Part shown: positions 1-64,000 of the stretch, one piece after another
Layout of the letters: every line of letters starts with the position of its first letter
Position numbering within the stretch: position 1 is the stretch's first letter
From: Escherichia coli
GTDB lineage: Bacteria > Pseudomonadota > Gammaproteobacteria > Enterobacterales > Enterobacteriaceae
Strand: one strand, 5' to 3'
Assembly (NCBI RefSeq): GCF_041886205.1
Contig: NZ_CP169029.1
Length of the DNA: 64,000 nt
Position numbers and translations under genes: made by a program
Notes under the pieces: model-generated
Told to the model about the DNA's origin: nothing
The model's database searches: none
The model's input: only the letters and a program-made list of their open reading frames with translations

Positions 1-2316
1 CAGCCCGATTTTACCTGGCTTGATGCTTACGAAGAGAAGCGTTTTGAGCAGTATTTCCTGCCTTATCATTCTTTGGGCATGGTGCAAAATGCCTCCCGCG
101 ATGCGGTGATAAAACTCCAGCGTAGTGAGCGGGGGATTGAGTGGGGGCTGTATGCCATCTCTCCGTTGAACGGATACCGCCTGGCGATCCGCGAAATCGG
201 CAAATGCAACGCGTTACTTGATGATGCCGTGGCACTGATGCCTGCGACCGCCATCCAGGGCGTGTTGCACGGTATCAATCCTGAAAGGCTGACCATTGAG
301 CTCTCCGATGCCGACGGCAATATTGTACTGAGTTATCAGGAACATCAGCCGCAAGAGTTGCCGTTGCCGGACGTCGCCAAAGCGCCACTGGCAGCACAAG
401 ACATTACCAGTACAGATGAAGCCTGGTTTATCGGTCAGCATCTGGAGCAATATCATCACGCCAGCCGTTCACCGTTCGATTACTACCTGCGCGGCGTGGC
501 GCTGGATCCGCTGGATTACCGCTGTAACCTGGCGCTAGCGATGCTGGAATATAACCGTGCCGATTTCCCGCAAGCGGTGGCGTATGCCACTCAGGCTCTG
601 AAACGCGCACATGCGCTGAACAAAAATCCGCAGTGCGGACAGGCGAGTTTGATTCGCGCCAGTGCTTACGAACGTCAGGGACAATATCAACAAGCCGAAG
701 AGGATTTCTGGCGGGCGGTCTGGAGCGGCAACAGCAAAGCCGGTGGCTATTATGGCCTGGCACGACTGGCTGCGCGTAATGGTAACTTCGACGCGGGTCT
801 GGATTTTTGCCAACAAAGTCTTCGCGCCTGCCCAACCAATCAGGAAGTGCTTTGCCTGCATAACCTGCTGCTGGTGTTAAGTGGTCGTCAGGACAACGCG
901 CGTTTGCAGCGCGAGAAACTGCTGCGCGATTATCCGCTGAACGCCACTCTGTGGTGGCTGAACTGGTTCGATGGTCGTAGCGAATCAGCCCTCGCGCAGT
1001 GGCGCGGTCTGTGTCAGGGACGCGACGTTAACGCTCTGATGACCGCCGGGCAACTGATTAACTGGGGAATGCCCACCCTGGCGGCAGAGATGCTGAACGC
1101 ACTGGACTGTCAGCGCACGTTATCGCTTTATCTACAAGCCAGCTTGCTGCCGAAAGCCGAACGCGGCGAACTGGTCGCAAAAGCCATTGATGTCTTCCCG
1201 CAGTTTGTCCGTTTCCCGAATACGCTGGAAGAAGTGGCGGCGCTGGAGAGTATTGAAGAGTGCTGGTTTGCTCGCCATTTACTGGCCTGCTTCTACTACA
1301 ACAAACGTAGCTACAACAAAGCCATTGCCTTATGGCAACGTTGCGTAGAGATGTCGCCGGAGTTTGCCGACGGCTGGCGCGGGTTAGCGATCCATGCGTG
1401 GAATAAGCAACACGATTATGAGCTGGCCGCGCGTTATCTTGATAATGCTTATCAGCTTGCGCCGCAGGATGCACGTCTGCTTTTCGAACGGGATTTGCTT
1501 GATAAGTTAAGTGGAGCCACACCGGAGAAACGACTGGCGCGTCTGGAAAATAATCTGGAAATTGCGCTGAAACGCGACGACATGACCGCAGAACTGCTCA
1601 ATTTGTGGCATCTCACGGGGCAGGCAGACAAAGCGGCGGACATTCTCGCCACGCGTAAATTCCACCCGTGGGAAGGCGGGGAAGGGAAGGTCACCAGTCA
1701 GTTTATCCTCAACCAGTTATTACGCGCCTGGCAGCATCTTGATGCCAGAGAGCCGCAGCAGGCCAGCGAACTGCTTCATGCCGCGCTGTATTATCCGGAG
1801 AATTTAAGCGAAGGCCGTTTACCGGGGCAAACTGATAACGACATCTGGTTCTGGCAGGCGATATGCGCCAACGCGCAGGGCGATGAAACTGAAGCGATGC
1901 GTTGTTTACGTCTGGCGGCGACCGGCGATCGCACCATTAACATCCACAGTTATTACAACGATCAGCCGGTTGATTATCTCTTCTGGCAAGGAATGGCGCT
2001 GCGACTGCTGGGTGAACAGCAAACCGCACAGCAACTGTTTAGTGAAATGAAACAGTGGGCGCAAGAGATGGCGAAAACCAGTATTGAGGCGGATTTCTTT
2101 GCTGTTTCACAACCTGACCTGTTGTCGCTGTATGGCGATTTACAACAGCAGCATAAAGAAAAATGCCTGATGGTGGCGATGCTGGCGTCCGCGGGACTCG
2201 GGGAGGTTGCGCAATATGAATCTGCTCGCGCTGAATTGACGGCGATTAATCCGGCCTGGCCGAAAGCGGCATTATTCACCACCGTGATGCCTTTTATTTT
2301 TAACTACGTTCACTAA
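1..2316 (+). CDS. yphG: TPR-repeat protein YphG, 5'-truncated by the window edge
   Basis: Frame 1 is open from nt 1 to the stop at 2316; the track ORF 73-2316 is its C-terminal 747 aa. Product shows TPR-like repeats, and the gene sits upstream of yphF as in K-12. Confidence 0.75.
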   Translation, partial: QPDFTWLDAYEEKRFEQYFLPYHSLGMVQNASRDAVIKLQRSERGIEWGLYAISPLNGYRLAIREIGKCNALLDDAVALMPATAIQGVLHGINPERLTIELSDADGNIVLSYQEHQPQELPLPDVAKAPLAAQDITSTDEAWFIGQHLEQYHHASRSPFDYYLRGVALDPLDYRCNLALAMLEYNRADFPQAVAYATQALKRAHALNKNPQCGQASLIRASAYERQGQYQQAEEDFWRAVWSGNSKAGGYYGLARLAARNGNFDAGLDFCQQSLRACPTNQEVLCLHNLLLVLSGRQDNARLQREKLLRDYPLNATLWWLNWFDGRSESALAQWRGLCQGRDVNALMTAGQLINWGMPTLAAEMLNALDCQRTLSLYLQASLLPKAERGELVAKAIDVFPQFVRFPNTLEEVAALESIEECWFARHLLACFYYNKRSYNKAIALWQRCVEMSPEFADGWRGLAIHAWNKQHDYELAARYLDNAYQLAPQDARLLFERDLLDKLSGATPEKRLARLENNLEIALKRDDMTAELLNLWHLTGQADKAADILATRKFHPWEGGEGKVTSQFILNQLLRAWQHLDAREPQQASELLHAALYYPENLSEGRLPGQTDNDIWFWQAICANAQGDETEAMRCLRLAATGDRTINIHSYYNDQPVDYLFWQGMALRLLGEQQTAQQLFSEMKQWAQEMAKTSIEADFFAVSQPDLLSLYGDLQQQHKEKCLMVAMLASAGLGEVAQYESARAELTAINPAWPKAALFTTVMPFIFNYVH

Positions 2317-2412
2317 ACCCTATTAACTGTAATATTTGAGCGGCACGCGCTGCCGCTCATCACAAAATAATTAGAATAAGCCGTTGTTAATAAAAACCCT
2401 ACAGGAGGCACT

Positions 2413-3396
2413 ATGCCTAAAAAAATGAGAACAACCCGTAATCTATTATTAATGGCTACGCTATTAGGTAGCGCACTATTTGCCAGGGCTGCGGATAAAG
2501 AAATGACCATTGGTGCAATATACCTTGATACCCAGGGATATTACGCTGGAGTGCGTCAGGGCGTTCAGGATGCGGCAAAAGATTCTTCAGTACAGGTACA
2601 GTTAATTGAAACTAACGCCCAGGGTGATATTTCGAAAGAAAGTACCTTTGTTGATACCCTCGTGGCGCGTAATGTCGATGCCATTATTTTATCGGCAGTG
2701 TCTGAAAATGGCAGTAGCCGTACCGTTCGTCGCGCCAGTGAAGCGGGTATTCCGGTGATTTGCTACAACACCTGTATTAATCAAAAGGGTGTCGATAAAT
2801 ATGTCTCGGCGTATCTGGTCGGCGATCCACTGGAATTTGGTAAAAAACTGGGTAACGCTGCCGCCGATTATTTTATTGCCAATAAAATTGACCAGCCGAA
2901 AATTGCCGTCATCAATTGCGAAGCCTTTGAAGTTTGTGTGCAGCGACGTAAAGGATTTGAAGAAGTATTAAAATCCCGCGTTCCCGGCGCGCAAATTGTC
3001 GCTAATCAGGAAGGGACTGTTTTAGATAAAGCGATTTCCGTTGGTGAAAAACTGATTATCTCCACGCCGGATCTCAACGCCATTATGGGGGAGTCGGGCG
3101 GTGCGACACTCGGCGCGGTAAAAGCGGTACGTAATCAAAATCAGGCCGGAAAAATTGCTGTTTTCGGTTCGGATATGACAACCGAAATTGCTCAGGAGCT
3201 GGAAAACAATCAGGTGCTGAAAGCGGTAGTGGATATTTCCGGTAAGAAAATGGGCAATGCTGTTTTCGCGCAAACATTGAAGGTTATCAATAAACAAGCC
3301 GACGGTGAAAAAGTGATTCAGGTGCCAATCGATCTCTATACCAAAACGGAAGATGGTAAACAGTGGCTGGCAACGCACGTTGATGGTCTGCCCTAA
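2413..3396 (+). CDS. yphF: Periplasmic sugar-binding protein of an ABC transporter (YphF)
   Basis: 327 aa with an N-terminal signal peptide (MPKKMRTTRNLLLMATLLGSALFARA); periplasmic binding protein fold features; K-12 synteny. Confidence 0.85.
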   Translation: MPKKMRTTRNLLLMATLLGSALFARAADKEMTIGAIYLDTQGYYAGVRQGVQDAAKDSSVQVQLIETNAQGDISKESTFVDTLVARNVDAIILSAVSENGSSRTVRRASEAGIPVICYNTCINQKGVDKYVSAYLVGDPLEFGKKLGNAAADYFIANKIDQPKIAVINCEAFEVCVQRRKGFEEVLKSRVPGAQIVANQEGTVLDKAISVGEKLIISTPDLNAIMGESGGATLGAVKAVRNQNQAGKIAVFGSDMTTEIAQELENNQVLKAVVDISGKKMGNAVFAQTLKVINKQADGEKVIQVPIDLYTKTEDGKQWLATHVDGLP

Positions 3397-3418
3397 TCGC
3401 TGATTCGCAGAGGTCCCT

Positions 3419-4930
3419 ATGTTCACGGCAACAGAGGCAGTCCCGGTAGCAAAAGTGGTGGCAGGAAATAAGCGTTATCCCGGCGTCGTTGCGTTGGATA
3501 ACGTTAACTTCACGCTCAATAAAGGCGAAGTTCGTGCGCTGTTAGGCAAAAACGGCGCGGGCAAATCGACCCTCATTCGAATGCTTACCGGTAGCGAACG
3601 TCCGGATAGCGGTGATATCTGGATTGGCGAGACGCGACTGGAAGGCGACGAAGCTACGCTGACTCGCCGTGCCGCTGAACTGGGGGTACGCGCGGTTTAT
3701 CAGGAGTTAAGTCTGGTGGAAGGGCTGACGGTGGCGGAAAACCTCTGCCTCGGTCAGTGGCCCCGCCGCAACGGCATGATTGATTACCTGCAAATGGCGC
3801 AGGATGCCCAACGTTGCTTACAGGCGTTGGGCGTTGACGTTAGTCCTGAACAACTTGTTTCAACACTAAGCCCGGCGCAAAAGCAGCTGGTGGAAATTGC
3901 GCGGGTGATGAAGGGCGAGCCGCGCGTGGTCATTCTTGATGAACCTACCAGTTCGCTTGCCAGTGCGGAAGTTGAACTGGTGATCAGCGCGGTGAAAAAG
4001 ATGTCGGCACTGGGCGTGGCGGTAATTTATGTCAGCCACCGGATGGAAGAAATTCGCCGCATTGCCTCCTGTGCCACCGTTATGCGCGATGGTCAGGTGG
4101 CGGGCGATGTGATGCTCGAAAACACCTCCACGCATCATATTGTGTCGCTGATGCTCGGGCGCGATCACGTTGATATTGCGCCGGTTGCCCCTCAGGAAAT
4201 TGTGGATCAGGCCGTACTGGAAGTCCGTGCGTTACGCCATAAGCCCAAGCTGGAGGATATCAGTTTTACGCTACGTCGTGGCGAAGTGCTCGGCATTGCT
4301 GGTCTGCTGGGGGCAGGGCGCAGTGAATTGCTGAAGGCGATTGTTGGGCTGGAGGAGTATGAACAGGGCGAAATTGTTATCAACGGCGAGAAAATCACGC
4401 GCCCCGATTACGGCGACATGCTGAAACGCGGCATTGGCTATACGCCAGAAAACCGCAAAGAAGCGGGGATCATTCCCTGGTTGGGCGTTGACGAAAATAC
4501 AGTGCTGACCAATCGGCAAAAAATCAGCGCCAACGGTGTGCTGCAATGGTCCACCATCCGCCGCCTGACCGAAGAAGTGATGCAGCGGATGACGGTCAAG
4601 GCCGCCAGTAGCGAAACGCCCATCGGCACGCTTTCTGGCGGCAATCAGCAAAAAGTAGTGATCGGTCGTTGGGTCTATGCCGCCAGCCAGATTTTGTTGC
4701 TCGACGAGCCAACGCGCGGCGTCGATATCGAAGCCAAACAGCAGATTTACCGTATTGTCCGTGAGCTGGCTGCCGAAGGAAAAAGTGTGGTGTTTATCTC
4801 CAGTGAAGTGGAGGAGTTGCCGCTGGTGTGTGACCGCATCCTGTTATTACAGCACGGCACGTTCTCGCAGGAGTTTCACTCGCCGGTCAATGTGGATGAG
4901 CTGATGTCCGCCATTCTGTCTGTGCACTGA
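3419..4930 (+). CDS. yphE: ABC transporter ATP-binding protein with duplicated NBD (YphE)
   Basis: 503 aa; Walker A GKNGAGKST, ABC signature LSGGNQQKV and a second nucleotide-binding domain, as in sugar-type ABC ATPases. Confidence 0.9.
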   Translation: MFTATEAVPVAKVVAGNKRYPGVVALDNVNFTLNKGEVRALLGKNGAGKSTLIRMLTGSERPDSGDIWIGETRLEGDEATLTRRAAELGVRAVYQELSLVEGLTVAENLCLGQWPRRNGMIDYLQMAQDAQRCLQALGVDVSPEQLVSTLSPAQKQLVEIARVMKGEPRVVILDEPTSSLASAEVELVISAVKKMSALGVAVIYVSHRMEEIRRIASCATVMRDGQVAGDVMLENTSTHHIVSLMLGRDHVDIAPVAPQEIVDQAVLEVRALRHKPKLEDISFTLRRGEVLGIAGLLGAGRSELLKAIVGLEEYEQGEIVINGEKITRPDYGDMLKRGIGYTPENRKEAGIIPWLGVDENTVLTNRQKISANGVLQWSTIRRLTEEVMQRMTVKAASSETPIGTLSGGNQQKVVIGRWVYAASQILLLDEPTRGVDIEAKQQIYRIVRELAAEGKSVVFISSEVEELPLVCDRILLLQHGTFSQEFHSPVNVDELMSAILSVH

Positions 4931-4954
4931 TGAATTTTACCGAGGAACCTGAAG

Positions 4955-5953
4955 ATGTCTGCTTCGTCATTACCATTGCCGCAGGGCAAGAGCGTCTCGC
5001 TCAAACAATTTGTCAGTCGCCATATTAATGAGATCGGTTTGCTGGTGGTGATTGCCATTCTTTATCTGGTCTTCTCCCTGAACGCGCCTGGCTTTATCTC
5101 ATTGAATAACCAGATGAACGTGCTGCGCGATGCCGCCACCATTGGGATTGCCGCCTGGGCGATGACGCTGATTATTATCTCCGGTGAGATTGATGTCAGC
5201 GTTGGGCCGATGGTGGCTTTTGTCTCGGTGTGCCTGGCATTTTTGCTGCAATTTGAAGTTCCGCTGGCGGTGGCGTGCCTGCTGGTGTTGCTGTTAGGCG
5301 CGCTGATGGGAACGCTGGCCGGGGTGCTGCGCGGCGTGTTTAATGTACCAAGTTTCGTTGCCACACTGGGGCTGTGGAGCGCCCTGCGCGGAATGGGGCT
5401 GTTTATGACGAACGCACTGCCAGTGCCGATTGATGAAAACGAGGTGCTGGACTGGCTGGGCGGACAATTTCTCGGTGTGCCGGTATCCGCGCTGATCATG
5501 ATTGTGTTGTTTGCGCTGTTTGTGTTCATCAGCCGCAAAACCGCCTTCGGGCGCTCGGTTTTTGCCGTTGGCGGTAATGCTACGGCGGCGCAGTTGTGCG
5601 GCATCAACGTTCGTCGGGTGCGCATTCTTATCTTTACCCTTTCGGGATTATTAGCGGCGGTGACCGGCATTTTGTTGGCGGCGCGCCTCGGTTCTGGTAA
5701 CGCAGGTGCCGCAAACGGTCTGGAGTTTGACGTCATCGCCGCGGTCGTGGTCGGCGGTACGGCACTTTCCGGCGGTCGCGGTTCCCTGTTCGGTACATTG
5801 CTTGGTGTGCTGGTGATTACGCTAATCGGTAACGGTCTGGTGCTGCTCGGTATTAACTCCTTTTTCCAGCAGGTGGTACGCGGCGTCATCATCGTGGTGG
5901 CGGTGCTGGCGAATATCTTGCTGACCCAGCGAAGCAGTAAAGCGAAACGCTAA
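4955..5953 (+). CDS. yphD: ABC transporter permease (YphD)
   Basis: 332 aa, highly hydrophobic multi-pass membrane protein immediately downstream of the ATPase. Confidence 0.85.
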   Translation: MSASSLPLPQGKSVSLKQFVSRHINEIGLLVVIAILYLVFSLNAPGFISLNNQMNVLRDAATIGIAAWAMTLIIISGEIDVSVGPMVAFVSVCLAFLLQFEVPLAVACLLVLLLGALMGTLAGVLRGVFNVPSFVATLGLWSALRGMGLFMTNALPVPIDENEVLDWLGGQFLGVPVSALIMIVLFALFVFISRKTAFGRSVFAVGGNATAAQLCGINVRRVRILIFTLSGLLAAVTGILLAARLGSGNAGAANGLEFDVIAAVVVGGTALSGGRGSLFGTLLGVLVITLIGNGLVLLGINSFFQQVVRGVIIVVAVLANILLTQRSSKAKR

Positions 5954-6018
5954 ACCTTAACGCCCCTGGCGCGGGTGCGGCAGGGATGAAAATTAATCGT
6001 ATTGTTAATGAGGGATTT

Positions 6019-7080
6019 ATGAAAACGATGCTGGCAGCTTATTTACCAGGAAATTCGACCGTCGATCTGCGGGAAGTTGCGGTGCCGACGCCGGGGATTA
6101 ACCAGGTACTGATCAAAATGAAATCCTCCGGGATTTGCGGAAGCGATGTCCACTATATCTATCATCAACACCGTGCCACAGCGGCGGCACCCGATAAACC
6201 GTTATACCAGGGCTTTATCAACGGTCATGAACCGTGCGGGCAGATTGTGGCGATGGGGCAAGGCTGCCGCCATTTTAAAGAGGGCGACCGCGTGCTGGTG
6301 TATCACATTTCTGGCTGTGGTTTTTGCCCGAACTGCCGCCGCGGCTTTCCTATCTCTTGTACTGGCAAAGGAAAAGCGGCTTACGGCTGGCAGCGTGACG
6401 GCGGTCATGCCGAATATCTGCTGGCGGAAGAAAAAGATCTGATCCTCCTGCCGGATGCGCTGAGCTACGAAGATGGTGCGTTTATCAGTTGCGGCGTTGG
6501 CACGGCCTATGAAGGGATTTTGCGCGGCGAAGTTTCCGGCAGCGATAACGTGCTGGTGGTCGGTCTGGGGCCGGTCGGCATGATGGCGATGATGCTGGCG
6601 AAAGGTCGCGGTGCAAAACGGATCATCGGCGTTGATATGCTGCCGGAACGTCTGGCGATGGCAAAACAGTTAGGGGTGATGGATCACGGCTATTTAGCAA
6701 CCACCGAAGGTCTGCCGCAGATTATCGCCGAACTCACCCACGGTGGCGCGGATGTTGCGCTCGATTGTTCTGGTAATGCCGCAGGTCGCTTGCTGGCACT
6801 GCAATCCACCGCTGACTGGGGACGGGTGGTTTACATTGGTGAAACCGGAAAAGTGGAATTCGAGGTCAGCGCCGATCTGATGCACCATCAACGGCGGATT
6901 ATCGGCTCCTGGGTGACCAGTCTGTTCCATATGGAAAAATGCGCCCATGATCTGACGGACTGGAAACTGTGGCCGCGTAACGCCATTACCCATCGCTTCA
7001 CGCTGGAACAGGCTGGAGATGCCTATGCGCTGATGGCGAGCGGCAAATGCGGGAAAGTTGTGATTAACTTCCCGGATTAA
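6019..7080 (+). CDS. yphC: Zn-dependent alcohol/polyol dehydrogenase family protein (YphC)
   Basis: MDR-family motifs (GICGSDVH, Cys-rich structural Zn site CGFCPNCRRG, GxGxxG Rossmann motif). Start moved to the internal ATG at 6019 (GAGGG RBS about 7 nt upstream), giving 353 aa; the track ORF starts 33 nt earlier. Confidence 0.8.
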   Translation: MKTMLAAYLPGNSTVDLREVAVPTPGINQVLIKMKSSGICGSDVHYIYHQHRATAAAPDKPLYQGFINGHEPCGQIVAMGQGCRHFKEGDRVLVYHISGCGFCPNCRRGFPISCTGKGKAAYGWQRDGGHAEYLLAEEKDLILLPDALSYEDGAFISCGVGTAYEGILRGEVSGSDNVLVVGLGPVGMMAMMLAKGRGAKRIIGVDMLPERLAMAKQLGVMDHGYLATTEGLPQIIAELTHGGADVALDCSGNAAGRLLALQSTADWGRVVYIGETGKVEFEVSADLMHHQRRIIGSWVTSLFHMEKCAHDLTDWKLWPRNAITHRFTLEQAGDAYALMASGKCGKVVINFPD

Positions 7081-7091
7081 GGAGTTAGCGG

Positions 7092-7964
7092 ATGACCATC
7101 TATACCTTATCCCACGGGTCGCTAAAGCTGGACGTTTCTGACCAGGGCGGCGTAATCGAAGGCTTCTGGCGCGATACGACGCCGCTCTTACGTCCTGGTA
7201 AAAAAAGCGGTGTGGCAACCGATGCCTCCTGTTTTCCGCTGGTGCCATTTGCAAACCGGGTGAGCGGCAACCGTTTTGTCTGGCAGGGGCGTGAGTATCA
7301 ACTGCAACCGAATGTTGAGTGGGATGCGCACTATCTACACGGCGATGGCTGGCTGGGCGAGTGGCAATGTGTCTCGCACAGCGATGATAGTTTGTGTCTG
7401 GTGTATGAACATCGCAGCGGTGTCTATCACTATCGGGTAAGTCAGGCGTTTCATTTAACGGCGGATACGCTGACGGTGACGCTCTCTGTCACCAATCAAG
7501 GGGCAGAGACGCTGCCATTTGGTACCGGCTGGCATCCTTATTTTCCGTTGTCACCACAAACGCGGATTCAGGCGCAGGCGAGCGGTTACTGGCTGGAACG
7601 GGAGCAGTGGCTGGCGGGTGAGTTTTGCGAGCAGCTACCGCAGGAACTGGATTTTAACCAGCTCGCGCCGTTGCCGCGCCAGTGGGTGAACAATGGTTTT
7701 GCCGGATGGAATGGTCAGGCCCGCATCGAGCAGCCGCAGGAAGGTTATGCCATCATCATGGAAACGACGCCACCTGCACCGTGTTATTTCATCTTTGTTT
7801 CCGACCCTGCGTTTGATAAAGGATATGCGTTTGATTTCTTCTGTCTGGAACCGATGAGCCATGCGCCGGATGATCATCATCGCCCGGAAGGGGGTGATCT
7901 CATTGCGCTAGCACCAGGGGAATCAACAACTTCAGAGATGTCGTTGCGGGTAGAGTGGCTGTAA
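7092..7964 (+). CDS. yphB: Aldose 1-epimerase (mutarotase)-like protein (YphB)
   Basis: 290 aa; GGAG RBS upstream; identified by K-12 order and length. Confidence 0.75.
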   Translation: MTIYTLSHGSLKLDVSDQGGVIEGFWRDTTPLLRPGKKSGVATDASCFPLVPFANRVSGNRFVWQGREYQLQPNVEWDAHYLHGDGWLGEWQCVSHSDDSLCLVYEHRSGVYHYRVSQAFHLTADTLTVTLSVTNQGAETLPFGTGWHPYFPLSPQTRIQAQASGYWLEREQWLAGEFCEQLPQELDFNQLAPLPRQWVNNGFAGWNGQARIEQPQEGYAIIMETTPPAPCYFIFVSDPAFDKGYAFDFFCLEPMSHAPDDHHRPEGGDLIALAPGESTTSEMSLRVEWL

Positions 7965-7973
7965 TTTATTAAA

Positions 7974-8004
7974 TGCCGGATAAGGCGTTCACGCCGCATC
8001 CGGC
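7974..8004. repeat. REP-type palindromic element
   Basis: gccggataaggcgttcacgccgcatccggc, the classic GCCGGATAAGGCG / CGCATCCGGC REP consensus, between convergent yphB and yphA. Confidence 0.6.
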
Positions 8005-8011
8005 ATCTTTC

Positions 8012-8434
8012 CTAACGCCGATCGAGAGAAATTGCCCCCGGCCCGGTAATTGCCAATAGCAAGAACGCGCCAGCGATACTGACATTCTTCCAGAAATTAA
8101 TCATATTTGGCCCAACCGCATCGCCGGTCATATCCCAGTAATGGTGACCAATCACCGCCGTACCCAGCGTGTAGAAAATAAACAGCACCGCCAGCGGACG
8201 GGTGAAAAAGCCAAGCACGATTAATATCGCGGCGGGCACTTCCATAACTACCGCAATAATCGCTGCCAGCATCGGCATTGGCGCGCCCAACGAGGCCATA
8301 TATTGGACCGTACCGTCAAAGCCCATCATTTTGGGAAAACCAAAAATAATGAAAATTAAGACCACGGCGATACGGGCAATTAATAACAAAACGGGGCGGG
8401 CAGCTCCAAAATCAAAATAACGTAGTGTGTTCAT
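8012..8434 (-). CDS. yphA: DoxX-family inner-membrane protein (YphA)
   Basis: Hydrophobic ~140-aa product. Start set at the internal Met (MNTLRYFDF) with an AAGGGA RBS; the track ORF extends 15 codons further upstream. Confidence 0.7.
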
Positions 8435-8530
8435 AACCAATCCCTTTGCAAGATAATGTGATTTAAACGTAATACACACTCTTGCACCTCGCCACGCCCC
8501 AGGCGTTGAGATATTCGCTAATTATCCTGG

Positions 8531-9742
<1,212 letters not shown>

Positions 9743-10555
9743 TTAAAGATCCAGCCCAGCCGCTACGTGGCGAATGCCGCGAATCGCTAAACCCGCATCA
9801 GCGTTGATCATCACACCGCTTAATGCGCGATTATTGCGCCGCGATGCCAACATCACATACGGCCCCGTAAAATCCGCCGGTTGCGGGAAAAATTGCAGCG
9901 GTAAAATGGCGGCAATTTTCTCCGGCGTCAGAGACTGCATTATCGAGGTTTCACTTTGCCCGAGCGCCTGTGGGCCGCGCAGGTCGCTGGCCATACCACA
10001 CGGGCCGACGCCATTCACCCGCACTTTCGGTGCCAGTTCATAAGCCAGTTGGCGAATAAGTCCGGTTGCGGCATGTTTACTGGCGGTGTACAGCGGGCCA
10101 CCGCCGCCAGGATACCAGGCGGCATTTGACAGTGTGAAAATCATGCTGCCTTCACTGGCGATTAACGCCGGAGCGCAGGCTTTTGCGCCCAGCAGGTAAC
10201 CGAGAACATTGACGTTAAACAGCTCGTGGAAGCCGGTTTCGAGCGTCTCTGCGGGAGTATTAACCAGTGAGGCATTGTGATCCCAGATGCCTGCATTGCC
10301 GATAAAACAATCCAGCTTGCCGGAACGAGTCAGGATCTGATCGACCGCGCGTTGATAATCGGCATAACAGGTCACGTTACCTTCCACCGCCAGAATATGT
10401 TCGCCAAATCGCTGACGCAGACTGGCGACTTTTGCCGCCGACAGTTCCAGCGTGGCAACCTGCGCGCCTTCTTCGATAAATCGCTCGACCAGCGCCAGCC
10501 CTAATCCCGATCCGCCGCCGGTAATAAAAATGGACTCGTTATGCAGATCGCTCAT
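9743..10555 (-). CDS. hcaB: cis-dihydrodiol dehydrogenase, SDR family (HcaB)
   Basis: 270 aa; SDR motif ITGGGSGLG near the N-terminus and YxxxK active site (YTASKHA). Confidence 0.9.
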
Positions 10556-10871
10556 GGCTGCGCCTCCGGTAAGTCGATGAAAATGTCACCACCTTCAACG
10601 TGTACTGGATAAGTGGTGAGCGGATCGGTGGCGGGCAGGCATAACGCTTTCCCCGTTTTCAGGCAAAAACTGGCGGCGTGTAGCGGGCACTCCACCGTGG
10701 CGTCATCTTCCAGATACCCTTCTGACATCGACGCATTACCATGGCTGCAACGATCGTTAATGGCATAAAACTCGCCGCCAACGTTGAACAGGGCGATGAC
10801 GGGCGAGGTATCGATCCGGAGAGCCTCACCCTCCGGCACATCCGCAACGGGACACGCATAAATTCGATTCA

Positions 10872-10872
<1 letters not shown>
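10552..10872 (-). CDS. hcaC: Rieske [2Fe-2S] ferredoxin subunit (HcaC)
   Basis: 106 aa with Rieske ligands CSH…CPLH; 4-nt overlap with hcaB. Confidence 0.9.
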
Positions 10873-12883
<2,011 letters not shown>

Positions 12884-13774
12884 ATGGAACTACGGCATTT
12901 ACGCTATTTCGTCGCAGTGGCGCAGGCACTGAACTTTACCCGTGCGGCGGAAAAACTGCATACCTCACAGCCTTCGTTAAGCAGCCAGATCCGCGATCTT
13001 GAAAACTGTGTCGGTGTTCCGTTACTGGTGAGGGATAAGCGCAAAGTCGCGTTGACGGCGGCGGGAGAATGTTTTCTCCAGGACGCGCTGGCAATCCTCG
13101 AACAAGCGGAAAATGCCAAATTACGGGCGCGGAAAATTGTTCAGGAAGACAGACAATTAACCATTGGCTTTGTGCCATCGGCGGAAGTGAATTTACTGCC
13201 AAAAGTATTACCGATGTTTCGTCTCAGACAGCCAGACACCTTGATTGAGCTGGTGAGTTTAATCACCACGCAACAGGAGGAAAAAATTCGCCGTGGTGAA
13301 CTCGACGTCGGCTTAATGCGCCATCCTGTTTATAGCCCGGAGATTGATTATCTGGAGCTTTTTGACGAACCATTAGTGGTGGTGTTACCGGTTGATCACC
13401 CTTTAGCACATGAAAAAGAGATCACCGCCGCGCAACTGGATGGCGTGAATTTCGTCAGTACCGATCCGGCGTATTCCGGTTCGCTTGCGCCGATCGTTAA
13501 AGCGTGGTTTGCACAAGAAAACAGCCAGCCAAATATCGTCCAGGTGGCAACGAATATTCTGGTGACCATGAATCTGGTGGGCATGGGGCTGGGCGTCACT
13601 TTGATACCCGGTTATATGAATAATTTTAATACCGGGCAGGTTGTTTTTCGTCCCATTGCCGGAAATGTGCCTTCCATTGCTTTACTGATGGCGTGGAAGA
13701 AAGGGGAGATGAAGCCGGCATTACGCGATTTCATCGCCATTGTGCAGGAACGTTTGGCAAGCGTAACGGCATAA
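12884..13774 (+). CDS. hcaR: LysR-family transcriptional activator HcaR
   Basis: N-terminal HTH MELRHLRYFVAVAQALNFTRAAEKLHTSQPSLSSQIRDLE. Start set at ATG 12884 (GGGGAAGG RBS), giving 296 aa; the track ORF starts at an upstream in-frame codon. Confidence 0.85.
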   Translation: MELRHLRYFVAVAQALNFTRAAEKLHTSQPSLSSQIRDLENCVGVPLLVRDKRKVALTAAGECFLQDALAILEQAENAKLRARKIVQEDRQLTIGFVPSAEVNLLPKVLPMFRLRQPDTLIELVSLITTQQEEKIRRGELDVGLMRHPVYSPEIDYLELFDEPLVVVLPVDHPLAHEKEITAAQLDGVNFVSTDPAYSGSLAPIVKAWFAQENSQPNIVQVATNILVTMNLVGMGLGVTLIPGYMNNFNTGQVVFRPIAGNVPSIALLMAWKKGEMKPALRDFIAIVQERLASVTA

Positions 13775-13933
13775 TTACGCATTATCTTTGCAACATGCGT
13801 CACGGATCGCAGTTTTTGAGTGCTTGTGAACTGGCGTTACAGACATCGGGAAGCAGGCTCGAATATTCTTATTTTTCAACTTGCACCAACATTCGATTAA
13901 CTCCAGACTAACGCCTCCTGACGGGAGGGACTC

Positions 13934-15073
13934 ATGGTTTTGCAATCCACGCGCTGGTTGGCGCTCGGCTATTTCACATACTTTTTTAGTTACGGCATTT
14001 TTCTACCTTTCTGGAGCGTCTGGCTTAAAGGGATTGGTTTAACGCCAGAAACCATCGGCCTGTTATTGGGGGCAGGTCTGGTTGCCCGTTTTCTCGGGAG
14101 TTTGCTCATCGCGCCCCGCGTCAGCGATCCTTCCCGCCTGATTTCCGCCTTGCGCGTGCTGGCACTGCTGACACTTCTCTTTGCTGTCGCCTTCTGGGCG
14201 GGGGCGCACGTAGCGTGGCTGATGCTGGTGATGATTGGCTTTAACCTCTTTTTCTCACCGCTGGTACCGTTGACCGATGCACTGGCGAATACGTGGCAAA
14301 AGCAGTTCCCGCTTGATTACGGCAAAGTGCGACTGTGGGGCTCGGTGGCGTTTGTCATTGGCTCGGCGCTGACGGGCAAACTGGTCACTATGTTTGATTA
14401 TCGGGTGATCCTCGCGCTGTTGACGTTGGGCGTGGCATCCATGCTGCTCGGCTTTCTCATCCGTCCGACGATTCAGCCACAAGGGGCAAGCCGCCAGCAG
14501 GAGAGCACCGGTTGGTCTGCGTGGTTGGCGCTGGTTCGCCAGAACTGGCGCTTTCTGGCCTGCGTTTGTTTATTGCAGGGGGCACATGCGGCCTATTACG
14601 GTTTTAGCGCCATTTACTGGCAGGCAGCTGGCTACTCGGCCTCGGCGGTGGGGTATTTGTGGTCGCTGGGCGTGGTGGCGGAAGTCATTATCTTTGCGCT
14701 GAGTAATAAACTTTTCCGCCGTTGTAGTGCTCGCGATATGCTGTTGATCTCGGCGATTTGCGGCGTAGTGCGCTGGGGCATTATGGGAGCAACTACGGCG
14801 TTGCCGTGGTTGATAGTGGTGCAAATTCTGCATTGCGGCACCTTCACGGTCTGCCACCTGGCCGCCATGCGTTATATTGCTGCTCGCCAGGGTAGCGAAG
14901 TCATCCGTTTACAGGCGGTTTACTCTGCCGTCGCGATGGGCGGCAGTATCGCTATCATGACCGTTTTCGCCGGTTTCCTGTATCAATATCTGGGCCACGG
15001 CGTGTTCTGGGTGATGGCGCTGGTGGCGCTTCCGGCAATGTTTTTGCGCCCGAAAGTTGTTCCCTCATGCTGA
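13934..15073 (+). CDS. hcaT: MFS transporter, putative 3-phenylpropionate permease (HcaT)
   Basis: 379 aa, 12-TMS-like hydrophobic profile; adjacent to hcaR. Confidence 0.85.
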   Translation: MVLQSTRWLALGYFTYFFSYGIFLPFWSVWLKGIGLTPETIGLLLGAGLVARFLGSLLIAPRVSDPSRLISALRVLALLTLLFAVAFWAGAHVAWLMLVMIGFNLFFSPLVPLTDALANTWQKQFPLDYGKVRLWGSVAFVIGSALTGKLVTMFDYRVILALLTLGVASMLLGFLIRPTIQPQGASRQQESTGWSAWLALVRQNWRFLACVCLLQGAHAAYYGFSAIYWQAAGYSASAVGYLWSLGVVAEVIIFALSNKLFRRCSARDMLLISAICGVVRWGIMGATTALPWLIVVQILHCGTFTVCHLAAMRYIAARQGSEVIRLQAVYSAVAMGGSIAIMTVFAGFLYQYLGHGVFWVMALVALPAMFLRPKVVPSC

Positions 15074-16345
15074 TTCGAGCATTTTGCGGATCTGCTCCTG
15101 TTGATGTGTTGTCAGTGTCAGGTCCGTATAGATCAGCGGTGGTGAAAAGAGCGGTAACGGCATGGTATAAGGAGCAATAATCAGTGCCGCGCCTCGCGGA
15201 GCGCCTGTCTGCAAAAATGCCTTTACCGACATATGCTTAATGTTGAGCGGCAGTAACGTTAGTTCGCGTAACTGCTGCTCAATCTGCGCTTCTCGCTCGC
15301 TATCATTCCCGGTCAGTAGAATAATCTGTTTTTCATGCAGATCGTTTTCCTGCATTAGCCAGGCACCGAAAATCACCGCGACCAGACCACTTTCCTCATC
15401 AGAAAGATGGACGCCGTATTCACTTTCAAATCCGGCCAGCGCCGCGCGGGTGGTGCGCACCAGGCGTGGGTACAGTCTGGCGAACTCTTCCGGCAGGGTA
15501 TTATCAATACCGATGGCAAACAAACTGCGATTTAACGCCTGGGCGAGGTGGGTATAAAGCTGATCGCATAACCCCTGTTCATCATAAAAACGAACATTTC
15601 CCAGCTCACGAAAATGGTTTACCAGACGTTTGATAGACTGACGCAATTGTCTGTCTCGCTGATGCGCATCACGCAATGGATCGGGAACCCGCAACATGGA
15701 AAAAAGTAATGCCATAAACAGTGGCTCATCAGGCGGTACAGGCTGGAGCGCCCGACGCTGCCAGTGGCGTCCAATTTCCTGCGCTACCTGAAATTCAAGG
15801 CAGGATTCCGCCCAGCGACGTTGGAGCGGATTAAACTGAGGCGTCATTCCAGCGTGGTGCTGCAGCAAACAATATTGCAGATACAGACACAGGAAATGAA
15901 TATCGCGCGATTCAAAGCGTTTTTGCAGCCGTCGGGAGCAGAGATTCACTAACGCTTGTAGATTGGTATCGTCGTAAAAGTTACGCGCAATTCCGCGCCG
16001 CTTCAATTCACTCTTCAGGGCGGGGGTGAATTGGCTGGTAATAAATGACGGACACAGACGGAAACCACGTCGTAGCCAGTGAAATAAACACAAACGTTGG
16101 TTAAGCACTGTACCTTCAACCCGGTAGCTACCGTCATAACCAGTCGTCAGTGTGAGTTGATGATAGCGCAGGATCTCCCGTCCTGTTTCGCTGATATCAA
16201 GACTGGCAATATCATCATCCACACCATTAAGCTCGCTGAAGGTTGCCATGGTGGCGGTCAACCCCGGCTGAAAGAGCGTCAGCAAGATCTGGCAGCGGCG
16301 CTGGGGAGCCGAAAGGACAGATGGTGGAGCAAGCGTAGGCATCAT
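15065..16345 (-). CDS. csiE: Stationary-phase inducible protein CsiE
   Basis: About 426 aa from the MMPTLAPP start; its 3' end overlaps the hcaT 3' end by 9 nt (convergent). Confidence 0.75.
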   Translation of the reverse strand: MMPTLAPPSVLSAPQRRCQILLTLFQPGLTATMATFSELNGVDDDIASLDISETGREILRYHQLTLTTGYDGSYRVEGTVLNQRLCLFHWLRRGFRLCPSFITSQFTPALKSELKRRGIARNFYDDTNLQALVNLCSRRLQKRFESRDIHFLCLYLQYCLLQHHAGMTPQFNPLQRRWAESCLEFQVAQEIGRHWQRRALQPVPPDEPLFMALLFSMLRVPDPLRDAHQRDRQLRQSIKRLVNHFRELGNVRFYDEQGLCDQLYTHLAQALNRSLFAIGIDNTLPEEFARLYPRLVRTTRAALAGFESEYGVHLSDEESGLVAVIFGAWLMQENDLHEKQIILLTGNDSEREAQIEQQLRELTLLPLNIKHMSVKAFLQTGAPRGAALIIAPYTMPLPLFSPPLIYTDLTLTTHQQEQIRKMLESA

Positions 16346-16535
16346 CTGTAGATCTCCCATAAGCATAATTGATAAGAATAGCTAAAGTTTGCTCAGGGAA
16401 ATGGCGAAGTGAATGCTAATCATCAGAAATGTTGGCAAGCGTCACAGAATTTTTCTCATCTTAAACTGTTCTGACCAGTGGATTAGCATGTCTTAAGGTG
16501 GTTTTGTGAATGATTATCGCGCTAGCGATCATGGG

Positions 16536-17390
16536 TTAGTTCTGCGGATTCAACGCGCTAAGGATAAAGTCCACCATCTGTTCGCGATAAACATCGCCGT
16601 GACGATCGGAAAAAGCATCAATGTGTTCGCCATCCGGGATTAGGATCAACCGTTTTGGCTCTTTTGCCAGGCTATACAACTTTTCGCTGTGCTGCCATGG
16701 GATAACGTGATCAGCTTTACCATGTATAAGTAAAAGCGGGATCGGGCTGACGCTGGCGATGTAATTTTCGCCGCTGTAACTCTCATCAAGTAAGTAGCCA
16801 CTGCCGGGGATCATCTGGTTGGCGATGGTTGCATAAGAGGCAAATGTGGAGTCGAGGATCACCGCACGTATGCCTTCACGATCACCCTGACCAATAACAG
16901 CAAGAATATTCGCCCCGCCAATACTCTGCCCGAACAGCACCAGCCGTTGTGGGTTTACATCACTGCGATGGCGCACCACATTGATGGCGCTTTGCGTATC
17001 GTCCAGCAATCCGGCCTGGGACGGCGTGCCTTTTGATTTACCAAACCCGCGATAATCAAACATAAAAACGTTGAAATTACGCTCGGGTAACCAACTGACC
17101 AGCGGCCAGTGGGCGGACATATTTCCGGCATTGCCGTGAGCATGAATGATGGTTGCGATGGCGTTGTCAGCAGGGCCCGTCGAAGAAGGGATAAACCAGC
17201 CTTGCAGACGAGTACCGTCCTTAGCCGTAAATTCGACGGATTCCGCCGACCATGGGTCGGGACCGTAAATTTTATCGTCAGGATAATAGAAGAAGTTGAT
17301 GGCAACACGCGGCACTAAATAAACGCAGAAGGCAACAACAAAGAGAATAAACAGAATTTTGGGAACGCGTTTGTTCACTGGCAGTGCCAT
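16536..17390 (-). CDS. yfhR: Alpha/beta-hydrolase fold protein (YfhR)
   Basis: N-terminal membrane anchor and nucleophile elbow GQSIGG (GxSxG). Start set at the second Met, giving 284 aa. Confidence 0.7.
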   Translation of the reverse strand: MALPVNKRVPKILFILFVVAFCVYLVPRVAINFFYYPDDKIYGPDPWSAESVEFTAKDGTRLQGWFIPSSTGPADNAIATIIHAHGNAGNMSAHWPLVSWLPERNFNVFMFDYRGFGKSKGTPSQAGLLDDTQSAINVVRHRSDVNPQRLVLFGQSIGGANILAVIGQGDREGIRAVILDSTFASYATIANQMIPGSGYLLDESYSGENYIASVSPIPLLLIHGKADHVIPWQHSEKLYSLAKEPKRLILIPDGEHIDAFSDRHGDVYREQMVDFILSALNPQN

Positions 17391-17534
17391 AACCTTTCCT
17401 TGCGACTTCTTTATCATCCATTAATTGGGGAAAGATGGTGGGAGAGTGACGAAAGAAAGTAAAGCGGTGAGGAAGTATTTCGGAATAGCGCCTGAAAGGC
17501 GAGGGCGGGTGAGTGATATCACCCGCCTGAGTCA

Positions 17535-18338
17535 TTAACGCTTCAGAGCGTCGCTTAACTCGTCACGCATGTTCGCCAGCATGGCTTTAACAACACGCGG
17601 GTTACCAGCAACGATGTTACCGGTCAGCATATAGTTATGACCACCGGTGAAGTCGCTGACGATGCCGCCCGCTTCACGAACCAGCAGCTCGCCTGCAGCG
17701 AAGTCCCACGGGCGCAGACCGATTTCAAAGAAACCGTCAACACGACCCGCAGCGACGTAAGCCAGATCCAGCGCCGCAGAACCGGTACGACGGAAGTCTG
17801 CACATTCGTTGAACAGTTTGCCGACGATGTTGATGTAGGTAGTGGCGTACTGTTTTGCTTTGAACGGGAAGCCGGTCGCCAGAATAGTACCGTCGAGATC
17901 GCGAGCGGTGCTGCCGCGCAGACGGTAGCCGTTCAGCTGTGCGCCCTGACCGCGAGTGGCGGTGAACAGTTCGTTACGCATAGGATCGTATACCACAGCA
18001 ACTTCGGTGCGGCCTTTGATACGAACGGCGATAGATACCGCGAAGTGCGGCAGACGTTTGATAAAGTTGGTAGTGCCATCCAGTGGATCGATAACCCATT
18101 GAACATCCTGATCGGTACCTTCAAGTTCACCGCTTTCTTCGGTGATGATGGTGTGCTGTGGGTAAGATTTACGAATCGTGTCGATAATCACCGCTTCGGC
18201 AGCTTTATCTACGTTGGTCACGAAATCGTTACTGCCTTTCTGGCTCGCTTCTACAGCGTCCGGGGTTTCATAGTTTTTGGCAATTAAATTACCCGCCTTG
18301 CGCGCTGCGCGCACGGCGATGTTCAGCATCGGATGCAT
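17535..18338 (-). CDS. suhB: Inositol monophosphatase SuhB
   Basis: 267 aa; IMPase-family motifs (DPLDGT, WDFAAG). Confidence 0.9.
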   Translation of the reverse strand: MHPMLNIAVRAARKAGNLIAKNYETPDAVEASQKGSNDFVTNVDKAAEAVIIDTIRKSYPQHTIITEESGELEGTDQDVQWVIDPLDGTTNFIKRLPHFAVSIAVRIKGRTEVAVVYDPMRNELFTATRGQGAQLNGYRLRGSTARDLDGTILATGFPFKAKQYATTYINIVGKLFNECADFRRTGSAALDLAYVAAGRVDGFFEIGLRPWDFAAGELLVREAGGIVSDFTGGHNYMLTGNIVAGNPRVVKAMLANMRDELSDALKR

Positions 18339-18456
18339 CGGTCTCTCTCACTGGATGTTAAAGAACGGGAAAACGGCGCAGAGTATAGCAGCGAGATCGG
18401 CATCTGTCTTCGTTTTATGATAAGATGCGCGAATAATCTTTAGATGAAGAAAGACA

Positions 18457-19194
18457 ATGCTGCAAAATATTCGAATTGTGCTGGTGGAGACGTCACACAC
18501 CGGCAATATGGGTTCTGTTGCCCGTGCCATGAAAACAATGGGATTAACCAACCTGTGGCTGGTTAATCCACTGGTGAAACCTGACTCCCAGGCGATTGCC
18601 CTGTCAGCAGGGGCCAGCGATGTGATTGGTAATGCTCACATCGTCGATACGCTCGACGAAGCATTAGCTGGTTGTAGCCTGGTGGTGGGCACCAGTGCAC
18701 GCTCCCGCACGCTGCCGTGGCCGATGCTCGACCCGCGCGAATGTGGTCTGAAAAGCGTCGCTGAAGCGGCAAATACCCCGGTGGCGCTGGTTTTTGGTCG
18801 CGAGCGCGTCGGCTTGACCAATGAAGAGTTGCAGAAATGCCATTATCATGTCGCGATTGCCGCTAACCCTGAATACAGTTCGCTGAATCTGGCGATGGCG
18901 GTTCAGGTTATTGCCTATGAAGTGCGCATGGCCTGGCTTGCAACTCAGGAAAATGGTGAGCAGGTCGAGCATGAAGAGACGCCGTATCCGCTGGTCGATG
19001 ATCTGGAGCGTTTTTATGGTCATCTGGAACAAACGCTGCTGGCAACCGGTTTTATCCGTGAAAACCATCCGGGGCAGGTGATGAATAAATTGCGCCGTCT
19101 GTTTACCCGTGCGCGCCCGGAAAGCCAGGAATTGAATATCCTGCGCGGGATTCTGGCTTCTATTGAGCAGCAGAATAAAGGTAACAAGGCCTGA
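18457..19194 (+). CDS. trmJ: tRNA (cytidine/uridine-2'-O)-methyltransferase TrmJ
   Basis: 245 aa SPOUT-family methyltransferase ([22 protein letters not shown]); divergent from suhB and upstream of iscR. Confidence 0.9.
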
Positions 19195-19217
19195 GGGCTA
19201 AGCCAGATAAGTGCACG

Positions 19218-19270
19218 GACGGTCCCCTCGCCCCTTCGGGGAGAGGGTTAGGGTGAGGGGAAGAGGCCAG
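19218..19270. repeat. GC-rich imperfect palindromic intergenic repeat (Box-C-like?)
   Basis: ggtcccctcgccccttcggggagagggttagggtgaggggaagagg, an imperfect CCCCTC/GAGGGG-type palindrome just after the trmJ stop. Family assignment is uncertain. Confidence 0.3.
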
Positions 19271-19339
19271 CGCTAATGCGAATAATTGCCCTCAACCCGC
19301 CCATGGTCTGGAAGGACAACAGGTACAAACGCCACGATA

Positions 19340-19494
19340 AAAAAATGGCACTGAAGGTTAAATACCCGACTAAATCAGTCAAGTAAATAGTTGACCAATT
19401 TACTCGGGAATGTCAGACTTGACCCTGCTATGCAATACCCCCACTTTTACAATAAAAAACCCCGGGCAGGGGCGAGTTTGAGGTGAAGTAAGAC
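19340..19494 (+). promoter_or_regulatory. isc operon promoter with putative IscR autoregulatory sites
   Basis: Two TTGACC hexamers (about 19391 and 19429) and AT-rich stretches upstream of iscR. IscR is known to autorepress through sites overlapping its promoter; exact sites were not resolved. Confidence 0.45.
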
Positions 19495-19983
19495 ATGAGA
19501 CTGACATCTAAAGGGCGCTATGCCGTGACCGCAATGCTTGACGTTGCGCTCAACTCTGAAGCGGGCCCGGTACCGTTGGCTGATATTTCCGAACGTCAGG
19601 GAATTTCCCTTTCTTATCTGGAACAACTGTTTTCCCGTCTGCGTAAAAATGGTCTGGTTTCCAGCGTACGTGGACCAGGCGGTGGTTATCTGTTAGGCAA
19701 AGATGCCAGCAGCATCGCCGTTGGCGAAGTGATTAGCGCCGTTGACGAATCTGTAGATGCCACCCGTTGTCAGGGTAAAGGCGGCTGTCAGGGCGGCGAT
19801 AAATGCCTGACCCACGCGCTGTGGCGTGATTTGAGCGACCGTCTCACCGGTTTTCTCAACAACATTACTTTAGGCGAACTGGTTAATAACCAGGAAGTGC
19901 TGGATGTGTCTGGTCGTCAGCATACTCACGACGCGCCACGCACCCGCACACAAGACGCGATCGACGTTAAGTTACGCGCTTAA
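19495..19983 (+). CDS. iscR: Fe-S cluster regulator IscR (Rrf2 family)
   Basis: 162 aa; [19 protein letters not shown] Rrf2 HTH and the three-Cys cluster-ligand region. Confidence 0.95.
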
Positions 19984-20094
19984 TAAAAAGAATTCAGAAT
20001 CAGGCCGGGGCGTATCGCGCTCCGTAAACACGGTCGTACATCCAGCCGGTAGCCTGGTTCCTTGCATTGAGTGATGTACGGAGTTTATAGAGCA

Positions 20095-21309
20095 ATGAAA
20101 TTACCGATTTATCTCGACTACTCCGCAACCACGCCGGTGGACCCGCGTGTTGCCGAGAAAATGATGCAGTTCATGACGATGGACGGAACCTTTGGTAACC
20201 CGGCCTCTCGTTCTCACCGTTTCGGCTGGCAGGCTGAAGAAGCGGTAGATATCGCCCGTAATCAGATTGCCGATCTGGTCGGCGCTGATCCGCGTGAAAT
20301 CGTCTTTACCTCTGGTGCAACCGAATCTGACAACCTGGCGATCAAAGGTGCAGCCAACTTTTATCAGAAAAAAGGCAAGCACATCATCACCAGCAAAACC
20401 GAACACAAAGCGGTACTGGATACCTGCCGTCAGCTGGAGCGCGAAGGTTTTGAAGTCACTTACCTGGCACCGCAGCGTAACGGCATTATCGACCTGAAAG
20501 AACTTGAAGCAGCGATGCGTGACGACACCATCCTTGTTTCCATCATGCACGTAAATAACGAAATCGGCGTAGTGCAGGATATCGCGGCTATCGGCGAAAT
20601 GTGCCGTGCTCGTGGCATTATCTATCACGTGGATGCAACCCAGAGCGTGGGCAAACTGCCTATCGACCTGAGTCAGTTGAAAGTTGACCTGATGTCTTTC
20701 TCCGGCCACAAAATTTATGGCCCGAAAGGTATCGGTGCGCTGTATGTGCGTCGTAAACCACGCGTACGCATCGAAGCGCAAATGCACGGCGGCGGTCACG
20801 AGCGCGGTATGCGTTCCGGCACTCTGCCTGTTCACCAGATCGTCGGAATGGGCGAAGCCTATCGCATCGCAAAAGAAGAGATGGCGACCGAGATGGAACG
20901 TCTGCGCGGCCTGCGTAACCGTCTGTGGAACGGCATCAAAGATATCGAAGAAGTTTACCTGAACGGTGACCTGGAACACGGTGCGCCGAACATTCTCAAC
21001 GTCAGCTTCAACTACGTTGAAGGTGAGTCGCTGATTATGTCGCTGAAAGACCTTGCGGTTTCTTCAGGTTCCGCCTGTACGTCAGCAAGCCTCGAACCGT
21101 CCTACGTGCTGCGCGCGCTGGGGCTGAACGACGAGCTGGCACATAGCTCTATCCGTTTCTCTTTAGGTCGTTTTACTACTGAAGAAGAGATCGACTACAC
21201 CATCGAGTTAGTTCGTAAATCCATCGGTCGTCTGCGTGACCTTTCTCCGCTGTGGGAAATGTACAAGCAGGGCGTGGATCTGAACAGCATCGAATGGGCT
21301 CATCATTAA
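20095..21309 (+). CDS. iscS: Cysteine desulfurase IscS
   Basis: PLP-binding [10 protein letters not shown] and active-site SSGSACTS. Start at [14 protein letters not shown] gives 404 aa; the track ORF has a short upstream extension. Confidence 0.95.
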
Positions 21310-21336
21310 TCGGTATCGGAATCAGGAGAATTTATA

Positions 21337-21723
21337 ATGGCTTACAGCGAAAAAGTTATCGACCATTACGAGAATCCGCGTAACGTGGGTTCCTTTGACA
21401 ACAACGACGAGAACGTCGGCAGCGGCATGGTGGGTGCACCGGCCTGTGGCGACGTAATGAAGTTGCAGATTAAAGTCAACGATGAAGGTATCATTGAAGA
21501 CGCGCGTTTTAAAACTTACGGCTGCGGTTCTGCTATCGCTTCCAGCTCCCTGGTCACCGAATGGGTGAAAGGGAAGTCTCTCGACGAAGCGCAGGCGATC
21601 AAAAACACCGATATTGCTGAAGAACTTGAACTGCCGCCGGTGAAAATTCACTGTTCTATTCTGGCAGAAGACGCGATCAAAGCCGCCATTGCGGACTATA
21701 AAAGCAAACGTGAAGCAAAATAA
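21337..21723 (+). CDS. iscU: Fe-S cluster scaffold IscU
   Basis: 128 aa; conserved Cys and the LPPVK motif. Confidence 0.95.
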   Translation: MAYSEKVIDHYENPRNVGSFDNNDENVGSGMVGAPACGDVMKLQIKVNDEGIIEDARFKTYGCGSAIASSSLVTEWVKGKSLDEAQAIKNTDIAEELELPPVKIHCSILAEDAIKAAIADYKSKREAK

Positions 21724-21739
21724 GAGTTGAGGTTTGGTT

Positions 21740-22063
21740 ATGTCGATTACACTGAGCGACAGTGCAGCAGCGCGAGTAAATACCTTTCTGGCTAACCGCG
21801 GCAAAGGGTTTGGCCTGCGTCTGGGCGTGAGAACCTCTGGATGTTCAGGTATGGCTTATGTACTGGAATTTGTTGACGAACCGACGCCGGAAGACATCGT
21901 GTTTGAAGACAAAGGCGTGAAAGTCGTGGTCGATGGCAAAAGCCTGCAATTTCTGGACGGTACGCAACTGGACTTCGTAAAAGAAGGCCTGAACGAAGGG
22001 TTTAAATTCACCAACCCGAACGTCAAAGATGAGTGTGGTTGCGGCGAAAGCTTCCACGTTTGA
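21740..22063 (+). CDS. iscA: A-type Fe-S carrier IscA
   Basis: C-terminal CGCGESF motif. ATG at 21740 gives 107 aa; the track start at 21734 is a TTG. Confidence 0.9.
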
Positions 22064-22158
22064 TGCGCATACCGATAACCCCACCGTGGTCGCCTGCGCG
22101 TGGGGTTTGTTTTACCTGATTCGCCGTTATCGCGGCGGATCGCAGCCCTGAGAATGTT

Positions 22159-22674
22159 ATGGATTACTTCACCCTCTTTGGCTTGCCTGCCCGTTATCAA
22201 CTCGATACCCAGGCGCTGAGCCTGCGTTTTCAGGATCTACAACGTCAGTATCATCCTGATAAATTCGCCAGCGGAAGCCAGGCGGAACAACTCGCCGCCG
22301 TACAGCAATCTGCAACCATTAACCAGGCCTGGCAAACGCTGCGTCATCCGTTAATGCGCGCGGAATATTTGCTTTCTTTGCACGGTTTTGATCTCGCCAG
22401 CGAGCAGCATACTGTGCGCGACACCGCGTTCCTGATGGAACAGCTGGAGCTGCGCGAAGAACTGGACGAGATCGAACAGGCGAAAGATGAAGCGCGGCTG
22501 GAAAGCTTTATCAAACGTGTGAAAAAGATGTTTGATACCCGCCATCAGTTGATGGTTGAACAGTTAGACAACGAGACGTGGGACGCGGCGGCGGATACCG
22601 TGCGTAAGCTGCGTTTTCTCGATAAACTGCGAAGCAGTGCCGAACAACTCGAAGAAAAACTGCTCGATTTTTAA
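22159..22674 (+). CDS. hscB: Co-chaperone HscB (J-domain)
   Basis: 171 aa; J-domain with HPD (QRQYHPDKF). Confidence 0.9.
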
Positions 22675-22690
22675 TTTCTGGAAGCTAAAC

Positions 22691-24541
22691 ATGGCCTTAT
22701 TACAAATTAGTGAACCTGGTTTGAGTGCTGCGCCGCATCAGCGTCGTCTGGCGGCCGGTATTGACCTGGGCACAACCAACTCGCTGGTGGCGACAGTGCG
22801 CAGCGGTCAGGCCGAAACGTTAGCCGACCATGAAGGCCGTCACCTGCTGCCGTCTGTTGTTCACTATCAACAGCAAGGGCATTCGGTGGGTTATGACGCG
22901 CGTACTAACGCAGCGCTCGATACCGCCAACACCATTAGTTCTGTTAAACGCCTGATGGGGCGCTCGCTGGCTGATATCCAGCAACGCTATCCGCATCTGC
23001 CTTATCAATTCCAGGCCAGCGAAAACGGCCTGCCGATGATTGAAACGGCGGCGGGGCTGCTGAACCCGGTGCGCGTTTCTGCGGACATCCTCAAAGCACT
23101 GGCGGCGCGGGCAACTGAAGCCCTGGCAGGCGAGCTGGATGGTGTCGTTATCACTGTTCCGGCGTACTTTGACGATGCCCAGCGTCAGGGCACCAAAGAC
23201 GCGGCGCGTCTGGCGGGGTTGCATGTTCTGCGCTTACTTAACGAACCGACCGCTGCGGCTATCGCCTACGGGCTGGATTCCGGTCAGGAAGGCGTGATCG
23301 CTGTTTATGACCTCGGCGGCGGGACGTTTGATATTTCCATTCTGCGCTTAAGTCGCGGCGTGTTTGAAGTGCTGGCAACCGGCGGTGATTCCGCGCTCGG
23401 CGGCGATGATTTCGACCATCTGCTGGCGGATTACATTCGCGAGCAGGCGGGCATTCCTGATCGTAGCGATAACCGCGTTCAGCGTGAACTGCTGGATGCT
23501 GCCATTGCGGCCAAAATCGCGCTGAGCGATGCGGACTCTGTGACCGTGAATGTTGCGGGCTGGCAGGGCGAAATCAGCCGTGAACAATTCAATGAACTGA
23601 TCGCGCCACTGGTAAAACGAACCTTACTGGCTTGTCGTCGTGCGCTGAAAGACGCGGGCGTAGAAGCTGACGAAGTACTGGAAGTGGTGATGGTGGGCGG
23701 TTCTACTCGCGTGCCGCTGGTGCGTGGACGGGTAGGCGAATTTTTCGGTCGTCCACCGCTGACTTCCATCGACCCGGATAAAGTCGTCGCTATTGGCGCG
23801 GCGATTCAGGCGGATATTCTGGTGGGTAACAAGCCAGACAGCGAAATGCTGCTGCTTGATGTGATCCCACTGTCGCTGGGCCTCGAAACGATGGGCGGCC
23901 TGGTGGAGAAAGTGATTCCGCGTAATACCACTATTCCGGTGGCCCGCGCTCAGGATTTCACCACCTTTAAAGATGGTCAGACGGCGATGTCTATCCATGT
24001 AATGCAGGGTGAGCGCGAACTGGTGCAGGACTGCCGCTCACTGGCGCGTTTTGCGCTGCGTGGTATTCCGGCGCTACCGGCTGGCGGTGCGCATATTCGC
24101 GTGACGTTCCAGGTCGATGCCGACGGTCTTTTGAGCGTGACGGCGATGGAGAAATCCACCGGCGTTGAGGCGTCTATTCAGGTCAAACCGTCTTACGGTC
24201 TGACCGATAGCGAAATCGCTTCGATGATCAAAGACTCAATGAGCTATGCCGAGCAGGACGTAAAAGCCCGAATGCTGGCAGAACAAAAAGTAGAAGCGGC
24301 GCGTGTGCTGGAAAGTCTGCACGGCGCGCTGGCTGCTGATGCCGCGCTGTTAAGCGCCGCAGAACGTCAGGTCATTGACGATGCTGCCGCTCACCTGAGT
24401 GAAGTGGCGCAGGGCGATGACGTTGACGCCATCGAACAAGCGATTAAAAACGTAGACAAACAAACCCAGGATTTCGCCGCTCGCCGCATGGACCAGTCGG
24501 TTCGTCGTGCGCTGAAAGGCCATTCCGTGGACGAGGTTTAA
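22691..24541 (+). CDS. hscA: Hsp70-type chaperone HscA
   Basis: Hsp70 ATPase motifs ([17 protein letters not shown]). ATG at 22691 gives 616 aa; the track start at 22637 is an upstream GTG overlapping hscB. Confidence 0.9.
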
Positions 24542-24542
24542 T

Positions 24543-24878
24543 ATGCCAAAGATTGTTATTTTGCCTCATCAGGATCTCTGTCCTGATGGCGCTGTTCTGG
24601 AAGCTAATAGCGGTGAAACCATTCTCGACGCAGCTCTGCGTAACGGTATCGAGATTGAACACGCCTGTGAAAAATCCTGTGCTTGCACCACCTGCCACTG
24701 CATCGTTCGTGAAGGTTTTGACTCACTGCCGGAAAGCTCAGAGCAGGAAGACGACATGCTGGACAAAGCATGGGGACTGGAGCCGGAAAGCCGTTTAAGC
24801 TGCCAGGCGCGCGTTACCGACGAAGATTTAGTGGTCGAAATCCCGCGTTACACTATCAACCATGCGCGTGAGCATTAA
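24543..24878 (+). CDS. fdx: [2Fe-2S] ferredoxin Fdx
   Basis: 111 aa; adrenodoxin-type Cys motif ([12 protein letters not shown]). Confidence 0.9.
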
Positions 24879-24889
24879 CAGAGGTTAGT

Positions 24890-25090
24890 ATGGGACTTAA
24901 GTGGACCGATAGCCGCGAAATTGGCGAAGCACTGTACGATGCGTATCCCGATCTTGATCCGAAAACGGTTCGATTCACCGATATGCATCAGTGGATTTGC
25001 GATCTGGAAGATTTCGACGACGACCCGCAGGCATCCAACGAGAAAATCCTCGAAGCGATTTTGTTAGTCTGGCTGGACGAAGCCGAGTGA
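24890..25090 (+). CDS. iscX: IscX (YfhJ)
   Basis: 66-aa acidic protein ending the isc operon. Confidence 0.85.
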
Positions 25091-25093
25091 ATG

Positions 25094-25124
25094 AACGGGC
25101 TGCCTGGGGGTAGCCCGTTTTGCT
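25094..25124 (+). terminator. Putative intrinsic terminator after iscX
   Basis: Hairpin aacgggct-(loop)-agcccgtt followed by TTTT, directly after the iscX stop. Confidence 0.4.
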
Positions 25125-25148
25125 GTTAAACGAATAAGGATAACTAAA

Positions 25149-36174: not shown

Positions 36175-36337
36175 AATATACAAAATATTTATTAATCTAA
36201 TTATGGTATTTATATTTGGAATGCATTAATAATTTAATAATCTCACGTTTTTTTAAACGACTAATTATTTGATTGTTATCAGCATTGTTCTCGAATAAAT
36301 ACGTGAATATTTATTTTTTCATTTTCGGGAACGCAAG
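36175..36337 (+). promoter_or_regulatory. AT-rich junction and putative promoter of the molybdoenzyme operon
   Basis: 163 bp that is strongly AT-rich by eye (runs such as aatatacaaaatatttattaatctaattatgg), sharply different from the flanking genes; immediately upstream of the first inserted gene. Confidence 0.4.
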
Positions 36338-38719
36338 ATGGATACGCCAGACGAAAAGGAACGCATTACATTTCCGCAAGTATCACGACGTAGTTTTTTA
36401 CAAGCGACTTCCGCGCTTATCACTTTGCCTTTTATTTCTTCTGCCGCAAAGGCGCAATCTTCAGATGCGTCGCCAGAAGTTACAGCTCCGGTGGCTGATA
36501 AAGTCGTGCCCACCTGTAGCACATTTGACTGTGGTGGTAAGTGCGATATTCGGGCGCATATGCGCGACGGTGTGGTGACGCAAATTACCACGCTTCCCGA
36601 TAACGAACTGGATCCACAAATGCCGATTATGCGCGCCTGTGTTCGTGGTCGCGGCTATCGTAAATTTGTTTATCATCCAGACCGCCTGAAATATCCGATG
36701 AAACGGGTCGGTAAACGGGGCGAGGGTAAATTTGAGCGTATTTCATGGGATGAGGCGACGACCTTAATTGCCGATAACCTGAAAAGGATCACGCAACAAT
36801 ATGGCCCGGCTTCACGTTATGTCCATGTCGGGACGGCTGTTTCTGGTGGAACATTTTCTGGTGATGCGATGGCACGTCGGCTGTTAAATTTAACCGGTGG
36901 TTATCTTGAATATTATCACTCAGTTAGTCTGGGTAATACTGCGGCCGCAACGCCTTACACGTATGGCGTGGCGGCCAGCGGTAACTCGATGGACACTCTT
37001 CTGGATACCAAACTGGTGATCCTCTGGGGGCATAACCCAACGGAAACCATCTTCGGTCACACCAATTACTTTTTTCAAAAAATGAAGCAAAACGGTACGC
37101 GTTTTATCGTGGTGGATCCGCGTTATTCCGACACTGTATCTTCGCTTGCCGATCAGTGGATCCCGCTGCTGCCGACCACGGACAATGCGTTGATGGACGC
37201 GATGATGTACGTGATTATCAGCGAAAATCTCCACGATAAGCAGTTTATCGAAACTTACACGCTCGGTTTTGATGAAGATTCCATGCCTGAGGGCGTACCG
37301 GCGAACGAGTCGCTGTATGCCTACCTGTTCGGCGCGAAAGATGGCGTGCGCAAAACGCCGGAATGGGCAGAAAAAATTACCCACGTTCCGGCACAAACTA
37401 TTCGTCAACTGGCACGCGATTACGCCACTACAAAACCTGCGGCGCTGATTCAGGGTTGGGGGCCACAGCGACATATTTGCGGCGAACGTACCGCCCGAGG
37501 TTCAACTTTACTGGCCTCGATTACCGGTAACGTCGGCATCAAAGGTGGCTGGGCGGCAGGTTATGGCGGTAGTTCTAATCGTAAATTCTGCGTTGGACCA
37601 GATATGCCAGAAAATCCGGTACAAGCGAAAATCTCGATTATGAACTGGATGCAGGCGGCGGATGATGCTTCTAAAGTTACGCCGCAAGATGGGCTTAAAG
37701 GTGTCGATAAACTCGACAGTAATATCCGCCTGCTGTTCTCACTGGCAGGTAATTATCTGGCGAACCAGAACCCGGACGTCCACCAGGCCGCGAAGCTCCT
37801 TGAAGACGAATCTAAAATAGAATTCATCGTACTCAGCGATCTGTTCATGACTCCGAGCGCGAAATATGCCGATGTGTTGCTGCCGGAAACCAGCTTTATG
37901 GAACGCTGGAATATCGGCGAAACATGGGGAACAGCGAGCTATCTTATTCTGTCAGAAAAACTGATTGAGCCGGAGTTTGAACGTCGCACGGATTATGACT
38001 GGTTGCGTGACGTGGCGAAAAAACTGGGTGTCGAAGCCGAGTTCAGTCAGGGACGTGATGAGAAGCAATGGATTGAGCATATCTGGGAGCAAACTCGTCT
38101 GGCGATGCCGGATGAAAATTTGCCGGACTTCGCGACCCTGCAAAAAACACGTCGCCATCTTTTCAAAAGTGCGCCGCACATCGCTTTCGAAGCAAATATT
38201 CGCGATCCGCAGAATAATCCTTTCCCGACGCCTTCCGGCAAAATTGAGATCTTCTCTAAGCGTCTTTTTGATATGCAAGATCCAGAAATTCCCGCGCTTT
38301 CGCACTATGTCCCTGCCTTTGAAGGGCCAGAAGATAAACTGACGGCGAAATACCCGTTGCAGCTCATCACCTGGAAAGGGAAAAACCGTGCTAATTCCAC
38401 CCAGTATGCTAACCCATGGCTGCAAGAAGTTCAGACGCAAAAACTCTGGCTGAATCCGCAAGATGCAAAACAGCGCGGGATTAGCGAAGGAGATAGCGTA
38501 AAAATTTATAACGATCGTGGTGTGAGCATTATCCCGGTGGAAATAACCCCCCGTATCATCCCTGGCGTAGTTGCTATGCAGGCGGGGGCATGGTGGCAAC
38601 CGGATGCACAAGGTATCGATCGCGGAGGCTGTGCCAATGTACTGAGTTCGACCCGCATTACGGCGCTGGCGAAAGGGAATTCGCATCAAACAATGCTGGT
38701 GGAGGTTGAGAAAGCATGA
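36338..38719 (+). CDS. Molybdopterin (bis-MGD) oxidoreductase catalytic subunit, DMSO-reductase family (DmsA/YnfE-like), Tat-exported
   Basis: 793 aa; twin-arginine motif SRRSFLQA with hydrophobic region and AxA site; N-terminal Cys cluster CSTFDCGGKC; molybdopterin oxidoreductase-like throughout. Confidence 0.85.
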   Translation: MDTPDEKERITFPQVSRRSFLQATSALITLPFISSAAKAQSSDASPEVTAPVADKVVPTCSTFDCGGKCDIRAHMRDGVVTQITTLPDNELDPQMPIMRACVRGRGYRKFVYHPDRLKYPMKRVGKRGEGKFERISWDEATTLIADNLKRITQQYGPASRYVHVGTAVSGGTFSGDAMARRLLNLTGGYLEYYHSVSLGNTAAATPYTYGVAASGNSMDTLLDTKLVILWGHNPTETIFGHTNYFFQKMKQNGTRFIVVDPRYSDTVSSLADQWIPLLPTTDNALMDAMMYVIISENLHDKQFIETYTLGFDEDSMPEGVPANESLYAYLFGAKDGVRKTPEWAEKITHVPAQTIRQLARDYATTKPAALIQGWGPQRHICGERTARGSTLLASITGNVGIKGGWAAGYGGSSNRKFCVGPDMPENPVQAKISIMNWMQAADDASKVTPQDGLKGVDKLDSNIRLLFSLAGNYLANQNPDVHQAAKLLEDESKIEFIVLSDLFMTPSAKYADVLLPETSFMERWNIGETWGTASYLILSEKLIEPEFERRTDYDWLRDVAKKLGVEAEFSQGRDEKQWIEHIWEQTRLAMPDENLPDFATLQKTRRHLFKSAPHIAFEANIRDPQNNPFPTPSGKIEIFSKRLFDMQDPEIPALSHYVPAFEGPEDKLTAKYPLQLITWKGKNRANSTQYANPWLQEVQTQKLWLNPQDAKQRGISEGDSVKIYNDRGVSIIPVEITPRIIPGVVAMQAGAWWQPDAQGIDRGGCANVLSSTRITALAKGNSHQTMLVEVEKA

Positions 38720-39345
38720 GCCAATTTAAAGAATTTGCATCTGTCAGCGACAAACAATTAGGGTTCTTCATTGACTCTTCGCGTTGTTCTGGCTGTAAAG
38801 CGTGTCAGGTGGCCTGTAAAGACAAAAATAACCTTGAGGTTGGGCGACGTTTTCGCCGCGTGTATGAAGTGAACGGCGGTGGCTTCATCGCCACTGGAGA
38901 GGGCGGTGTGAGTCATAATGTCTTTGCTTATACCCTTTCTATTTCCTGTAACCATTGCGCGGATCCGATCTGTATCAAAAATTGCCCGACGATGGCGATG
39001 CATAAGCGTCCCGGAGACGGTATTGTGCGCGTGAATACTGATAAGTGCGTCGGTTGCGGTTACTGCGCCTGGTCCTGTCCTTACGGCGCACCGCAAATGA
39101 ATGAGCAGACCGGGCAGATGTCGAAATGCGATTTCTGTATTGATCTGCAAGCTAAAGGAGAACAACCCATTTGCGTGGCAACGTGCCCGTTGGGGGCGAT
39201 TAAGTTCGGCCCTATTGATGAGTTGCGTGAAAAGTATGGCGATGTCAGTGATGTGAAAGGTTTACCTGATTCGTCGATTACGCAGCCAAATCTGGTGATT
39301 AAACCGCATCAGGGCGCGGAAAAGGAGGCGTCACATCATGCATGA
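38716..39345 (+). CDS. 4Fe-4S electron-transfer subunit (DmsB-like)
   Basis: 209 aa with several Cys motifs of ferredoxin type (CSGCKACQVACK, CNHCADPICIKNCP, CVGCGYCAWSCP, CDFC…CVATCP); ATGA overlap with the upstream gene. Confidence 0.85.
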   Translation: MSQFKEFASVSDKQLGFFIDSSRCSGCKACQVACKDKNNLEVGRRFRRVYEVNGGGFIATGEGGVSHNVFAYTLSISCNHCADPICIKNCPTMAMHKRPGDGIVRVNTDKCVGCGYCAWSCPYGAPQMNEQTGQMSKCDFCIDLQAKGEQPICVATCPLGAIKFGPIDELREKYGDVSDVKGLPDSSITQPNLVIKPHQGAEKEASHHA

Positions 39346-40159
39346 ATTACCGTTAATGGCTTTTACGCTGTTGTTACAGGCATCGGTCGGTATGACCTTG
39401 TGGCTGGCGTTTCTTCATCGTCATATTTTAATCACCTCCAGCGCCCGCCCGGTTATGCGGCCGCCATTACTGTTGGCTTTTTTGGCAGGTGCCGTAGGGT
39501 TACTGATTTCTACCTTACATCTGGGTTATCCACTTAATGCGATGCATGCGCTAAGCCACTTTTCCAGTTCATGGCTGAGTCGGGAAATTATCTTTGGTGC
39601 GCTGTATCTGGCGCTATTGGGTTTATCCACATTACTGGTCATGTTACGCAAAGGCGGCTGGCAACTCCTGCTTATGCTAGCGGCAGTGGTCGGGATTGTT
39701 GATGTTTTCTGCATGGCGCAAGTTTACATCCATACGTCGATTATCACCTGGCAGCATTACAACACGCTGATTATGTTCTTAGGTACAGTGGGAATTCTCG
39801 GTTCAGCGCTGGTAGCAGTGTTTCGTATTAGCGGAATTTTGCCGCAGATTGATGCCCTGCGTAATGGATGCGTGTTGGTGATCGCTTTCCTGGTTCTGTT
39901 GCGTTTGTTGGTTCAGCCGTTGTGGATAGGGGATTTAACGGCAAATGCGATGCAGATAGCCACATTGCCACATGCGCCATTAGCGATGCTGGGACAGTTA
40001 AAACCCATACTGACACTAAGCTGGGGAATTTCCGTCATTGGGATGATGTTCTTTGCTGTCGGTGGTTGTAAAAAGAATATCCCGGCGGCGTTATTCGGTA
40101 GCGTAATGCTAGTGGGGAGTGAAGTTATGCTGCGTTTTGTCTTTTTTAGTATCAGCTAA
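39338..40159 (+). CDS. Integral-membrane anchor subunit (DmsC-like)
   Basis: 273 aa, about 8 hydrophobic segments; overlaps the B-subunit stop by 8 nt. Confidence 0.75.
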   Translation: MHELPLMAFTLLLQASVGMTLWLAFLHRHILITSSARPVMRPPLLLAFLAGAVGLLISTLHLGYPLNAMHALSHFSSSWLSREIIFGALYLALLGLSTLLVMLRKGGWQLLLMLAAVVGIVDVFCMAQVYIHTSIITWQHYNTLIMFLGTVGILGSALVAVFRISGILPQIDALRNGCVLVIAFLVLLRLLVQPLWIGDLTANAMQIATLPHAPLAMLGQLKPILTLSWGISVIGMMFFAVGGCKKNIPAALFGSVMLVGSEVMLRFVFFSIS

Positions 40160-41013
40160 TGTTAAGTCATAACATAACGATTGGCGCGGAATGCGCGCGC
40201 CAACGCTTTCGTTTTGCAACATGTCATGCCTGTGTCGAGGCTTGCCCGGCACAGGCGCTAACGCTGACAGAAGAGGGCGTAGCGGTCGACGCGGAACAAT
40301 GTATTGAGTGTGCGGTTTGCCAGTTTATTTGCCCGCAAGAGGCTATTCGTGGCGTTAATTCCCCTTTACGTTATTTTCGCAATCACACCCTGGTCGCACC
40401 TTTCACCACTATTGCGCCGACGCTGGAAGAACTTTTGCTATGGCATAAAGAGCAGGGGATCACAGCGATCGCGATTGATCTGAGTCAGGCGAAGGCATGG
40501 GAGCGCGCATTATTGCTGTTAAACGAACGCTTACGGCAATATGGCGAGGAAGGCTGGTCTGTGGTATCTCCACATACCAGTGAGGTGAATGTTTCCCGGC
40601 GTCGTTTGTTCCATGTGCAGCGTGCGGATGTTCAGATGACACAAATACAGCCAGGATTACGTCGGTTACATTATTTTTGGCCCCAGATTAGTGATGCTCG
40701 CCCGATGATGGATCCTCAAAAGTGTCAGCTTTGCGGTGCATGCTGGCGGGCCTGCGGGCAACAGGTCTTTTCGCTTAACGAAGGCCATTTACAAATCAAT
40801 GATGCCTTGTGTACCGGATGCCAAAATTGTATTGCTGTTTGTTTTCATCAGGCAATGACCGTTGAATTGACGATTCTACCGGCAAAAATTGTGAATCTTC
40901 ATGCTAATCGCAAAGTCTGTAAAACCTGTCAAAAATCCTTTCTTACTTTTCAGCAAAATGCGCAAAATTGTCTTTATTGCCAACGTCATCGCTATGGGAT
41001 GAGAGCATCATAA
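40159..41013 (+). CDS. Ferredoxin-like iron-sulfur protein with C-terminal Cys-rich tail
   Basis: 284 aa; Cys motifs CIECAVCQFICP, CQLCGACWRACG, CTGCQNCIAVC, plus terminal CKTCQ…CLYCQ pairs; TAATG overlap with the membrane subunit. Confidence 0.65.
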   Translation: MLSHNITIGAECARQRFRFATCHACVEACPAQALTLTEEGVAVDAEQCIECAVCQFICPQEAIRGVNSPLRYFRNHTLVAPFTTIAPTLEELLLWHKEQGITAIAIDLSQAKAWERALLLLNERLRQYGEEGWSVVSPHTSEVNVSRRRLFHVQRADVQMTQIQPGLRRLHYFWPQISDARPMMDPQKCQLCGACWRACGQQVFSLNEGHLQINDALCTGCQNCIAVCFHQAMTVELTILPAKIVNLHANRKVCKTCQKSFLTFQQNAQNCLYCQRHRYGMRAS

Positions 41014-41068
41014 AAGTCGAGTTGTTGCTAAAACTCATTTTATTTTAAAAAAATGTTACCTTCATCAA

Positions 41069-41097
41069 TAGTCAACGGCCCTGTTGCTCATTATAAT
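41069..41097 (+). promoter_or_regulatory. Putative sigma70 promoter of ndk
   Basis: -35 tagtca, 17-bp spacer, perfect -10 tataat (41092-41097) about 55 nt upstream of the ndk ATG. Confidence 0.45.
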
Positions 41098-41153
41098 CCG
41101 CGCCATCTCGTACGCTGGTACAGACAACAACAGAATAATTTACAGAGGTAAAA

Positions 41154-41585
41154 ATGGCTATTGAACGTACTTTTTCCATCATCAAACCGAACGCGGTAGC
41201 AAAAAACGTCATTGGTAATATCTTTGCGCGCTTTGAAGCTGCGGGGTTCAAAATTGTCGGCACCAAAATGCTGCACCTGACCGTTGAACAGGCACGTGGC
41301 TTTTATGCTGAACACGATGGAAAACCGTTCTTTGATGGTCTGGTTGAATTCATGACCTCTGGCCCGATCGTGGTTTCCGTGCTGGAAGGTGAAAACGCCG
41401 TTCAGCGTCACCGCGATCTGCTGGGCGCGACCAATCCGGCAAACGCACTGGCCGGTACTCTGCGCGCTGATTACGCTGACAGCCTGACCGAAAACGGTAC
41501 CCACGGTTCTGACTCCGTCGAATCTGCCGCTCGCGAAATCGCTTATTTCTTCGGCGAAGGCGAAGTGTGCCCGCGCACCCGTTAA
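41154..41585 (+). CDS. ndk: Nucleoside diphosphate kinase
   Basis: 143 aa; NDK motifs including the active-site His region NGTHGSDS. Confidence 0.95.
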
Positions 41586-41645
41586 TAATTTCGTAAATGC
41601 CGCGTGCAAACGTGGCATCCGTGCGCCAGAATTTGTACAATGCAG

Positions 41646-41688
41646 CGCCCCCGGACGAGCAGCCGCTCACCGGGGCGTTTCTTTTTTC
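41646..41688 (+). terminator. Putative intrinsic terminator/attenuator downstream of ndk
   Basis: GC-rich stem gcgcccccgg … ccggggcg followed by tttcttttttc. Confidence 0.5.
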
Positions 41689-41734
41689 AACCCTCCAGGG
41701 GCCATAACGTGTAATAACGAGGCCGGAATAGCAT

Positions 41735-42889
41735 ATGTCTGAACAATTAGTCACACCTGAAAACGTCACCACCAAAGATGGAAAAATCAACCTGCTGGAT
41801 CTCAATCGTCAGCAGATGCGGGAGTTTTTTAAAGATTTAGGTGAAAAACCCTTCCGCGCCGATCAGGTGATGAAGTGGATGTATCACTATTGCTGCGACA
41901 ATTTTGATGAGATGACTGACATCAACAAAGTGTTGCGCGGCAAGCTGAAAGAGGTGGCGGAAATCCGCGCACCGGAAGTGGTTGAAGAACAGCGTTCATC
42001 TGACGGCACCATTAAATGGGCGATTGCCGTGGGTGACCAGCGTGTCGAAACGGTGTACATCCCGGAAGACGACCGCGCTACGCTCTGCGTCTCTTCACAG
42101 GTGGGGTGTGCGCTGGAGTGTAAATTCTGTTCCACCGCCCAGCAGGGCTTTAACCGCAACCTGCGGGTATCGGAAATTATTGGCCAGGTGTGGCGTGCGG
42201 CGAAAATCGTCGGCGCAGCAAAAGTCACCGGTCAGCGTCCGATCACTAACGTAGTAATGATGGGCATGGGCGAGCCGCTGCTCAACCTGAACAACGTCGT
42301 TCCGGCGATGGAAATTATGCTTGATGATTTCGGTTTTGGTCTGTCAAAACGTCGCGTTACCCTGTCGACCTCTGGCGTGGTTCCGGCACTGGATAAACTC
42401 GGCGATATGATCGACGTTGCACTGGCAATTTCCCTGCACGCGCCGAACGACGAAATTCGTGACGAAATTGTGCCGATCAACAAAAAGTACAATATCGAAA
42501 CGTTCCTTGCTGCGGTGCGCCGTTATCTGGAGAAATCCAACGCCAATCAGGGCCGAGTCACTATTGAATACGTGATGCTTGACCACGTTAACGATGGCAC
42601 TGAACACGCGCACCAACTGGCGGAGCTGCTGAAAGATACGCCGTGTAAGATCAACCTGATCCCGTGGAACCCGTTCCCGGGTGCGCCGTATGGACGCAGC
42701 TCGAACAGCCGTATCGACCGTTTCTCAAAAGTGCTGATGAGCTACGGTTTCACCACTATTGTGCGTAAAACGCGTGGTGATGATATCGATGCTGCCTGTG
42801 GTCAGTTGGCGGGCGATGTTATCGACCGTACGAAACGTACCCTGCGTAAACGGATGCAGGGTGAAGCCATCGACATTAAAGCGGTCTGA
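41735..42889 (+). CDS. rlmN: Radical-SAM 23S rRNA/tRNA adenine-C2 methyltransferase RlmN
   Basis: 384 aa; radical SAM CxxxCxxC (CALECKFC). Confidence 0.9.
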
Positions 42890-42893
42890 TAGC

Positions 42894-42936
42894 CATTACG
42901 CCACGGTTACTTTATGTACCGTGGCGTAATGTTTTA
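42894..42936 (+). terminator. Intrinsic terminator after rlmN
   Basis: Perfect 14-bp inverted repeat cattacgccacggt / accgtggcgtaatg followed by ttttatg. Confidence 0.6.
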
Positions 42937-43173
42937 TGAATGAAGTATTAAGTTGCAATTGTCTGGTCAATATTAACGGTGCGTTTTTGCTGACTTTAAG
43001 GCAGTATGTAACGATGCAACAGTAAGTTAGCCTTAGTGAATGTGGGCTTTGTCACGAGCACACAGACGGTCTTATACTGTATGATAACGGTTAACTTAAC
43101 GGATGTTTCGCGGTGTGGGTGAGCATGATGGTTCACCGGCATCTCAATTCTCATTTAAACGTACCTGCAGCGA

Positions 43174-44187
43174 ATGAATACTGAAGCCACGCACGACCAA
43201 AATGAAGCACTTACTACCGGCGCTCGCCTGCGTAATGCTCGCGAACAACTAGGACTTAGTCAGCAGGCCGTTGCCGAGCGACTTTGCCTGAAGGTTTCCA
43301 CGGTACGCGACATTGAAGAAGATAAGGCACCCGCCGATCTTGCTTCAACATTCCTGCGCGGATATATCCGCTCTTATGCGCGTCTGGTACATATTCCAGA
43401 AGAAGAACTGCTGCCAGGGCTGGAAAAGCAGGCTCCATTACGGGCTGCAAAAGTTGCGCCGATGCAGAGTTTTTCCCTCGGTAAACGCCGCAAAAAACGT
43501 GACGGCTGGCTGATGACCTTCACCTGGCTGGTGTTGTTTGTGGTTATCGGCCTGAGCGGTGCCTGGTGGTGGCAAGACCACAAAGCTCAGCAGGAAGAGA
43601 TCACCACGATGGCCGATCAATCTTCGGCGGAACTGAGCAGTAATAGCGAGCAGGGGCAGAGTGTTCCGTTAAATACGTCGACAACTACAGACCCGGCTAC
43701 AACGTCCACGCCGCCAGCGTCTGTGGATACTACCGCAACCAACACGCAAACACCTGCCGTAACTGCGCCAGCACCAGCTGTTGATCCGCAACAGAATGCG
43801 GTTGTTTCGCCTTCGCAGGCAAATGTTGATACCGCCGCGACCCCGGCACCAACGGCAACAACAACGCCAGATGGTGCTGCGCCGTTGCCAACCGATCAGG
43901 CAGGCGTGACTACGCCGGCGGCTGATCCGAATGCGCTGGTGATGAACTTTACTGCCGATTGTTGGCTAGAGGTTACTGATGCTACCGGTAAAAAATTGTT
44001 TAGCGGTATGCAGCGTAAAGACGGTAATTTGAACTTAACCGGCCAGGCACCGTACAAACTGAAAATTGGTGCGCCAGCCGCAGTACAGATCCAGTATCAA
44101 GGGAAACCTGTCGATCTGAGTCGTTTTATCAGAACTAACCAGGTTGCGCGTCTGACCCTCAATGCCGAACAATCACCGGCGCAGTAA
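43174..44187 (+). CDS. rodZ: Cytoskeleton protein RodZ
   Basis: 337 aa; N-terminal HTH, single TM segment and a Pro/Thr/Ala-rich periplasmic linker. Confidence 0.9.
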
Positions 44188-44213
44188 CAGACGGGTAACG
44201 CGGGAGATTTTTC

Positions 44214-45332
44214 ATGCATAACCAGGCTCCAATTCAACGTAGAAAATCAACACGTATTTACGTTGGGAATGTGCCGATTGGCGATGGTGCTCCCATCGCC
44301 GTACAGTCCATGACCAATACGCGTACGACAGACGTCGAAGCAACGGTCAATCAAATCAAGGCGCTGGAACGCGTTGGCGCTGATATCGTCCGTGTCTCCG
44401 TACCGACGATGGACGCGGCAGAAGCGTTCAAACTCATCAAACAGCAGGTTAACGTGCCGCTGGTGGCTGACATCCACTTCGACTATCGCATTGCACTGAA
44501 AGTAGCGGAATACGGCGTCGATTGTCTGCGTATTAACCCTGGCAATATCGGTAATGAAGAGCGTATTCGCATGGTGGTTGACTGTGCGCGCGATAAAAAC
44601 ATTCCGATCCGTATTGGCGTTAACGCCGGATCGCTGGAAAAAGATCTGCAAGAAAAGTATGGCGAACCGACGCCGCAGGCGTTGCTGGAATCCGCCATGC
44701 GTCATGTTGATCATCTCGATCGCCTGAACTTCGATCAGTTCAAAGTCAGCGTGAAAGCGTCTGACGTCTTCCTCGCTGTTGAGTCTTATCGTTTGCTGGC
44801 AAAACAGATCGATCAGCCGTTGCATCTGGGGATCACCGAAGCCGGTGGCGCGCGCAGCGGGGCAGTAAAATCCGCCATTGGTTTAGGTCTGCTGCTGTCT
44901 GAAGGCATCGGCGACACGCTGCGCGTATCACTGGCGGCCGATCCGGTCGAAGAGATCAAAGTCGGTTTCGATATTTTGAAATCGCTTCGTATCCGTTCGC
45001 GAGGTATCAACTTCATCGCCTGTCCGACCTGTTCGCGTCAGGAGTTTGATGTTATCGGTACGGTTAACGCGCTGGAGCAACGCCTGGAAGATATCATCAC
45101 TCCGATGGACGTTTCGATTATCGGCTGCGTGGTGAATGGCCCAGGTGAGGCGCTGGTTTCTACACTCGGCGTCACCGGCGGCAACAAGAAAAGCGGCCTC
45201 TATGAAGATGGCGTGCGCAAAGACCGTCTGGACAACAACGATATGATCGACCAGCTGGAAGCACGCATTCGTGCGAAAGCCAGTCAGCTGGACGAAGCGC
45301 GTCGAATTGACGTTCAGCAGGTTGAAAAATAA
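44214..45332 (+). CDS. ispG: 4-hydroxy-3-methylbut-2-enyl diphosphate synthase IspG
   Basis: 372 aa; conserved C-terminal Cys ligands (CPTCSR…GCVVNGPGE). Confidence 0.95.
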
Positions 45333-45442
45333 TAACGTGATGGGAAGCGCCTCGCTTCCCGTGTATGATTGAACCCGCATGGCTCCCGAAACATTGAGGG
45401 AAGCGTTGAGGGTTCATTTTTATATTCAGAAAGAGAATAAAC

Positions 45443-46717
45443 GTGGCAAAAAACATTCAAGCCATTCGCGGCATGAACGATTACCTGCCTGGCGAAACGG
45501 CCATCTGGCAGCGCATTGAAGGCACACTGAAAAACGTGCTCGGCAGCTACGGTTACAGTGAAATCCGCTTGCCGATTGTAGAGCAGACCCCGCTATTCAA
45601 ACGTGCGATTGGTGAAGTCACCGACGTGGTTGAAAAAGAGATGTACACCTTTGAGGATCGCAATGGCGACAGCCTGACTCTGCGCCCTGAAGGGACGGCG
45701 GGCTGTGTACGCGCCGGCATCGAGCATGGTCTTCTGTACAATCAGGAACAGCGTCTGTGGTATATCGGGCCGATGTTCCGTCACGAGCGTCCGCAGAAAG
45801 GGCGTTATCGTCAGTTCCATCAGTTGGGCTGCGAAGTTTTCGGTCTGCAAGGTCCGGATATCGACGCTGAACTGATTATGCTCACTGTCCGCTGGTGGCG
45901 CGCGCTGGGTATTTCCGAGCACGTAACTCTTGAGCTGAACTCTATCGGTTCGCTGGAAGCACGCGCCAATTACCGCGATGCGCTGGTGGCATTCCTTGAG
46001 CAGCATAAAGAAAAGCTGGACGAAGACTGCAAACGCCGCATGTACACTAACCCGCTGCGCGTGCTGGATTCAAAAAATCCGGAAGTGCAGGCGCTTCTCA
46101 ACGATGCTCCGGCATTAGGCGATTATCTGGACGAGGAATCTCGTGAGCATTTTGCCGGTCTGTGCAAACTGCTGGAGAGCGCGGGGATCGCTTACACCGT
46201 CAACCAGCGTCTGGTGCGTGGTCTGGATTACTATAACCGTACCGTTTTCGAGTGGGTGACTAACAGCCTCGGTTCCCAGGGCACCGTGTGTGCAGGCGGT
46301 CGTTATGACGGTCTGGTGGAACAACTGGGCGGTCGTGCAACACCGGCTGTCGGTTTTGCGATGGGCCTCGAACGTCTTGTATTGTTAGTACAGGCCGTTA
46401 ATCCGGAATTTAAAGCCGATCCTGTTGTCGATATATACCTGGTGGCTTCAGGTGCTGATACACAATCTGCGGCTATGGCATTAGCTGAGCGTCTGCGTGA
46501 TGAATTACCGGGCGTGAAATTGATGACCAACCACGGCGGCGGCAACTTTAAGAAACAGTTTGCCCGTGCTGATAAATGGGGTGCCCGCGTTGCTGTGGTG
46601 CTGGGTGAGTCTGAAGTGGCTAACGGCACAGCAGTAGTGAAGGATTTGCGCTCTGGTGAGCAAACGGCAGTTGCGCAGGATAGCGTAGCCGCGCATTTGC
46701 GCACGTTACTGGGTTAA
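45443..46717 (+). CDS. hisS: Histidine-tRNA ligase HisS
   Basis: 424 aa; class II aaRS motifs; GTG start ([10 protein letters not shown]). Confidence 0.95.
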
Positions 46718-46734
46718 GGAAGGAGAAGGACAGC

Positions 46735-47355
46735 GTGGAAATTTACGAGAACGAAAACGACCAGGTAGAAGCGGTTAAACGCTTTTTTGCTGAAAATGGC
46801 AAAGCACTGGCTGTTGGGGTGATTTTGGGCGTTGGCGCACTGATTGGCTGGCGCTACTGGAACAGCCATCAGGTTGATTCTGCACGCTCCGCTTCTCTTG
46901 CCTATCAAAATGCGGTTACCGCAGTGAGCGAAGGCAAACCGGATAGCATCCCGGCGGCGGAAAAATTTGCTGCTGAAAATAAAAATACTTATGGTGCGCT
47001 GGCTTCTTTGGAACTTGCGCAGCAATTTGTTGACAAAAATGAACTAGAGAAAGCTGCCGCCCAGTTACAACAGGGGCTGGCAGACACGAGCGATGAAAAT
47101 CTCAAAGCCGTGATAAATCTGCGTCTTGCTCGCGTTCAGGTACAGCTCAAGCAGGCTGATGCCGCGCTGAAAACCCTTGATACCATCAAAGGTGAAGGGT
47201 GGGCTGCCATTGTTGCCGACCTGCGTGGTGAAGCATTGCTGAGCAAAGGTGATAAGCAAGGTGCGCGTAGTGCATGGGAAGCAGGCGTGAAAAGCGATGT
47301 TACTCCGGCACTGAGCGAAATGATGCAGATGAAAATTAATAATTTGTCCATCTGA
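46735..47355 (+). CDS. yfgM: Membrane-anchored TPR protein YfgM
   Basis: 206 aa; GTG start; N-terminal TM segment; lies between hisS and bamB. Confidence 0.85.
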   Translation: MEIYENENDQVEAVKRFFAENGKALAVGVILGVGALIGWRYWNSHQVDSARSASLAYQNAVTAVSEGKPDSIPAAEKFAAENKNTYGALASLELAQQFVDKNELEKAAAQLQQGLADTSDENLKAVINLRLARVQVQLKQADAALKTLDTIKGEGWAAIVADLRGEALLSKGDKQGARSAWEAGVKSDVTPALSEMMQMKINNLSI

Positions 47356-47365
47356 GAGGGACCCG

Positions 47366-48544
47366 ATGCAATTGCGTAAATTACTGCTGCCAGGACTGCT
47401 TTCCGTTACCCTTTTAAGCGGCTGTTCGCTGTTTAACAGCGAAGAAGATGTGGTAAAGATGTCCCCATTGCCAACCGTTGAAAACCAGTTTACGCCGACC
47501 ACGGCGTGGAGCACTTCCGTTGGTAGCGGCATTGGCAACTTCTATTCCAATCTTCATCCGGCACTGGCGGACAACGTTGTCTATGCAGCGGACCGCGCTG
47601 GTTTAGTAAAAGCGCTGAATGCGGATGATGGCAAAGAAATCTGGTCTGTCAGCCTGGCCGAGAAAGATGGCTGGTTCTCTAAAGAGCCTGCATTACTTTC
47701 TGGCGGTGTGACCGTGTCTGGTGGGCATGTCTACATTGGCAGCGAAAAGGCGCAGGTTTACGCGCTGAATACCAGCGATGGTACTGTGGCATGGCAAACT
47801 AAAGTCGCGGGTGAAGCACTTTCGCGCCCGGTGGTCAGCGACGGTCTGGTGTTAATCCACACCAGTAACGGTCAGTTACAAGCGCTGAACGAAGCTGACG
47901 GCGCTGTCAAATGGACAGTTAACCTCGATATGCCTTCGCTCTCTTTGCGTGGCGAGTCTGCGCCGGCAACGGCTTTTGGTGCGGCCGTCGTGGGGGGCGA
48001 TAATGGTCGCGTCAGCGCAGTGCTGATGGAACAGGGCCAGATGATTTGGCAGCAGCGTATTTCCCAGGCGACCGGTTCTACCGAAATTGACCGTCTGAGC
48101 GATGTTGACACGACTCCCGTCGTTGTTAACGGCGTTGTTTTCGCGCTGGCCTATAATGGTAACCTGACGGCGCTTGATCTGCGCAGTGGTCAGATTATGT
48201 GGAAACGCGAACTGGGTTCGGTGAATGATTTCATCGTCGACGGCAATCGCATCTATCTGGTCGATCAAAATGACCGGGTGATGGCGTTGACCATTGATGG
48301 CGGCGTTACGCTGTGGACACAAAGCGATCTGCTGCATCGCCTGCTGACTTCTCCGGTGCTGTATAATGGCAACCTGGTGGTCGGTGACAGTGAAGGTTAT
48401 TTGCACTGGATTAACGTCGAAGATGGTCGTTTCGTTGCCCAGCAAAAAGTTGATAGTTCCGGTTTCCAGACTGAACCGGTTGCCGCTGACGGCAAACTGC
48501 TGATCCAGGCAAAAGACGGAACCGTGTACTCTATTACACGTTAA
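47366..48544 (+). CDS. bamB: Outer-membrane assembly lipoprotein BamB
   Basis: 392 aa; lipobox LLSGCSLF; PQQ-like beta-propeller repeats. Confidence 0.9.
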   Translation: MQLRKLLLPGLLSVTLLSGCSLFNSEEDVVKMSPLPTVENQFTPTTAWSTSVGSGIGNFYSNLHPALADNVVYAADRAGLVKALNADDGKEIWSVSLAEKDGWFSKEPALLSGGVTVSGGHVYIGSEKAQVYALNTSDGTVAWQTKVAGEALSRPVVSDGLVLIHTSNGQLQALNEADGAVKWTVNLDMPSLSLRGESAPATAFGAAVVGGDNGRVSAVLMEQGQMIWQQRISQATGSTEIDRLSDVDTTPVVVNGVVFALAYNGNLTALDLRSGQIMWKRELGSVNDFIVDGNRIYLVDQNDRVMALTIDGGVTLWTQSDLLHRLLTSPVLYNGNLVVGDSEGYLHWINVEDGRFVAQQKVDSSGFQTEPVAADGKLLIQAKDGTVYSITR

Positions 48545-48565
48545 TCGTCTCTGTCGTTCACTTTG

Positions 48566-48603
48566 AAAACGGCTCCTGGACAGGGGCCGTTTTCCTGTTT
48601 TTA
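48566..48603 (+). terminator. Putative intrinsic terminator after bamB
   Basis: aaaacggc…gccgtttt stem followed by cctgttttt. Confidence 0.5.
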
Positions 48604-48661
48604 ACAACGACGCGAATATAGCGTGCGTTGTCTGATGATTTATAAAAATGAGGCTTTAAAC

Positions 48662-50134
48662 ATGGTACCTGTGGTCGCGCTTGTCGGGCGCCCTAACGTA
48701 GGAAAATCCACGTTATTTAACCGTCTAACTCGCACCCGAGATGCGCTGGTTGCGGATTTCCCGGGTCTGACTCGTGACCGTAAGTACGGTCGTGCGGAAA
48801 TTGAAGGCCGTGAGTTTATCTGTATTGATACCGGCGGGATTGATGGCACAGAAGACGGTGTAGAAACCCGCATGGCGGAACAGTCGCTGCTGGCGATTGA
48901 AGAAGCGGACGTCGTACTGTTTATGGTGGATGCGCGCGCGGGCCTGATGCCGGCAGATGAAGCGATTGCCAAACATCTGCGCTCCCGTGAAAAACCGACC
49001 TTCCTGGTGGCAAACAAAACTGACGGTCTGGATCCCGATCAGGCAGTGGTTGATTTCTACTCGCTTGGTTTAGGTGAAATCTACCCGATCGCCGCGTCTC
49101 ACGGTCGTGGCGTATTAAGTCTGCTGGAGCATGTGCTGCTGCCGTGGATGGAAGATCTCGCACCGCAAGAGGAAGTCGACGAAGACGCTGAATACTGGGC
49201 GCAATTTGAAGCGGAAGAGAACGGCGAAGAAGAAGAGGAAGACGACTTCGACCCGCAAAGTCTGCCGATCAAACTGGCGATTGTGGGTCGTCCGAACGTA
49301 GGTAAGTCTACACTCACTAACCGTATTCTTGGTGAAGAGCGCGTTGTTGTTTACGACATGCCTGGCACGACGCGTGACAGCATCTACATCCCAATGGAAC
49401 GCGATGGACGTGAGTATGTGCTCATTGACACCGCTGGCGTACGTAAACGCGGCAAAATCACCGATGCTGTAGAGAAATTCTCCGTAATCAAAACGTTGCA
49501 GGCCATTGAAGACGCCAACGTGGTGATGTTAGTGATTGATGCGCGCGAAGGTATTTCCGATCAGGATCTCTCGCTGCTGGGCTTTATTCTCAATAGTGGG
49601 CGCTCACTTGTCATTGTGGTGAATAAGTGGGATGGCCTGAGTCAGGAAGTGAAAGAGCAGGTGAAAGAAACGCTGGACTTCCGTCTGGGCTTTATCGATT
49701 TTGCTCGAGTGCACTTTATCTCTGCCTTGCACGGCAGTGGTGTTGGTAACTTGTTTGAATCAGTACGTGAAGCGTATGACAGCTCCACCCGTCGTGTGGG
49801 GACCTCTATGCTGACGCGCATCATGACGATGGCTGTTGAAGATCACCAACCGCCGCTGGTACGCGGTCGTCGTGTGAAGCTGAAATATGCCCACGCCGGT
49901 GGTTATAACCCGCCGATTGTGGTGATTCACGGTAATCAGGTGAAAGACCTGCCTGATTCCTACAAGCGCTACTTGATGAACTACTTCCGCAAATCGCTGG
50001 ACGTAATGGGATCGCCGATTCGTATTCAGTTCAAAGAAGGGGAAAACCCGTATGCGAATAAGCGTAACACCCTGACGCCAACTCAGATGCGTAAACGTAA
50101 GCGTCTGATGAAGCACATCAAGAAAAGTAAGTAA
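48662..50134 (+). CDS. der: Ribosome-assembly GTPase Der (EngA), double GTPase
   Basis: Two G1 motifs (GRPNVGKST twice) and a KH-like C-terminus. ATG at 48662 gives 490 aa; the track ORF starts 13 codons upstream. Confidence 0.9.
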
Positions 50135-50196
50135 TTACTTATCTGGTTTCCCTTTTCGCATGGAGAGGGAAACCGAATAACACGCGAGGAGTATTG

Positions 50197-50412
50197 ATGG
50201 AATTCACTTGCCCAACCTGCCATAAACCTCTCGAACACCACGGCGAGACGGCTCACTGCGTAACTTGCGATAAAGATTTCACCATCCAGGCACGTTGCCC
50301 TGACTGCCATCAGCCGCTACAGGTGTTAAAGGCTTGTGGCGCTGTGGACTATTTCTGTCAACATGGTCACGGATTAATTTCTAAAAAACGCGTTGAGTTT
50401 ATTATCGCTTAA
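50197..50412 (+). CDS. yfgJ: Small zinc-ribbon protein YfgJ
   Basis: 71 aa with four CxxC pairs (CPTC, CVTC, CPDC, CQHGH). Confidence 0.75.
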   Translation: MEFTCPTCHKPLEHHGETAHCVTCDKDFTIQARCPDCHQPLQVLKACGAVDYFCQHGHGLISKKRVEFIIA

Positions 50413-50427
50413 TATCATTCGAATGTA

Positions 50428-50466
50428 TGGTTTTATCATTTGTATTTAATATACAAATGATAAAAC
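50428..50466. repeat. Perfect 17-bp-arm inverted repeat at the left edge of the adhesin island
   Basis: ggttttatcatttgtat-ttaat-atacaaatgataaaacc, read directly; located 15 nt after the yfgJ stop in an AT-rich spacer. Confidence 0.8.
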
Positions 50467-50621
50467 CTTCTCTTATTAGTTAAATCATTAATACATGTGA
50501 GTAAAATTATTTAGATATATTTTTAGGAATATATTTAGTTTTTCTGACGTGCCTTCCTGAATGTTCTGGCATAGAATATTAGAGCTTATTCATCAAATTA
50601 TCATTGCCACAGGGAAAGTGC

Positions 50622-52796
50622 ATGCTGCGATGGAGTCGCTTTATTATGTTACTATTCATCTCTGCTGCAACTCCTGCGGCAGAGATAAATAGTAAGCAAA
50701 ACGAATCGTTACCTGATTTAGGCAGCCAGGCGGCTCAACAAGTAGAACAAACGGATAAGGGTAAATCGTTAAAAGAGCGTGGAGCCGATTACGTCATTGA
50801 TTCTGCTACGCAAGGGTTTGAAAACCTAACCCCCGAGGCGCTGGAATCTCAGGCCAGAAGCTATCTGCAAAGTCAAATCACCTCAACCGCACAATCTTAT
50901 ATTGAAGACACACTCTCTCCCTACGGTAAGGTCCGTTCGAATCTCTCTATTGGTCAGGGTGGCGATCTGGATGGTAGCTCCATCGATTATTTTGTTCCCT
51001 GGTATGATAATCAAACGACCGTTTATTTCAGTCAATTTTCTGCGCAACGAAAAGAGGATCGTACGATCGGGAATATCGGAATTGGAGTAAGACATAATTT
51101 CGATGAATGGCTTTTGGGTGGGAATATATTTTACGATTATGATTTCACCCGTGGGCATCGTCGTTTAGGTTTAGGGACAGAAGCCTGGACCAATTATTTA
51201 AAATTTTCTGGCAACTATTATCATCCGCTCTCTGACTGGAAAAACTCTGAGGATTTCGACTTTTATGAAGAGCGTCCGGCGCGCGGTTGGGATATTCGTG
51301 CTGAAGCCTGGTTACCTTCTTATCCACAACTGGGGGGCAAGATTGTCTTCGAGCAATATTACGGTGATGAAGTCGCCCTTTTTGGTACGGATAATTTAGA
51401 GAAAGATCCCTATGCGGTGACGCTAGGACTAAATTATCAACCGGTACCGTTACTGACAGTTGGAACGGATTATAAAGCGGGGACCGGAGATAACAGCGAT
51501 GTCAGCATTAATGCCACTCTTAATTATCAGTTCGGCGTTCCGCTAAAAGATCAACTCGACAGCGATAAAGTAAAAGCAGTCCACTCGTTGATGGGTAGCC
51601 GACAGGACTTTGTCGAGCGTAATAACTTTATCGTCCTGGAATATAAAGAGAAAGACCCTCTGGATGTGACGTTGTGGCTGAAAGCGGATGCGACCAACGA
51701 GCATCCAGAGTGCGTCATTAAGGACACTCCTGAAGCGGCGGTCGGTCTGGAAAAATGTAAGTGGACCATTAACGCACTGATCAATCACCACTACAAAATT
51801 GTCGCTGCGTCATGGCAGGCGAAAAACAATGCCGCCCGCACGCTGGTGATGCCGGTCATCAAAGAAAATACCATCACTGAAGGCAACAACAACCACTGGA
51901 ATCTGATACTGCCAGCCTGGCAGTACAGCTCTGACAAAGCTGAGCAGGAAAAACTCAATACCTGGCGGGTACGGCTGGCGCTGGAAGATGAAAAAGGTAA
52001 TCGGCAAAACTCCGGCCTGGTGGAAATCACTGTTCAGCAGGACCGTAAAATAGAGCTTATCGTCAATAACATTGCCGATGCGCCTGCCGAGAATAACCAC
52101 AGCCATGAAGCCAGCGCTCAGGCGGATGGCGTTGATGGTGTAGTCATGGACCTCGAGGTGACGGACAGTTTTGGCGATAACACGGACCGCAACGGTGATG
52201 CTCTGCCAGAAGATAATCTTGCACCGCAGCTCTACGACGCTCAGGACAAAAAAGTCACGCTAACCAATAAACCCTGCTCGACCGACAACCCCTGCGTGTT
52301 TATTGCCAAACAAGATAAAGAAAAGGGAACGGTAACCCTCTCCAGTACATTGCCAGGCGTTTTCCGCTGGAAAGCGAAAGCGGCTCCCTACGATGACAGT
52401 AACTATGTGGATGTCACGTTTATTGGATCTGATATCGGCGGGCTTAATGCTTTCATTTACCGGCTTGGGGTAGCGAAGCCAGTCAATTTGATCGGCAATG
52501 ATAAAGACCCCCTGCCGCTGGGCAACACGTACCGATTTGTGTTGTGGCGTGATGCCAACAAAGACGGCGTTTTTCAGCAGTCGGAAAAACTAACCGATGA
52601 AGAGATGACTCAGTACGACTACAAGTGGGAATTTACCGGCAAGAGCATCAATGGCGAAGTAGGTGCGCAGGCGAACACATCCAATGCAGACATTGTAATA
52701 CCGGCGACCAACCGTGAAGCGGCGCAATCCTATGGTGCAAAAGTGGAAGATGGCTTGCAGGGATACGGTTTACGCGTGCTGTACACCAAAAAATAA
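50622..52796 (+). CDS. sinH: Intimin/invasin-family inverse autotransporter (SinH-like)
   Basis: Signal peptide MLRWSRFIMLLFISAATPAA; intimin/invasin-like beta-domain motifs (GNIGIGVRH, YYHPLSDWK, GWDIRAEAWLPSYPQLGGK, EQYYGDEVALFG) followed by passenger domains. An alternative TTG at 50604 would give the 730-aa track ORF. Confidence 0.75.
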   Translation: MLRWSRFIMLLFISAATPAAEINSKQNESLPDLGSQAAQQVEQTDKGKSLKERGADYVIDSATQGFENLTPEALESQARSYLQSQITSTAQSYIEDTLSPYGKVRSNLSIGQGGDLDGSSIDYFVPWYDNQTTVYFSQFSAQRKEDRTIGNIGIGVRHNFDEWLLGGNIFYDYDFTRGHRRLGLGTEAWTNYLKFSGNYYHPLSDWKNSEDFDFYEERPARGWDIRAEAWLPSYPQLGGKIVFEQYYGDEVALFGTDNLEKDPYAVTLGLNYQPVPLLTVGTDYKAGTGDNSDVSINATLNYQFGVPLKDQLDSDKVKAVHSLMGSRQDFVERNNFIVLEYKEKDPLDVTLWLKADATNEHPECVIKDTPEAAVGLEKCKWTINALINHHYKIVAASWQAKNNAARTLVMPVIKENTITEGNNNHWNLILPAWQYSSDKAEQEKLNTWRVRLALEDEKGNRQNSGLVEITVQQDRKIELIVNNIADAPAENNHSHEASAQADGVDGVVMDLEVTDSFGDNTDRNGDALPEDNLAPQLYDAQDKKVTLTNKPCSTDNPCVFIAKQDKEKGTVTLSSTLPGVFRWKAKAAPYDDSNYVDVTFIGSDIGGLNAFIYRLGVAKPVNLIGNDKDPLPLGNTYRFVLWRDANKDGVFQQSEKLTDEEMTQYDYKWEFTGKSINGEVGAQANTSNADIVIPATNREAAQSYGAKVEDGLQGYGLRVLYTKK

Positions 52797-52850
52797 GATT
52801 GGCGTAAGGCCAGTCGGCCAGTCGCTGAAGATTCATTAAGGAGAGACTCA

Positions 52851-53828
52851 ATGAAGCAGGACAAAAGACGCGGTCTGACCCGGATCGCATTGGCGCTGGC
52901 ACTGGCGGGTTACTGCGTGACGCCCCTTGCGCTGGCGGAAGACAGCGCGTGGATCGAGAGCGGCGAGACCAATATTTTCCAGGGGACTATTCCGTGGCTC
53001 TATTCGGAAGGAGGAAATGCTACGACAGATGCCGACCATGTAACGTTGACTTCTGATCTAAAAGGCGCTCGCCCGCAAGGCAGTGAAACGGACAAGCGTC
53101 TTTACTCGGGTGATAAACTAACCGTAAGCTGGGAGATTGGCGATACTGAAGGCGACGTCGATCTTGGTACGGCGGGTAAAGATGCAAAAACCATCGATAC
53201 CATCCGCTGGATGAGCTACAAGGACGCCCAGGGGGGCGATCCAAAAGAGCTGGCAACGAAGGTGACCACTTACACCCTTACCGATGCCGACCGTGGACGC
53301 TATATCGGTATTGAAATTACCCCAACCACCCAGACGGGTACGCCATACGTTGGGACTGCGCTGCATCTTTATGATGTTTCAAATGCTAACGGCGGGGGAA
53401 GCGATGAAGATAACGTTGATCCAGGACCGGTAGTTAACCAGAACCTGAAAGTCGCCATCTTTGTTAAAGACACTACGACCAACCTTATTAACGGCAATAC
53501 GCCAATCCAGTTGGGCAAAACGTACGTCGCCAAACTGTACTCGGATGAGAACAAAAACGGTCGGTATGACGCGGGTACTGACGTTGATGTTACCACCAAT
53601 TATGACTACCGTTGGGTACTCTCTGGCAGCAGCCAACAGCTCAGCACCTCGGGTGGTATCGTTAACTCAAGCTTCGATAATCAAAACCTGGTCATCCCTG
53701 CGACCAACGACGAAGCCAGAACCAACCTTAACGGCCCTGCTCGTGATGGCAAAGAGGCTCTTGCGATCCCGACCAACGGCGATGGGGTTCAGGGTTACAA
53801 ACTGCAAATTATCTACAAACACAAATAA
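52851..53828 (+). CDS. Secreted SinI-like protein with a C-terminal module shared with the SinH-like protein
   Basis: 325 aa; AAGGAG RBS; signal peptide (ALALAGYCVTPLALA); C-terminal ~110 aa align by eye with the SinH-like C-terminus (YDYKW/YDYRW, IPATN-EA, QGYGL/QGYKL). Confidence 0.75.
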   Translation: MKQDKRRGLTRIALALALAGYCVTPLALAEDSAWIESGETNIFQGTIPWLYSEGGNATTDADHVTLTSDLKGARPQGSETDKRLYSGDKLTVSWEIGDTEGDVDLGTAGKDAKTIDTIRWMSYKDAQGGDPKELATKVTTYTLTDADRGRYIGIEITPTTQTGTPYVGTALHLYDVSNANGGGSDEDNVDPGPVVNQNLKVAIFVKDTTTNLINGNTPIQLGKTYVAKLYSDENKNGRYDAGTDVDVTTNYDYRWVLSGSSQQLSTSGGIVNSSFDNQNLVIPATNDEARTNLNGPARDGKEALAIPTNGDGVQGYKLQIIYKHK

Positions 53829-53839
53829 CACTTGCTCAA

Positions 53840-53868
53840 CAGCATTCCCGCGTGGGAATGCTGTTTCC
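53840..53868 (+). terminator. Putative intrinsic terminator after the sinI-like gene
   Basis: cagcattccc-gcgt-gggaatgctg hairpin followed by tttcc. Confidence 0.45.
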
Positions 53869-53948
53869 GCATATTTTGCTTAATTCAGGATTAAGCAAAA
53901 TATGTTGATGCGGTAACCGTTCGTTAAATAACTGGTGGAGTTCTTTTC

Positions 53949-56900
53949 ATGTCCCAGCCCCTGAAACCCGGCACTTTTTATGTTCTGCTTGTATTGCTGC
54001 TAACCGCAATGCTGCCGGGATGGTCATGGGCGGGCTCGTCATGGCAAGACTCATCCGATACGGCGGGAGAATTTAACGGTACCGTCCCCAATGCCGACAG
54101 CGCCAGTATGCCGGTTTATCAGGGCAGTATTTGGCTTGATCCTGCAAAGACCCATGATGTTTCGTTTTCCGCTAAACCCAATGAATTTAGCGTTAATCTG
54201 GATGTGTCGAAGCTGATTGTGACGAACCCGCAGGACCTGGAAGGGGATGTGTTTACCAACCCCCGTTGGGAAAACCAAACGCCGCCAGCGGTCTCTTTAG
54301 TCTGGGCGGATGCGGCGACACCGGAAACCCCACTTAATCCTCAGCCAGTGGCTGGGCGTTCCTTTTGTGCGCAAGGGCTTGCTGGGCGTTCGCTGGTTGT
54401 CTGGCCGCAGCCAGACCCACAGCAGACCATGCCGCAACTTTATCTACGCACCTCGACAGGTTATCCCTATGAAAGTCTTCTGACGCTTGTCGATAAAAAA
54501 GTGACGTTAAATATTGCACCGGCCCAGGGCGACTTAATTTCTGTCAGTGCGGCCGGTTATGACGATACCGTGGGCGGGGCGAAAACTACCGTTGGCGGCA
54601 ATATCACGTTGACCGTTACCACCAAAGACTGCAGCGGCAACGTTGCAGGAAATATTCCTTTTATTATCAAACGCAAAGATGCTGAAAACCGACAGGGTGA
54701 GGTCAACAATGCTTCGCCGGTTGTTCTGGACAAAACTGAACTGACCACTATCGCGACCGAATATCACGGCACCACGGATGCGAACGGCGTTGCGACGATC
54801 ACGGTCACGCAACCCAACGGCCCTGGTGTAAAAACGCCGCTGGTAGCCAGTCTTTCAGGTATTGGTCAAACCAGTGAAACGGCAGTGATCTTTACCGTCC
54901 TTACCAGCCCGGATGTCCCTCAGGCCACGATGTGGGGCCATATGCCCGATACGCTAAAGGCCCATGATTATACGTTCAGTCGGCCAAAATTGGCGGCAGA
55001 AGTCGATAACGAAAATGGTACCGTTAACGATCACAATGAAACCTGGTCTACCTTCACCTGGAGCGGGGCGGATAAACATTGCGACATTTTGCCCGGTATG
55101 CGCCAGTTTGGCGCGTTGGCAACGGTGGTGCCCACGACAGTTCAGGATCTCGTTGGTTGGCCGATACAGGGTAACTACTACTGGTCATCACTGGCGGGGA
55201 TGACCGGACAGCACCATGCGGCGGATGTTTCCAACCGTAGCGAAGCGCAAAAACCGGACGATACGACGTTTATTGTCAGTTGTGTCGATAAAGAAGCTCC
55301 TGACGTTGAACCGAAACTGGTGCTAACACCGGGAAGCTATGATTCGACGTTAAAGGCGATGAAAGTAAAGGTGGGGGAAGAAGCGTCTCTGCGTGTAACC
55401 ATCACCGATAATAAAAACAATAATCAACCGCTGGCGTATTACTACTTTTCGTTACATCTGGATGACGGCATCAACCGTAAAAATCCATCGGATGCGGCAT
55501 GGGAAGCGCATCCGGTGCAGATAGCGGGTGGCAGCAATGTCCATCAGGTTGACGCGCATACCTATGAAGGCATTACGGATGTAAATGGTCAGGCATCACT
55601 GACGCTAACGCAACCGGGCGGCGCGGGCGTGAAAACACACATTACTGCGAAAATGCGCAGCGACTTCACCACGTCGGATGAGAAAGACGTGATTTTTACA
55701 GTCATTACCAGCCCCGATACTGACAAAGCCCGGATGTGGGGGCATATGCAGGGTATTATTGATTCTAATAATATCTTTAAACGTCCACGGCTGGCAGATG
55801 AAACCGACCATGAACTCGGTTCAGTGCGGGAGAACAACGAAGACTGGGCGCTGTTCGACCAAAATAGCAGCATGCAGGCTGAATGCGGTGTAGGTCATAT
55901 TCCGAGCCAGAATCAATTACAGGGTCTGTTCACGGCGCATCCTGGCAATGCGATTGGCACCGAATATGGCTGGCCGACGGCGCAAAAAGATTACCTTAGT
56001 GCGGTACAACAAGAGCCACACTCCTCCGTGAACCTGGGCACAGGTAACATCGACACCTATTCAGGCTTTAAGCAGAACTATCTCTCCTGTTCCGGTAATG
56101 AGATGGTTGCTCAGATTACCGCAACGACCGATCATGACGTTTCCGTGGGCAGCAGGGCGCAGGCTAAAGTTGGAGAAACCGTCACCATGACGGTGCATAC
56201 CTTCAATGCACTGAATAATGCGCCCGTGCCGTTTACCGCCTTCAGCATCACAAAGGAGATGGGTAAAAACCGTCAGGGGCAGACTACCGGATATACCGAT
56301 CCGACGAGTGGCGCAATTGAGATGAATGGCACGCTCTACGGAACATCCCAGGCCTCGGTGGTTTATTCCGGGACTACGGATGCACAGGGCTACGCAACGG
56401 TGGAGATTGAACAACCCCAGGGCGTGGGCTTAATTACGCCGCTAAATATTGCGCCTGTGAACTCCTATATTCCCAATACAGTAAATTACAACGTGATTTT
56501 CACCACGCCTACCAGCCCGGATGTGGTGGCGGCGCAGATGTGGGGGCATATGGATGAGACTATTACAGTCGATTCTTTAACCTTCACCCGGCCTAAACTG
56601 GCAGCGGAAGTTTCCAGCCCGGATGCGACATTGACAGAAAATAATGAAGTCTGGGCACGTGTGAGTCAGGCGAATACGTCCAGTATAAGTAAAGGTGGCT
56701 GTGGAGCGAATATGCTGCCGCGTCGATCCCAGCTTAGCGCGCTCTATGAGGCTAATAACGGTAATGCTGTACAAACAGTACACGGCTGGCCAACCCTGCG
56801 TGAGCCGTACTGGAGTAGTTCCCCAGCGGATAAAGTTCCTCATTTTTACACCATTGCACTCAATGATGGCGCACAGGCTATTGGCGGTAGCAACGCGGTT

Positions 56901-64000: not shown

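Follow-up and report, generated by a model that had tools for sequence, protein, structure and literature searches.

Which substrate is handled by the yph genes of Escherichia coli is the question raised by this locus. Positions 1-8011 of the window (the whole stretch of 64,000 nucleotides that was analysed) are the E. coli yph locus: E. coli chromosomes match positions 1-12000 at up to 100% identity, and the genes there are labelled yphG, F, E, D, C and B in RefSeq. The first-pass annotation had described the cluster as uncharacterised, with no substrate assigned, and this holds: none of the yph proteins reaches an equivalog cut-off of NCBIfam (release of June 2026), and no assignment of a substrate to the operon was found in the literature or among curated family models. 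Synteny narrows the likely substrates to the class of galactose-like sugars.

The six genes from yphG to yphB lie on one strand (Table 1), with spacers of 96, 22, 24, 65 and 11 nt between them. The window edge falls about 322 codons into yphG, leaving the two-thirds on its 3' side inside; window position 1 corresponds to position 8001 of record L001, in which yphG starts at 7035. Upstream of yphG, outside the window and transcribed divergently from the operon, lies the regulator gene yphH, whose product combines an N-terminal HTH with a ROK domain (PF00480, 114 bits), as in ROK repressors. It is similar to NagC and Mlc, far under the NCBIfam cut-off, and has been termed uncharacterised (PMC4288165). 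RNA folding of positions 2300-2415, covering the hairpin of the yphG-yphF spacer, gave a minimum free energy of -21.3 kcal/mol with a z-score of -1.6, which by itself is not significant; possible roles of the hairpin are weak termination or stabilisation of the RNA. No Rfam families were found in positions 1-8600. An IS3 insertion was seen in the yph region of strain BA92.

Table 1. Features of the yph locus and its downstream border, in window coordinates.
Feature	Position	Strand	Basis or remark
yphG, 3' part (codons ~323-1093)	1..2316	+	Open reading frame; short beta-sandwich linker and TPR region
Hairpin, 9-bp, GC-rich, in yphG-yphF spacer	2337..2359	+	Sequence reading; no U-run after it
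yphF, predicted periplasmic substrate-binding protein of CUT2-type ABC importer	2413..3396	+	Pfam Peripla_BP_4
yphE, predicted ATPase with fused double nucleotide-binding domain	3419..4930	+	Two ABC_tran stretches
yphD, predicted sole membrane permease	4955..5953	+	Pfam BPD_transp_2
yphC, predicted Zn-dependent MDR dehydrogenase	6019..7080 (RefSeq: upstream ATG at 5986)	+	ADH_N and ADH_zinc_N
yphB, aldose-1-epimerase family, probable mutarotase	7092..7964	+	Pfam Aldose_epim
yphA, DoxX	8012-8434	minus	Directly past interval end 8011

An importer of the monosaccharide or polyol type had been proposed for yphF, yphE and yphD, and Pfam domains and motifs bear this out. YphF is a Peripla_BP_4 protein (PF13407, 116 bits) with the signal-peptide-like N-terminus MPKKMRTTRNLLLMATLLGSALFARA, which ends in ARA ahead of ADK and fits an export signal. 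YphE has two ABC_tran domains (200 bits), two Walker A motifs (GKNGAGKST at residue 43, GLLGAGRSE at 295) and two Walker B motifs (ILDEPT at 172, LLDEPT at 427). YphD possesses a BPD_transp_2 domain (PF02653, 126 bits); its gene is intact in this DNA and frameshifted in strain LHM10-1. By sequence, the three proteins carry all hallmarks of a CUT2 monosaccharide ABC importer, and this three-part architecture is shared with RbsABC, AraFGH, XylFGH, MglBAC, AlsBAC and YtfQRT-YjfF of E. coli. All three nevertheless fall under every NCBIfam equivalog cut-off for a transporter of known substrate: YphE scores 416-456 bits against AraG, XylG, AlsA and MglA (AraG 456 versus a cut-off of 689 bits), and YphD is nearest to RbsC (227 versus 398) and AraH. 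The top matches of YphF are AlsB, MglB, LsrB and RbsB, every one far below cut-off, and its relationship to any binding protein of known ligand is only distant. Its best PDB match is 5hsg (1e-24), for which the depositors name no ligand. Orthologues with 57-69% identity to YphF occur in Serratia, Aquitalea and rhizobia.

The two enzymes encoded downstream also agree with their initial description as an MDR-family dehydrogenase and an aldose-epimerase-like protein. YphC contains the domains ADH_N (PF08240) and ADH_zinc_N (PF00107), catalytic zinc motifs (GICGSD at 38, GHEPCG at 69), the four-cysteine structural zinc motif CGFCPNCRRGFPISC at 100 and a GxGxxG region (GLGPVG at 182, GVD at 204); these mark it as an MDR dehydrogenase of the Zn-dependent kind, its fingerprint being of the NAD type. 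The 353-aa start is supported by the length of its orthologues (348-354 aa). The protein is 83.6% identical to its Aquitalea orthologue, and yphC has a dN/dS of 0.010 against E. albertii. It falls in no NCBIfam subfamily whose reaction is defined (Tdh, IolM, GatD, IdnD, AdhP and others), the best scores being for Tdh (171 versus a cut-off of 380 bits) and IolM (169 versus 450). YphB, the structure of which is PDB 3NRE, matches Aldose_epim (PF01263) at 186 bits against a gathering score of 27. Its identity to GalM-type proteins of that family is only 16-20%; alignment shows that the Arg, His and Glu invariant with them are retained (FANRV at 53, GWHPYF at 146, CLEPM at 251), and YphB is probably a mutarotase.

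The transporter had been regarded as an orphan. Its substrate is indeed unassigned, but it is not an isolated orphan, as yphFEDCB is a five-gene unit, moving as a block, that is repeatedly linked to D-galactonate genes. Identity to the E. coli proteins is 69% (F), 62% (E), 72% (D), 84% (C) and 56% (B) for the Aquitalea unit, and 58% (F) and 45% (B) for the rhizobial one. Orthologues of yphFEDCB adjoin a D-galactonate dehydratase (DgoD) in Aquitalea, Rhizobium, Agrobacterium, Faunimonas, Acidisoma and Vibrio. In six of eight non-enteric contexts the dehydratase beside the unit exceeds the NCBIfam galactonate-dehydratase equivalog cut-off (339-729 versus 311 bits); five of these six are 53-71% identical to E. 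coli DgoD over the full length, the Acidisoma protein 40%. The regulators at these clusters are of the GntR/FCD type (29-36% identity to DgoR), and the Aquitalea cluster additionally holds an SGL-type lactonase and DgoA (285 versus 207 bits; 56% identity). Five of the six, all but Vibrio, also have a conserved SDR (NCBIfam PRK07063). Of the three such SDRs that were scored, two pass the cut-off of 215 bits for the 'glucose 1-dehydrogenase' subfamily (225 and 230 bits), with the Agrobacterium protein at 201.

[quoted passage not shown] Linkage of this upper module to galactonate dehydratase or KDPGal aldolase was found in these six non-enteric contexts and not inside the E. coli locus, because dgoRKADT sits elsewhere in that genome, distant from yph; at least 5021 of 5426 E. 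coli genomes have a dgoD match. The reading preferred here, at a probability of about 0.35, is that the operon imports a D-galacto-configured monosaccharide and oxidises it towards D-galactonate. In the periplasm the sugar would be bound by YphF, and import would be the task of YphE/YphD, after which YphB would interconvert its anomers and YphC would oxidise it, most likely at C1, to a lactone and then the acid. From the gene neighbourhoods, the resulting D-galactonate would be consumed via the separate dgo operon. Tentatively, the substrate would be D-galactose itself or something close to it, for example D-fucose, L-arabinose or a small galactoside.

Several observations run against oxidation to galactonate. 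As dehydrogenase the clusters have YphC, a Zn MDR enzyme, or in rhizobia a GMC oxidoreductase instead, and neither is of a known galactose 1-dehydrogenase type; the E. coli yph locus has neither lactonase nor dehydratase; the pointers to the substrate all come from synteny; and the conserved SDR is an addition to the pathway. By classical genetics, galactose is not known to support growth of E. coli K-12 galK mutants, which would mean either that the yph route is inactive under laboratory conditions or that the true substrate is something other than D-galactose. Moreover, the nearest relatives of YphC are secondary-alcohol dehydrogenases rather than aldose 1-dehydrogenases (Tdh and IolM at ~1e-50, xylitol dehydrogenase 7y9p). 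The conserved SDR could be the real C1 dehydrogenase of the DgoD-linked clusters, with YphC in a different role.

An unlikely alternative is that YphC dehydrogenates polyols or secondary alcohols and that the imported compound is not galactose. A polyol or rare sugar would be taken up and made into galactose by YphC (GMC in rhizobia) and YphB; in E. coli the Leloir pathway would take over from there, in Aquitalea and rhizobia the SDR, DgoD and DgoA. The best characterised relatives of YphC (GatD among them) and the SDR as putative galactose 1-dehydrogenase fit this scheme, polyols are known ligands of CUT2 binding proteins, and the presence of the Leloir pathway would explain why the E. coli cluster lacks DgoD and the SDR. 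However, genes for anomer-specific C1 oxidation are classically arranged with an aldose-1-epimerase beside the dehydrogenase, a polyol-specific kinase or isomerase was linked in none of the contexts examined, and YphC has a weak Pfam Glu_dehyd_C match.

It is improbable, though in keeping with the constant DgoD and SDR pair found with no kinase in rhizobia and Acidisoma, that the operon serves to degrade, without phosphorylation, a D-galactose modified at C6 (D-fucose, or an analogue of the sulfo or deoxy type). Each of the two oxidoreductases would then have a defined role, YphC or GMC as the 1-dehydrogenase between the mutarotase YphB and the DgoD-like dehydratase, and the SDR, at the end, as a 2-keto-3-deoxy-acid dehydrogenase. 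AraC-like regulators would fit as well, because AraC binds L-arabinose and D-fucose. Such a route would mirror the oxidative, non-phosphorylative pathways of L-fucose and L-rhamnose, which share with the Entner-Doudoroff-type sulfofucose pathway the logic of a mutarotase, a 1-dehydrogenase, in some cases a lactonase, an enolase-superfamily dehydratase, an SDR and an ABC importer. We know of no growth of E. coli K-12 on D-fucose, and those pathways use other enzyme families at the first step; the yph-like clusters have no linked hydrolase or HpcH-type aldolase, and the Aquitalea aldolase is of the phospho-dependent DgoA type. A DgoD-family dehydratase does act on 6-sulfo-galactonate in the sulfofucose pathway (bioRxiv 10.1101/2023.08.01.551581), but the dehydratases linked to yph-like units are close orthologues of bona fide E. 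coli DgoD.

A pointer to galactose that is independent of yphFEDCB comes from the relatives of YphG. The first-pass annotation had called YphG a large TPR protein with no assigned function; TPR repeats were found by Pfam, and a search for literature on the function of DUF5107 or YphG gave nothing, but the TPR-only view falls short. With the window edge lying where it does, that annotation saw the TPR part and not the N-terminal region (residues 1-345), which in full-length YphG from L001 contains a DUF5107 domain (PF17128) at residues 39-324 (189 bits versus a gathering score of 24.4). YphG is a cytoplasmic protein of about 1100 aa, in which this domain is followed by a beta-sandwich linker and ~630 aa of TPR repeats. 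In the structure model, the N-terminal domain takes the galactose-mutarotase fold and resembles the aldose 1-epimerases, from which the length, linker and TPR repeats set YphG apart. No significant hhalign alignment was obtained between YphG and the catalytic mutarotases of the PF01263 family, and no sequence similarity to them is detectable. The spacing of the invariant H122, H123, H215 and E313 is roughly that of the catalytic His/His/Asp/Glu set of GalM, and the conserved loops are low-confidence parts of the model. PDB 5CD6 (BDI_1685 of Parabacteroides distasonis, deposited by structural genomics as a 'TPR-domain containing protein') has 580 aa and only 21% identity to YphG, which places it in another subfamily; no publication or function was found for it.

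Among 82 loci with YphG relatives, a XylE-like sugar porter lies within three genes in 55, an AraC-type regulator (closest to AraC over its full length) occurs in 44, and a GH2_20 beta-galactosidase in 23. The last scores 1176 bits against the NCBIfam model for the BT4151 exo-beta-1,4-galactosidase (PDB 8U01; PMC12243196). Further neighbours are Aldose_epim proteins, of the GalM type or otherwise, and enzymes of GH35, GH36, GH97 and GH95; YphG relatives pair with a second mutarotase and with beta- or alpha-galactosidases. As a separate epimerase of normal size is nearly always alongside, YphG is probably not redundant with it. A metagenome contig (L089) again pairs YphG with yphFEDCB, there under another regulator, AraC; the two belong together. 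Under the preferred reading, YphG would act in the cytoplasm on the same sugar class as yphFEDCB. The yph interval is tentatively seen as a composite operon, in which YphG and YphH would be the older core and yphFEDCB would have joined later, displacing in Escherichia an ancestral sugar-porter/epimerase pair.

YphG could instead be non-enzymatic, a sugar-binding sensor or scaffold that modulates the transporter or regulator; its mutarotase-fold domain would sense the ligand and its TPR array would be a platform for protein interactions. Protein-protein contacts are the usual task of TPR arrays, Pfam finds no cofactor-binding domain in YphG, and the missing hhalign link to catalytic mutarotases points the same way. 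We consider this doubtful, since by sequence comparison nothing else in the locus is as conserved as the mutarotase-fold domain: it shows 66% identity between E. coli and Bacteroidota or Firmicutes with 124 of 345 columns invariant, whereas the TPR part shows just 28% between E. coli and other phyla, a pattern typical of a catalytic domain and not of a sensor. Clusters of His, Asp and Glu are conserved in it, the adjacent AraC-type regulators have a sugar-binding domain of their own, and metabolic genes are co-transcribed with yphG.

The yph region is present over at least 80% of its length in 5370 of 5426 E. coli genomes and belongs to the core genome of the species, and dN/dS values against E. 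albertii of 0.010-0.073 across yphG to yphB show strong purifying selection on all six genes. Decay of the E. coli locus to a remnant with no present function, which the MFS sugar porter of related loci missing in E. coli and E. albertii, the absent downstream enzymes and the occasional damage in strains LHM10-1 and BA92 might suggest, is very improbable and already largely refuted by these selection data; YphF protein has in addition been detected, and found to be induced, by proteomics (PMC8753852).

The segment from position 1 to 12000 of the window was matched in 5424 of 5426 complete E. coli genomes, the identity reaching 100% in the strains 6EVA and LHM10-1. The RefSeq annotation beneath this match lists yphG, F, E, D, C and B, yphA and hca genes. 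Together with the open reading frames and family assignments, this annotation confirms the yph cluster where the first-pass annotation had placed it, and the importer, dehydrogenase and epimerase genes named there agree with the domain and motif results. The genes of yphG-F-E-D-C-B are separated by spacers of 96, 22, 24, 65 and 11 nt, respectively, while the divergent ROK regulator gene yphH lies beyond the window edge. As the window starts approximately 322 codons inside yphG, only the TPR part of its product could be seen in the first reading. Its description as a large TPR protein holds for the repeats and is incomplete, since a DUF5107 domain precedes them; that reading of the locus is supported although incomplete.

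Coordinates of features of the yph locus and of related loci (L-numbers denote homologous loci used for comparison)
Feature	Location	Strand	Description
yphG open frame	window 1-2316	+	ORF scan
yphF	window 2413-3396	+	ORF; Peripla_BP_4 binding protein, signal-peptide-like N-terminus
yphE	window 3419-4930	+	ORF; two ABC domains, two Walker A and two Walker B motifs
yphD	window 4955-5953	+	ORF; BPD_transp_2 permease
yphC	window 5986/6019-7080	+	ORF; Zn MDR, catalytic and structural zinc motifs, GLGPVG...GVD (NAD-type) fingerprint
yphB	window 7092-7964	+	ORF; Aldose_epim protein, own crystal structure 3NRE
yphA	window 8012-8434	-	DoxX-family gene, convergent with yphB in E. coli
10-mer TTCACTAAAC	window 2037-2046	-	
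10-mer TTCACTAAAC	window 2309-2318	+	
10-mer TTCACTAAAC	window 28736-28745	-	
PRK07063 SDR	L086:16309-17088		
PRK07063 SDR	L087:16330-17109		
PRK07063 SDR	L088:16348-17151		
PRK07063 SDR	L090:11612-12391		
PRK07063 SDR	L091:13151-13927		
Secreted family, ~750 aa	L038:6320-8575		lipoprotein- or signal-like N-terminus
Secreted family, ~465 aa	L026:18602-19999		lipoprotein- or signal-like N-terminus
Secreted family, ~475 aa	L079:157-1584		lipoprotein- or signal-like N-terminus

Taken as an operon for sugar utilisation, the locus belongs to a known kind of system, and its transporter YphFED is a new member of the CUT2 family. YphC is by sequence an MDR enzyme outside the subfamilies of defined reaction, and YphB appears to be a divergent aldose 1-epimerase. 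None of the locus proteins reached an equivalog cut-off of NCBIfam (June 2026 release), and PDB sequence searches with YphF, YphC and the linked SDR described below returned generic relatives only, with no ligand clue. Two start codons come into question for yphC: the ATG at 5986 chosen by RefSeq (364 aa) and an MKTML start at 6019, and orthologues from Serratia, Aquitalea, Acidisoma, Vibrio and others (348-354 aa) align from the latter. A scan for promoters and terminators gave results close to the level of shuffled sequence (9 versus 6.7 promoter-like and 16 versus 10.9 terminator-like), and no Rfam match was found in the yph region. The G+C content of yphF (0.458) is clearly below that of its operon neighbours (0.545-0.563) and the window mean (0.523).

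No functional study of any yph gene was found in the full-text literature, searched by gene names, b-numbers, DUF5107/PF17128/IPR033396, 5CD6 and 8U01, and within that literature the cluster is rightly called uncharacterised. Most matches were namesakes, such as YphC of B. subtilis (a GTPase) and the yphC of H. pylori MLST, the only other use of yphG being as a PCR marker in Klebsiella. It has been described that YphF rises about 3- to 4.6-fold on levoglucosan versus fructose, alongside XylF, MalE, YtfQ and MglA (PMC8753852), which is possibly general catabolite derepression. YphH has been termed 'a third uncharacterized ROK repressor' (PMC4288165), and DUF5107 receives a single mention within a list of unknowns (PMC8163842).

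Among Enterobacterales, Aeromonas and Photobacterium the order is yphH divergent from yphG, followed by a porter and an epimerase. Between yphH and yphG, outside the window, lies a 23-bp palindrome, TTCACTAAAC-CTT-GTTTAGTTAA (L001:6919-6941, L001 being the locus from E. coli). Its core, (C/T)TAAAC-N3-GTTTA(G/C), lies ahead of yphG at a conserved spacing of ~95-105 nt in both E. coli and E. albertii, in Serratia, in Photobacterium sanguinicancri and in three Enterobacter-like genomes (similar sites in L005-L008, L024 and L085), and is a candidate operator of YphH. One arm of the palindrome, the 10-mer TTCACTAAAC, has three occurrences in the window where 0.09 would be expected, and two of them flank the 3' end of yphG. 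These were dropped as extra operator half-sites, as two are inside coding sequence, one lies across the yphG stop codon and none is palindromic; the threefold occurrence is possibly due to chance. In Enterobacter-like and Cedecea genomes yphA is found beyond the opposite end of the cluster, with yphH on one flank and glyA (or another sugar ABC cluster) on the other. The gene moves independently and is probably not part of the yph cluster proper. Several genomes of Enterobacter, Cedecea and Citrobacter (L006, L012, L017, L019 and L023), though not E. coli, have a second sugar ABC system (binding protein, ATPase, one or two permeases, FGGY kinase and a protein of ~200 aa) that adjoins the locus on the upstream or the downstream side of yphH-yphG.

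Close orthologues of YphF (57-69% identity) occur far beyond the enterics. The betaproteobacterium Aquitalea carries the whole five-gene unit (L088, 9001-14534), with identities to the E. coli proteins of 69% (F), 62% (E), 72% (D), 84% (C; 83.6%) and 56% (B); the values for YphC and YphF are far above taxonomic expectation and suggest fairly recent horizontal transfer of the unit. It abuts a gene for the D-galactonate dehydratase DgoD, which scores 649 bits (cut-off 311) and has 71% identity to its E. coli counterpart. The unit also stands beside genes for the KDPGal aldolase DgoA (285 bits against 207; 56%), an SDR and an SGL-type lactonase. The operon of Rhizobium, Agrobacterium and Faunimonas runs from GntR through F-E-D and a YphB-like protein to a GMC oxidoreductase, DgoD (~726-729 bits, with 64-65% identity to that of E. 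coli) and SDR. The order in Acidisoma is GntR, F-E-D, YphC (66% identical), YphB, a DgoD-like protein (339 bits) and SDR, and Vibrio nigripulchritudo has DgoD (577 bits) in divergent orientation to GntR-F-E-D-C-B. The SDR passes the NCBIfam equivalog PRK07063 ('SDR family oxidoreductase', function unnamed) with 407-420 bits against 306 in the three scored. In five yphFED(C)B-type clusters of three orders it adjoins DgoD or is one gene removed from it, and it could be a key to the pathway. Two further contexts are without DgoD, one being a metagenome contig (L089) where an AraC-type regulator and a DUF5107-TPR gene precede F-E-D-C-B, which is the E. coli order under another regulator.

At 45-56% identity, E. 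coli YphB stands nearer to the epimerases of ABC modules from other classes than to those of enteric loci without ABC genes (28-36%), nearly all of which have the MFS porter, with Rahnella (51%) as the exception. These identities rule out an insertion of yphFEDC between yphG and an ancestral yphB, and indicate that the mobile unit joining yphH-yphG comprised all five genes. In Escherichia it appears to have taken the place of the ancestral pair of porter and epimerase; the porter is kept alongside it in Serratia, Budvicia and some Enterobacter-like genomes. The presence of a YphB-family epimerase in both module types, and the joining of DUF5107 and yphFEDCB under two regulators, argue that both handle the same or closely related sugars.

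The neighbours of DUF5107-TPR genes were surveyed by clustering ORFs in 82 genome loci, a partner being counted if within three genes. A XylE-like MFS sugar porter was present in 55 loci (its 393 bits on the XylE model fall short of the cut-off, 608), an AraC-family regulator closest to E. coli AraC over its full length in 44 (107-114 bits, cut-off 208), and a GH2 enzyme in 23, its family being near-identical to PDB 8U01 and scoring 1176 bits on the BT4151 exo-beta-1,4-galactosidase model. A second Aldose_epim protein of normal size (GalM, Firmicute or YphB type) also occurs there, and looser neighbours include GH35, GH36, GH97, GH95 and GH30 enzymes, sulfatases and a GDSL esterase. Signal-peptide-like N-termini occur on the neighbouring glycosidases and are absent from the DUF5107-TPR proteins and epimerases; with the porter linkage, this makes the DUF5107-TPR protein the likely cytoplasmic partner of an inner-membrane porter. 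The extracellular or periplasmic enzymes of these loci mostly include galactosidases. Three secreted families without a Pfam or NCBIfam match recur in DUF5107-containing polysaccharide-utilisation loci of Bacteroidota.

The two independent lines of synteny, DgoD linkage and the neighbours of YphG relatives, both point to sugars of D-galacto configuration. We tentatively propose, with a probability of roughly 0.35, that YphFED would import such a sugar, YphB equilibrate its anomers and YphC oxidise it (C1 being the simplest position) to the lactone and hence D-galactonate, for breakdown by the dgoRKADT operon, with YphG acting in the cytoplasm on the same sugar class. The direct evidence for this mechanism is protein architecture, and the evidence on the substrate is synteny; dgoRKADT is annotated in E. 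coli, with a dgoD match in at least 5021 of 5426 genomes. The yphFEDCB unit with DgoD of other species resembles the upper half of a De Ley-Doudoroff-type route, but differs in its unusual dehydrogenase and unexplained extra SDR. Confidence is held at this level because the nearest characterised relatives of YphC oxidise secondary alcohols, because the DgoD-linked SDR, which attains the cut-off of the 'glucose 1-dehydrogenase' subfamily in two of three clusters scored, could be the true C1 enzyme, and because a GMC enzyme replaces YphC in rhizobia. Furthermore, galK mutants of E. coli classically fail to grow on galactose, which means that YphH keeps this route silent or that the substrate is something other than galactose itself. 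Somewhat less probable is that the imported compound is a polyol or rare-sugar precursor converted into galactose. That the substrate is a C6-modified galactose degraded without phosphorylation, which would parallel the sulfofucose pathway, seems unlikely. If galactonate is indeed the product, the operon would be a candidate upstream source for the known D-galactonate pathway and would close one remaining gap in the transport and metabolism map of E. coli.

The most interesting component of the locus is YphG with its DUF5107 domain, whose fold is known. In full-length YphG (L001; 1093 aa), DUF5107 (residues 39-324; 189 bits) precedes the TPR repeats; profile-profile comparison of the domain with GalM/YphB-type epimerases gave no sequence signal. 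In comparison with 58 homologues from Bacteroidota, Firmicutes and others, mean identity is 66% over residues 1-345, with 24% for the linker and 28% for the TPR region, and 124 columns of residues 1-345 are invariant among 78 sequences, with H122, H123, R124, D214, H215 and E313 among the invariant DUF5107 positions. This extreme and uneven conservation suggests an enzyme domain and makes it improbable that YphG is a non-catalytic sensor. It is conceivable, if doubtful, that YphG rather than the ABC transporter is the true functional core of the locus and the founder of a new family of cytoplasmic sugar-converting enzymes, using the mutarotase fold for chemistry beyond anomer exchange (e.g. 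hydrolysis of small galactosides, ring-form or aldose-ketose isomerisation, or epimerisation) and supplying a missing step for galactose-type sugars in Bacteroidota, Firmicutes and Proteobacteria. A profile search of 1.84 billion representatives gave 1629 DUF5107 clusters at E <=1e-30, the best-scoring mostly of ~1100 aa. With 66% identity across phyla, ~1600 cluster representatives and a place in polysaccharide-utilisation loci of gut and soil Bacteroidota, DUF5107 is a widespread unknown of sugar metabolism, and E. coli offers an easy genetic system for solving it.

The yph locus is clearly kept by selection. Values of dN/dS between E. coli and E. albertii are 0.073 for the yphG part, 0.051 (F), 0.023 (E), 0.024 (D), 0.010 (C) and 0.063 (B), and damage was seen sporadically: yphD is frameshifted in strain LHM10-1, and strain BA92 carries an IS3 insertion. 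That the E. coli locus is a decaying remnant is highly improbable, being contradicted by this dN/dS range (0.010-0.073) and by the 5370 of 5426 genomes in which at least 80% of the 8-kb region is covered. The locus has long been a gap in the gene map of E. coli and amounts to ~8 kb of core genome with six genes under strong purifying selection and without an assigned substrate. The full 12-kb query (window 1-12000) is covered to at least 80% in 4321 genomes only, because the neighbouring hca genes vary; the hca region (phenylpropionate dioxygenase; window 8531-~15000) is far more variable among E. coli than yph.

Follow-up and report, generated by a model that had tools for sequence, protein, structure and literature searches.

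The spacer-less convergent junction of hcaT and csiE in Escherichia coli and its comparative anatomy across Enterobacteriaceae

The window analysed here, a stretch of 64,000 nucleotides of E. coli DNA, carries hcaT and csiE on opposite strands, arranged tail to tail (Table 1). On the plus strand, hcaT ends with the codons GTT CCC TCA TGC TGA, up to position 15073, giving the protein C-terminus RPKVVPSC before the stop. On the other strand, csiE ends with GAA TCA GCA TGA, down to position 15065, and its protein C-terminus is IRKMLESA. An earlier note on this DNA had stated that the two coding regions overlap by 9 nt at 15065–15073, and this is borne out by the sequence, by the list of open reading frames and by RefSeq. 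The shared nucleotides encode Ser-Cys-stop in hcaT and Ser-Ala-stop in csiE. The TCA at 15065–15067 is the complement of the csiE TGA stop and the TGA at 15071–15073 is the hcaT stop; the TCA serine codon of each gene is the complement of its partner's TGA.

Both genes have identical ends in the RefSeq annotation of strain LHM10-1, with which the window is 100% identical over positions 13800–16500, and the LHM10-1 gene order, hcaE(-), hcaR(+), hcaT(+), csiE(-), yfhR(-), suhB(-), fits that of the window base for base. In K-12 MG1655, RefSeq places csiE at 2665435..2666715 (+) and hcaT at 2666707..2667846 (-), with the same 9-nt overlap. HcaT matches the NCBIfam equivalog NF008346, together with TIGR00902, over residues 1–378 of 379, and also Pfam MFS_1_like, while CsiE matches the equivalog NF008597 over residues 1–425 of 426, and Pfam PRD. 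At its other end, the csiE open reading frame can be extended 7 codons upstream (16346–16366, minus strand) to an ATG at 16366 (MLMGDLQ-MMPTL...), but it is the annotated start, at 16345, that agrees with the equivalog model.

Three further observations concern the surroundings. In K-12, iroK (b4706) is annotated as a 21-codon open reading frame that lies at the 3' end of hcaR, in its frame and with the same stop; the corresponding interval here is 13709–13774 (+). In the matching RefSeq record, yphD is annotated as frameshifted (4954–5953) and sinH as having an internal stop (50621–52795). A four-gene cluster of the DMSO/selenate-reductase family lies between pbpC and ndk (36337–41012).

Table 1 Features at the hcaT/csiE junction in the window, and the form of the junction in related genomes.
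Feature	Position	Strand	Description	Basis
hcaT	13934–15073	+	379-aa MFS transporter; TGA stop at 15071–15073	Open reading frame list, RefSeq, NCBIfam, Pfam
csiE	15065–16345	-	426 aa, PRD domain; TGA stop from 15067 down to 15065	Open reading frame list, RefSeq, NCBIfam, Pfam
hcaT/csiE tail-to-tail overlap	15065–15073	both	TCATGCTGA, 9 nt	Read from sequence
csiE 3' UTR	15018–15064	-	Antisense to the last 56 nt of hcaT	Term-seq (PMC7815308)
Candidate Rho loading region, csiE-sense	14596–14843	-	C-rich, G-poor; about 220–470 nt beyond the csiE stop	
Candidate Rho loading region, hcaT-sense	15321–15451	+	C-rich, G-poor; about 250–380 nt beyond the hcaT stop	
Imperfect inverted repeat	15085–15126	+	GCGGATCTG...CAGGTCCGT; within the csiE 3' coding region	Folding
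Small 5-bp hairpin	15067–15082	+	ATGCT-GATTCG-AGCAT; spans the overlap, then TTTG	Sequence, folding
9-nt overlap			Escherichia, Citrobacter amalonaticus, C. sedlakii, Pseudenterobacter, Intestinirhabdus	
6-nt overlap			Salmonella arizonae, Salmonella diarizonae, three Citrobacter sp.	
4-nt overlap			Kosakonia, Leclercia, P. vulneris, Silvania, Cedecea colo, others	
14-nt overlap			Most Buttiauxella loci	
0-nt overlap			'E. coli E69' (an extra TAA stops csiE early: GAA TAA, then TCA), Enterobacter soli	
38-nt spacer	5237–5274 of locus L024		Cedecea sulfonylureivorans	
89-nt spacer	5237–5325 of locus L022		Dryocola	
186-nt spacer	4152–4337 of locus L031		Buttiauxella sp. A111	

Within E. coli, 5424 of 5426 complete genomes contain an 81-nt stretch spanning the junction, at an identity of at least 99% in 5000 of them and of 95–99% in the other 424. 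Overlaps of this kind are catalogued: Huvet & Stumpf 2014 (PMC4161906) found that 663 adjacent gene pairs overlap in a single E. coli genome, and that 75 of these pairs are convergent. The window itself holds four convergent pairs, with gaps of 47, -9, 31 and 119 nt, hcaT/csiE being the sole overlap. The overlap is a fixed property of two reading frames rather than a statistical signal, and is ordinary for E. coli. It is already annotated and catalogued, and the transcriptional reading given to it in the earlier note is largely right and already published. What is new in the present analysis is the comparative anatomy of the junction across Enterobacteriaceae.

A scan for CsiE in species-representative genomes yielded 36 loci besides the window, from Escherichia, Citrobacter, Salmonella (arizonae, diarizonae), Pseudenterobacter, Intestinirhabdus, Kosakonia, Leclercia, Enterobacter, Pseudescherichia, Silvania, Dryocola, Cedecea and Buttiauxella. 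hcaT is convergent on csiE in 35 of the 36. Overlap lengths were obtained by extending both frames to their stop codons at each locus, and are listed in Table 1 together with the three spacers. Judged by resemblance to the repeat consensus sequences, the spacers of Dryocola and Cedecea sulfonylureivorans are presumably REP palindromes, and that of Buttiauxella sp. A111 is one we take to be an ERIC/IRU element. At the Buttiauxella sp. A111 locus the insertion of the spacer altered the C-terminal residues of HcaT.

The codons at the junction are symmetric, reading TCA-NNN-TGA in the 9-nt group and TCATGA in Salmonella, with TTAG also found among other genera. The residues encoded at the overlap vary in both proteins: the CsiE C-termini read LESA, LESG, LES, LEC or IEC, and those of HcaT read VVPSC, VAASA, VVAAS, IAAR or CVNTQ. 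The cores that precede these variable tails, IRKMLE in CsiE and LRPKV in HcaT, are conserved. The orthologues of the 35–36 other species are 74–97% identical for HcaT and 59–90% for CsiE, HcaT being the better conserved. Overlap residues that vary while the protein cores stay conserved point to a tight junction that is ancient, with an exact overlap length that is labile and can be lost.

The neighbourhood on the far side of hcaT was compared between the window (11387–15073) and the other loci (L003–L038). hcaR and hcaE adjoin hcaT in E. coli only, where the hca cluster occupies the far side; in E. albertii the gene order is hcaT-yphA-yphB-yphC, and in Salmonella arizonae it is csiE> <hcaT <glyA. 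Since the far side of hcaT differs between genera in this way, the csiE/hcaT pair is older than the link of hcaT to the phenylpropionate catabolic genes. Judged by gene order, the conserved partner of hcaT is csiE and not the hca catabolic cluster.

The earlier note had held that no room is left for terminators between the two genes, which agrees with the sequence, there being no intergenic DNA. It had further held that transcription of each gene reads into the 3' end of the other. For csiE this is confirmed by Term-seq of MG1655 grown in LB to OD600 2.0 (Adams 2021, PMC7815308, Supplementary file 1), which records a 3' end at 2666762 (+) with 1664 reads, classed as 'primary' for csiE and as 'antisense' to hcaT. 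The position corresponds to window position 15018 on the minus strand, 47 nt beyond the csiE stop and 56 nt inside hcaT (the conversion was checked on the sequence), and published 3'-end data thus rule out, for csiE, the outcome that the earlier note had named as refuting, a transcript that ends before the overlap. Of the three Term-seq conditions, only the stationary-phase sample (LB, OD600 2.0) contains this end, as expected for csiE, and its read count lies near the bottom of the listed ends, which range from 10^3 to 10^6 (PMC7815308). For hcaT, no 3' end is recorded in any of the three conditions. Both genes are named in that study only in the 3'-end list (Supplementary file 1). As no intergenic DNA separates the genes, either mRNA must carry the complement of its partner's last codons.

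A pattern scan for intrinsic terminators found no terminator-like site on the plus strand from 15037 to 18600, or on the minus strand from 15984 down to 12700, and a G+C-rich stem-loop followed by a U-tract is absent within 2.3–3.5 kb past either stop codon. One plus-strand candidate, at 15019–15036, was set aside, as it is weak, with 5 pairs and an 8-nt loop, and precedes the hcaT stop. By contrast, the small toxin gene timP (27383–27508, -) converges on sseB elsewhere in the window across a 31-nt gap, with a strong hairpin of 9 bp, 7 of them G-C, followed by a U-run (27376–27355). No U-tract precedes the mapped csiE 3' end at 15018, and the sequence there folds no better than shuffled controls (z -0.28 and -0.18). 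The same holds for both 3' UTRs (z +0.5, +1.0, -0.3 and -0.2), and the mean z over 38 loci, at -0.8 for the csiE 3' UTR, -1.3 for the hcaT 3' UTR and -0.2 for the control, is unconvincing. A search of Rfam gave zero matches at E<=1 in 13500–17000.

Composition beyond the two stops was measured as the ratio of C to G in 78-nt windows, for which the 95th percentile across the whole stretch is 1.70. On the csiE-sense strand the ratio is 1.25–1.35 right after the csiE stop and 1.6–2.1 over 14596–14843, with values of about 2 at 220–400 nt past the stop. On the hcaT-sense strand the first ~150 nt (15074–15220) are G-rich, with a ratio of 0.36–0.65, and 15321–15451 reaches 1.6–2.0. These two C-rich, G-poor stretches are candidate Rho loading regions. 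Rho acts on untranslated RNA. From the composition of the sequence, both transcripts most likely end through Rho-dependent termination followed by 3' trimming. Rho-dependent termination with 3' ends trimmed back to a stem-loop was reportedly described by Dar & Sorek in 2018. The csiE end resembles the ends of Rho-terminated untranslated or antisense RNAs in having no U-tract, in lying shortly after a modest stem with no intrinsic terminator, and in the C-rich, G-poor untranslated antisense RNA downstream, which is found at both ends of the junction. It differs from the trimmed-end model in that the stem near the csiE 3' end is no more stable than shuffled sequence.

We consider it probable that the locus is a convergent junction without a spacer that is both old and neutral, with stop codons drifting in tails under no constraint and with factor-dependent termination of either transcript in the neighbouring gene. 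On this explanation hcaT and csiE would already have converged without a spacer before the genera of enterobacteria diverged. Both proteins would have C-terminal tails under little constraint, allowing the stop codons to drift through point changes and 3-nt indels to overlaps of 0 to 14 nt, and the 9 nt of E. coli would be a chance outcome of that drift. With no intergenic DNA and no nearby intrinsic terminator, each transcript would end inside the other gene; presumably a termination factor, most likely Rho, acts in the untranslated antisense stretch, and the 3' end is then trimmed. Both genes appear to be weakly transcribed, so that polymerases should seldom collide and RNA duplexes should seldom form, and little or no regulatory effect of the overlap would be expected.

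The arrangement is that of the convergent overlapping gene pairs of prokaryotes, in which genes on opposite strands share a short 3' overlap that arose by movement of stops in weakly constrained tails, and which stay adjacent more often than non-overlapping pairs. hcaT and csiE share 3' nucleotides, and both are genuine genes with correct ends. Nothing about the pair is materially different from this class; its only particular is that the junction predates the link between hcaT and the hca genes.

The earlier note had also suggested mutual antisense interference between a carbon-source-induced transporter and a stationary-phase gene. Strong mutual interference is unlikely, and the literature found does not describe hcaT as carbon-source-induced: its mRNA is constant across growth stages, temperatures and strains, and it is recommended as a qPCR reference (PMC3110127). 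hcaT has its own promoter, and an hcaT deletion mutant still grows on 3-phenylpropionate (PMC10249474). We nevertheless weighed the possibility of a functional convergent excludon, in which selection keeps the 3' overlap and one gene, when transcribed, reduces the expression of its partner, either by head-on polymerase collision or by RNase III cleavage of a duplex between the csiE 3' UTR and the 3' coding region of hcaT; a cut at that place would deprive the hcaT mRNA of its stop codon. Such an excludon is in our judgement unlikely, although several observations favour it. The csiE mRNA covers the last 56 nt of hcaT, different genera retain both the junction and the adjacency, and csiE belongs to those genes for which p19 captured dsRNA in abundance. 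The pair is also listed in the MG1655 'excludome', as one of 165 convergent transcript overlaps in Table 1 of the ExcludonFinder study (Sanmartin et al. 2025, PMC12288877), which means that it was seen in at least 50% of 58 MG1655 transcriptomes; excludon pairs in general show higher synteny (PMC12288877). The criterion of that listing is overlapping coverage, however, and any pair with overlapping coding sequences scores once both genes are expressed.

Other evidence runs against an excludon. The invariance of hcaT mRNA across growth stages speaks against its depending strongly on induction of csiE. The length of the overlap is itself labile, with natural variants that have 0 overlap or a spacer of 38–186 nt, and the low csiE signal in Term-seq implies that collisions should be rare. 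The dsRNA captured by p19 (Huang et al. 2020, PMC7373196) forms two clusters in csiE, at U00096.2 positions 2663548–2663955 and 2663459–2664122. With a coordinate conversion calibrated on the listed small-RNA sequences, these are found at 15846–16253 (E-165) and 15679–16342 (S-206), in the 5' half of csiE, and the abundant p19 small RNAs in csiE map to 16059–16271. Antisense start sites in csiE are given at U00096.2 positions 2663579, 2663957 and 2664156 (PMC7373196), which correspond to plus-strand positions 16222, 15844 and 15645 of the window. An antisense start site precedes the clusters by 2 and 34 nt, and at least 600 nt separate them from the overlap. The study lists no cluster at 15018–15073 and none for hcaT (PMC7373196); the listing holds clusters that pass a read threshold, so that weak dsRNA at the overlap could go unlisted. 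Since the clusters begin just past start sites internal to csiE, the visible antisense RNA against csiE starts inside csiE and not in hcaT.

The locus thus has the form of the convergent excludons of the Lasa/Toledo-Arana concept in that the 3' transcript ends overlap, with the csiE end inside hcaT, and in being listed as such a pair; it differs in that the dsRNA clusters in the published data fall in other parts of csiE, and in that the mapped transcript overlap is short, at least 56 nt. As a separate observation, the p19 data point to internal antisense RNA, independent of hcaT, in the 5' half of csiE (15645–16342; PMC7373196). No convincing -10/-35 motifs were seen by eye at the antisense start sites in csiE. 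A promoter match inside hcaT (14851–14878, 9/12 matches) was dropped, being one match against 2.6 expected by chance.

A different objection to neutrality is that the spacer-less adjacency has persisted in at least 10 enterobacterial genera while the genes beyond hcaT have changed, being glyA in Salmonella, yphA in E. albertii and the hca cluster in E. coli; this persistence could reflect selection. We regard it as rather doubtful that the junction has been kept for a functional reason amid this reshuffling. One option would be a conserved 3'-antisense coupling, in which stationary-phase transcription of csiE may trim or destabilise the hcaT message. Alternatively, CsiE, a PRD-domain protein with no assigned function, and the LacY-like MFS transporter may act in one pathway.

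It is still less probable, indeed very unlikely, that a hairpin embedded near the junction, either the inverted repeat at 15085–15126 or the small hairpin at 15067–15082 with its U-run, serves hcaT as a pause site, a terminator or an element that positions collisions, after the model of the non-canonical bidirectional terminators of SEnd-seq. The larger hairpin folds at -16.2 kcal/mol as hcaT-sense RNA and at -10.6 kcal/mol when read from the opposite strand, hairpins occur at a similar place in many genera, and head-on collisions placed by hairpins have been reported at E. coli convergent pairs (bioRxiv 10.1101/2022.10.23.513370). Yet the larger hairpin has no U-tract, and the small one, which contains only 2 G-C pairs and was missed by the terminator scan, was rejected as an intrinsic terminator; it is not conserved outside Escherichia, its arms being non-complementary in the Citrobacter and Salmonella rows of the alignment. 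A 48-nt piece around the larger hairpin gave z -3.7, but this piece had been picked before measuring, and its 79-nt context folds no better than shuffles (z -1.25).

Nor does the repeat at 15085–15126 behave as a conserved element. Its pairing register shifts by one codon between lineages, with no consensus structure and no covariation above that of the controls. RNAalifold gives a consensus for the csiE 3' region of only -2.75 kcal/mol, with a covariation term of -0.88, and the covariation score was equalled by 74 of 500 and 166 of 500 shuffles in the two registers. Pair counts are no better than in shuffles, and a control in which the partner was slid by 3 nt, one codon, pairs nearly as well. 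We attribute the hairpin to codon complementarity, CTG (Leu) being the reverse complement of CAG (Gln) and the tail of CsiE having the motif L-x-L...QQQ. Compared with bidirectional terminators, whether of the A/U-flanked hairpin type or of the SEnd-seq collision type, the hcaT/csiE locus is alike in that the genes converge and their two transcripts have to terminate within one small region, but it has no G+C-rich hairpin with A and U tracts.

That one gene truly ends elsewhere, and the overlap is an annotation artefact, found no support, has practically no probability and was rejected, given that the stop codons place both reading-frame ends unambiguously, that both proteins match equivalog models over their full length, and that the same ends recur in thousands of genomes and in other genera.

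The biological weight of the overlap is small, and the locus is a textbook case of compact genomes, in which convergent genes share their last codons and the transcript of each ends within its partner. In practice, deleting or tagging the 3' end of csiE or hcaT damages the partner gene. The primer of the Keio csiE deletion, which lies downstream of the intended site, removes the 3' end of hcaT including its last transmembrane helix (PMC9431181), and the phenotypes of that mutant may therefore not stem from csiE. hcaT is widely used as a qPCR reference, and an antisense effect driven by csiE in deep stationary phase, if there is any, would matter for that use. As the conserved partner of hcaT is csiE, reading the function of HcaT from its E. 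coli neighbours calls for caution; if CsiE and HcaT share a pathway, the name 'HcaT' would be a misnomer, taken from a neighbour that is recent and specific to E. coli.

Follow-up and report, generated by a model that had tools for sequence, protein, structure and literature searches.

The GC-rich palindrome between trmJ and iscR of Escherichia coli is a BoxC copy at a site where BIME units stand in other alleles

Introduction

What is the GC-rich palindrome that lies between trmJ and iscR in this strain of Escherichia coli, and does it act on the isc operon that begins just beyond it? An earlier note on this DNA had described a GC-rich imperfect palindrome between trmJ and the isc promoter, had called it unlike REP, and had offered two readings of it, namely a terminator or insulator for read-through from trmJ and a copy of a dispersed repeat. 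In the window, by which we mean the whole 64-kb stretch of DNA that was analysed, iscR is followed by iscS, suhB lies divergently upstream, and the parts of the locus are the following.

18457..19194, + strand: trmJ, an open reading frame of 245 amino acids that ends ...NKA-stop
19192..19315, unstranded: variable, allele-specific segment of 124 nt, which includes the trmJ stop codon TGA (19192-19194)
19316..19494, + strand: conserved region upstream of iscR (promoter and leader), identical to K-12 and outside the polymorphism
19495-19983, + strand: iscR

The palindromic string quoted in the earlier note was found at 19221-19266, within the interval 19218-19270 that had been marked, and with the trmJ stop ending at 19194 and iscR starting at 19495 its placement between trmJ and the isc promoter is confirmed.

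Results

The palindrome matches the BoxC consensus

The family to which the palindrome was assigned has been described under several names over time: BoxC by Bergler et al. in 1992 and in the survey of Bachellier et al. in 1999, PIT by Hoyne et al. in 2000 and Hoyne & Maher in 2002, and TMECO by Holder et al. in 2015. TMECO was equated by the last of these reports with both BoxC (Bergler 1992) and the PIT elements of Hoyne and Maher (PMC4666352), and its consensus was given as 5'-CCCTCNCCC N3-6 GGGNGAGGG N3 GGGNGAGGG-3' (Holder et al. 2015, PMC4666352). This consensus specifies 24 bases and had one exact match in the window, at 19225-19259, while none of 100 dinucleotide-preserving shuffles contained a match. 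The core at 19225-19260 has the order CCCTCGCCC-CTTCG-GGGAGAGGG-TTA-GGGTGAGGG-G, and its parts are as follows.

19225..19260, + strand: BoxC / PIT / TMECO core, type A with one mismatched triplet, an exact consensus match
19225-19233, + strand: block 1, CCCTCGCCC
19239-19247, + strand: block 2, GGGAGAGGG, separated from block 1 by the loop CTTCG
19251-19259, + strand: block 3, GGGTGAGGG, preceded by the second loop TTA (19248-19250) and followed by G

Blocks 1 and 2 form the hairpin CCCTCgCCCC-TTC-GGGGaGAGGG, an imperfect palindrome with a single G.A mismatch, and block 3 is an alternative partner of block 1 (inverted repeat I2, 91% complementary). The second loop TTA denotes type A, as opposed to CCG for type B, and together with the G.A mismatch between blocks 1 and 2 it places the copy in subtype 'A mm', which is the commonest subtype in K-12, where it accounts for 13 of the 23 catalogued copies (PMC4666352). 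The element is intergenic, its core starting 31 nt past the trmJ stop and ending 234 nt before the iscR ATG.

Folding was evaluated for the core and for its surroundings. As plus-strand RNA, the 41-nt core had a folding energy of -25.7 kcal/mol, which 1 of 200 shuffles matched (z = -2.8), and the wider region of 106-108 nt had an unexceptional folding energy (z -0.4 to -0.95, as RNA or DNA and on either strand). Exceptional folding of the whole region was therefore rejected, the 41-nt plus-strand RNA core alone being modestly unusual; because the wider region folds unexceptionally, the signal comes from family membership and not from thermodynamics. On the sense strand of trmJ, the G-rich half of the element (19236-19260) also reads GGGG-AGA-GGG-TTA-GGG-TGA-GGGG, which is a canonical G-quadruplex motif with four tracts. 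For DNA, a G-quadruplex was argued against by Holder et al. on NMR data (PMC4666352).

Searches for other kinds of signal at the element were negative. An intrinsic-terminator scan of both strands was negative at the element, and no promoter consensus was found there; the hairpin is followed by UUAGGGUGAGGGG / TTAGGGTGAGGGG, with no run of U or T, and does not qualify as an intrinsic terminator. An intrinsic terminator or promoter at the element was thus rejected on the negative scan. Rfam models gave chance-level scores only at the element (E >= 0.69), with no family at gathering score. The REP palindrome consensus (of the GCCKGATGCGRCG...CGYCTTATCMGGCCTAC type) had no match in the window at up to 3 mismatches, in agreement with the statement of the earlier note that the palindrome is unlike REP.

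Copies of the core are present in nearly all E. coli genomes

Of 5,426 complete E. coli genomes searched by blastn with a 57-nt core query, 5,416 had matches; the median genome had 18 places and the richest 31, in keeping with the roughly 20-30 copies expected of this family in an E. coli genome. The query was covered at >=80% in 5,407 genomes. For K-12, 23 copies are catalogued (PMC4666352). The search for further copies that the earlier note had proposed thus bears out its reading of the palindrome as one copy of a dispersed repeat. Within the 64-kb window itself, no further copies were found.

K-12 copies 7, 11 and 15 are identical to the trmJ-iscR core except for one loop base. Loop 1 of this copy is CTTCG and not CTTTG or CTCTG; otherwise there is no difference of substance except for a degenerate B arm and the absence of the element from the K-12 locus. 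Solo copies in K-12 lie 18-35 nt past the stop codons of tauD, adk and zntA in the sense orientation and of pstA in the antisense orientation, the last inside the pst operon, a placement that resembles that of REP.

An identical 36-mer is present between ytfQ and ytfR on a replicon of E. coli OHT76-1 (NZ_CP135245.1). This 'plasmid', pOHT76-1_1 (373 kb), bears the chromosomal genes ppa-ytfQ-ytfR and probably derives from the chromosome or arose as an artefact of assembly; the copy on it was accordingly discarded as a sign of mobility. The identical 36-mer also occurs at the trmJ-iscR locus of O157:H7 Sakai, on the same strand and with no other copy for hundreds of kb, and this identifies it as entry 29 of the 2015 Supplementary Table S8. 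Relative to NC_002695.2, the published Sakai coordinates are shifted by 135 nt, a difference attributed to the record version. These data indicate that the trmJ-iscR palindrome is an ordinary BoxC copy of a known family, and that this copy was catalogued in 2015 for O157:H7 Sakai.

The copy reads as the intact arm of a decayed inverted pair

To define the complete unit, 14 type-A copies were aligned, comprising the trmJ-iscR copy, 12 copies from K-12 and the ytfQ-ytfR copy of the OHT76-1 replicon. The 70% consensus of this alignment was G.GC.C...C.GT + core + GAA.A G...GC, and the aligned unit of about 60 nt agrees with the published BoxC length of 50-56 bp (PMC2267715). Comparison with K-12 extended the assignment to the right of the core, and the resulting features are listed below.

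19209..19273, + strand: full BoxC unit of about 60 nt, consisting of left flank AAGTGCACGGACGGTC, core and right flank AAGAGGCCAGCGC
19261..19287, + strand: composite-pair spacer AAGAGGCCAGCGCTAATGCGAATAATT, homologous to the 26-27-nt spacers of K-12 pairs
19288..19315, - strand: decayed inverted B-type copy, recognised from alignment with K-12 pairs, a score test and inverted repeat I1

The same architecture, an A-type copy, a 27-nt spacer and an inverted B-type copy, is present at three K-12 loci. When 19261-19315 was scored against the K-12 pairs fepB-entC, ygfF-gcvP and alx-sstT, z values of 12-15 were obtained and none of 300 shuffles scored as well, and against solo BoxC copies z was ~0. 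Inverted repeat I1 joins 19251-19262 and 19286-19297. In the B arm, the outer block GCCCTCAACCCG is retained and agrees with GCCCTCACCCCG at 11 of 12 positions; mutation has altered the middle block, which reads CCCATGGTC where CCCTCTCCC is expected; the loop TGGAAGG is retained; and the last block is gone at the junction with the conserved flank GACAACAGG. A minus-strand search with the consensus gave no match to the decayed B arm.

By blastn, the 58 nt to the right and the 39 nt to the left of the core were found in a single place per genome and in 1,431 genomes only, those with the BoxC allele, and the idea that the flanks are themselves a dispersed repeat was rejected on this result. The converse idea, that the core is flanked by unique sequence, was rejected by direct alignment with the K-12 composite pairs, which identified a diverged spacer and B arm. 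The folding energy is -77 kcal/mol (z -6.8) for an intact K-12 pair and -43 kcal/mol (z -0.8) for the composite of the window; with the decay of the B arm, the long hairpin of the intact pair has been lost. Judged from these alignments, the trmJ-iscR copy is the intact A-type arm of what appears to be a composite pair with a decayed B arm. Partial loss at 'palindromic' TMECO sites, and a tendency of inverted pairs to lose parts, have been reported by Holder et al. (PMC4666352).

BoxC and BIME alternate at the same boundaries

At the trmJ-iscR locus of K-12 there is no BoxC element; three BIME (REP-pair) units in tandem lie in the spacer, which is 451 bp long there and 300 bp long in the window. 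K-12 and the window share the sequence up to ...AAGGCC, in the last trmJ codons, and again from GACAACAGG (19316) to iscR, and 19192-19315 cannot be aligned with the K-12 BIME allele, which again sets the palindrome apart from REP as the earlier note had done. The composite BoxC element (19209-19315, ~107 nt) makes up most of this 124-nt variable segment. The remainder is the following stretch.

19192..19208, + strand: 17-nt stretch TGAGGGCTAAGCCAGAT from the trmJ coding end to the BoxC unit

Within it, TAAGCCAGATAAG weakly resembles the REP segment TAGGTCGGATAAG (10/13 matches), and 19192-19208 may be a REP remnant, a weak lead. Because the stop codon falls within the variable segment, the extragenic repeats supply the end of trmJ: in the BoxC allele the gene ends GCC TGA and encodes 245 amino acids (...NKA-stop), and in BIME alleles it ends GCC GAA TAA and encodes 246 amino acids (...NKAE-stop), with an extra C-terminal Glu.

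The BoxC allele was found in 1,431-1,432 of 5,426 E. coli genomes (26%), in one place each, the O157:H7 and O111 lineages included. Among 28 evenly spaced genomes sampled from those without BoxC here, one, two and three BIME units were present in 15, 9 and 4 genomes, with record spans of 373/374, 464 and 555 respectively (401 for the BoxC allele). An empty site was sought with a query of joined flanks, which was covered at >=80% in 0 of the 5,426 E. coli genomes. At trmJ-iscR the core is identical in far-apart lineages (O157:H7 and the strain of the window), and the spacer has changed.

The 12-mer TAAGTGCACGGA (19208-19219, in the BoxC left flank) is found again at trmJ-iscR in some BIME alleles of one unit, within the linker between the REPs (…GGCCTGTAAGTGCACGGAATCCCAGG…). 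This sharing may be chance, or may be a trace of recombination between BoxC and BIME alleles.

BoxC and REP/BIME (PU) are both families of dispersed, extragenic, palindromic repeats, they fill the same trmJ-iscR slot in different alleles with the same boundaries, and both supply the trmJ stop; however, their sequences are unrelated, and the third G-block, with its triplex potential, is a feature of BoxC. To our knowledge, no RAYT-type transposase is known for BoxC. Altogether, this analysis adds two points to the published account of the copy: it reads as a composite pair in decay, and the boundaries at which BoxC alternates with BIME here are identical and take in the stop codon of trmJ.

The three-block motif beyond E. 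coli and other elements of the window

Contigs of one genome per species were scanned with the exact three-block pattern, and the following results are from among the matches listed. Mitsuaria chitosanitabida (Burkholderiales) had at least about a hundred stretches with the motif, which was also abundant in a Methylomirabilota MAG and in Candidatus Contendobacter. The contigs of these motif-rich genomes are 61-70% GC, their loops and flanks differ from those of E. coli, and inverted pairs are often present. For the Methylomirabilota MAG, contamination was rejected as an origin of the motif, since its contigs are 66-70% GC with different loops and flanks. The occurrence in distant phyla agrees with the report in 2015 of the motif in '>260 genomes' and is therefore not new. 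That the blocks are so well kept in such distant phyla suggests either a factor that recognises the sequence specifically or a strong constraint on structure.

Elsewhere in the window, Rfam families at gathering score were the iscRS stability element (19984-20093, + strand) between iscR and iscS, the ryfA sRNA (27350-27654, - strand) and the sroE sRNA (45332-45423, + strand); no tRNA genes were found in the 64 kb. The iscR leader carries at 19459-19473 a hairpin, CCCCGGGCAGGGG, after an A-run, which is identical in K-12; read on the minus strand, this stretch has a terminator-like score (GCCCCTGCCCGGGGT + TTTTTATTGT).

Discussion

The data are best explained by a BoxC copy that is the intact A arm of a decayed pair of A and inverted B copies, carried as a passenger in a repeat-prone slot that starts at the trmJ stop, and we consider this account very probable. 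We infer that the passenger is vertically inherited and has no dedicated role in isc regulation. Since no terminator lies in the 31 nt between the trmJ stop and the element, BoxC is probably transcribed within the trmJ 3' UTR, where the transcript would fold into a 10-bp hairpin with one mismatch. In DNA, block 3 of the G-rich strand, when transiently single-stranded, could fold onto the hairpin of blocks 1 and 2 as a purine-motif intrastrand triplex; as read from the sequence, the register would be compatible, with 7 G·G:C triplets, 1 T·A:T triplet and 1 mismatched triplet. Oligonucleotides of the G-rich strand with one loop base different formed a purine-motif triplex in vitro by CD and NMR, and a BoxC/TMECO element blocked DNA polymerase in vitro; an in vivo DMS footprint detected no triplex protection (PMC4666352). 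Between strains, TMECO loci also varied markedly more than intergenic regions that served as controls (PMC4666352). In the published proposal, such a triplex would stall polymerase and lead to local sequence turnover at BoxC loci, of which the decayed B arm and the replacement polymorphism at trmJ-iscR could both be instances. Following that proposal, structure-forming potential plausibly drives local turnover at trmJ-iscR.

Several other explanations were weighed against the passenger account. In the main rival, BoxC might serve as a 3'-UTR module whose hairpin shields the 3' end of the trmJ mRNA from 3'-to-5' exonucleases, with BoxC and BIME alleles interchangeable; a putative alternative fold is the G-quadruplex GGGG-AGA-GGG-TTA-GGG-TGA-GGGG. 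REP hairpins are known mRNA stabilisers, either BoxC or BIME directly follows the trmJ stop in every genome with none empty, several K-12 copies (tauD, adk, zntA) sit in sense 18-35 nt past a stop codon, and the hairpin z of -2.8 is in keeping with such a role. However, the BoxC family has no orientation bias relative to genes, and permanent occupancy of the site is equally explained by ancestry together with rare precise excision, so that we regard a 3'-UTR module as unlikely. The reading of the palindrome as a terminator or insulator that blocks trmJ read-through into the iscRSUA operon draws on its position, 31 nt past the end of trmJ and ahead of the conserved promoter region of iscR, on the stable RNA hairpin (-25.7 kcal/mol), on the lack of any other predicted intrinsic terminator between trmJ and iscR, and on a slot that is never empty in 5,426 genomes. 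The likeness to a Rho-independent terminator lies in a GC-rich stem-loop just past a stop codon, but the U-tract that follows the stem-loop of such a terminator is absent at the BoxC copy and the scan was negative at the element; furthermore, 74% of E. coli genomes lack BoxC at trmJ-iscR, and other BoxC copies stand in either orientation, some of them upstream of genes. The PIT elements were reported by Hoyne & Maher (2002) to act neither as promoters nor as terminators and to leave RNA polymerase unaffected, as summed up in PMC4666352. A literature search on trmJ-iscR read-through returned nothing relevant. On these grounds the terminator or insulator role that the earlier note had put forward is not upheld, and we hold it to be highly improbable.

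A chance GC-rich palindrome in plain spacer DNA would fit the folding energy of the 106-nt region, which is not significant; the exact match to a 24-base consensus that 0 of 100 shuffles reproduced, and tens of near-identical copies in every genome, a multi-copy distribution, rule it out as an explanation, and its probability is close to nil. Two observations run counter to an entirely neutral passenger. The never-empty site could reflect selection for some structured repeat at the 3' end of trmJ, and the core, conserved while the spacer changed, could be under constraint. In a speculative extension of these points, selection would keep a palindromic, structured repeat in the slot after the trmJ stop, with BoxC and BIME as exchangeable 3'-end modules of the RNA that would bar exonucleases or dampen read-through and shelter the tightly regulated promoter of iscR, and the G-rich RNA might switch between hairpin and G-quadruplex; this we judge very unlikely. 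Were a selected slot to prove true, it would be the first demonstrated cellular function for BoxC.

Under the favoured account of an inherited passenger repeat, the element is of little importance in itself, since the family was described in 1992 and re-described in 2000-2002 and 2015. The locus offers a clean and well-populated case in which BoxC and BIME, two unrelated repeats, take each other's place at identical boundaries, stop codon included, and also what appears to be an example of an inverted BoxC pair in the course of decay.

Follow-up and report, generated by a model that had tools for sequence, protein, structure and literature searches.

We favour, with moderate confidence, the view that the four genes lying between pbpC and ndk in the 64,000-nucleotide stretch of Escherichia coli DNA analysed here (the window) encode a third DmsABC-type respiratory reductase of the Enterobacteriaceae, the counterpart of Salmonella STM2530-2527, which was inherited vertically at this site, deleted in most E. 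coli, and works in the manner proposed below. The operon is already known. The region is 100% identical between the window and E. coli strain 6EVA, where RefSeq annotates all four genes, and the apparent orthologue, Salmonella STM2530-2527, has been deleted and tested earlier (bioRxiv 10.1101/2022.11.29.517730).

All of the genes at the locus are on the + strand, with pbpC (33862..36174) on the left and ndk (41154..41585) on the right. Between them, with lengths as given in the list of open reading frames, are A (36338..38719), a molybdopterin catalytic subunit of 793 aa; B (38716..39345), a four-cluster iron-sulfur subunit of 209 aa; C (39338..40159), a DmsC-family membrane anchor of 273 aa; and D (40159..41013), a poly-ferredoxin of 284 aa. 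The four are intact and translationally coupled, overlapping by 4 nt (A/B), 8 nt (B/C) and 1 nt (C/D, TAATG), as described in the initial annotation, whose proposal of a compact single transcription unit is borne out. Its assignment to the DMSO-reductase family is confirmed by both NCBIfam and Pfam. On TIGR02166, where the cut-off is 778 bits, A reaches 1130; it carries the Tat signal S16-R-R-S-F-L, with a predicted A-K-A cleavage after residue 39, and the FS0 motif C60-X4-C65-X3-C69…C101. B, whose 16 Cys fall into four groups, reaches 268 bits on TIGR02951 (cut-off 214), and C scores 83.5 bits on the Pfam DmsC model and has eight predicted transmembrane helices, both termini being predicted to lie outside from the distribution of K and R. 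A search of the spacer between D and ndk (41014..41153, +) found no terminator-like site, and a promoter-like site is present at 41069-41097, within the part of the spacer that is common to K-12.

The 163-bp leader (36175..36337, +) is AT-rich, as had been remarked, with a measured GC content of 22.1%. Alignment of eight sequences (seven taxa and a second E. coli) locates in it an FNR-type box, TTGATtgttATCAg (36269..36282, +), whose TTGAT…TCA core is the same in each of the eight while the surrounding spacer is divergent. A candidate -10 hexamer, GAATAT (36305..36310, +), is likewise kept in all eight, as GAGAAT or GAAAAT in the other genera. The distance of 32 bp between the centres of the two elements would correspond to class II (-41.5) geometry. 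The window holds four matches to the FNR consensus where 2.3 are expected, which is no excess over chance, so that the case for FNR is one of position and conservation only. An anaerobic class II promoter appears to fit a leader with elements conserved across genera better than the H-NS-silenced foreign DNA suggested previously.

It is proposed that this class II FNR promoter switches the operon on under anaerobic conditions. A would receive its [4Fe-4S] cluster and Mo-bis-MGD, with a serine ligand, in the cytoplasm, and would then be bound by B, the A-B pair leaving through the Tat system by means of the SRRSFL signal of A; the features are present in the proteins themselves and the route is taken from what is established for DmsABC. 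For the proofreading step, the similar leader peptides suggest DmsD, supplied in trans from the ynf operon, as the probable Tat chaperone. By homology, C would anchor the A-B pair and oxidise menaquinol. D would remain in the cytoplasm as a NapF-like iron-sulfur maturation or holding factor that acts on A before export, and it may dock on C.

The initial annotation considered the fourth gene product to be a different kind of iron-sulfur protein, and D does contain two 4Fe-4S dicluster domains, one NapF-like (residues 3-65) and one at residues 183-233, separated by an alpha/beta middle part without a match (66-182) and followed by a CxxC…CxxC tail (254-274). The first of these domains can be aligned to residues 94-158 of NapF at a probability of 97%, and the alignment takes in the unusual motif IGxxC-x9-CxxCxxxC; TIGR00402 is not among the best 25 NCBIfam matches of D. 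An internal twin-arginine-like motif, SRRRLF (residues 146-151; 40594..40611, +), is conserved in the family, with R or K at position 147 and R at position 148 each in 60 of 62 homologues. NapF, of the periplasmic nitrate reductase system, is described as cytoplasmic, as binding NapA and as required for the NapA iron-sulfur cluster (review PMC10609526), and D is probably also a cytoplasmic maturation factor, partly NapF-like, as judged from its domains and gene contexts. It is possible, though we think it unlikely, that D is instead a redox subunit in its own right, the fourth of the enzyme, with four or five clusters that would add an electron wire either at the cytoplasmic side of C or, after Tat export with A and B, as an acceptor of electrons in the periplasm. 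The 20 Cys of D, all invariant in 62 diverse homologues, would accommodate up to four [4Fe-4S] clusters and a Cys4 site, and among PDB sequences D is matched best by polyferredoxins that act as electron wires, MvhB and FwdF for example. The genes for C and D are coupled in translation and evolve fast, being strongly divergent between genera (about 50% and about 40% identical, respectively, between Salmonella and the window). In addition, C and D are fused in one entry of the AlphaFold database, from Cronobacter condimenti; given the predicted outside C-terminus of C, the fusion would put D in the periplasm, but this entry may be a sequencing error. Such a role for D is opposed by the NapF-like N-terminal domain, by the failure to find a signal peptide in D and by the working of the canonical DmsABC complex without a subunit of this kind. 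Moreover, we know of no haem in DmsC-type anchors, a point established for DmsABC, and a haem-free C could not wire a cytoplasmic D because electrons would have no passage across the membrane to or from it.

Gene neighbourhoods bear on both views of D. Seven D-family contexts are long enough to show the neighbours: each has a molybdopterin A gene together with a B gene of the Fer4_11 type, and five also have a TorD gene; in the eighth, on a short contig, D is flanked by a gene for DmsC and one for TatA. The Paraferrimonas operon is A-B-D-TorD without C, as though D had taken the place of the anchor, which would suit a redox subunit. However, the occurrence of TorD-type assembly genes with or next to D in five of the eight contexts speaks for an assembly function, and in Gallibacterium (Pasteurellaceae) the order is TorD, an 859-aa A, B, C and then D. 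As D-family genes adjoin TorD genes in other taxa, D is no replacement for TorD. None of the four proteins encoded in the window's operon matches the TorD/DmsD family in NCBIfam or Pfam, and to this extent the cluster does lack a chaperone gene. The weight placed on this absence is nevertheless not supported, since dmsD is annotated elsewhere in the matching genome of strain 6EVA, the LPF hydrophobic motif of the A signal peptide is common to the DmsA, YnfE and YnfF leaders, and relatives have D and TorD together. Two observations count against D as a maturation factor: its number of clusters is far above the apparent need of a chaperone, and it is missing from the canonical operons of E. coli, dmsABC and ynfEFGH, whose enzymes mature without it. 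The dN/dS of D, 0.63, also counts against our preferred explanation.

A reductase that duplicates DmsABC and YnfEFGH, as a redundant third enzyme for DMSO and other S-oxides with the same substrates, is a rather improbable reading of the operon. DmsABC accepts a wide variety of S-oxides and N-oxides, and A scores above the threshold set for the dmsA_ynfE subfamily model, retains the serine ligand and belongs to the same A-B-C subunit plan. Yet A shares only 40-43% identity with DmsA, YnfE and YnfF, against 65-71% among those three, and on the models of the three it scores 707, 669 and 692 bits, far below their cut-offs of 1600-1675. This low identity is in keeping with the earlier statement that the substrate cannot be read from sequence. 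Ser197 is the molybdenum ligand of A, aligning with the ligand Ser of Rhodobacter DMSO reductase and with the Ser of DmsA; an alignment to find this residue had been suggested in the initial annotation. Val163 occupies the position of the active-site Tyr of DmsA and the Rhodobacter enzyme, and throughout the A clade the Tyr aligned to Rhodobacter Tyr114 has given way to Val, Thr, Asn or Glu. The 'TRSWPP' loop of DmsA is also absent from A, and the FS0 spacing is different. Salmonella STM2530 failed to rescue DMSO-dependent growth (bioRxiv 10.1101/2022.11.29.517730), an outcome that fits the loss of the Tyr with retention of the Ser ligand. Because the active-site Tyr of DmsA, YnfE and YnfF is replaced in A, its substrate is probably something other than DMSO.

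The comparison with K-12-type genomes confirms that the operon is absent from K-12, in which pbpC and ndk are adjacent. A 4,847-bp segment of the window (36175..41021) is represented in these genomes by 16 bp (tctgttttgtccctga), and the shared sequence starts again at 41022 (TTGTTGCTAAAACTC); the pbpC-ndk intergenic region of a J53-derived strain, which is K-12-type, is 148 bp. The last eight codons of pbpC are allele-specific, ending …ASVHFSFQ* with the operon and …ATVKFVMQ* without it, and flank matches cover the same 370 bp in 22 of the 22 other, operon-free genomes sampled. Among 5,426 complete E. coli genomes the operon occurs in 379, which comprise O157:H7, O55:H7 and a small number of others; the remaining genomes have the 16 bp in its place. 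Its absence from 93% of these genomes, the 22% GC leader and the high divergence of C and D between genera could be taken to indicate a horizontally acquired island, inserted at pbpC-ndk in this lineage and H-NS-silenced through the leader, and a preprint on Salmonella likewise suggests an acquisition after the Salmonella-Escherichia split (bioRxiv 10.1101/2022.11.29.517730). We regard such an insertion as very improbable. The same operon occupies the same site in six other genera, the order pbpC-A-B-C-D-ndk-rlmN-rodZ being found in Citrobacter freundii, Salmonella arizonae and diarizonae, Enterobacter, Lelliottia, Huaxiibacter and Pseudocitrobacter. Identity to the window in these taxa is 82-89% for A and 86-90% for B compared with 79-86% for the flanking pbpC, so that A and B have diverged about as much as their neighbours. 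The GC content of the operon (0.48-0.505, against 0.523 for the window) and its GC3 are unremarkable, and a search of the window's open reading frames and for repeats found no mobility genes or flanking repeats at the locus, integrase, tRNA gene and flanking direct repeat all being absent. The leader is AT-rich in every genus that carries the operon, and the window's flanks are 99% identical to K-12, without a separate haplotype. Synteny thus largely refutes the insertion claimed in the initial annotation and argues against the post-split acquisition of the preprint. These comparisons indicate that the operon is an inheritance of enteric bacteria at pbpC-ndk and that the K-12 state is derived, the operon having been deleted later in most E. 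coli, K-12 included.

We think it very unlikely that the operon is decaying and has lost its function in present-day E. coli, for despite its loss from most E. coli, an independent IS1-linked deletion in strain ZF8-1, an A gene split over two reading frames in Pseudocitrobacter faecalis, frameshifts in S. Typhi and S. Paratyphi A (bioRxiv 10.1101/2022.11.29.517730) and the high dN/dS of D, all four reading frames in the window are full length, the cofactor ligands and promoter elements are all conserved, and the low dN/dS between the window and O157 of A (0.066), B (0.107) and C (0.16) makes the genes look functional.

Comparison with known systems helps to place the reductase and its fourth gene. 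E. coli NapF resembles D in the non-canonical C-x9-C-x2-C-x3-C motif of the aligned domain and in having a twin-arginine-like S-R-R-x-hydrophobic-hydrophobic motif yet no export signal. It is, however, shorter (164 aa against 284 aa), the C-terminal Cys4 tail is found in D, and the two SRR motifs, N-terminal in NapF and internal in D, do not align. The Shewanella operons dmsEFABGH and dmsA2B2G2H2, likened here by gene layout, combine A-B with two accessory genes in the same shape as the A-B-D-TorD of Paraferrimonas, and deletion of dmsG or dmsH impairs the reduction of DMSO and iodate (PMC11302344). Unlike the window's enzyme, that of Shewanella works outside the cell, with DmsE and DmsF feeding it. 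The dmsABCDE operon of Haemophilus influenzae, likened by its description, is a DmsABC operon with accessory genes, one of them for an iron-sulfur protein, DmsE, that is described as NapF-like and so parallels D in concept, but it encodes DmsD within the operon and has another gene order (PMC8340005).

The E. coli DmsABC and YnfEFGH-DmsD systems share with the window's operon a Tat-exported A with an FS0 cluster, a serine molybdenum ligand and an LPF motif in the signal peptide, a 16-Cys B (58% identical), an 8-TM DmsC-type anchor and a probable dependence on FNR. The window's operon differs from them in its FS0 spacing (C-X4-C-X3-C rather than C-X3-C-X3-C), the replacement of the active-site Tyr by Val with deletion of the loop, the extra D gene and the lack of a chaperone gene in the cluster. 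STM2530-STM2527 of Salmonella Typhimurium, the 'third dmsABC operon', has four genes including an extra fourth, as here, and STM2530 and the window's A are each 43% identical to E. coli DmsA (bioRxiv 10.1101/2022.11.29.517730). In Salmonella enterica subsp. arizonae and diarizonae the operon lies at pbpC-ndk with an A that is 84% identical to that of the window, although the Salmonella counterpart departs from it in D and C. The apparent equation of the window's operon with STM2530-2527 is drawn from this four-gene architecture, the shared identity to DmsA and the loci of the other Salmonella subspecies.

The interval between pbpC (33862-36174) and ndk (41154-41585) is filled by four open reading frames, A (36338-38719, 793 aa), B (38716-39345, 209 aa), C (39338-40159, 273 aa) and D (40159-41013, 284 aa), all of which, like the flanking genes, lie on the + strand. 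Their coordinates give overlaps of 4, 8 and 1 nt, as in the initial annotation, and its description of the operon proved correct, with all four reading frames matched to families. The operon is already known, since the region is identical (100%) to that of E. coli strain 6EVA, where the four genes have been annotated by RefSeq, and it has been studied genetically in Salmonella. B scores 268 bits against the DmsB model TIGR02951 (cut-off 214.1), and its 16 cysteines fall into four groups of the DmsB type. C matches Pfam DmsC over residues 1-270 (2.2e-23) and has eight predicted transmembrane helices, as in a haem-free anchor of the DmsC type; no NCBIfam model matched it. D carries two 4Fe-4S dicluster domains separated by approximately 115 unassigned residues. 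A search of PHROGs gave nothing informative. The dN/dS values between the window and O157 are low (0.066 for A, 0.107 for B and 0.16 for C), which suggests that the genes are functional. The locus belongs to the DmsABC kind, and is both intact and well conserved.

Among 5,426 complete E. coli genomes the operon was found in 379, which include O157:H7, O55:H7 and scattered others, and every copy is chromosomal and lies at the pbpC-ndk site with an identity of 97.8-100%. In the remaining E. coli genomes pbpC adjoins ndk, and all 22 of the empty-site matches sampled span the same 370 bp. K-12-type sequence has 16 bp in place of window positions 36175-41021. The absence of the operon from K-12, which the initial annotation had predicted, is thereby borne out, but the insertion that it proposed is not supported. 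The gene order yfhM-pbpC-A-B-C-D-ndk-rlmN-rodZ is also present in Citrobacter freundii, in Salmonella enterica subspecies arizonae and diarizonae, and in Enterobacter, Lelliottia, Huaxiibacter and Pseudocitrobacter. Across these genera the identities of A (82-89%) and B (86-90%) stand beside those of the flanking genes pbpC (79-86%) and rodZ (75-81%), and are lower for C (50-62%) and D (39-53%). The GC content of the operon is 0.48-0.505, compared with 0.523 for the window, and its GC3 is ordinary. No mobility genes are present in the segment 36175-41021, which is taken up by the four genes, and when boundary repeats were sought as a sign of insertion, the only matches were short, lay in AT-rich sequence and were attributable to chance. 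The flanks are approximately 99% identical to those of K-12 and do not form a separate haplotype. A horizontally acquired island is ruled against by the presence of the operon at pbpC-ndk in six other genera, and also by its want of atypical composition, mobility genes or boundary repeats.

In strain ZF8-1 (L028, NZ_CP178597.1, 2631-3805) the site contains an IS1A element with remnants of A (108 nt) and D (315 nt) on either side, and this is an independent, IS1-linked deletion of the operon. The last eight codons of pbpC (36151-36174) read ASVHFSFQ-stop in operon-bearing alleles and ATVKFVMQ-stop in operon-less alleles; the gene is otherwise approximately 99% identical between the window and K-12, and the operon-bearing ending resembles that of Citrobacter. 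Cross-genus synteny, matched divergence, ordinary GC, the lack of mobility genes and repeats, unremarkable flanks and the ZF8-1 deletion together indicate that the operon is ancestral at pbpC-ndk. The adjacency of pbpC and ndk in K-12 is therefore a deletion scar, derived rather than ancestral, and the 'third DMSO reductase' of Salmonella is older than the split between Salmonella and Escherichia. This corrects the direction of evolution to one of loss in K-12, rather than gain by the lineage of the window. O157:H7 and O55:H7 retain a predicted anaerobic reductase that is missing from most other E. coli and is therefore a candidate niche factor in the gut.

Some other arrangements were seen. 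On a metagenomic enterobacterial contig (L005), A-B-C-D lies away from pbpC-ndk, between a PTS/GntR cluster and genes for cytochrome bd and ttr. The flanks fetched for Enterobacillus (L015) and Chimaeribacter (L018) contained no match to pbpC or ndk. In Pseudocitrobacter faecalis DSM 27453 (L011, 4166-6537) A is split between two reading frames: frame 2 encodes residues 1-358 and frame 1 encodes residues 332-792. It is either a pseudogene or the product of a sequencing error. Elsewhere in the window, positions 50604-62000 encode the intimin-like inverse autotransporter SinH (730 aa), SinI (325 aa) and a RatA-like repeat adhesin (2,683 aa), which we take to be a further accessory block missing from K-12. 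Rfam matches above the gathering score were obtained for the sRNA ryfA (27350-27654, - strand), the iscRS stability element (19984-20093, +) and the sRNA sroE (45332-45423, +), all of them ordinary for this part of the chromosome.

The 163-bp spacer between pbpC and A (36175-36337) has a GC content of 22.1%, and had been read as foreign, possibly silenced DNA. Alignment of the pbpC-A spacers of the window, O157 and six other taxa does not favour this. Two elements are kept in all eight spacers, while the sequence elsewhere is very divergent. The first is an FNR-type box, TTGAT-N4-xTCA, at 36269-36282 (TTGATtgttATCAg in the window), which matches TTGAT-N4-ATCAA at 9 of 10 positions and is perfect in the Salmonella spacer (TTGATaaatATCAA). 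The second is a GAxAAT hexamer at 36305-36310, a candidate -10 element, the centre of which is 32 bp from that of the FNR box. Class II FNR promoters (-41.5) have this spacing, which on sequence grounds marks a candidate promoter with a presumed start position. The FNR consensus occurs four times in the window against 2.3 expected, which is not significant alone; the putative FNR site is argued from a phylogenetic footprint and not from enrichment. Because the AT-richness is shared across genera, a regulatory region is favoured over recently acquired DNA. In scans for promoters and terminators the number of hits did not exceed that obtained with shuffled sequence. A terminator-like structure was sought in the spacer between D and ndk (41014-41153) and none was found, and the best promoter-like site there (41069-41097, 10 of 12 matches) falls within sequence that K-12 also has, so that transcripts of the operon may read through into ndk.

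The lack of a TorD- or DmsD-type chaperone had also been thought to set this operon apart. It is true of the cluster, as none of the four proteins matches PF02613 and the D family compared with DmsD gives a probability of 1%. The weight placed on this absence does not hold, however, since strain 6EVA encodes DmsD elsewhere, after ynfH, and TorD accompanies D in relatives. The two genes are found together as A-B-C-D-TorD (locus L023); as A-B-D-TorD in Paraferrimonas, where C is missing; as D-radical SAM-TorD-A-B-C, with an A of 861 aa; and, in Gallibacterium and Vibrio porteresiae, as TorD-A-B-C-D, with an A of 859 aa. From this co-occurrence it follows that D is no substitute for TorD, and most simply the operon of enterobacteria would rely on DmsD in trans. 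Three loci (L020, L026 and L027) have beside D a second type of catalytic subunit, of 859-861 aa and approximately 30% identical to A of the window; all include TorD, one has a radical-SAM protein and two are adjoined by AraC-type regulators.

D belongs to a widespread family. When 1.84 billion cluster representatives were searched with a profile, approximately 76 fell below an E of 1e-30; the majority of these are 281-311 aa in length and were matched over the full length. Relatives covering the full length were also obtained from AFDB50 by Foldseek. They come from many Enterobacterales, from Bacillaceae and from Gallibacterium (Pasteurellaceae), and their names say no more than 'ferredoxin' or '4Fe-4S binding protein'. 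The family as a whole ranges over Enterobacterales, Vibrionales, Pasteurellales, Alteromonadales and Bacillaceae. UniProt Q8XAA2, the O157:H7 protein, is given as 192 aa although the RefSeq reading frame is full length at 284 aa. Across 62 diverse members that were aligned, every one of the 20 cysteines of D is invariant, and these form four tetra-Cys groups (the two dicluster ferredoxin domains) and a C-terminal CxxC…CxxC pair. D has neither a signal peptide nor a hydrophobic segment (maximum hydropathy 1.42).

By profile comparison residues 3-65 of D align to residues 94-158 of E. coli NapF with a probability of 97%, over a stretch that includes the unusual IGxxC-x9-CxxCxxxC motif. Similarity to the NapF family (TIGR00402) does not extend over the full length, as only these residues align and the overall architecture differs; TIGR00402 was not among the best 25 NCBIfam hits of D, and the C-terminal half of D shows no alignment to the N-terminal half of NapF beyond a generic cluster motif. 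A second motif, S-R-R-x-[LFW]-[LF] at residues 146-151 (window 40594-40611), is conserved in the family, with R or K at position 147 and R at position 148 each in 60 of 62 sequences. It lies in a loop of low pLDDT and is followed by no hydrophobic segment. NapF starts with SRRGIL whereas the motif of D is internal, and the two do not align. The internal motif could mimic a Tat signal.

NapF is cytoplasmic and binds NapA, and in Rhodobacter it is needed to build the Fe-S cluster of NapA, while in Wolinella it is attached to the membrane via NapH (review PMC10609526). By analogy, D would most likely act on pre-A in the cytoplasm, as a maturation or holding factor, a role to which we give about an even chance. 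D may also dock on C, which would explain both the coupling of C and D and the fast evolution of the two proteins. The main rival view takes D for a genuine redox subunit. In its favour are the many clusters of D, the operon of Paraferrimonas, in which D is present without C, and a single entry, AFDB K8A6I6 from Cronobacter condimenti (560 aa), which looks like a fusion of C and D and may be a sequencing error. A more ambitious reading, which we consider rather unlikely, would place D in an undescribed and widespread class of accessory factors for Tat-exported DmsA-type molybdoenzymes, its own enzyme reducing a gut-relevant acceptor other than DMSO. In D a cluster domain like that of NapF is combined with a middle domain for which no fold relative is known and with the conserved internal motif S-R-R-x-L-F. 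As a twin-arginine mimic this motif could engage TatBC or the TorD-type chaperone and so time export. The dms operon of H. influenzae contains a 'NapF-like' gene, dmsE (PMC8340005). A link of D to this gene product or to Shewanella DmsG/DmsH is a lead only, the searches having given no match: no Shewanella or Haemophilus names were among the profile matches, and the Paraferrimonas homologue, used as query in a word-based protein search, retrieved only itself. The D family offers a concrete target for the question of how Tat-exported molybdoenzymes gain their Fe-S clusters.

A scores 1130.1 bits (cut-off 777.7) against TIGR02166, the DmsA/YnfE subfamily of Mo-bis-MGD reductases, and falls below the cut-offs of the specific models for DmsA (NF011566, 707/1600), YnfE (NF041885, 669/1675) and YnfF (NF041884, 692/1650). 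It is 43%, 40% and 43% identical to DmsA, YnfE and YnfF, respectively, which are 65-71% identical to one another. The twin-arginine signal S-R-R-S-F-L (residues 16-21) is followed by a hydrophobic stretch and A-K-A, and the hydrophobic end, LITLPFISS, resembles ALTLPFS of DmsA. Ser197 aligns with the serine of DmsA and with residue 189 of the precursor of R. capsulatus DMSO reductase, which we take to be Ser147 in mature numbering; by alignment, the molybdenum ligand is thus serine. In other respects A departs from DmsA. Its N-terminal FS0 motif, of four Cys, is spaced C-X4-C-X3-C (CSTFDCGGKC…RAC) rather than C-X3-C-X3-C, a spacing invariant among orthologues of A from E. coli to Paraferrimonas, and the 'TRSWPP' loop of DmsA is missing. 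Tyr114 of Rhodobacter favours S-oxide reduction, as work on DorA and TorA has established. The residue aligned with it is tyrosine in DmsA, YnfE and YnfF, whereas in A of the window it is Val163 (36824-36826) and in the orthologues V, T, N or E. All three differences are kept across the clade as far as Paraferrimonas (56% identity). STM2530, the apparent Salmonella counterpart, is described as 43% identical to E. coli DmsA and as encoded in a four-gene operon; it reportedly failed to restore anaerobic growth dependent on DMSO, which both STM0964 and STM4305 restored (bioRxiv 10.1101/2022.11.29.517730). The sequence differences between A and DmsA, the replaced tyrosine included, fit this failure of STM2530 on DMSO.

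Follow-up and report, generated by a model that had tools for sequence, protein, structure and literature searches.

The pbpC-ndk island and its four-gene operon

The 64,000-nucleotide stretch of Escherichia coli DNA analysed here (the window) carries an accessory island with a four-gene operon (Table 1), in which DmsA-, DmsB- and DmsC-type genes (A, B and C) are followed by a fourth gene, here called X. When the pbpC-ndk region of E. coli K-12 is compared with the window by blastn, homology stops at position 36166 and restarts at 41022; the island is missing from K-12 and is carried by 379 of 5426 complete E. coli genomes (~7%). The same site also holds an A-B-C-X operon in Salmonella arizonae and diarizonae, Enterobacter, Lelliottia and Pseudocitrobacter, and this order recurs at other sites in many further genera. 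The arrangement is thus conserved and widespread, and X is not the atypical accessory that a previous reading of the sequence alone (the sequence-only reading) had taken it for.

The first three genes encode the core enzyme. The A subunit scores 1130 bits against TIGR02166 (cut-off 778), stays under the cut-offs of the specific DmsA, YnfE and YnfF models, and has Pfam matches to Molybdopterin, Molydop_binding and Molybdop_Fe4S4, and the B subunit reaches 268 bits against TIGR02951 (cut-off 214). A twin-arginine leader followed by a hydrophobic region was present in all 13 partner A subunits checked across the X family, and partner B subunits have no leader. These leaders predict a periplasmic location for the mature enzyme, which makes a direct cytoplasmic electron donor, one of the roles considered in the sequence-only reading, unlikely.

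The gene junctions in the operon overlap, the dmsC stop and the X start forming TAATG, which at the level of sequence suggests that X is co-expressed with the enzyme. A possible FNR-type site precedes the first gene by 56 bp; the window holds four such one-mismatch sites against 2.3 expected, so that the site is not statistically distinctive alone. By Pfam, there is no TorD-family gene in the E. coli island.

Table 1. Features of the island and of the X gene, in window coordinates.
Feature	Position	Strand	Description
Accessory island with four-gene operon	36167..41021		between pbpC and ndk
Possible FNR-type site TTGATTGTTATCAG	36269..36282	+	one mismatch to TTGAT-N4-ATCAA
DmsA/YnfE-family molybdopterin catalytic subunit (A)	36338..38719	+	793 aa; twin-arginine leader VSRRSFLQA; TIGR02166, Pfam
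DmsB-type four-cluster iron-sulfur subunit (B)	38716..39345	+	209 aa; no signal peptide; TIGR02951, Fer4_11
DmsC-type membrane anchor (C)	39338..40159	+	273 aa; PF04976 DmsC, E = 1.7e-23
X, polyferredoxin	40159..41013	+	284 aa; predicted cytoplasmic; WP_000948593, "4Fe-4S dicluster domain-containing protein"
N-terminal two-cluster ferredoxin domain of X	40192..40332	+	C12-x9-C22xxC25xxxC29P, C48xxC51xxC54xxxC58P; Fer4_7, Fer4
Middle alpha/beta domain of X	40354..40578	+	residues ~66-140; conserved E91-L-L-x-W-H, N122
Internal twin-arginine-like motif of X	40594..40614	+	S146-R-R-R-L-F-H152; flexible loop
C-terminal two-cluster ferredoxin domain of X	40723..40842	+	C189xxC192xxC195xxxC199, C218xxC221xxC224xxxC228; Fer4_21, Fer4_10
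Four-Cys tail of X	40918..40980	+	C254xxC257-x13-C271xxC274; resembles a zinc ribbon or rubredoxin knuckle

The X protein and its family

The reading frame of X is genuine, as ~100 of the 150 best-matching cluster representatives have the full architecture, and its dN/dS of 0.11-0.15 against two other Escherichia species points to purifying selection. Half-size database entries, considered as stand-alone halves of X, were rejected as start-site truncations or frameshifted copies. All 20 cysteines of X are invariant in a 46-sequence alignment with identities down to 22%, and they make up four motifs for [4Fe-4S] clusters and a C-terminal CxxC...CxxC. By PF00037 and PF12838, X has bacterial-type 2x[4Fe-4S] ferredoxin domains, exceeding the Pfam gathering thresholds of Fer4 (47.8 bits, cut-off 21.1) and Fer4_7 (46.6 bits, cut-off 27) with two regions each. 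It is the atypical motif at the N-terminus, with its nine-residue first spacing, that completes the N-terminal part as a two-cluster ferredoxin domain (Fer4_7 residues 22-62), all eight cysteines of which are invariant in the 46 sequences; in the C-terminal domain, whose cysteines are likewise invariant, the Fer4_21 and Fer4_10 matches span residues 183-232. As read from the sequence, these ligands would imply that X binds four [4Fe-4S] clusters, two in each ferredoxin domain. The four cysteines of the tail are also invariant throughout these diverse sequences, with beta-hairpins predicted around them; the tail has just sub-threshold Pfam matches, to zf-HIT, DZR (zinc ribbon) and HypA (E = 0.003-0.1), and its knuckle would bind one further metal, probably zinc.

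The ferredoxin domains are separated by a cysteine-free stretch of 130 residues (59-188). Its first part is predicted with confidence to fold into an alpha/beta domain (pLDDT 83-96), for which, as an isolated domain, there is no PDB match and no Pfam match even at E up to 10. The loop that follows (residues 144-154, pLDDT <50) holds a conserved S-R-R-x-L-F. Across the family, 171 of 177 members carry the motif [RK]-R-x-[FLW]-[FL], where shuffled sequences would give 10.1; the motif takes the form S-R-R-x-[FL]-[LF]-R, which is the Tat consensus, with the second arginine 100% conserved. The 16 residues after it are hydrophilic (mean Kyte-Doolittle -0.56 in the short class of the family and -0.29 in the long class). 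We considered X as a carrier of a Tat signal peptide and rejected this, given that the motif is internal and that no hydrophobic region comes after it. Nor was an N-terminal signal peptide, hydrophobic segment or transmembrane segment found in X.

Much of the sequence-only reading is borne out by these results, including the 284-aa product, the absence of a signal peptide and the CxxC...CxxC tail. Its two ferredoxin-like halves are present as well, with the motifs it quoted at C48-C58, C189-C199 and C218-C228, but it overlooked a fourth cluster motif at C12-C29; and what it described as a ~100-aa linker is indeed free of cysteine but is longer and no simple linker, holding a folded domain and the motif loop.

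No specific family in Pfam or NCBIfam covers the protein, which has generic Fer4 matches alone, and none of the 25 best of its 80 NCBIfam matches reaches its own cut-off; X also has no match to Fer4_11 (PF13247) or to TIGR02951 (DmsB-type). These searches name no characterised subunit or chaperone, in line with the sequence-only reading, which had set X apart from the standard components of such enzymes. X fits no named family in Pfam or NCBIfam, and the database names for its relatives are just "4Fe-4S binding protein"; the present alignments could serve directly to build a Pfam or NCBIfam model specific to the family.

The family ranges over Enterobacterales, Vibrionaceae, Pasteurellaceae, Ferrimonadaceae, Betaproteobacteria, Bacillales and metagenome-assembled genomes of sulfur oxidisers; a profile scan of genomes with a narrower X alignment returned 10 loci, and a homology search seeded with the Paraferrimonas X protein returned nothing new. 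DmsA-type and DmsB-type genes adjoin X in 29 of the 29 homolog loci fetched, which represent at least 14 distinct contexts at no fewer than six chromosomal sites and on plasmids. The constant partners of X are A and B, while DmsC is variable: in Paraferrimonas the order is A-B-X-TorD, without DmsC, and the long-class loci have no DmsC gene, carry multihaem cytochrome genes beside A and B, and encode a conserved protein of 153-157 aa after X. In the short class X invariably points the same way as the enzyme genes. At one long-class locus (L015), X and its 157-aa partner share their orientation with genes for a histidine kinase and a sigma-54 response regulator, in a group that diverges from the enzyme genes; X is transcribed there with the regulators rather than with the enzyme, which counts against a role in enzyme maturation.

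In about half of the contexts, X has a TorD/DmsD-family gene (PF02613) beside it, in many relatives directly after it, or elsewhere in its cluster, and Chimaeribacter likewise has a TorD-family gene alongside X; at one locus (L012), a radical-SAM gene overlaps X and is translationally coupled to it. With TorD and radical-SAM genes, the neighbourhood of X is a biogenesis neighbourhood. Within the syntenic pbpC-ndk block, X proteins share 39-44% identity, whereas DmsA and DmsB share 82-88%, and such fast evolution under purifying selection would, judged from the sequences, be typical of an accessory factor.

A proposed role before export

Based on the genes for an exported molybdenum reductase beside it and on its internal twin-arginine motif, X most likely helps to build or check this enzyme before export, and we give an even chance to the specific proposal that it is a cytoplasmic, NapF-like factor for pre-export maturation or proofreading of the exported molybdoenzyme. 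As X has no signal peptide or transmembrane segment and its partner A subunits carry Tat leaders, X and the mature enzyme are predicted to reside in different compartments. Its target, prior to export, would then be the Tat-dependent DmsA/DmsB-type molybdoenzyme of the neighbouring genes, as has been proposed for NapF with NapA, and X may help to load or reductively condition the iron-sulfur and molybdenum cofactors, or share in proofreading. The S-R-R-x-F/L-L/F-R peptide on its loop could serve as a docking element for the machinery that handles signal peptides, with a TorD/DmsD-type chaperone or the TatBC receptor as the candidate partner; against such docking counts that what TorD-type chaperones recognise in a leader seems to be chiefly its hydrophobic part, which X does not have. 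We infer the cytoplasmic location of X, its metal content, its binding partners and its role in maturation. The canonical DmsABC and YnfEFGH operons of E. coli are not known to contain an X-like gene, so that there would be no general requirement for X. The sequence-only reading is supported in placing X outside the three core subunits and, by prediction, in the cytoplasm; of the options that it listed, the one best suited to the context is an assembly factor resembling NapF.

A more far-reaching version of this proposal, which we hold to be rather unlikely, has X define a new class of Tat quality-control factors: an iron-sulfur "checkpoint" that presents a bare twin-arginine peptide on a flexible loop and couples the export of DmsAB-type enzymes to the iron-sulfur or redox status of the cell. 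Through the loop peptide, X would bind either TatBC or a chaperone of the TorD type, and NapF would represent the same principle in a minimal, permuted form.

That X is a fourth structural subunit for electron transfer, which assembles with DmsAB, is carried through the Tat pathway as a hitch-hiker and extends or branches the electron wire in the periplasm, appears improbable to us. The X gene is translationally coupled to dmsC and, in the short class, co-oriented with the enzyme genes, its four clusters would make a plausible wire, DmsB itself has no signal peptide and is co-exported by hitch-hiking with DmsA, and in Paraferrimonas, which lacks DmsC, another electron-input partner would be needed. 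X is, however, found with enzymes whose electron-input modules differ, some having DmsC, some multihaem cytochromes and some neither; it also evolves far faster than DmsB (33-44% against 80-88% identity), and its closest functional analogue, NapF, has a similar motif yet is cytoplasmic. In the structures of the related complexes PsrABC and FdnGHI, moreover, the B subunit ends in a cluster placed right against the anchor's quinol site, so that a further subunit would have no obvious place. Equally doubtful is a role of X as a cytoplasmic redox sensor, or as a low-potential electron carrier for a regulator or a radical-SAM maturase, linked to the reductase by co-regulation only. The two-component genes of locus L015, the sole context for a redox sensor, and the overlap with the radical-SAM gene in locus L012 speak for it, as do weak Pfam matches of X to the iron-sulfur domain of the redox sensor LdpA and the fact that zinc ribbons often mediate contacts with proteins or nucleic acids. 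Yet X has no DNA-binding or signalling domain in Pfam or NCBIfam, regulator and radical-SAM genes are absent from the E. coli island and from most short-class operons, and the conserved Tat-type motif would be left unexplained.

The sequence-only reading had placed X where a maturation chaperone would be expected, and indeed the E. coli island lacks a TorD-family gene and X comes last in the operon, where dmsD-like genes often sit. We nevertheless regard it as very improbable that X replaces a missing TorD/DmsD-type chaperone: PF02613 genes occur next to X or in its cluster in many relatives, indicating that X accompanies the chaperone and does not stand in for it; X has no match to PF02613 (TorD/DmsD/NarJ), and its model combines ferredoxin and alpha/beta domains and is not all-helical. 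Moreover, E. coli encodes DmsD elsewhere.

How complex Tat-exported molybdoenzymes are loaded with iron-sulfur clusters and cleared for export is only partly understood, and the invariant twin-arginine motif and four-Cys tail of X offer handles for mutation. X also flags an uncharacterised respiratory enzyme without a known substrate (of the STM2530 type in Salmonella) at the conserved pbpC-ndk locus.

Comparison with NapF and other known systems

The pbpC-dmsABC-X-ndk arrangement of Salmonella arizonae and diarizonae encodes X proteins 39-40% identical to that of E. coli. In Salmonella Typhimurium, STM2527, which we take to lie beside ndk in LT2, is probably the X ortholog by position and operon structure, the two being compared by description. 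It belongs to STM2530-2527, a dmsABC-like operon with a fourth gene, whose STM2530 supported no DMSO-dependent growth and was assigned no substrate, the fourth gene lying outside those tests (bioRxiv 10.1101/2022.11.29.517730). In Haemophilus influenzae, the dmsABC/torD/napF operon co-transcribes a ferredoxin-type gene with dmsABC and a gene for a TorD-like chaperone (PMC4792463). Likened by description alone, this "napF" is similar to X as a ferredoxin-type gene in a dmsABC operon, but torD precedes the ferredoxin gene, unlike in X loci; a member of the X family from Pasteurellaceae was found in Gallibacterium.

Shewanella oneidensis DmsH (SO_1432) is a predicted cytoplasmic accessory protein of dmsEFABGH, encoded after a TorD-like gene, and its deletion impairs the reduction of DMSO and iodate (PMC11302344). 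We considered X as a counterpart of DmsH and ruled this out by gene length and annotation, as SO_1432 (468 nt) encodes a protein of 155 aa, against 284 for X, that is annotated as hypothetical (PMC3219624 supplement). By size comparison only, DmsH fits the 153-157-aa protein encoded after long-class X genes. The matches of X to the polyferredoxins FwdF, MvhB and HycF cover generic ferredoxin domains only, with whole-protein TM-scores of at most 0.31, and these proteins are wires of contiguous cluster domains, without the alpha/beta insert, the RR motif and the four-Cys tail of X.

NapF is a cytoplasmic protein with four Cys motifs that binds NapA, and it is required for iron-sulfur assembly in Rhodobacter NapA (PMC10609526; PMC3712460); it is the single ferredoxin-type accessory factor described, and its role is still debated (PMC10609526). 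By HMM score and architecture, X is outside the NapF family. NapF (TIGR00402, cut-off 102.2 bits) is absent among the 25 best of the 80 NCBIfam matches to X, and one family member (P0042) reaches 42.5 bits against that model, over one domain only. In hhalign, only the N-terminal domain of X aligns, to the C-terminal domain of NapF (residues 94-159). With hmmsearch, it scores 41.7 bits against NapF, within the 25-43 bits of unrelated polyferredoxins, and the RR motifs are not aligned, on which grounds we rejected an identity of X as a "permuted NapF". X is also longer than NapF (284 against 164 aa), its RR motif is internal (residue 147) rather than N-terminal, and it has an additional alpha/beta domain of ~75 aa between the ferredoxin domains and an invariant CxxC...CxxC tail, both of which NapF lacks. 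X accompanies DmsA-type reductases of the S-/N-oxide type, and NapF accompanies NapA/NapD; the neighbours of X in E. coli are DmsA/B/C-type genes, with no nap genes.

The resemblance to NapF, which we describe without claiming homology since the HMM score is no better than for unrelated polyferredoxins, nevertheless extends to several features. Both proteins are soluble, have no signal peptide and carry four [4Fe-4S] Cys motifs; T-I-G-x-x-C precedes the long-spaced motif in both (C101-x7-C109xxCxxxCEP in NapF, C12-x9-C22xxCxxxCP in X); both contain a twin-arginine consensus without a hydrophobic region (SRRGIL in E. coli NapF); and both share an operon with a Tat-exported Mo-bisPGD enzyme, neither being universally present. 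The X family would provide, besides NapF, a second, larger and widely distributed example of a ferredoxin-type accessory factor.

The four-gene island and its polyferredoxin

The polyferredoxin encoded by the fourth gene (X) belongs to an island lying in the order yfhM-pbpC-[four genes]-ndk-rlmN-rodZ-ispG-hisS, a clean 4.9-kb insertion/deletion relative to K-12. The 5.3 kb of this chromosomal stretch that were compared are 100% identical to strain 6EVA. Of 5426 complete E. coli genomes, 379 carry the island. Salmonella arizonae/diarizonae, Enterobacter, Lelliottia, Huaxiibacter and Pseudocitrobacter have the same pbpC-ndk site occupied, so the locus would seem to be an ancestral one that most E. 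coli have lost. Its first gene encodes a 793-aa catalytic subunit of the DmsA/YnfE family, which scores 1130 bits with TIGR02166 but lies well under the DmsA-, YnfE- and YnfF-specific models; a 209-aa DmsB-type subunit, a 273-aa DmsC-type anchor and X (284 aa) complete the set. The junctions between the genes overlap (ATGA; 8 nt; TAATG at dmsC/X), pointing to translational coupling.

The open reading frame and every motif quoted in the sequence-only reading are present in X, and a further, atypical N-terminal motif, C12-x9-C22-x2-C25-x3-C29-P, had been overlooked; with it, two ferredoxin domains (Pfam Fer4 and Fer4_7, residues 20-64 and 183-232) hold ligands for four [4Fe-4S] clusters. X has exactly 20 Cys, all invariant in a 46-member alignment reaching down to 22% identity, and since these include C254xxC257...C271xxC274, the tail is predicted to be a conserved metal site and no chance pattern. 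What had been described as a Cys-free linker indeed lacks Cys over 130 residues, but is not a simple linker: residues ~66-140 are modelled with confidence as an alpha/beta domain (pLDDT 83-96), and residues 144-154 as a loop of low model confidence.

Coordinates of the features discussed, in the window or in fetched homolog loci (L numbers, own coordinates); A, B and C are DmsA-, DmsB- and DmsC-type genes
Location	Feature	Observation
Window 36167-41021	Four-gene island	
Window 36269-36282	FNR-like site TTGATTGTTATCAG	1 mismatch vs FNR consensus; AT-rich intergenic position 56 bp ahead of the dmsA-like start; not significant alone (4 such sites in the window vs 2.3 expected)
Window 39338-41013	dmsC and X, compared with L018-L024	Sharp rate contrast to DmsA/DmsB within one syntenic operon
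Window 40159-41013 (+)	X	
Window 40181-40203	GC-rich inverted repeat TTGGCGCGGAATGCGCGCGCCAA	Within X codons 8-15, just past the TAATG junction; flagged on both strands by a terminator scan; might affect translational coupling
L013 6656-7117; L015 10044-10517	Conserved 153-157-aa partner, without Cys	Directly after long-class X; 34% identity between the two copies; unmatched in Pfam and NCBIfam
L015 (Chromatiaceae-like genome) 10514-13800	Histidine kinase and sigma-54 response regulator	After long-class X and the small partner
L012 (metagenomic) 5750-7974	X and 446-aa radical-SAM gene	X first, overlapping the radical-SAM gene, which matched no specific NCBIfam model
L029 (C. freundii 53-kb IncFIB plasmid NZ_CP099223) 1-11617	AraC; TorD-A(860 aa)-B-C-X	Between IS26 and ISKpn26
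L008/L009 8878-9066; L030 6839-7027	62-aa ORF in Rahnella-type loci	Directly after X; annotated hypothetical protein, no family match

A conserved family beside DmsA and DmsB genes

A word-indexed search returned only 14 close clusters, all named '4Fe-4S ... protein', while an exhaustive profile search yielded 76 representatives at E < 1e-30, with the complete architecture in ~100 of the best 150. The family is conserved, unnamed and set apart architecturally from NapF. It falls into a short class (280-310 aa; Enterobacterales, Vibrio, Photobacterium, Gallibacterium, Paraferrimonas, Uliginosibacterium, Brevibacillus) and a long class (330-365 aa; metagenome-assembled genomes of Chromatiaceae and Thiotrichales) whose middle domain holds four extra Cys. 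Three database entries (P0035, P0058, P0069) carry a frameshift past the middle domain, after which their sequence is unrelated, indicating occasional pseudogenisation or sequencing errors.

Co-occurrence across genomes, put forward as a check in the sequence-only reading, bears out the association with a DmsABC-like operon: in every fetched locus X is adjoined by A and B, its constant partners, save for one short contig with a DmsB-like gene only. By tblastn, 24 of the 25 loci fetched first have both genes beside X, the remaining one being a 1.4-kb contig that has just the DmsB-like gene there, and gene tables give the same A/B/X arrangement for four loci fetched later; on a Bacillales-like contig, a DmsB-like gene is directly upstream of X. 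These genomic contexts are independent of one another, and comprise pbpC/ndk (Escherichia, Pseudocitrobacter, Enterobacter, Lelliottia, Huaxiibacter, Salmonella arizonae and diarizonae), carB/kefF, a GntR/cydAB site, proVW/nrdF, GntR/fabV (also on Rahnella megaplasmids, which carry the A-B-C-X type), Gallibacterium, Paraferrimonas (A-B-X-TorD, without DmsC) and a Citrobacter IncFIB plasmid module, whose flanking insertion sequences show that this reductase operon type is mobile. In the metagenomic locus L012, genes for TorD, an 861-aa molybdoenzyme with its Fe-S subunit, and DmsC come after the radical-SAM gene. Long-class loci combine a multihaem cytochrome gene with A, B and TorD, and none contains a DmsC gene; L013 also has a small cytochrome c gene, and in L015 the TorD-B-A-cytochrome genes point away from those for X, its partner and the regulators. 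Nearby MsrA (L015) and MsrB (L013) genes hint at a methionine-sulfoxide-type substrate.

X is under purifying selection (dN/dS 0.11-0.15 against two other Escherichia species), with a constraint resembling that on dmsC (0.13-0.15) and weaker than that on dmsA and dmsB (0.06-0.09). Within the syntenic pbpC-ndk block (L018-L024), identity to the E. coli proteins is 79-82% for PbpC, 94-97% for the flanking Ndk, 82-84% for DmsA and 86-88% for DmsB, but 50-54% for DmsC and 39-44% for X, of which little is kept besides the ligands, an RR motif and a few middle-domain residues. Such fast divergence fits an accessory factor; the low DmsC and X identities may stem from allelic replacement of the operon's dmsC-X end (3' half), or possibly from DmsC-X co-evolution.

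An internal twin-arginine motif and the proposed role

The RR motif of X, V-S-R-R-R-L-F-H, lies in its flexible loop. In 171-173 of 177 non-identical members with the full architecture, [RK]-R-x-[FLW]-[FL] stands at the corresponding position, 33-75 residues ahead of the third cluster motif, compared with 10.1 expected from composition-preserving shuffles. Position frequencies (S 47% / R 89%, K 10% / R 100% / x / F 46%, L 42% / L 45%, F 45% / R 45%) give S-R-R-x-F/L-L/F-R, which, judged by sequence, reads as the Tat consensus SRRxFLK (PMC3712460). The 16 residues that follow are hydrophilic (mean Kyte-Doolittle -0.56 in the short and -0.29 in the long class), ruling out a cryptic signal peptide, and the motif appears to be a bare recognition motif, held invariant inside an otherwise fast-evolving segment.

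Twin-arginine leaders with hydrophobic regions were present on 13 of 13 A subunits examined and on none of the B subunits, so that the A/B enzyme is predicted to be periplasmic, whereas X carries no export signal. That X is a fourth, co-exported electron-transfer subunit seems unlikely. Far less probable still is that it substitutes for a TorD-type chaperone: roughly half of the contexts have a TorD/DmsD-family gene (PF02613), either right behind X or at another place in the cluster, so X accompanies the maturation chaperone whose place it had been thought to take. The regulatory genes of L015 and the overlapping radical-SAM gene of L012 would agree with a role in redox sensing, or in electron transfer for some other partner, which we regard as improbable. 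The observation behind the sequence-only reading stands, its interpretation only in part.

From architecture, conservation, context and the predicted compartment mismatch, the most plausible role, to which we give roughly even credence, is a NapF-like one in the cytoplasm, prior to export. Folded there with a structural metal in its tail and four [4Fe-4S] clusters, X would associate with the pre-export DmsA/DmsB complex, where it could provide or condition Fe-S clusters or reducing equivalents, or signal their completion; through the RR loop it would engage the signal-peptide-handling machinery, either a TorD/DmsD chaperone or TatBC. The family would gain in interest should this loop turn out to serve for docking to Tat or to a chaperone.

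Comparison with NapF and other reductase operons

Similar operons are known from Salmonella, where STM2530-2527 is a dmsABC-like operon with a fourth gene and STM2530 does not support DMSO-dependent growth (bioRxiv 10.1101/2022.11.29.517730), and from H. influenzae (dmsABC/torD/'napF'; PMC4792463). In Shewanella, full reduction of DMSO and iodate requires the cytoplasmic accessory protein DmsH (PMC11302344); X is not DmsH, which has only 155 aa. The small partner of long-class X matches DmsH (SO_1432) in size and is possibly its homolog.

E. coli NapF, translated from K-12, has 164 aa, four Cys motifs and an N-terminal SRRGIL without a hydrophobic region. Its atypical third motif, T-I-G-D-A-C-x7-C-x2-C-x3-C-E-P, recalls the N-terminus of X, T-I-G-A-E-C-x9-C-x2-C-x3-C-P, and hhalign matches residues 4-66 of X to residues 94-159 of NapF (probability 96%, E = 1e-9). 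An HMM of the N-terminal domain of X scores 41.7 bits on NapF, within the 25-43 bits reached on unrelated polyferredoxins, and does not bring the two RR motifs into alignment; we therefore claim a functional resemblance and not membership of the NapF family. NapF is cytoplasmic and binds NapA; Rhodobacter NapA needs it for Fe-S assembly, E. coli can do almost without it, and many nap operons lack it (PMC10609526; PMC4159696). In Wolinella, as stated in the title of reference 135 of PMC10609526, NapF is attached to the membrane via NapH, which parallels the suggested coupling of dmsC and X in the E. coli island.

Follow-up and report, generated by a model that had tools for sequence, protein, structure and literature searches.

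What is the perfect palindrome between yfgJ and sinH: the end of the upstream transcript, a site through which a regulator would act on sinH, or a trace of the arrival of the cluster? We addressed this question in a 64-kb stretch of Escherichia coli DNA, referred to throughout as the window, which is 100% identical to E. coli LHM10-1 (NZ_CP037903.1) over 501 nt around the palindrome and differs from it by 5 mismatches across 48000-64000. A sinH-sinI-ratA ("ila", CS54-like) cluster has been located between xseA and yfgJ in ExPEC (PMC12928451, PMC6714894, PMC9937491), and the corresponding features of the window are the following.

48662-50134, + strand: der (annotation of NZ_CP037903.1)
50197-50412, + strand: yfgJ, encoding a zinc-ribbon protein, with its stop codon at 50410-50412 (NZ_CP037903.1 annotation, list of open reading frames, sequence)
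50429-50445, + strand: left (5') arm of the palindrome, GGTTTTATCATTTGTAT (inverted-repeat search, 100% complementary; RNA fold)
50446-50450, + strand: loop, TTAAT (sequence, repeat search, RNA fold)
50451-50467, + strand: right (3') arm, ATACAAATGATAAAACC (repeat search, RNA fold)
50468-50479, + strand: T-rich tail TTCTCTTATTAG, a candidate U-tract (terminator-like scan for stem plus tail)
50622-52796, + strand: sinH, encoding an intimin-like inverse autotransporter, intact in the window (annotation, list of open reading frames)
52851-53828, + strand: SinI-family gene (annotation of NZ_CP037903.1)
53949-62000, + strand: adhesin gene, 2683 aa (annotation of NZ_CP037903.1)
62120-63496, - strand: xseA (annotation of NZ_CP037903.1)

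The sinH gene of LHM10-1 is annotated as a pseudogene with an internal stop; the open reading frame of the window is uninterrupted, at 724 codons plus the stop, so the window derives from a close relative of that strain in which sinH is intact.

Structure, position and copy number of the palindrome

The palindrome consists of two 17-nt arms, 100% complementary, around the 5-nt loop, and is given in this form by both the sequence and the repeat search. It starts 16 nt past the yfgJ stop codon and ends 154 nt ahead of the sinH ATG. The first-pass annotation had placed the repeat at 50428-50466; its arms are fully complementary as described, but the repeat in fact covers 50429-50467, shifted rightward by one base. 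The T-rich tract noted there behind the stem is also present, as TTCTCTTATT directly 3' of the stem, with T at five of the first eight bases. The stem itself is long and AT-rich (4 G-C pairs out of 17), and in the window allele two G-C pairs at its base are followed at once by UU, where the common E. coli alleles carry A-U/U-A instead of G-C.

Folded as RNA, the 39-nt palindrome reaches -21.1 kcal/mol (z = -6.97) against a shuffle mean of -7.2 kcal/mol, a stability matched by none of 200 dinucleotide shuffles. The first-pass annotation held such a repeat to be improbable by chance, and the shuffles agree: 2000 shuffled versions of the 209-nt yfgJ-sinH spacer had longest perfect arms of 6.0 on average and 13 at most, and 20 block-shuffled copies of the whole window gave 8-12, against the 17 observed. 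Since no shuffle of either spacer or window reaches an arm of 17, chance is excluded. With loops of 3-12 nt allowed, the palindrome is the longest perfect inverted repeat of the window. The second longest lies at 27799-27836 (GCAATAAAAAACCGCC-aaattc-GGCGGTTTTTTATTGC), has the shape of a textbook bidirectional intrinsic terminator, with an A-run ahead and a T-run behind, and adjoins a match to the ryfA RNA (27350-27654).

No other copy of the palindrome arm was found in the window with up to 3 mismatches, and the genomes that have the palindrome carry one locus each; the second place that appears in records with the near-perfect palindrome is most likely the reverse complement of the same locus. 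A repeated element of the REP/BIME or MITE type is thus ruled out, the palindrome being single-copy both in the window and per genome. An Rfam search with the hairpin returned only sub-threshold generic miRNA-precursor matches, and a search over the whole window returned nothing at the palindrome locus. The structure of the hairpin, its position and its single copy are therefore established. We found no paper describing a yfgJ-sinH hairpin or a yfgJ terminator, and no 3'-end mapping for any sinH-bearing strain; in the papers found the hairpin is undescribed, and in kind it is an ordinary gene-end stem-loop.

Core and variable DNA around yfgJ

We compared the locus with K-12, in which the tails of yfgJ and xseA overlap by 4 bp (TTAA) and there is neither spacer nor palindrome. 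Because K-12 is without any spacer, the palindrome is part of the variable segment. Among 5426 complete E. coli genomes, 3668 have the K-12-type yfgJ-xseA junction and lack the palindrome. The yfgJ-sinH spacer occurs in 1697 of the 5426, and the palindrome is found only together with sinH, so that its absence from genomes lacking the island is likewise established. The exact allele of the window is carried by nine of the 5426 genomes, with one more at 91% identity.

The first-pass annotation had set the palindrome exactly at the junction of a conserved yfgJ with acquired DNA. This stands insofar as homology to K-12 DNA ends at the yfgJ stop codon. It does not stand for yfgJ itself, which is not conserved, being 50-77% identical to K-12 against 100% for der. 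Counted in 60-nt segments, identity to K-12 is 98-100% through der to ~50080, 93% in the segment containing the der stop, and then 63%, 50%, 60%, 77% and 75% in the successive segments across the der-yfgJ spacer and yfgJ. On the right side it recovers gradually within xseA, from 32% at 62101-62160 to 90% or more beyond ~62340. As identity falls from the der stop codon onward, yfgJ lies inside the divergent block, and judged by this profile the left breakpoint of the divergent haplotype is placed at the der stop codon (~50125-50140), ~290 nt upstream of the palindrome, and the haplotype includes yfgJ and the xseA tail (62120-62400) as well. The island junction had thus been drawn at the wrong place. 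That der is K-12-like while the adjoining yfgJ-sinH-sinI-adhesin block is both rare and divergent points to replacement through homologous recombination.

These comparisons bear on whether the palindrome is what remains of a site at which the sinH island integrated or recombined, as the first-pass annotation had also offered. Such an origin might account for the end of K-12 homology 16 nt ahead of the palindrome and for its being missing at all 3668 K-12-type junctions, but we regard it as extremely improbable. The sharp break in identity (100% to 63%) falls at the der stop, ~290 nt upstream, with yfgJ within the divergent block; the palindrome has no second copy or partner repeat in the window; and the stem is under purifying and compensatory selection. 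The cluster itself holds sinH, sinI and the adhesin gene with neither integrase nor tRNA (NZ_CP037903.1 annotation), and its GC content of ~50% equals that of der and the core, the DNA being AT-rich only in the spacer. Moreover, yfgJ lies directly upstream of sinH in five genera, an adjacency seen in E. whittamii, E. albertii and other Escherichia lineages, in Citrobacter sp. MGH106, and in three Pseudocitrobacter and two Superficieibacter genomes, including two loci at which der was not found upstream. The K-12 arrangement looks like a loss, with yfgJ a probable member of the module.

Two further observations concern the edges of the block. In E. albertii and E. coli E69 (loci L015 and L022, ~1-2070), der was not found immediately upstream of yfgJ and other open reading frames are present there, one of which encodes a C-terminal helix-turn-helix that by eye is like AlpA/excisionase-type regulators; just ahead of the der-yfgJ hairpin described below, the final ~21 nt of der (CACATTAAGAAAAGTAAGTAA) are present as a copy. 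In these two genomes a mobile element may thus have entered at the 3' end of der. At the other edge, the stretch of the window from the adhesin stop to the xseA stop (62001-62119) contains a G+C-rich hairpin, GGCCGCC-tac-GGCGGCC, and two REP-like sequences, GCCTGATAAGCGAAGCGCCATCAGGC and GCCGGACAAGGCGCAGCCGCC (- strand), which together with the hairpin make up a BIME-like element.

Conservation of the RNA helix and of the sinH-proximal spacer

Ten E. coli hairpin alleles were aligned (alignment A4), with the stem gap-free, over a 19-pair helix made up of the 17 pairs and two outer pairs that most alleles use. Standard pairs occupy 95.2% of the cells; sliding the 3' partners by 1-3 columns lowers this to 34-51%. 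In five pairs both partners have changed (G-C to U-A at the stem base, U-A to G-C, U-A to A-U, A-U/G-C, and U-A to C-G), and the covariation score was reached by none of 500 shuffles. The changes are also informative about the strand: 20 cells hold G·U, which pairs only as + strand RNA, against 3 with A·C, which would pair only on the - strand, and by our count at least 10 distinct pair positions carry G·U against 3 with A·C. Most of the A-to-G substitutions (U·G wobble) fall in the right arm. Counting the G·U and A·C positions, the DNA dyad is broken in 8 of the 10 alleles, and the perfect palindrome of the window is the allele in which every pair happens to be Watson-Crick. Conservation of the + strand helix is hence established, and because such changes destroy the DNA dyad yet keep + strand pairing, the substitution pattern seen in these sequences fits a + strand RNA hairpin and not a DNA operator.

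Two strains carry IS1 in this short region, as two independent events. In strain 200164 the element lies in the hairpin loop and separates the arms (locus L010, ~590-600), and in strain SC516 it lies in the last yfgJ codons (locus L033, 2746-3525) with the target duplication ACACGCGTT; sinH is intact in both. Since strain 200164 carries IS1 in the loop with sinH intact, the hairpin is dispensable.

The same place was then compared across 20 loci from Escherichia, Citrobacter, Pseudocitrobacter and Superficieibacter. Most of them have a hairpin of unrelated sequence 3-24 nt past the yfgJ stop, and in several lineages it opens merely 3-9 nt past the stop codon. Examples are the following.

E. 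whittamii and related lineages: hairpin GGGAATATAT...ATATATTCC
E. coli SCPM-O-B-8794: 13-bp stem with two G·U pairs
Pseudocitrobacter MAG: 19-bp stem with five G·U pairs
Citrobacter: perfect 16-bp stem, GTCCCGAAATATTCAT/ATGAATATTTCGGGAC

The + strand fold is more stable than the - strand fold at 18 of the 20 loci, often by 10-20 kcal/mol, and its z-score is -2.4 or lower at 14; a composition-corrected z-score asymmetry between the strands is seen at 13. Taken per lineage, the + strand is favoured in 13 of 15 (sign test p ~0.004). The E. albertii locus and two Superficieibacter loci have no significant hairpin (|z| <1.2). Gene-end hairpins typically keep their structure as the sequence changes, and this is the pattern seen here. 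The U-tract does not share this persistence: other alleles and genera have 3-6 T among 8 bases, about the chance level for so AT-rich a spacer, with no T-run behind the Citrobacter and P. vendiensis hairpins and good U-runs in the AST85 and GN03551 alleles.

Conservation of another kind was found 3' of the hairpin, in an alignment of the sinH-proximal spacer (alignment A5; 14 sequences, five genera), which contains two features.

50520-50538, + strand: conserved block TTTTTAGGAATATATTTAG / TTTTTAGGAATnnATTTAG (A5)
50572-50577, + strand: -10-like hexamer TAGAAT (TAnAAT), four of its six positions invariant (T83, A84, A86, T88; A5)

The hexamer lies 33 nt downstream of the block, and the rest of the spacer is not conserved in this alignment. 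We take the hexamer as a putative sinH promoter element, in which case sinH transcription would start near 50584, the centre of the palindrome would lie at ~-136, and the hairpin would be outside the sinH transcription unit. The block is likely to be a real cis-regulatory site of sinH, and likely an upstream activator site at about -64 to -46 of this promoter. Its first 9 bases in B2 alleles (TAAGAATAT) presumably resemble half of an RcsAB box. A simple scan for sigma-70 promoters over 49800-51000 found nothing, a result compatible with a gene that needs activation and stays silent in the laboratory. Overexpression of LeuO raises the mRNA of iatB, the E. coli sinH orthologue, ~15-fold, with no protein detected (PMC6714894).

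The palindrome might on these grounds be a DNA operator for a dimeric regulator of sinH, such as LeuO or another LysR-type protein, or else a nucleation site for H-NS, and the first-pass annotation had named a protein-binding operator among its options. The dyad symmetry is perfect in the window, and the palindrome lies in AT-rich DNA upstream of a gene whose transcript rises 15-fold on LeuO overexpression (PMC6714894). However, the one-arm A-to-G substitutions wreck the dyad and keep the RNA pairing (the 20 G·U against 3 A·C cells), genera share the block at 50520-50538 but not the palindrome sequence, and a centre ~136 nt upstream of the implied sinH start site is an atypical position. We consider an operator very unlikely. 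Candidate motifs for particular proteins were also rejected. A Fur box, considered because the arms contain TTATCATT and AATGATAA, scores at best 11/19 as a 19-mer, a value equalled by 96% of shuffles; CRP-like TGT..ACA and IHF consensus motifs, compared by eye only, have the wrong spacing or bases, and the motif is lost in other alleles.

The proposed end of the der-yfgJ transcript and the expression of sinH

Given an RNA helix at the end of yfgJ, with the conserved block and the -10-like hexamer of sinH downstream of it, the hairpin lies between two transcription units. It forms a stable stem-loop in the sense-strand RNA soon after the stop codon of a co-directional gene, and a scan for consensus terminators flags it (17 pairs, 4 of them G-C, loop of 5, tail TTCTCTTATT). 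A tail score computed for the window allele is -3.87, and other lineages do not keep the tail. Since the U-tract is mediocre (5/8) and not conserved, intrinsic terminator is a class that we only infer for this hairpin. We nevertheless hold, with moderate confidence, that the hairpin closes the der-yfgJ mRNA, most likely by Rho-independent termination of moderate strength, while also protecting the 3' end and insulating sinH. The option of a yfgJ terminator, likewise raised in the first-pass annotation, agrees with the distance of 16 nt from the stop codon, with the retention of the + strand RNA helix and with the hairpins in other genera.

In mechanistic terms, transcription of der-yfgJ on the + strand would yield a 39-nt RNA that folds as the 17-bp hairpin past the yfgJ stop, and the hairpin with the U-rich stretch behind it would form the 3' end of the message. 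The hairpin would act as a Rho-independent terminator of moderate strength and also guard the message against exonucleases. Housekeeping transcription of der-yfgJ would in this way be kept out of the normally silent sinH, which has its own promoter-like elements ~100 nt downstream; it is thus a stop of transcription at the hairpin, and the insulation of sinH resulting from it, that we infer. The yfgJ and xseA transcripts of K-12 are listed as an overlapping convergent pair (PMC12288877), and this overlap fits the absence of a yfgJ terminator once the spacer is gone.

The der-yfgJ spacer holds hairpins of its own. In the window a G+C-rich hairpin, GGTTTCCCT...AGGGAAACC, lies at 50139-50180, past the der stop, and has no T-run. 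K-12 (locus L002, 6835-6875, - strand) has a hairpin of other sequence at the equivalent place, GCCATTCCCTCTA...TAGAGGGAATGGC, and Pseudocitrobacter has yet another. This element is probably an intercistronic RNA structure and not a terminator, and as it has no T-run, yfgJ is probably read through from der.

A long, AT-rich stem whose U-tract is not conserved makes it a serious question whether the hairpin terminates at all. It may instead be a 3'-end protector, with transcription stopping further downstream in the untranslated, AT-rich spacer, through Rho or H-NS-assisted pausing, and exonucleases trimming back; after 3'-5' trimming the hairpin would set and stabilize the mature end of the der-yfgJ mRNA. 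In E. coli, many 3' ends that depend on Rho are found at such hairpins once they have been trimmed. Conservation at the RNA level is what either mechanism would give, and the departure of the stem from canonical terminators, the weak U-tract and the missing T-run in Citrobacter and P. vendiensis all speak for protection. Conversely, UU follows two basal G-C pairs in the window allele, the AST85 and GN03551 alleles have good U-runs, and with so little C in the spacer (GC 0.17-0.31), Rho loading there would be poor. Protection without termination is a close and serious rival to the terminator, to which we give a minor but real share of the probability.

The hairpin could also be a conditional gate, of the attenuator or leader kind, through which part of sinH expression would come from read-through of der-yfgJ, set by the stability of the hairpin or by release of the ribosome at the yfgJ stop. 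The spacing of 3-9 nt from the stop in several lineages puts the hairpin inside the footprint of a terminating ribosome, no strong sigma-70 promoter was found in the spacer, sinH stays silent under laboratory conditions, with only weak induction by LeuO (PMC6714894), and a partial copy of the left arm upstream could pair with the right arm. Yet the cross-genus block and the -10-like hexamer downstream argue for a promoter of sinH's own, only ~6 nt of the alternative pairing are conserved in other alleles, and no conserved antiterminator structure was found. Read-through control by the hairpin appears unlikely to us, and antiterminator pairing of the right arm with the upstream partial repeat was dropped on account of those ~6 conserved nucleotides.

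Beyond the terminator reading, which we retain, the region has other stem-loops. A stable RNA hairpin lies over codons ~10-25 of the sinH signal peptide at 50649-50695, with arms at 50649-50669 and 50675-50695 (21 nt, 90% complementarity, about -29 kcal/mol in the window). Common E. coli alleles have a 22-bp stem here, AACATTTATCTCTGGTGCTGC-TTTC-GCGGCACCAGAGATAAATGTT, of -37 to -45 kcal/mol. In a comparison of 16 Escherichia, Citrobacter and Pseudocitrobacter sequences (the window and loci L003-L009, L011-L015, L019, L021 and L022), 89.2% of cells are paired, against 34-49% in slid controls, with compensatory double changes in 9 of 22 pairs, some at synonymous sites, and a score reached by none of 500 shuffles. 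This hairpin may block sinH translation, which might explain the published finding of more sinH transcript without detectable protein (PMC6714894), and it is more intriguing than the hairpin between yfgJ and sinH.

Two adjacent perfect palindromes follow sinI, at 53838-53865 and 53870-53904 in the sinI-adhesin spacer, and neither matches an Rfam family. The first, AACAGCATTCCC-gcgt-GGGAATGCTGTT followed by TTTCC, has a stem that covaries across genera and looks like a terminator from its sequence. The second, CATATTTTGCTTAAT-tcagg-ATTAAGCAAAATATG, lies ~45 nt ahead of the adhesin ATG; among the loci of Escherichia, Pseudocitrobacter, Citrobacter and Superficieibacter that were compared, its core TTTGCTTA(A/G)...(C/T)TAAGCAAA is kept in sequence in most, with + strand changes of the G·U type. 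It is conceivable, and no better than improbable in our estimate, that the yfgJ-sinH hairpin, the helix in the sinH signal peptide and the two stem-loops after sinI form a joint post-transcriptional layer, for example as targets of RNase III or ProQ, or as a conditional terminator gating leakage of housekeeping der-yfgJ transcription into the otherwise silent adhesin cluster.

For the yfgJ-sinH hairpin the outcome is an unannotated gene-end element added to the der-yfgJ operon of sinH-positive E. coli, of little weight in itself. The spacer as a whole combines a likely insulator against upstream transcription with a conserved candidate regulatory block and a -10-like element, and this layout is useful for studying or engineering the expression of SinH, a vaccine candidate in ExPEC.

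In gene content and position (der, yfgJ, sinH, sinI, a giant adhesin gene and xseA on the opposite strand) the window is like the CS54 island of Salmonella and the ila cluster of E. coli (PMC12928451, PMC6714894). The palindrome belongs to the yfgJ-sinH spacer of this cluster, whose hairpin is described in no paper found, and the cluster allele present in the window is rare, occurring in 9 of the 5426 complete E. coli genomes. The loci retrieved by scanning genomes with SinH peptides came from Escherichia, Citrobacter, Pseudocitrobacter and Superficieibacter, none from Salmonella. With the operator dyads of LeuO and other LysR-type proteins the palindrome shares an AT-rich dyad upstream of a LeuO-responsive gene, but it differs in that the dyad is not conserved as DNA and in its atypical position at ~-136. 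Like 3'-end stabilizing hairpins, such as intercistronic or REP-type stem-loops and those at trimmed Rho-dependent ends, it is a long, stable, sense-strand hairpin at the end of a coding region with no strict need for a U-tract; unlike REP it is single-copy, and its spacer is C-poor. Compared with the intrinsic terminators of Enterobacteriaceae, the stem is about twice the usual length and AT-rich (4/17 G-C), and the U-tract, interrupted in the window (UUCUCUUA), is not kept by orthologous spacers. Like them, however, it is a stable sense-strand stem-loop near a stop codon followed by a U-rich stretch, it is unidirectional, with no T-run on the other strand, and it keeps its structure while its sequence drifts.

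Follow-up and report, generated by a model that had tools for sequence, protein, structure and literature searches.

The sinH-sinI gene pair is known from Salmonella and from E. coli. In a passage of Heinz 2016, similarity between SinH and SinI is credited to Kingsley 2003. It is restated by Goh 2019 for E. coli IatB and EcSMS35_2660, and the NCBIfam model NF040711 bears the name 'SinI family autotransporter-associated protein'. SinH-SinI paralogy is thus already known, and the suggestion in an earlier note on this DNA that it was undescribed is wrong. A ZirT/ZirS-like relation is proposed for SinH and SinI by Heinz 2016 and Goh 2019. Secretion of ZirS is strictly ZirT-dependent, also when rebuilt in E. 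coli K-12. For the export of a second protein, Heinz 2016 points to the difficulty that the barrel is already plugged by the passenger of the autotransporter. Co-transcription of sinH with sinI is stated in a review. According to Goh 2019 biofilms form through IatB with the downstream protein dispensable, so SinH needs no SinI for biofilm activity. Domain 3 of SinH is called 'receptor binding domain' by Xing 2023. Residues 602–724 of ST131 SinH, designated 'SinH-3', are a published ExPEC vaccine antigen (Xing 2023), which protected mice against ExPEC. SinI is not mentioned in the vaccine paper (Xing 2023).

The window is a stretch of 64,000 nucleotides of Escherichia coli (contig NZ_CP169029.1, assembly GCF_041886205.1). 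It carries an island with the same genes, in the same order and at the same site between der and xseA, as the Salmonella CS54 island (SinH/SinI, also SivH/SivI) and the E. coli IatB/EcSMS35_2660 locus. The island is absent from E. coli K-12. It differs from these in its rare allele (match of at least 99% in 8 of 5426 complete E. coli genomes, most being at 80–90%), in a divergent SinI (about 45% identical to the Salmonella/Citrobacter type) and in a 12-residue insertion in the SinI module. Added here to the known similarity are the age of the duplication, the distribution of the module as one copy per protein, the conserved sinH-sinI pairing, a candidate EF-hand-like loop in both proteins and the predicted fold class. 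The features are listed in Table 1.

Table 1. Features of the island in the window (nucleotide positions of the window; aa, residues of the encoded protein)
Feature	Position	Strand	Basis
sinH, intimin-like inverse autotransporter (type Ve)	50622..52796	+	NF033423 SinH equivalog
SinH beta-barrel translocation domain, aa 68-341	50805..51626	+	Pfam IAT_beta PF11924, E 4.8e-107
SinH passenger domains 1 and 2, Ig-like, aa ~350-610	51651..52433	+	
Shared module, copy 1 (SinH domain 3), aa 611-730	52434..52793	+	BLASTP, HMM, hhalign to SinI
EF-hand-like loop DANKDGVFQQSE in SinH domain 3, aa 650-661	52551..52586	+	Pattern match
sinH-sinI spacer, 54 nt	52797..52850	+	Sequence, terminator scan
sinI, SinI family autotransporter-associated protein, 325 aa	52851..53828	+	NF040711
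Predicted SinI Sec-type signal peptide, aa 1-29	52851..52937	+	Sequence reading, SinI alignment
SinI mature N-terminal motif WIESGETNIFQGTIP, aa 34-48	52950..52994	+	hhalign vs RatA
SinI N-terminal Ig-like domain, distantly ZirU-like, aa 72-209	53064..53477	+	NF040485, beta-rich model
Shared module, copy 2 (SinI C-terminal domain), aa 196-325	53436..53825	+	BLASTP, HMM, hhalign
EF-hand-like loop DENKNGRYDAGT in SinI module, aa 232-243	53544-53579	+	Pattern match
RatA-like giant repeat adhesin, 2683 aa, third island gene	53949..62000	+	NF011844, 5240 bits
RatA-like mature N-terminal motif, aa 32-47	54042-54089	+	hhalign, regular expression

SinH has the architecture of an inverse autotransporter (type Ve), an N-terminal IAT barrel followed by a C-terminal Ig-like passenger. 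Member of the SinH equivalog family NF033423 (residues 7–730, 1466.8 bits, cut-off 999). The longest open reading frame starts at a TTG (50604–52796, + strand), encodes 730 aa and gives the residue numbering used here. The annotated ATG start (50622), taken from a genome identical over the compared 3.6 kb, gives a protein of 724 aa, in which domain 3 comprises residues 605–724. The barrel matches invasin (4e1t, E 3.5e-72) and intimin (4e1s, E 7e-63) in the PDB, and NCBIfam intimin models align with residues 93–405 only, that is with the barrel and the residues just beyond. Pfam scans give IAT_beta alone in SinH and nothing significant in SinI. The passenger alignment was built from genomic loci; a word-indexed homolog search with the SinH passenger gave mainly fragments and chimeric entries.

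SinI is a member of the family NF040711 (residues 7–322, 342.9 bits, E 1.8e-102, cut-off 165). Its AlphaFold2 model has a pLDDT of 85.8, with values below 50 in the signal peptide region. The signal peptide, read from the sequence and the SinI alignment, starts with MKQDKRRG (KRR as the n-region), continues with a hydrophobic core and shows ALA before the predicted cleavage site. A lipoprotein anchored through the invariant Cys22 is rejected, Tyr at position −1 being unfit for a lipobox. The N-terminal domain scores 23.5 bits (E 5.1e-5) against the ZirU family model, the cut-off of which is 100; the similarity is remote and SinI is not a member. A strong ribosome-binding site, AAGGAG, ends 6 nt upstream of the sinI ATG, and the scan of the spacer detected no terminator-like hairpin.

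SinH domain 3 and the C-terminal domain of SinI are old paralogs, copies of one domain of about 115 residues. By BLASTP, SinH 627–730 and SinI 210–325 are 34% identical over 119 columns (55.5 bits, E 1e-12); outside this C-terminal match the comparison of the two proteins gives no further significant segment. SinH 626–727 matches positions 199–299 of the NCBIfam SinI model (E 1.2e-21), and SinI 208–325 matches positions 625–730 of the SinH model (E 7.9e-12). When the SinI family is aligned with SinH passengers by hhalign, the module alone matches (probability 99.5%, E 8.4e-23) and is widened to the limits given in Table 1. The motifs G.TY, D.N..G, YDY.W, IP.TN.EA and DG.QGY are conserved in both families; residues invariant among 19 SinH and 19 SinI sequences include Y643, D650, W675, P700, N703, A706, G717, Q719 and G720. 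The claim of the earlier note that the two C-termini are paralogous is borne out, as the pairwise similarity that it proposed to check is significant. The motifs on which it relied are all real, and the range that it gave, 52500–53828, was roughly right.

The module is predicted to be an Ig-like beta-sandwich, not a lectin-like tip. Its models contain 5 to 7 strands and one 8-residue helix. Compared by the order of their secondary-structure elements, the predicted models of SinH domain 3 and of the SinI C-terminal domain agree. The C-type lectin-like fold of intimin D3 and invasin D5 is not seen in the predicted module, so that the analogy drawn with the lectin-like tip holds for position only. 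When SinI, the SinI profile and a profile of the module were compared with PDB sequences, no match fell below E 0.4. Pfam has no family for the module; DUF5057, at E 0.01–0.07, is noise.

The residue pattern of an EF-hand-like loop, D-x-[DN]-x-[DN]-G-x-hydrophobic-x-x-x-[DE], occurs in SinH (DANKDGVFQQSE) as well as in most SinI proteins (e.g. DKNSNGTYDTGE). Both families retain D-x-N-x-[DN]-G-x-[FYW]-x-x-x-[ED], with a few departures; SinI of this window has Thr at loop position 12. The loop is a putative calcium site, to judge from its residue pattern. The polar and loop residues D650, N652, N703, D716, G717, Q719 and G720 are kept in both paralogs, which suggests a retained functional site.

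In the loci examined the module occurs once per SinH, once per SinI and nowhere else; in SinH it scores 148 bits against the module HMM, as a single copy. With the module HMM and hhalign it was not found in RatA-like open reading frames, SinH domains 1 and 2, or the N-terminal domain of SinI. Among 1.84 billion representative proteins the HMM has 96 matches at E ≤ 1e-3. Short fragments aside, the near-full-length matches are C-terminal in proteins of about 290–400 aa and about 720–750 aa; the three long ones looked up are inverse autotransporters. In 19 of 19 loci with upstream DNA (Escherichia, Citrobacter, Pseudocitrobacter, Superficieibacter, Leminorella, Buttiauxella) sinI is directly preceded by sinH in the same orientation. 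A Lelliottia locus, which ends just upstream of sinI, still shows the module-bearing 3' end of the upstream reading frame, and the pairing is also found in Rahnella and Yersinia mollaretii. In Gilliamella the neighbour has the module and the inverse autotransporter is without it; in Zophobihabitans a SinI-like gene has no inverse autotransporter within 10 kb.

The module copies of SinH group in one clade and those of SinI in another, gene conversion being nowhere apparent, and module identity within a genome (0.386) is about that between genomes (0.379). Both copies were therefore kept since before the genera split. Within the locus, SinH domain 3 and SinI evolve fastest (mean pairwise distance 0.32 and 0.42; barrel, 0.20), and SinI shows deep allelic classes. 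Pairwise distances of sinH and sinI correlate at 0.09–0.36, those within each gene at 0.76–0.92; such discordant histories argue against tight co-evolution. In a mirror-tree comparison of SinH domain 3 with the SinI module the partial correlation is about 0.4, a value inseparable from physical linkage.

The reading preferred here, given a little better than an even chance, is that the module is an old paralogous beta-sandwich with an EF-hand-like loop and that SinI is a dedicated, co-transcribed partner of SinH. SinI is most likely a Sec-exported partner or substrate of SinH, if the analogy with ZirS/ZirT in partner secretion is followed. Judging from its signal peptide, SinI would pass the inner membrane via Sec. 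By analogy with ZirS and ZirT, it would then rely on SinH for arrival or retention at the cell surface. At the distal end of the adhesin, the shared domain may let the two proteins touch like with like through their Ig folds, or may give both of them the same site for a ligand or for calcium. In the literature searched no experiment on SinI secretion or binding was found. Against a partner role stand the plugged barrel, biofilm formation by IatB in the absence of the downstream protein, the discordant histories of the two genes, the exceptions in Gilliamella and Zophobihabitans and a ZirU match far under the cut-off.

The exceptions in these two genera, together with the discordant histories of sinH and sinI, would fit instead the absence of functional coupling, the module being a reusable adhesin part left by an old duplication and SinI an independent small adhesin of the same island. 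This is considered improbable: a protein with a Sec signal only has no evident route of its own across the outer membrane, the two genes are adjacent and in the same-strand order across several Enterobacterales families, and the module is almost confined to SinH-type and SinI-type proteins. Of similarly low probability is a periplasmic role, in which SinI would serve the SinH passenger or the RatA-like protein as an Ig-fold chaperone or assembly factor. Rapid divergence and deep allelic classes, as in SinI, are more usual in surface-exposed proteins than in chaperones, biofilm formation by IatB works without the downstream gene, and ZirS and ZirU, which of the studied analogues come closest, are secreted proteins.

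Having a signal peptide and neither barrel nor anchor, SinI could also be released as a duplicate of the SinH tip and serve as a decoy or competitor that takes the same host ligand or absorbs antibodies against domain 3. Used as a vaccine antigen, domain 3 raises an immune response and gives protection, and its fast evolution and that of SinI would fit immune pressure. The earlier note had raised this role beside those of a soluble adhesin and a periplasmic partner, of which the partner idea accords with the published ZirT/ZirS analogy. The decoy role, for which nothing specific speaks, is nevertheless the least credible of those weighed and is regarded as very doubtful. The copies are only 35–50% identical within a genome and fall into separate clades, which makes shared epitopes or an identical ligand specificity doubtful; a decoy should keep pace with its target, for instance through gene conversion, and SinI does not; and the second conserved domain of SinI would be superfluous.

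SinI and the neighbouring RatA-like adhesin have in common a short motif, possibly new, right after their signal peptides. The SinI profile and the RatA N-terminal profile align by hhalign over 24 columns (probability 94%, E 1.3e-7), and the regular expression for the motif is specific. The place of the motif fits common handling of SinI and RatA, and the motif is a candidate for a common export signal. A wider proposal, tentative and on balance doubtful, starts from a signature, [ST]-x-x-[ILVF]-x-G-x-x-P, with W-Q in front of it in Enterobacteriaceae, that would follow the signal peptide in every barrel-less protein encoded next to a SinH-type inverse autotransporter: SinI, RatA-like giants, Big2 'third' partners and a Yersinia upstream partner. 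The signature would be an autotransporter-dependent export signal, functionally the counterpart of the TPS domain, and the domain-3 copy of SinI would dock on SinH domain 3 to form a multi-protein adhesin tip. As a corollary of the export-signal reading, SinI would be a mosaic, RatA-like at the N-terminus and SinH-like at the C-terminus. It may, with low probability, have originated by tandem duplication across the junction of autotransporter and partner genes. A single duplication that took in the 3' end of sinH together with the 5' end of ratA would account for both the mosaic make-up and the position of SinI; this origin is made less likely by the loci of Rahnella, Yersinia mollaretii and Gilliamella, which have SinI-like genes and no RatA-like giant.

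The shared module corresponds to SinH-3. Island-bearing E. coli thus have a second, predicted exported protein with an approximately 35% identical copy of the vaccine domain, and the location of SinI and its recognition by anti-SinH-3 sera are worth checking. The SinI/RatA N-terminal motif is a concrete element to mutate in work on the inverse-autotransporter export puzzle.

In position, at the extreme C-terminal end of the passenger, SinH domain 3 resembles intimin D3 and invasin D5. The locus also resembles TpsB/TpsA systems (FhaC/FHA), where a beta-barrel transporter gene adjoins the gene of a Sec-dependent exoprotein; the SinI/RatA motif would match the TPS domain. TpsA exoproteins have a conserved N-proximal TPS domain of about 250 residues, and TpsB proteins are of the Omp85 type with POTRA domains. 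SinH, in contrast, has an inverse-autotransporter barrel, and the SinI/RatA motif comprises about 15–25 residues. No TPS or POTRA match was detected by Pfam scan of SinH and SinI, and the pair does not qualify as classical two-partner secretion. The ZirT/ZirS/ZirU system of Salmonella has an inverse-autotransporter gene followed by barrel-less genes with Sec signals, the products of which share Ig-like domains with the passenger. SinI agrees with this arrangement: it is barrel-less, encoded directly downstream on the same strand, has a Sec signal as read from its sequence and shares an Ig-like domain with SinH. The pair differs from ZirTSU in that what SinH and SinI have in common is, specifically, the final domain of each.

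The C-terminal modules of SinH (domain 3) and SinI are homologous, and the homology is statistically solid. SinH 627–730 (730-aa ORF numbering) and SinI 210–325 are 34% identical (BLASTP, 55.5 bits, E 1e-12); no further significant segment is found by BLASTP between the two proteins outside these ranges. The SinI family HMM is matched by SinH 626–727 (E 1.2e-21), the SinH HMM by SinI 208–325 (E 7.9e-12). Aligned profile to profile, the SinI family (22 sequences) and the SinH passengers (24) match in the module only (probability 99.5%, E 8.4e-23), which widens its bounds to SinI 196–325 and SinH 611–730. The paralogy proposed in the earlier note is thereby confirmed, and the motifs named there are kept in both families across 19 genomes. 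The relationship, of which that note knew no description, is already known. In Heinz et al. 2016 (PMC4943183), Kingsley et al. 2003 is credited with the earlier record ('previously documented') of a similarity between SinH and SinI, the barrel-less protein encoded downstream; Goh et al. 2019 (PMC6714894) report it for E. coli IatB (SinH orthologue) and EcSMS35_2660. The shared module corresponds to the 'SinH-3' of Xing et al. 2023 (PMC9937491), residues 602–724 of ST131 SinH, which gave protection as a vaccine antigen against ExPEC; SinI goes unmentioned in that paper. Co-transcription of sinH and sinI is stated in a 2025 review.

Gene order at 46.7–62 kb is yfgM, bamB, der, a small zinc-ribbon gene, sinH, sinI, RatA-like gene. 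The last three lie on one strand, followed by xseA on the opposite strand, and their products all exceed the curated NCBIfam cut-offs. Translation of SinH from TTG 50604 gives 730 aa, and from the ATG annotated by RefSeq in a genome with the same sequence over the 3.6 kb compared, 724 aa; on the longer ORF the SinH HMM aligns from residue 7 onwards. DNA of E. coli strain wlxctx60 is 100% identical to the window over 3.6 kb. The island is present in 1747 of 5426 complete E. coli genomes, mostly at 80–90% identity. G+C is 0.42–0.43 at 50.0–51.5 kb, the der-proximal island end, and about 0.52 on either side, which fits horizontal acquisition. A 3.1-kb contig in a 'Collinsella sp.' MAG (JAIJJM010000381.1) bears sinH-sinI-ratA, with products 84–89% identical in amino acids to those of the window; most likely a binning contaminant from Escherichia. 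The palindrome upstream of sinH may serve as a terminator or bind a regulator. The elements between sinI and the RatA-like gene may together form an attenuator parting a sinH-sinI transcript from ratA.

Coordinates of genes, motifs and intergenic elements (window positions unless a fetched locus, L020–L026, is named)
Feature	Position	Strand	Details
Perfect palindrome between zinc-ribbon gene and sinH	50429-50467		17-bp arms, GGTTTTATCATTTGTAT-TTAAT-ATACAAATGATAAAACC
sinH, longest ORF	50604-52796 (annotated start ATG 50622)	+	NCBIfam 1466.8 bits, cut-off 999
EF-hand-like loop, SinH 650-661	52551-52586	+	DANKDGVFQQSE
sinI	52851-53828	+	NCBIfam 342.9 bits, cut-off 165
SinI signal peptide, aa 1-29	52851-52937		
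SinI N-terminal motif, aa 34-48	52950-52994	+	WIESGETNIFQGTIP
EF-hand-like loop, SinI 232-243	53544-53579	+	DENKNGRYDAGT
Repeats in sinI/RatA-like gene gap	53843-53904		small hairpin cattccc...gggaatg, then perfect inverted repeat, 15-bp arms, catattttgcttaat-tcagg-attaagcaaaatatg
Terminator-like site between sinI and RatA-like gene	53852-53870		terminator scan
RatA-like adhesin gene, 2683 aa	53949-62000	+	NCBIfam 5240 bits, cut-off 3870
RatA-like N-terminal motif, aa 32-47	54042-54089	+	profile-profile and regular expression
Third-partner genes	L020:11426-12685, L022:11301-12467, L021:1728-2861, L026:13289-14392		

Exactly one module copy per SinH and one per SinI is found by HMM in all fetched loci; HMM and profile detect none in any RatA-like protein, SinH domains 1-2 or the SinI N-terminal domain of these loci. 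sinH lies directly upstream of sinI in 19 of 19 loci holding upstream DNA, and the pairing also occurs in Rahnella and Yersinia mollaretii. A further locus, from Lelliottia, breaks off just upstream of sinI, and of the preceding ORF no more than the end with the module is visible. A search with the module profile through 1.84 billion representative proteins yields no more than 96 matches at E<=1e-3. Near-full-length matches, short fragments aside, form the C-terminal end of proteins of ~290–400 and ~720–750 aa; the long ones checked are inverse autotransporters (3/3). The family extends to Yersinia, Rahnella, Candidatus Fukatsuia, Gilliamella and other Orbaceae. In Gilliamella, an 892-aa inverse autotransporter has no detectable module and its 344-aa neighbour has one; in Zophobihabitans, a SinI-like gene has no inverse autotransporter within 10 kb.

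SinH and SinI copies form separate clades in a neighbour-joining tree across Escherichia, Citrobacter, Pseudocitrobacter, Superficieibacter and Leminorella, except in Buttiauxella, where they cluster together. There is no ongoing gene conversion, since SinH–SinI identity within genomes (mean 0.386) equals that across genomes (0.379). Within SinH, domain 3 evolves fastest (mean pairwise distance 0.32 vs 0.20 for the barrel), and SinI is faster still (0.41–0.43); ST131 and KK19-02 alleles follow the same gradient. The histories of sinH and sinI are discordant: distance correlations are 0.09–0.36 between the genes and 0.76–0.92 within each. In some Escherichia genomes (three loci), SinH is ~90% but SinI only ~45% identical to that of the window, and the ST131 megablast match ends at ~52655, within domain 3. 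The pattern suggests that SinI alleles fall into two deep classes and that recombination has occurred close to the sinH end. Among SinH segments, domain 3 correlates best with SinI (partial r ~0.4), which linkage could explain as well as co-evolution.

AlphaFold2 models have mean pLDDT 85.8 for SinI (>90 over most of the module) and 79.8 for the SinH passenger. The order of elements is equal in both predicted modules: four strands, a helix of 8 residues where the P.TN.EA motif lies, and lastly a long strand at DGVQGY. The pattern D-x-N-x-[DN]-G-x-[FYW]-x-x-x-[ED] is kept, with a few departures, in both paralogs between the second and third strands. Twelve-residue patterns of the D-x-N-x-[DN]-G type are typical of EF-hand-like calcium loops, and the site may bind calcium in both copies. 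Foldseek matches in AFDB50 are the SinI family, SinH proteins and 'BIG2 domain' partners from Hafnia, Ewingella and Lelliottia. The analogy with the lectin-like tip of intimin and invasin is only positional, because no lectin entry occurs among the 60 matches listed for each whole SinI and SinH passenger model, and TM-scores of domain 3 with its invasin/intimin counterparts are <0.5 (PMC9937491).

Immediately behind the signal peptide, SinI and the RatA-like protein carry a common short motif, W-x(5-9)-[ST]-x(2-3)-[IFVL]-x-G-[TS]-x-P (window and 22 fetched loci; hhalign over 24 columns, probability 94%, E 1.3e-7). Its regular expression hits 40 of 307 locus ORFs, all 40 SinI or RatA-like and always at the mature N-terminus; with the whole window translated in six frames, it hits these two sites only. 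A relaxed form, [ST]xx[ILVF]xGxxP (~5e-5 per residue in the window's six frames), can be made out by eye right behind the signal peptide of the barrel-less proteins in the Rahnella, Yersinia, Gilliamella and Zophobihabitans loci; Rahnella p367 reads ...GTLIGTVP, off the pattern at the first position. In PMC4943183, the section on co-encoded substrates describes the N-terminal region of Rat-like proteins as 'highly divergent' and is silent on the motif, which is a candidate signal, common to both proteins, for export or recognition. Conservation of the SinI signal peptide is unusually high ('AGYC..P'; A19, G20, C22 and P25 invariant, Y21 nearly so, in 22 diverse sequences). A lipobox is ruled out by Tyr at position -1.

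Loci of Buttiauxella, Lelliottia and Rahnella have, in place of the RatA giant, a third partner of 367–420 aa. That of Buttiauxella A111 and Lelliottia begins with a SinI-like N-terminal domain (NF040711 positions 5–201, E ~1e-25), followed by a Big2/intimin-like domain and an end resembling a C-type lectin (W..A...C...GY.LP). A further match of the A111 protein, to the RatA N-terminal profile (E 7e-5), ties the SinI and RatA N-terminal regions together. In B. agrestis it is RatA, not SinI, that the N-terminal part matches. The partner proteins look modular, with lectin-like ends occurring there, but not in SinH domain 3 or SinI.

Biofilm is formed by IatB without the downstream gene (PMC6714894). 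This counts against SinI as a partner of SinH, as do the discordant histories and the puzzle, raised in a passage of PMC4943183, of how a second protein passes a barrel plugged by its own passenger. It is rather unlikely that SinH and SinI are without coupling, given the conserved gene pairing; SinI as a decoy or as a periplasmic helper is judged similarly improbable. With moderate confidence, the published reading, drawn by analogy, is taken as the likeliest: SinI would be a Sec-exported partner or substrate of SinH. In its favour are that pairing, the 54-nt sinH-sinI spacer with ribosome-binding site AAGGAG and no terminator in a terminator scan, the signal peptide read from the SinI sequence, a weak ZirU_fam match of the SinI N-terminal domain, and confinement of the module to the SinH and SinI protein types. 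SinI would then relate to SinH as ZirS does to ZirT, the Salmonella inverse autotransporter on which ZirS secretion strictly depends, even in E. coli K-12.

Follow-up and report, generated by a model that had tools for sequence, protein, structure and literature searches.

A perfect inverted repeat lies between sinI and a giant adhesin gene in the stretch of Escherichia coli DNA analysed here (the window, 64 kb). The question it raises is whether the palindrome acts as duplex DNA, in the manner of an operator, or as a structure in the RNA copied from it; the original prediction had allowed either. The gene order in the window is der, yfgJ, sinH (encoding an inverse autotransporter), sinI, the giant adhesin gene and xseA. 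At this locus the window is 100% identical to E. coli LHM10-1, the RefSeq annotation of which was used, and there the giant adhesin is labelled 'adhesion domain-containing protein'. The two genes on either side of the palindrome are:

52851..53828, + strand: sinI, encoding a SinI-family autotransporter-associated protein of 325 aa (listed ORF, LHM10-1 annotation and SinI-family homologues)
53949..62000, + strand: giant adhesin gene, encoding 2683 aa with 9 BIg21 and 9 InvE_AD repeats, RatA/RatB-like

The sinH-sinI-rat genes have been described as a ZirTSU-like operon, in which an inverse autotransporter is encoded together with its substrates (PMC4943183; also PMC6714894). The locus is known as the CS54 island in Salmonella and as the iatB locus in ExPEC, and its products are surface proteins with a role in colonisation and as vaccine candidates, the laboratory expression of which is poorly understood. 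In E. coli, where the sinH orthologue is iatB, LeuO reportedly activates its promoter (PMC6714894). In the literature found on sinH, sinI, ratA and STM2515/STM2516, the intergenic hairpins are unmentioned and transcript mapping of this spacer is likewise absent. Among 5426 complete E. coli genomes the locus was present in ~940, most of which carry the ExPEC allele, ~82% identical to the window.

The 120-nt spacer between the two genes contains two hairpins, one directly after sinI (hairpin 1) and one built on the palindrome (hairpin 2). Their parts, with the ribosome-binding signal of the adhesin gene, are:

53838..53865, + strand: hairpin 1, a 12-bp GC-rich stem (AACAGCATTCCC / GGGAATGCTGTT) with loop GCGT, after the sinI stop codon
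53864..53869, + strand: TTTCCG flank, at once the U-tract belonging to hairpin 1 and, for hairpin 2, the 5' side of its lower stem
53866..53908, + strand: hairpin 2, the whole conserved RNA helix as predicted by the RNAalifold consensus, the MFE fold and covariance model R1
53870..53884, + strand: 5' arm of the palindrome, CATATTTTGCTTAAT, with the invariant core TTTGCTTA at 53875-53882
53885..53889, + strand: loop of hairpin 2, TCAGG, variable in orthologues (CCCGG in ExPEC, ~22 nt in E. albertii)
53890..53904, + strand: 3' arm of the palindrome, ATTAAGCAAAATATG, with the invariant core TAAGCAAA at 53892-53899
53934..53940, + strand: Shine-Dalgarno sequence of the adhesin gene, GGTGGAG, outside hairpin 2, as read from the sequence

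The palindrome had been described as a perfect inverted repeat at 53871-53903 with 14-bp arms. The sequence given was exact and the repeat is indeed perfect, but its extent was understated, the arms being 15 bp long. They are 100% complementary across a gap of 5 nt; the repeat starts 4 nt past hairpin 1 and ends 44 nt before the adhesin ATG (53949). From base to tip, hairpin 2 consists of a U-A and a C-G pair, a C×U 1×1 internal loop, a G·U pair, the 15 perfect pairs and the loop. G-C pairs make up 3 of the 15. Folded as RNA, the 51-nt segment reached -21.6 kcal/mol (z = -6.2 against shuffles). When the 64 kb were scanned for inverted repeats of at least 13 nt with an exact seed of 11 and arms close together, only four of the hairpin type were found, the palindrome included, and dinucleotide shuffles of the window yielded no palindrome-like match, even with three mismatches permitted.

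Hairpin 1 folds at -19.8 kcal/mol (z = -5.5), and RNAalifold recovered 10 consensus pairs for it, several of which covary across orthologues. Its U-run comprises just 3-4 U, and it failed the terminator scan, the rule of which was at least 5 T in 8. On these two grounds hairpin 1 is probably a leaky intrinsic terminator of sinI. An alternative hairpin (GUGGGAAU/GUUUCCGC) that emerged from the terminator scan is weaker than hairpin 1 and forms later, and was judged unimportant. A closing helix around both hairpins (TCAAC...GTTGA) was considered as well and received no support from RNAalifold.

No promoter-like (sigma-70) site was detected by scan in 53300-54300. By eye, TTGCTT and the conserved GTTGA were considered as -35 elements, and neither is accompanied in the orthologues by a conserved -10 at 16-18 bp. 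A sigma-54 promoter was rejected for want of a GG 10 nt upstream of GC. The RfaH ops element is absent from the leader at this locus, and the two matches to GGCGGTAG in the window lie elsewhere, at chance level. Since there is no promoter-like site and the two hairpins are 4 nt apart, only transcripts that pass through hairpin 1 would contain hairpin 2. For want of such a site it is also better described as an intercistronic element of RNA that reads through from sinH-sinI into the adhesin gene; calling it the 5' leader of a transcript of its own would fit less well. The suggestion that the adhesin gene might be phase-variable found nothing to build on: by eye, 53829-53948 contains no simple repeats, no GATC and no invertible segment, and no recombinase gene was found in the locus.

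To follow the two hairpins across species, an alignment of SinI was built and one genome per species was scanned, which gave 19 loci; those of Salmonella enterica, S. bongori and Kluyvera were added by exact-protein look-up. All orthologous loci occupy the same chromosomal site, with yfgJ and sinH upstream, and hairpin 2 was found at the same place in every one of them. The range covers Escherichia, Salmonella enterica, S. bongori, Citrobacter, Pseudocitrobacter, Kluyvera and Superficieibacter, and among relatives with hairpin 2 the identity of SinI to the protein of the window falls to 41-45%. In nearly every locus the same order follows the sinI stop codon: a GC-rich hairpin, TTTTCCG, the hairpin 2 consensus and TTGA. 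The consensus reads C-N3-TTTTGCTTA-RY, loop, RY-TAAGCAAA-N3-G. Over the 51-nt motif the mean pairwise identity was 74%, compared with 41-60% in the flanking coding and leader segments. No other non-coding sequence in the locus is as conserved as this hairpin, which parts the giant adhesin gene from sinH and sinI and whose pairs covary, as set out below.

Within the motif, conservation is concentrated in two places. The 8-bp core TTTGCTTA/TAAGCAAA is invariant or nearly so across the orthologues, a core mismatch being found in two of them (L014 and L017), and the TTCCG and GTTGA flanks are kept in at least 90% of 30 sequences. Insertions part the two hairpins in L009, where the insert contains a REP and lies inside hairpin 1, and in L019, where it is 50 nt long; in both, the flank TTCCGC remains attached to hairpin 2. 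The loop of hairpin 2, by contrast with the core, differs in nearly every lineage and ranges from 4 to 22 nt, and the AGGA in the loop of the window is not conserved among the orthologues. Because the loop is free in both sequence and size, proteins that read a loop (CsrA at a GGA loop, boxB/N-type or MS2-type) are disfavoured. The spacer from hairpin 2 to the Shine-Dalgarno sequence is variable in length and sequence (mean identity 41%), and as it is unconstrained, sequestration of the ribosome-binding site or a thermometer is disfavoured as well.

The same pattern was seen at shorter range. Against strains 536 and Nissle, the 120-nt spacer of the window carries 18 substitutions, the flanking DNA being ~82% identical; none falls in the palindrome stem, none in the ten core pairs of hairpin 1 (53840-53863), and each loop has two. 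The substitution G53904A is present in ~170 of the ~940 E. coli genomes and replaces C-G by C·A at the base of the perfect stem; this closing pair is therefore dispensable. Two further candidates for conserved features were discarded: the outer arm pair GTTTCCGCAT/ATGCGGTAAC is specific to E. coli alleles, and the mini-ORF ATGTTGATGCGGTAA (53902-53916) is not conserved. Beyond the orthologues, Leminorella (Budviciaceae) has a terminator followed by a long AU-rich hairpin with a central G-C, different in sequence and the same in architecture. The range is accordingly narrow, one locus in Enterobacteriaceae plus this structural analogue in Leminorella.

To distinguish RNA pairing from a DNA palindrome, the pairs of hairpin 2 were counted in 30 distinct orthologous sequences. 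The 15 pairs give 450 cells, although the 30 sequences share phylogeny and the cell counts overstate the number of independent events. Standard pairs occupied 96.2% of the 450 cells, whereas 34-47% of cells paired when the partner columns were slid by 1-3 positions. Changes on both sides were found at 7 of the 15 pairs (44 cells), and over hairpins 1 and 2 together double changes were present at 14 of 28 consensus pairs. In comparison with 500 shuffles, the observed value was reached by none on four of five measures and by 9 on further pair types. The covarying pairs of hairpin 2 are the outer four and the inner two, while the 8-bp core almost never changes; its sole both-sided change, in E. 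albertii, is a compensatory swap of G-C for A-U.

The departures from Watson-Crick pairing are one-sided. Read on the sense strand, they comprise 37 G·U or U·G cells against a single A·C, and at two pairs of hairpin 2 G·U is the commonest state. RNAalifold extended hairpin 2 downwards through the flanks by a G·U pair, a C×U 1×1 loop, a C-G and a U-A, and the G·U of this lower stem is nearly invariant (27 of 28 sequences). Pairing in an RNA lower stem would account for the conservation of TTCCG and GTTGA, which are not reverse complements of each other; as the lower-stem pairs never vary, covariation cannot prove them. The sense strand was also favoured by folding energy (-21.6 kcal/mol versus -18.0 for the antisense strand in the window, -26 versus -24 in Salmonella) and by covariance model R1, which scored 59.5 bits on the + strand and 26.8 bits on the - strand of the same site. 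The 37:1 bias towards G·U and the compensatory changes argue for pairing in the sense-strand RNA and not for a duplex-DNA operator. On this comparative evidence, the palindrome is very probably the DNA image of a sense-strand RNA helix under selection, spanning 53866-53908.

The helix is confined to this one junction. With filters off, R1 found a single site in the 64-kb window, everything else scoring at most 11 bits. Each orthologous locus likewise gave one site; this held over 21 kb of the Salmonella island, where none was found between ratA and ratB. By blastn, the 5426 E. coli genomes gave matches at one place per genome, both strands of the palindrome matching there. No second copy was found in the window by exact or three-mismatch pattern or by the core pattern with variable gap, and the half-site TTTGCTTA is not enriched in it (4 found versus 2.5 expected). 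A search for the palindrome elsewhere in the genome had been proposed as a way to define a regulon; with a single copy per E. coli genome, no regulon emerged. Metagenome and viral sequences were searched with the pattern TTTGCTTA-N4-12-TAAGCAAA-N4-GTTG, which matched 77 metagenome stretches and one viral. About 30 of these 78 are unrelated AT-rich hairpins without the flank or the outer pairing, the viral match among them. The true matches, with flank and full stem, are all on the sense strand at the junction between sinI and the adhesin gene, where the contig reaches far enough. A cmscan against Rfam 15 at E <= 10 returned noise only (miRNA and snoRNA models at 11-16 bits). Hairpin 2 is thus undescribed in Rfam 15 and in the papers searched, and the outcome is a small RNA motif with a covariance model, absent from Rfam 15.

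As to what the helix does, the leading proposal, still tentative, is that hairpin 2 may be a processing or stability site of the RNase III type on read-through transcripts, a possibility that comes from matching its sequence to known sites. Most transcripts would stop at hairpin 1. RNA polymerase would read through this weak sinI terminator on the remainder, hairpin 2 would form on the sense transcript, and RNase III would cut the read-through RNA inside it. The products would be a sinH-sinI RNA ending in the terminator hairpin and an 8-kb adhesin message with a 5'-monophosphate, so that cleavage and the leaky terminator could set adhesin expression independently of sinH and sinI. The predicted site in the upstream arm is:

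53879..53880, + strand: predicted RNase III cut in the 5' arm (C53879/U53880), from the in vivo motif and proximal-box rules mapped onto the core

The partner cut is predicted between C53896 and A53897, which would leave 2-nt 3' overhangs around the central G-C/C-G step. The predicted cuts are 17 nt apart, within the reported range of 16-1080 nt (PMC6212723). RNase III sites mapped in vivo have base pairs, usually G-C or C-G, at the two positions that separate the staggered cuts; the D/D' position is almost always A-U or U-A, and 'intergenic within transcript' is an enriched class (PMC6212723). In vitro, G-C at position 2 of the proximal box blocks binding and at position 4 blocks catalysis, and one set of proximal and distal boxes within an 11-bp helix suffices to specify a site (PMC1540722). 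The core of hairpin 2, UUUGCUUA/UAAGCAAA, reads W-W-W-S-S-W-W-W above a fixed UUCCG/GUUGA base. Its central step is G-C in 29 of 30 and C-G in 28 of 30 sequences, and the positions between the predicted cuts are paired. The core has U-A, U-A and U-A on one side of this step and U-A, U-A and A-U on the other; on both sides A-U or U-A occupies proximal-box positions 2 and 4 (D/D' and B/B'), invariant in 30 of 30. The Leminorella hairpin, AU-rich around its central G-C, is in keeping with such a site too.

In length, the helix is at the short end for RNase III, with 15 perfect pairs and ~19 positions. The criterion applied for a substrate was ~11 bp of continuous helix on at least one side of the cut and ~20 bp overall; in hairpin 2 there are ~12 helix positions below the predicted cut, including one G·U and one C×U, and 5 pairs above it. 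The motif is loose, and hairpin 2 was matched to it after the fact. Moreover, the preferences of RNase III do not explain the near-absolute invariance of the core, which extends to the orientation of each A-U pair, nor that of the flanks, whose wobble and mismatch are fixed one turn of the helix beneath the core. Hairpin 2 offers a concrete target for mutation in asking how expression of the adhesin gene comes to be uncoupled from that of the transporter genes.

A second account, rather unlikely although still to be reckoned with, is that hairpin 2 plays a passive structural part in the read-through mRNA and is recognised by no specific nuclease. Possible roles would be to stabilise a 5' or 3' end or act as a barrier to exonucleases, to keep the 120-nt untranslated spacer folded so that Rho or RNase E cannot load, or to insulate the folding of the terminator from downstream sequence. 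The selection on RNA pairing would suit such a role, as would the free loop, the free distance to the ribosome-binding site and the stability of the helix at the folding energies given above for the window and Salmonella. The long hairpin of Leminorella, with its different sequence, also points to structure over sequence. What this account leaves unexplained is the fixed core and flanks, with their G·U and C×U, while neighbouring pairs covary freely; and a 3' barrier for the sinH-sinI RNA is already provided by hairpin 1.

That same sequence constraint, the invariant core and the base with its wobble and mismatch, suggests sequence-specific recognition, and hairpin 2 could accordingly be what a dedicated RNA-binding factor, or RNA polymerase itself, recognises, acting as a cis-antitermination RNA with a logic like that of put or EAR. 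Polymerase would then resist pausing and Rho in a long, poorly translated 8-kb gene; in Salmonella the element stands before ratA-ratB, with shdA further downstream. The position at the entry to very long genes and the lack of an ops (RfaH) element in or before the spacer are in keeping with this. It is nevertheless unlikely: compared with put, EAR or boxB, one regular hairpin whose loop is free makes a poor specific ligand, no conserved candidate gene for a factor is present in the locus, no Rfam match was obtained, and the proposal is pure inference. Decidedly improbable, in turn, is a related idea in which the core and base have such a reader, a dedicated factor or the polymerase, and hairpin 2, instead of being a generic RNase III or stability hairpin, would be a new cis-acting RNA of enterobacteria that permits giant Rat-type adhesin genes to be transcribed or translated, for example as a processive antitermination or anti-Rho element confined to this inverse-autotransporter substrate locus.

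An operator in duplex DNA would require a dimeric factor that sits on TTTGCTTA-N9-TAAGCAAA and either keeps transcription from entering the adhesin gene or activates it. Such a factor might read a perfect palindrome whose 8-bp half-site is invariant in all genera, and adhesin loci of this kind are transcriptionally silenced and activated, LeuO acting on iatB (PMC6714894). Against this, the non-core positions covary for complementarity, which a protein reading two half-sites does not need, the departures from pairing are G·U on one strand by 37:1, and TTCCG and GTTGA can pair only as RNA, through the G·U and the 1×1 loop. Nor were there other copies in the window or in the E. coli genomes, enrichment of the half-site, a promoter-like site nearby, or a cognate regulator gene nearby, the neighbours being only yfgJ, sinH, sinI and the adhesin gene; at 35 bp the palindrome is also long for an operator. 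An operator is therefore very unlikely. Of the two options in the original prediction, the RNA structure is upheld by the covariation and the strand bias, and the operator is disfavoured by the same evidence together with the lack of a second copy.

A second terminator, as a backup or working in both directions, is less probable still. A stable hairpin straight after a weak terminator might seem to suggest one, but 3 of 15 pairs are G-C, no orthologue has a U-run on either strand, and no gene converges on the site. In the window the stem is followed directly by TTGATG on the + strand and CGGAAA on the - strand (UUGAUG and CGGAAA as RNA), as the earlier remark that no T-run follows the palindrome had it, and the terminator scan did not flag the hairpin; the view that it is not a terminator holds on all these counts. 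Finally, a remnant of a mobile repeat (REP/BIME, MITE or IS end) or a chance palindrome can be practically dismissed: a REP element does lie near the locus at 62051 and another within hairpin 1 of L009, but hairpin 2 is single-copy per genome and AT-rich, unlike REP, its lone match on a viral contig is due to chance, the metagenome matches with flank and full stem are all at the sinI-adhesin junction where contig reach allows, and no shuffle produced a match.

The processing site tentatively proposed above was compared with known systems. The closest in layout is rpsO-T1-pnp, which has the same succession of gene, leaky terminator, long hairpin, ribosome-binding site and gene. The stem-loop in the pnp leader is cut on both strands by RNase III, in read-through transcripts as well as in those from P2, and decay of the downstream message follows (PMC5029454). 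It is longer than hairpin 2, with cuts 38 nt apart, and the pnp gene has its own promoter, P2, between terminator and hairpin. Hairpin 2, on the other hand, begins 4 nt past hairpin 1 with no promoter-like site, has no sequence similarity to the pnp stem-loop, and its cleavage is only predicted.

The early RNase III sites of phage T7 (R1.1 and others) are likewise hairpins between the cistrons of one long transcript, and the T7 or consensus target shares with hairpin 2 the A/U pairs beside the cut and the two pairs between the cuts (PMC1540722, PMC6212723). In the T7 sites the cut falls at an internal loop and the distal box is a canonical UA/UG, whereas hairpin 2 has no unpaired position where its cut is predicted, and at its base the G·U and the C×U mismatch stand in a register that differs slightly. 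In the retroregulation of lambda sib/tI, only transcripts that read through the terminator contain the complete double-stranded RNase III target; there the target is a prolongation of the terminator stem, and the gene under control, int, lies upstream. Processing would depend on read-through in both cases, but hairpin 2 is separate from the terminator and lies downstream of it.

HK022 put and the Bacillus EAR consist of two hairpins or a pseudoknot with conserved unpaired nucleotides. Like hairpin 2, they are conserved cis-acting RNA structures that lie within a very long operon or at its start; unlike them, hairpin 2 has just one regular helix and an unconstrained loop, and it matches no Rfam family. 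Set against these systems, hairpin 2 is a conserved, covarying, locus-specific intercistronic RNA hairpin of a familiar kind. Operons of the ZirTSU type share its gene context, and the ZirTSU and sinH papers make no mention of an intercistronic RNA element (PMC4943183, PMC6714894). In UPEC129, a Mu-like prophage was found directly 5' of hairpin 1, where it parts the adhesin gene from sinH-sinI.

At the junction 3' of sinI, the GC-rich, terminator-like hairpin 1 and the palindromic hairpin 2 precede the giant adhesin gene. In Leminorella grimontii (orthologous locus L020, 4420-4510), the same position after sinI is occupied by a terminator and, behind it, a long hairpin rich in AU (UUUUGAAAA.../...UUUUCAAA). 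This hairpin is unrelated in sequence to hairpin 2 and was missed by model R1, the covariance model of the hairpin 2 motif. The architecture of the junction is kept in L. grimontii without conservation of sequence.

Features referred to in the text (window coordinates unless a locus is named):
L009 4340-4545 and L019 4400-4458, insertions in the hairpin region of two orthologous loci
52944-52994, SinI residues 32-48, copy of a shared short motif
54036-54089, adhesin residues 30-47, copy of the same motif
53902-53916, mini-ORF ATG TTG ATG CGG TAA, overlapping the 3' end of hairpin 2
50429-50467, AT-rich perfect palindrome of 17 bp, GGTTTTATCATTTGTAT / ATACAAATGATAAAACC, loop of 5 nt
50649-50695, inverted repeat of 21 nt, 90% complementary, loop of 5 nt, inside the 5'-terminal part of the sinH coding sequence

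In the metagenome loci L036, L043, L065, L066, L084, L088 and L102, the sinI and adhesin alleles were mosaic: one divergent sinI type (~44% identity to the window) was paired with adhesin N-terminal regions that were either ~70% or ~49% identical. This mosaicism in the sequences is suggestive of recombination at the conserved hairpin junction or close to it.

Insertions were also found here. Escherichia sp. E1V33 carries a REP-containing insertion between or inside the hairpins, with part of hairpin 1 duplicated, and Escherichia sp. MOD1-EC7003 one of ~50 nt between or inside the two. In both insertion loci (L009 and L019), the TTCCGC flank, the conserved 5' base of hairpin 2, remains attached to that hairpin. 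In E. coli UPEC129 (L106, NZ_CP071522, 1-1500), a Mu-like prophage (Mor activator, gp16) lies directly 5' of hairpin 1, at a point equivalent to window ~53840, and separates hairpin 2 and the adhesin gene from sinH-sinI.

Directly after their signal peptides, SinI and the adhesin have in common the motif S-x-W-x-x-S-x-x-T-x-x-F-x-G-T-(I/V)-P, a statistically weak match (BLASTP E = 0.57). The SinH transporter could use this motif as a recognition signal shared by the two proteins. The mini-ORF is probably meaningless, since it is not conserved among orthologues.

The AT-rich palindrome directly 3' of yfgJ and upstream of sinH is similar in style to hairpin 2. Similar sequence occurs in more E. 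coli genomes (1612 of 5426) than have the sinH island, and the palindrome is therefore probably a yfgJ element, perhaps the terminator of that gene. The inverted repeat further downstream lies within the signal-peptide part of sinH. The window sinH (50622-52796) gives a 725-aa translation without internal stop; in E. coli LHM10-1, otherwise identical to the window, sinH carries an internal stop in the RefSeq annotation and is classed there as a pseudogene. Finally, the gap from the adhesin stop codon to the convergent xseA (62040-62130) contains a REP-type sequence, GCCTGATAAGCG, at 62051 together with GC-rich palindromes.
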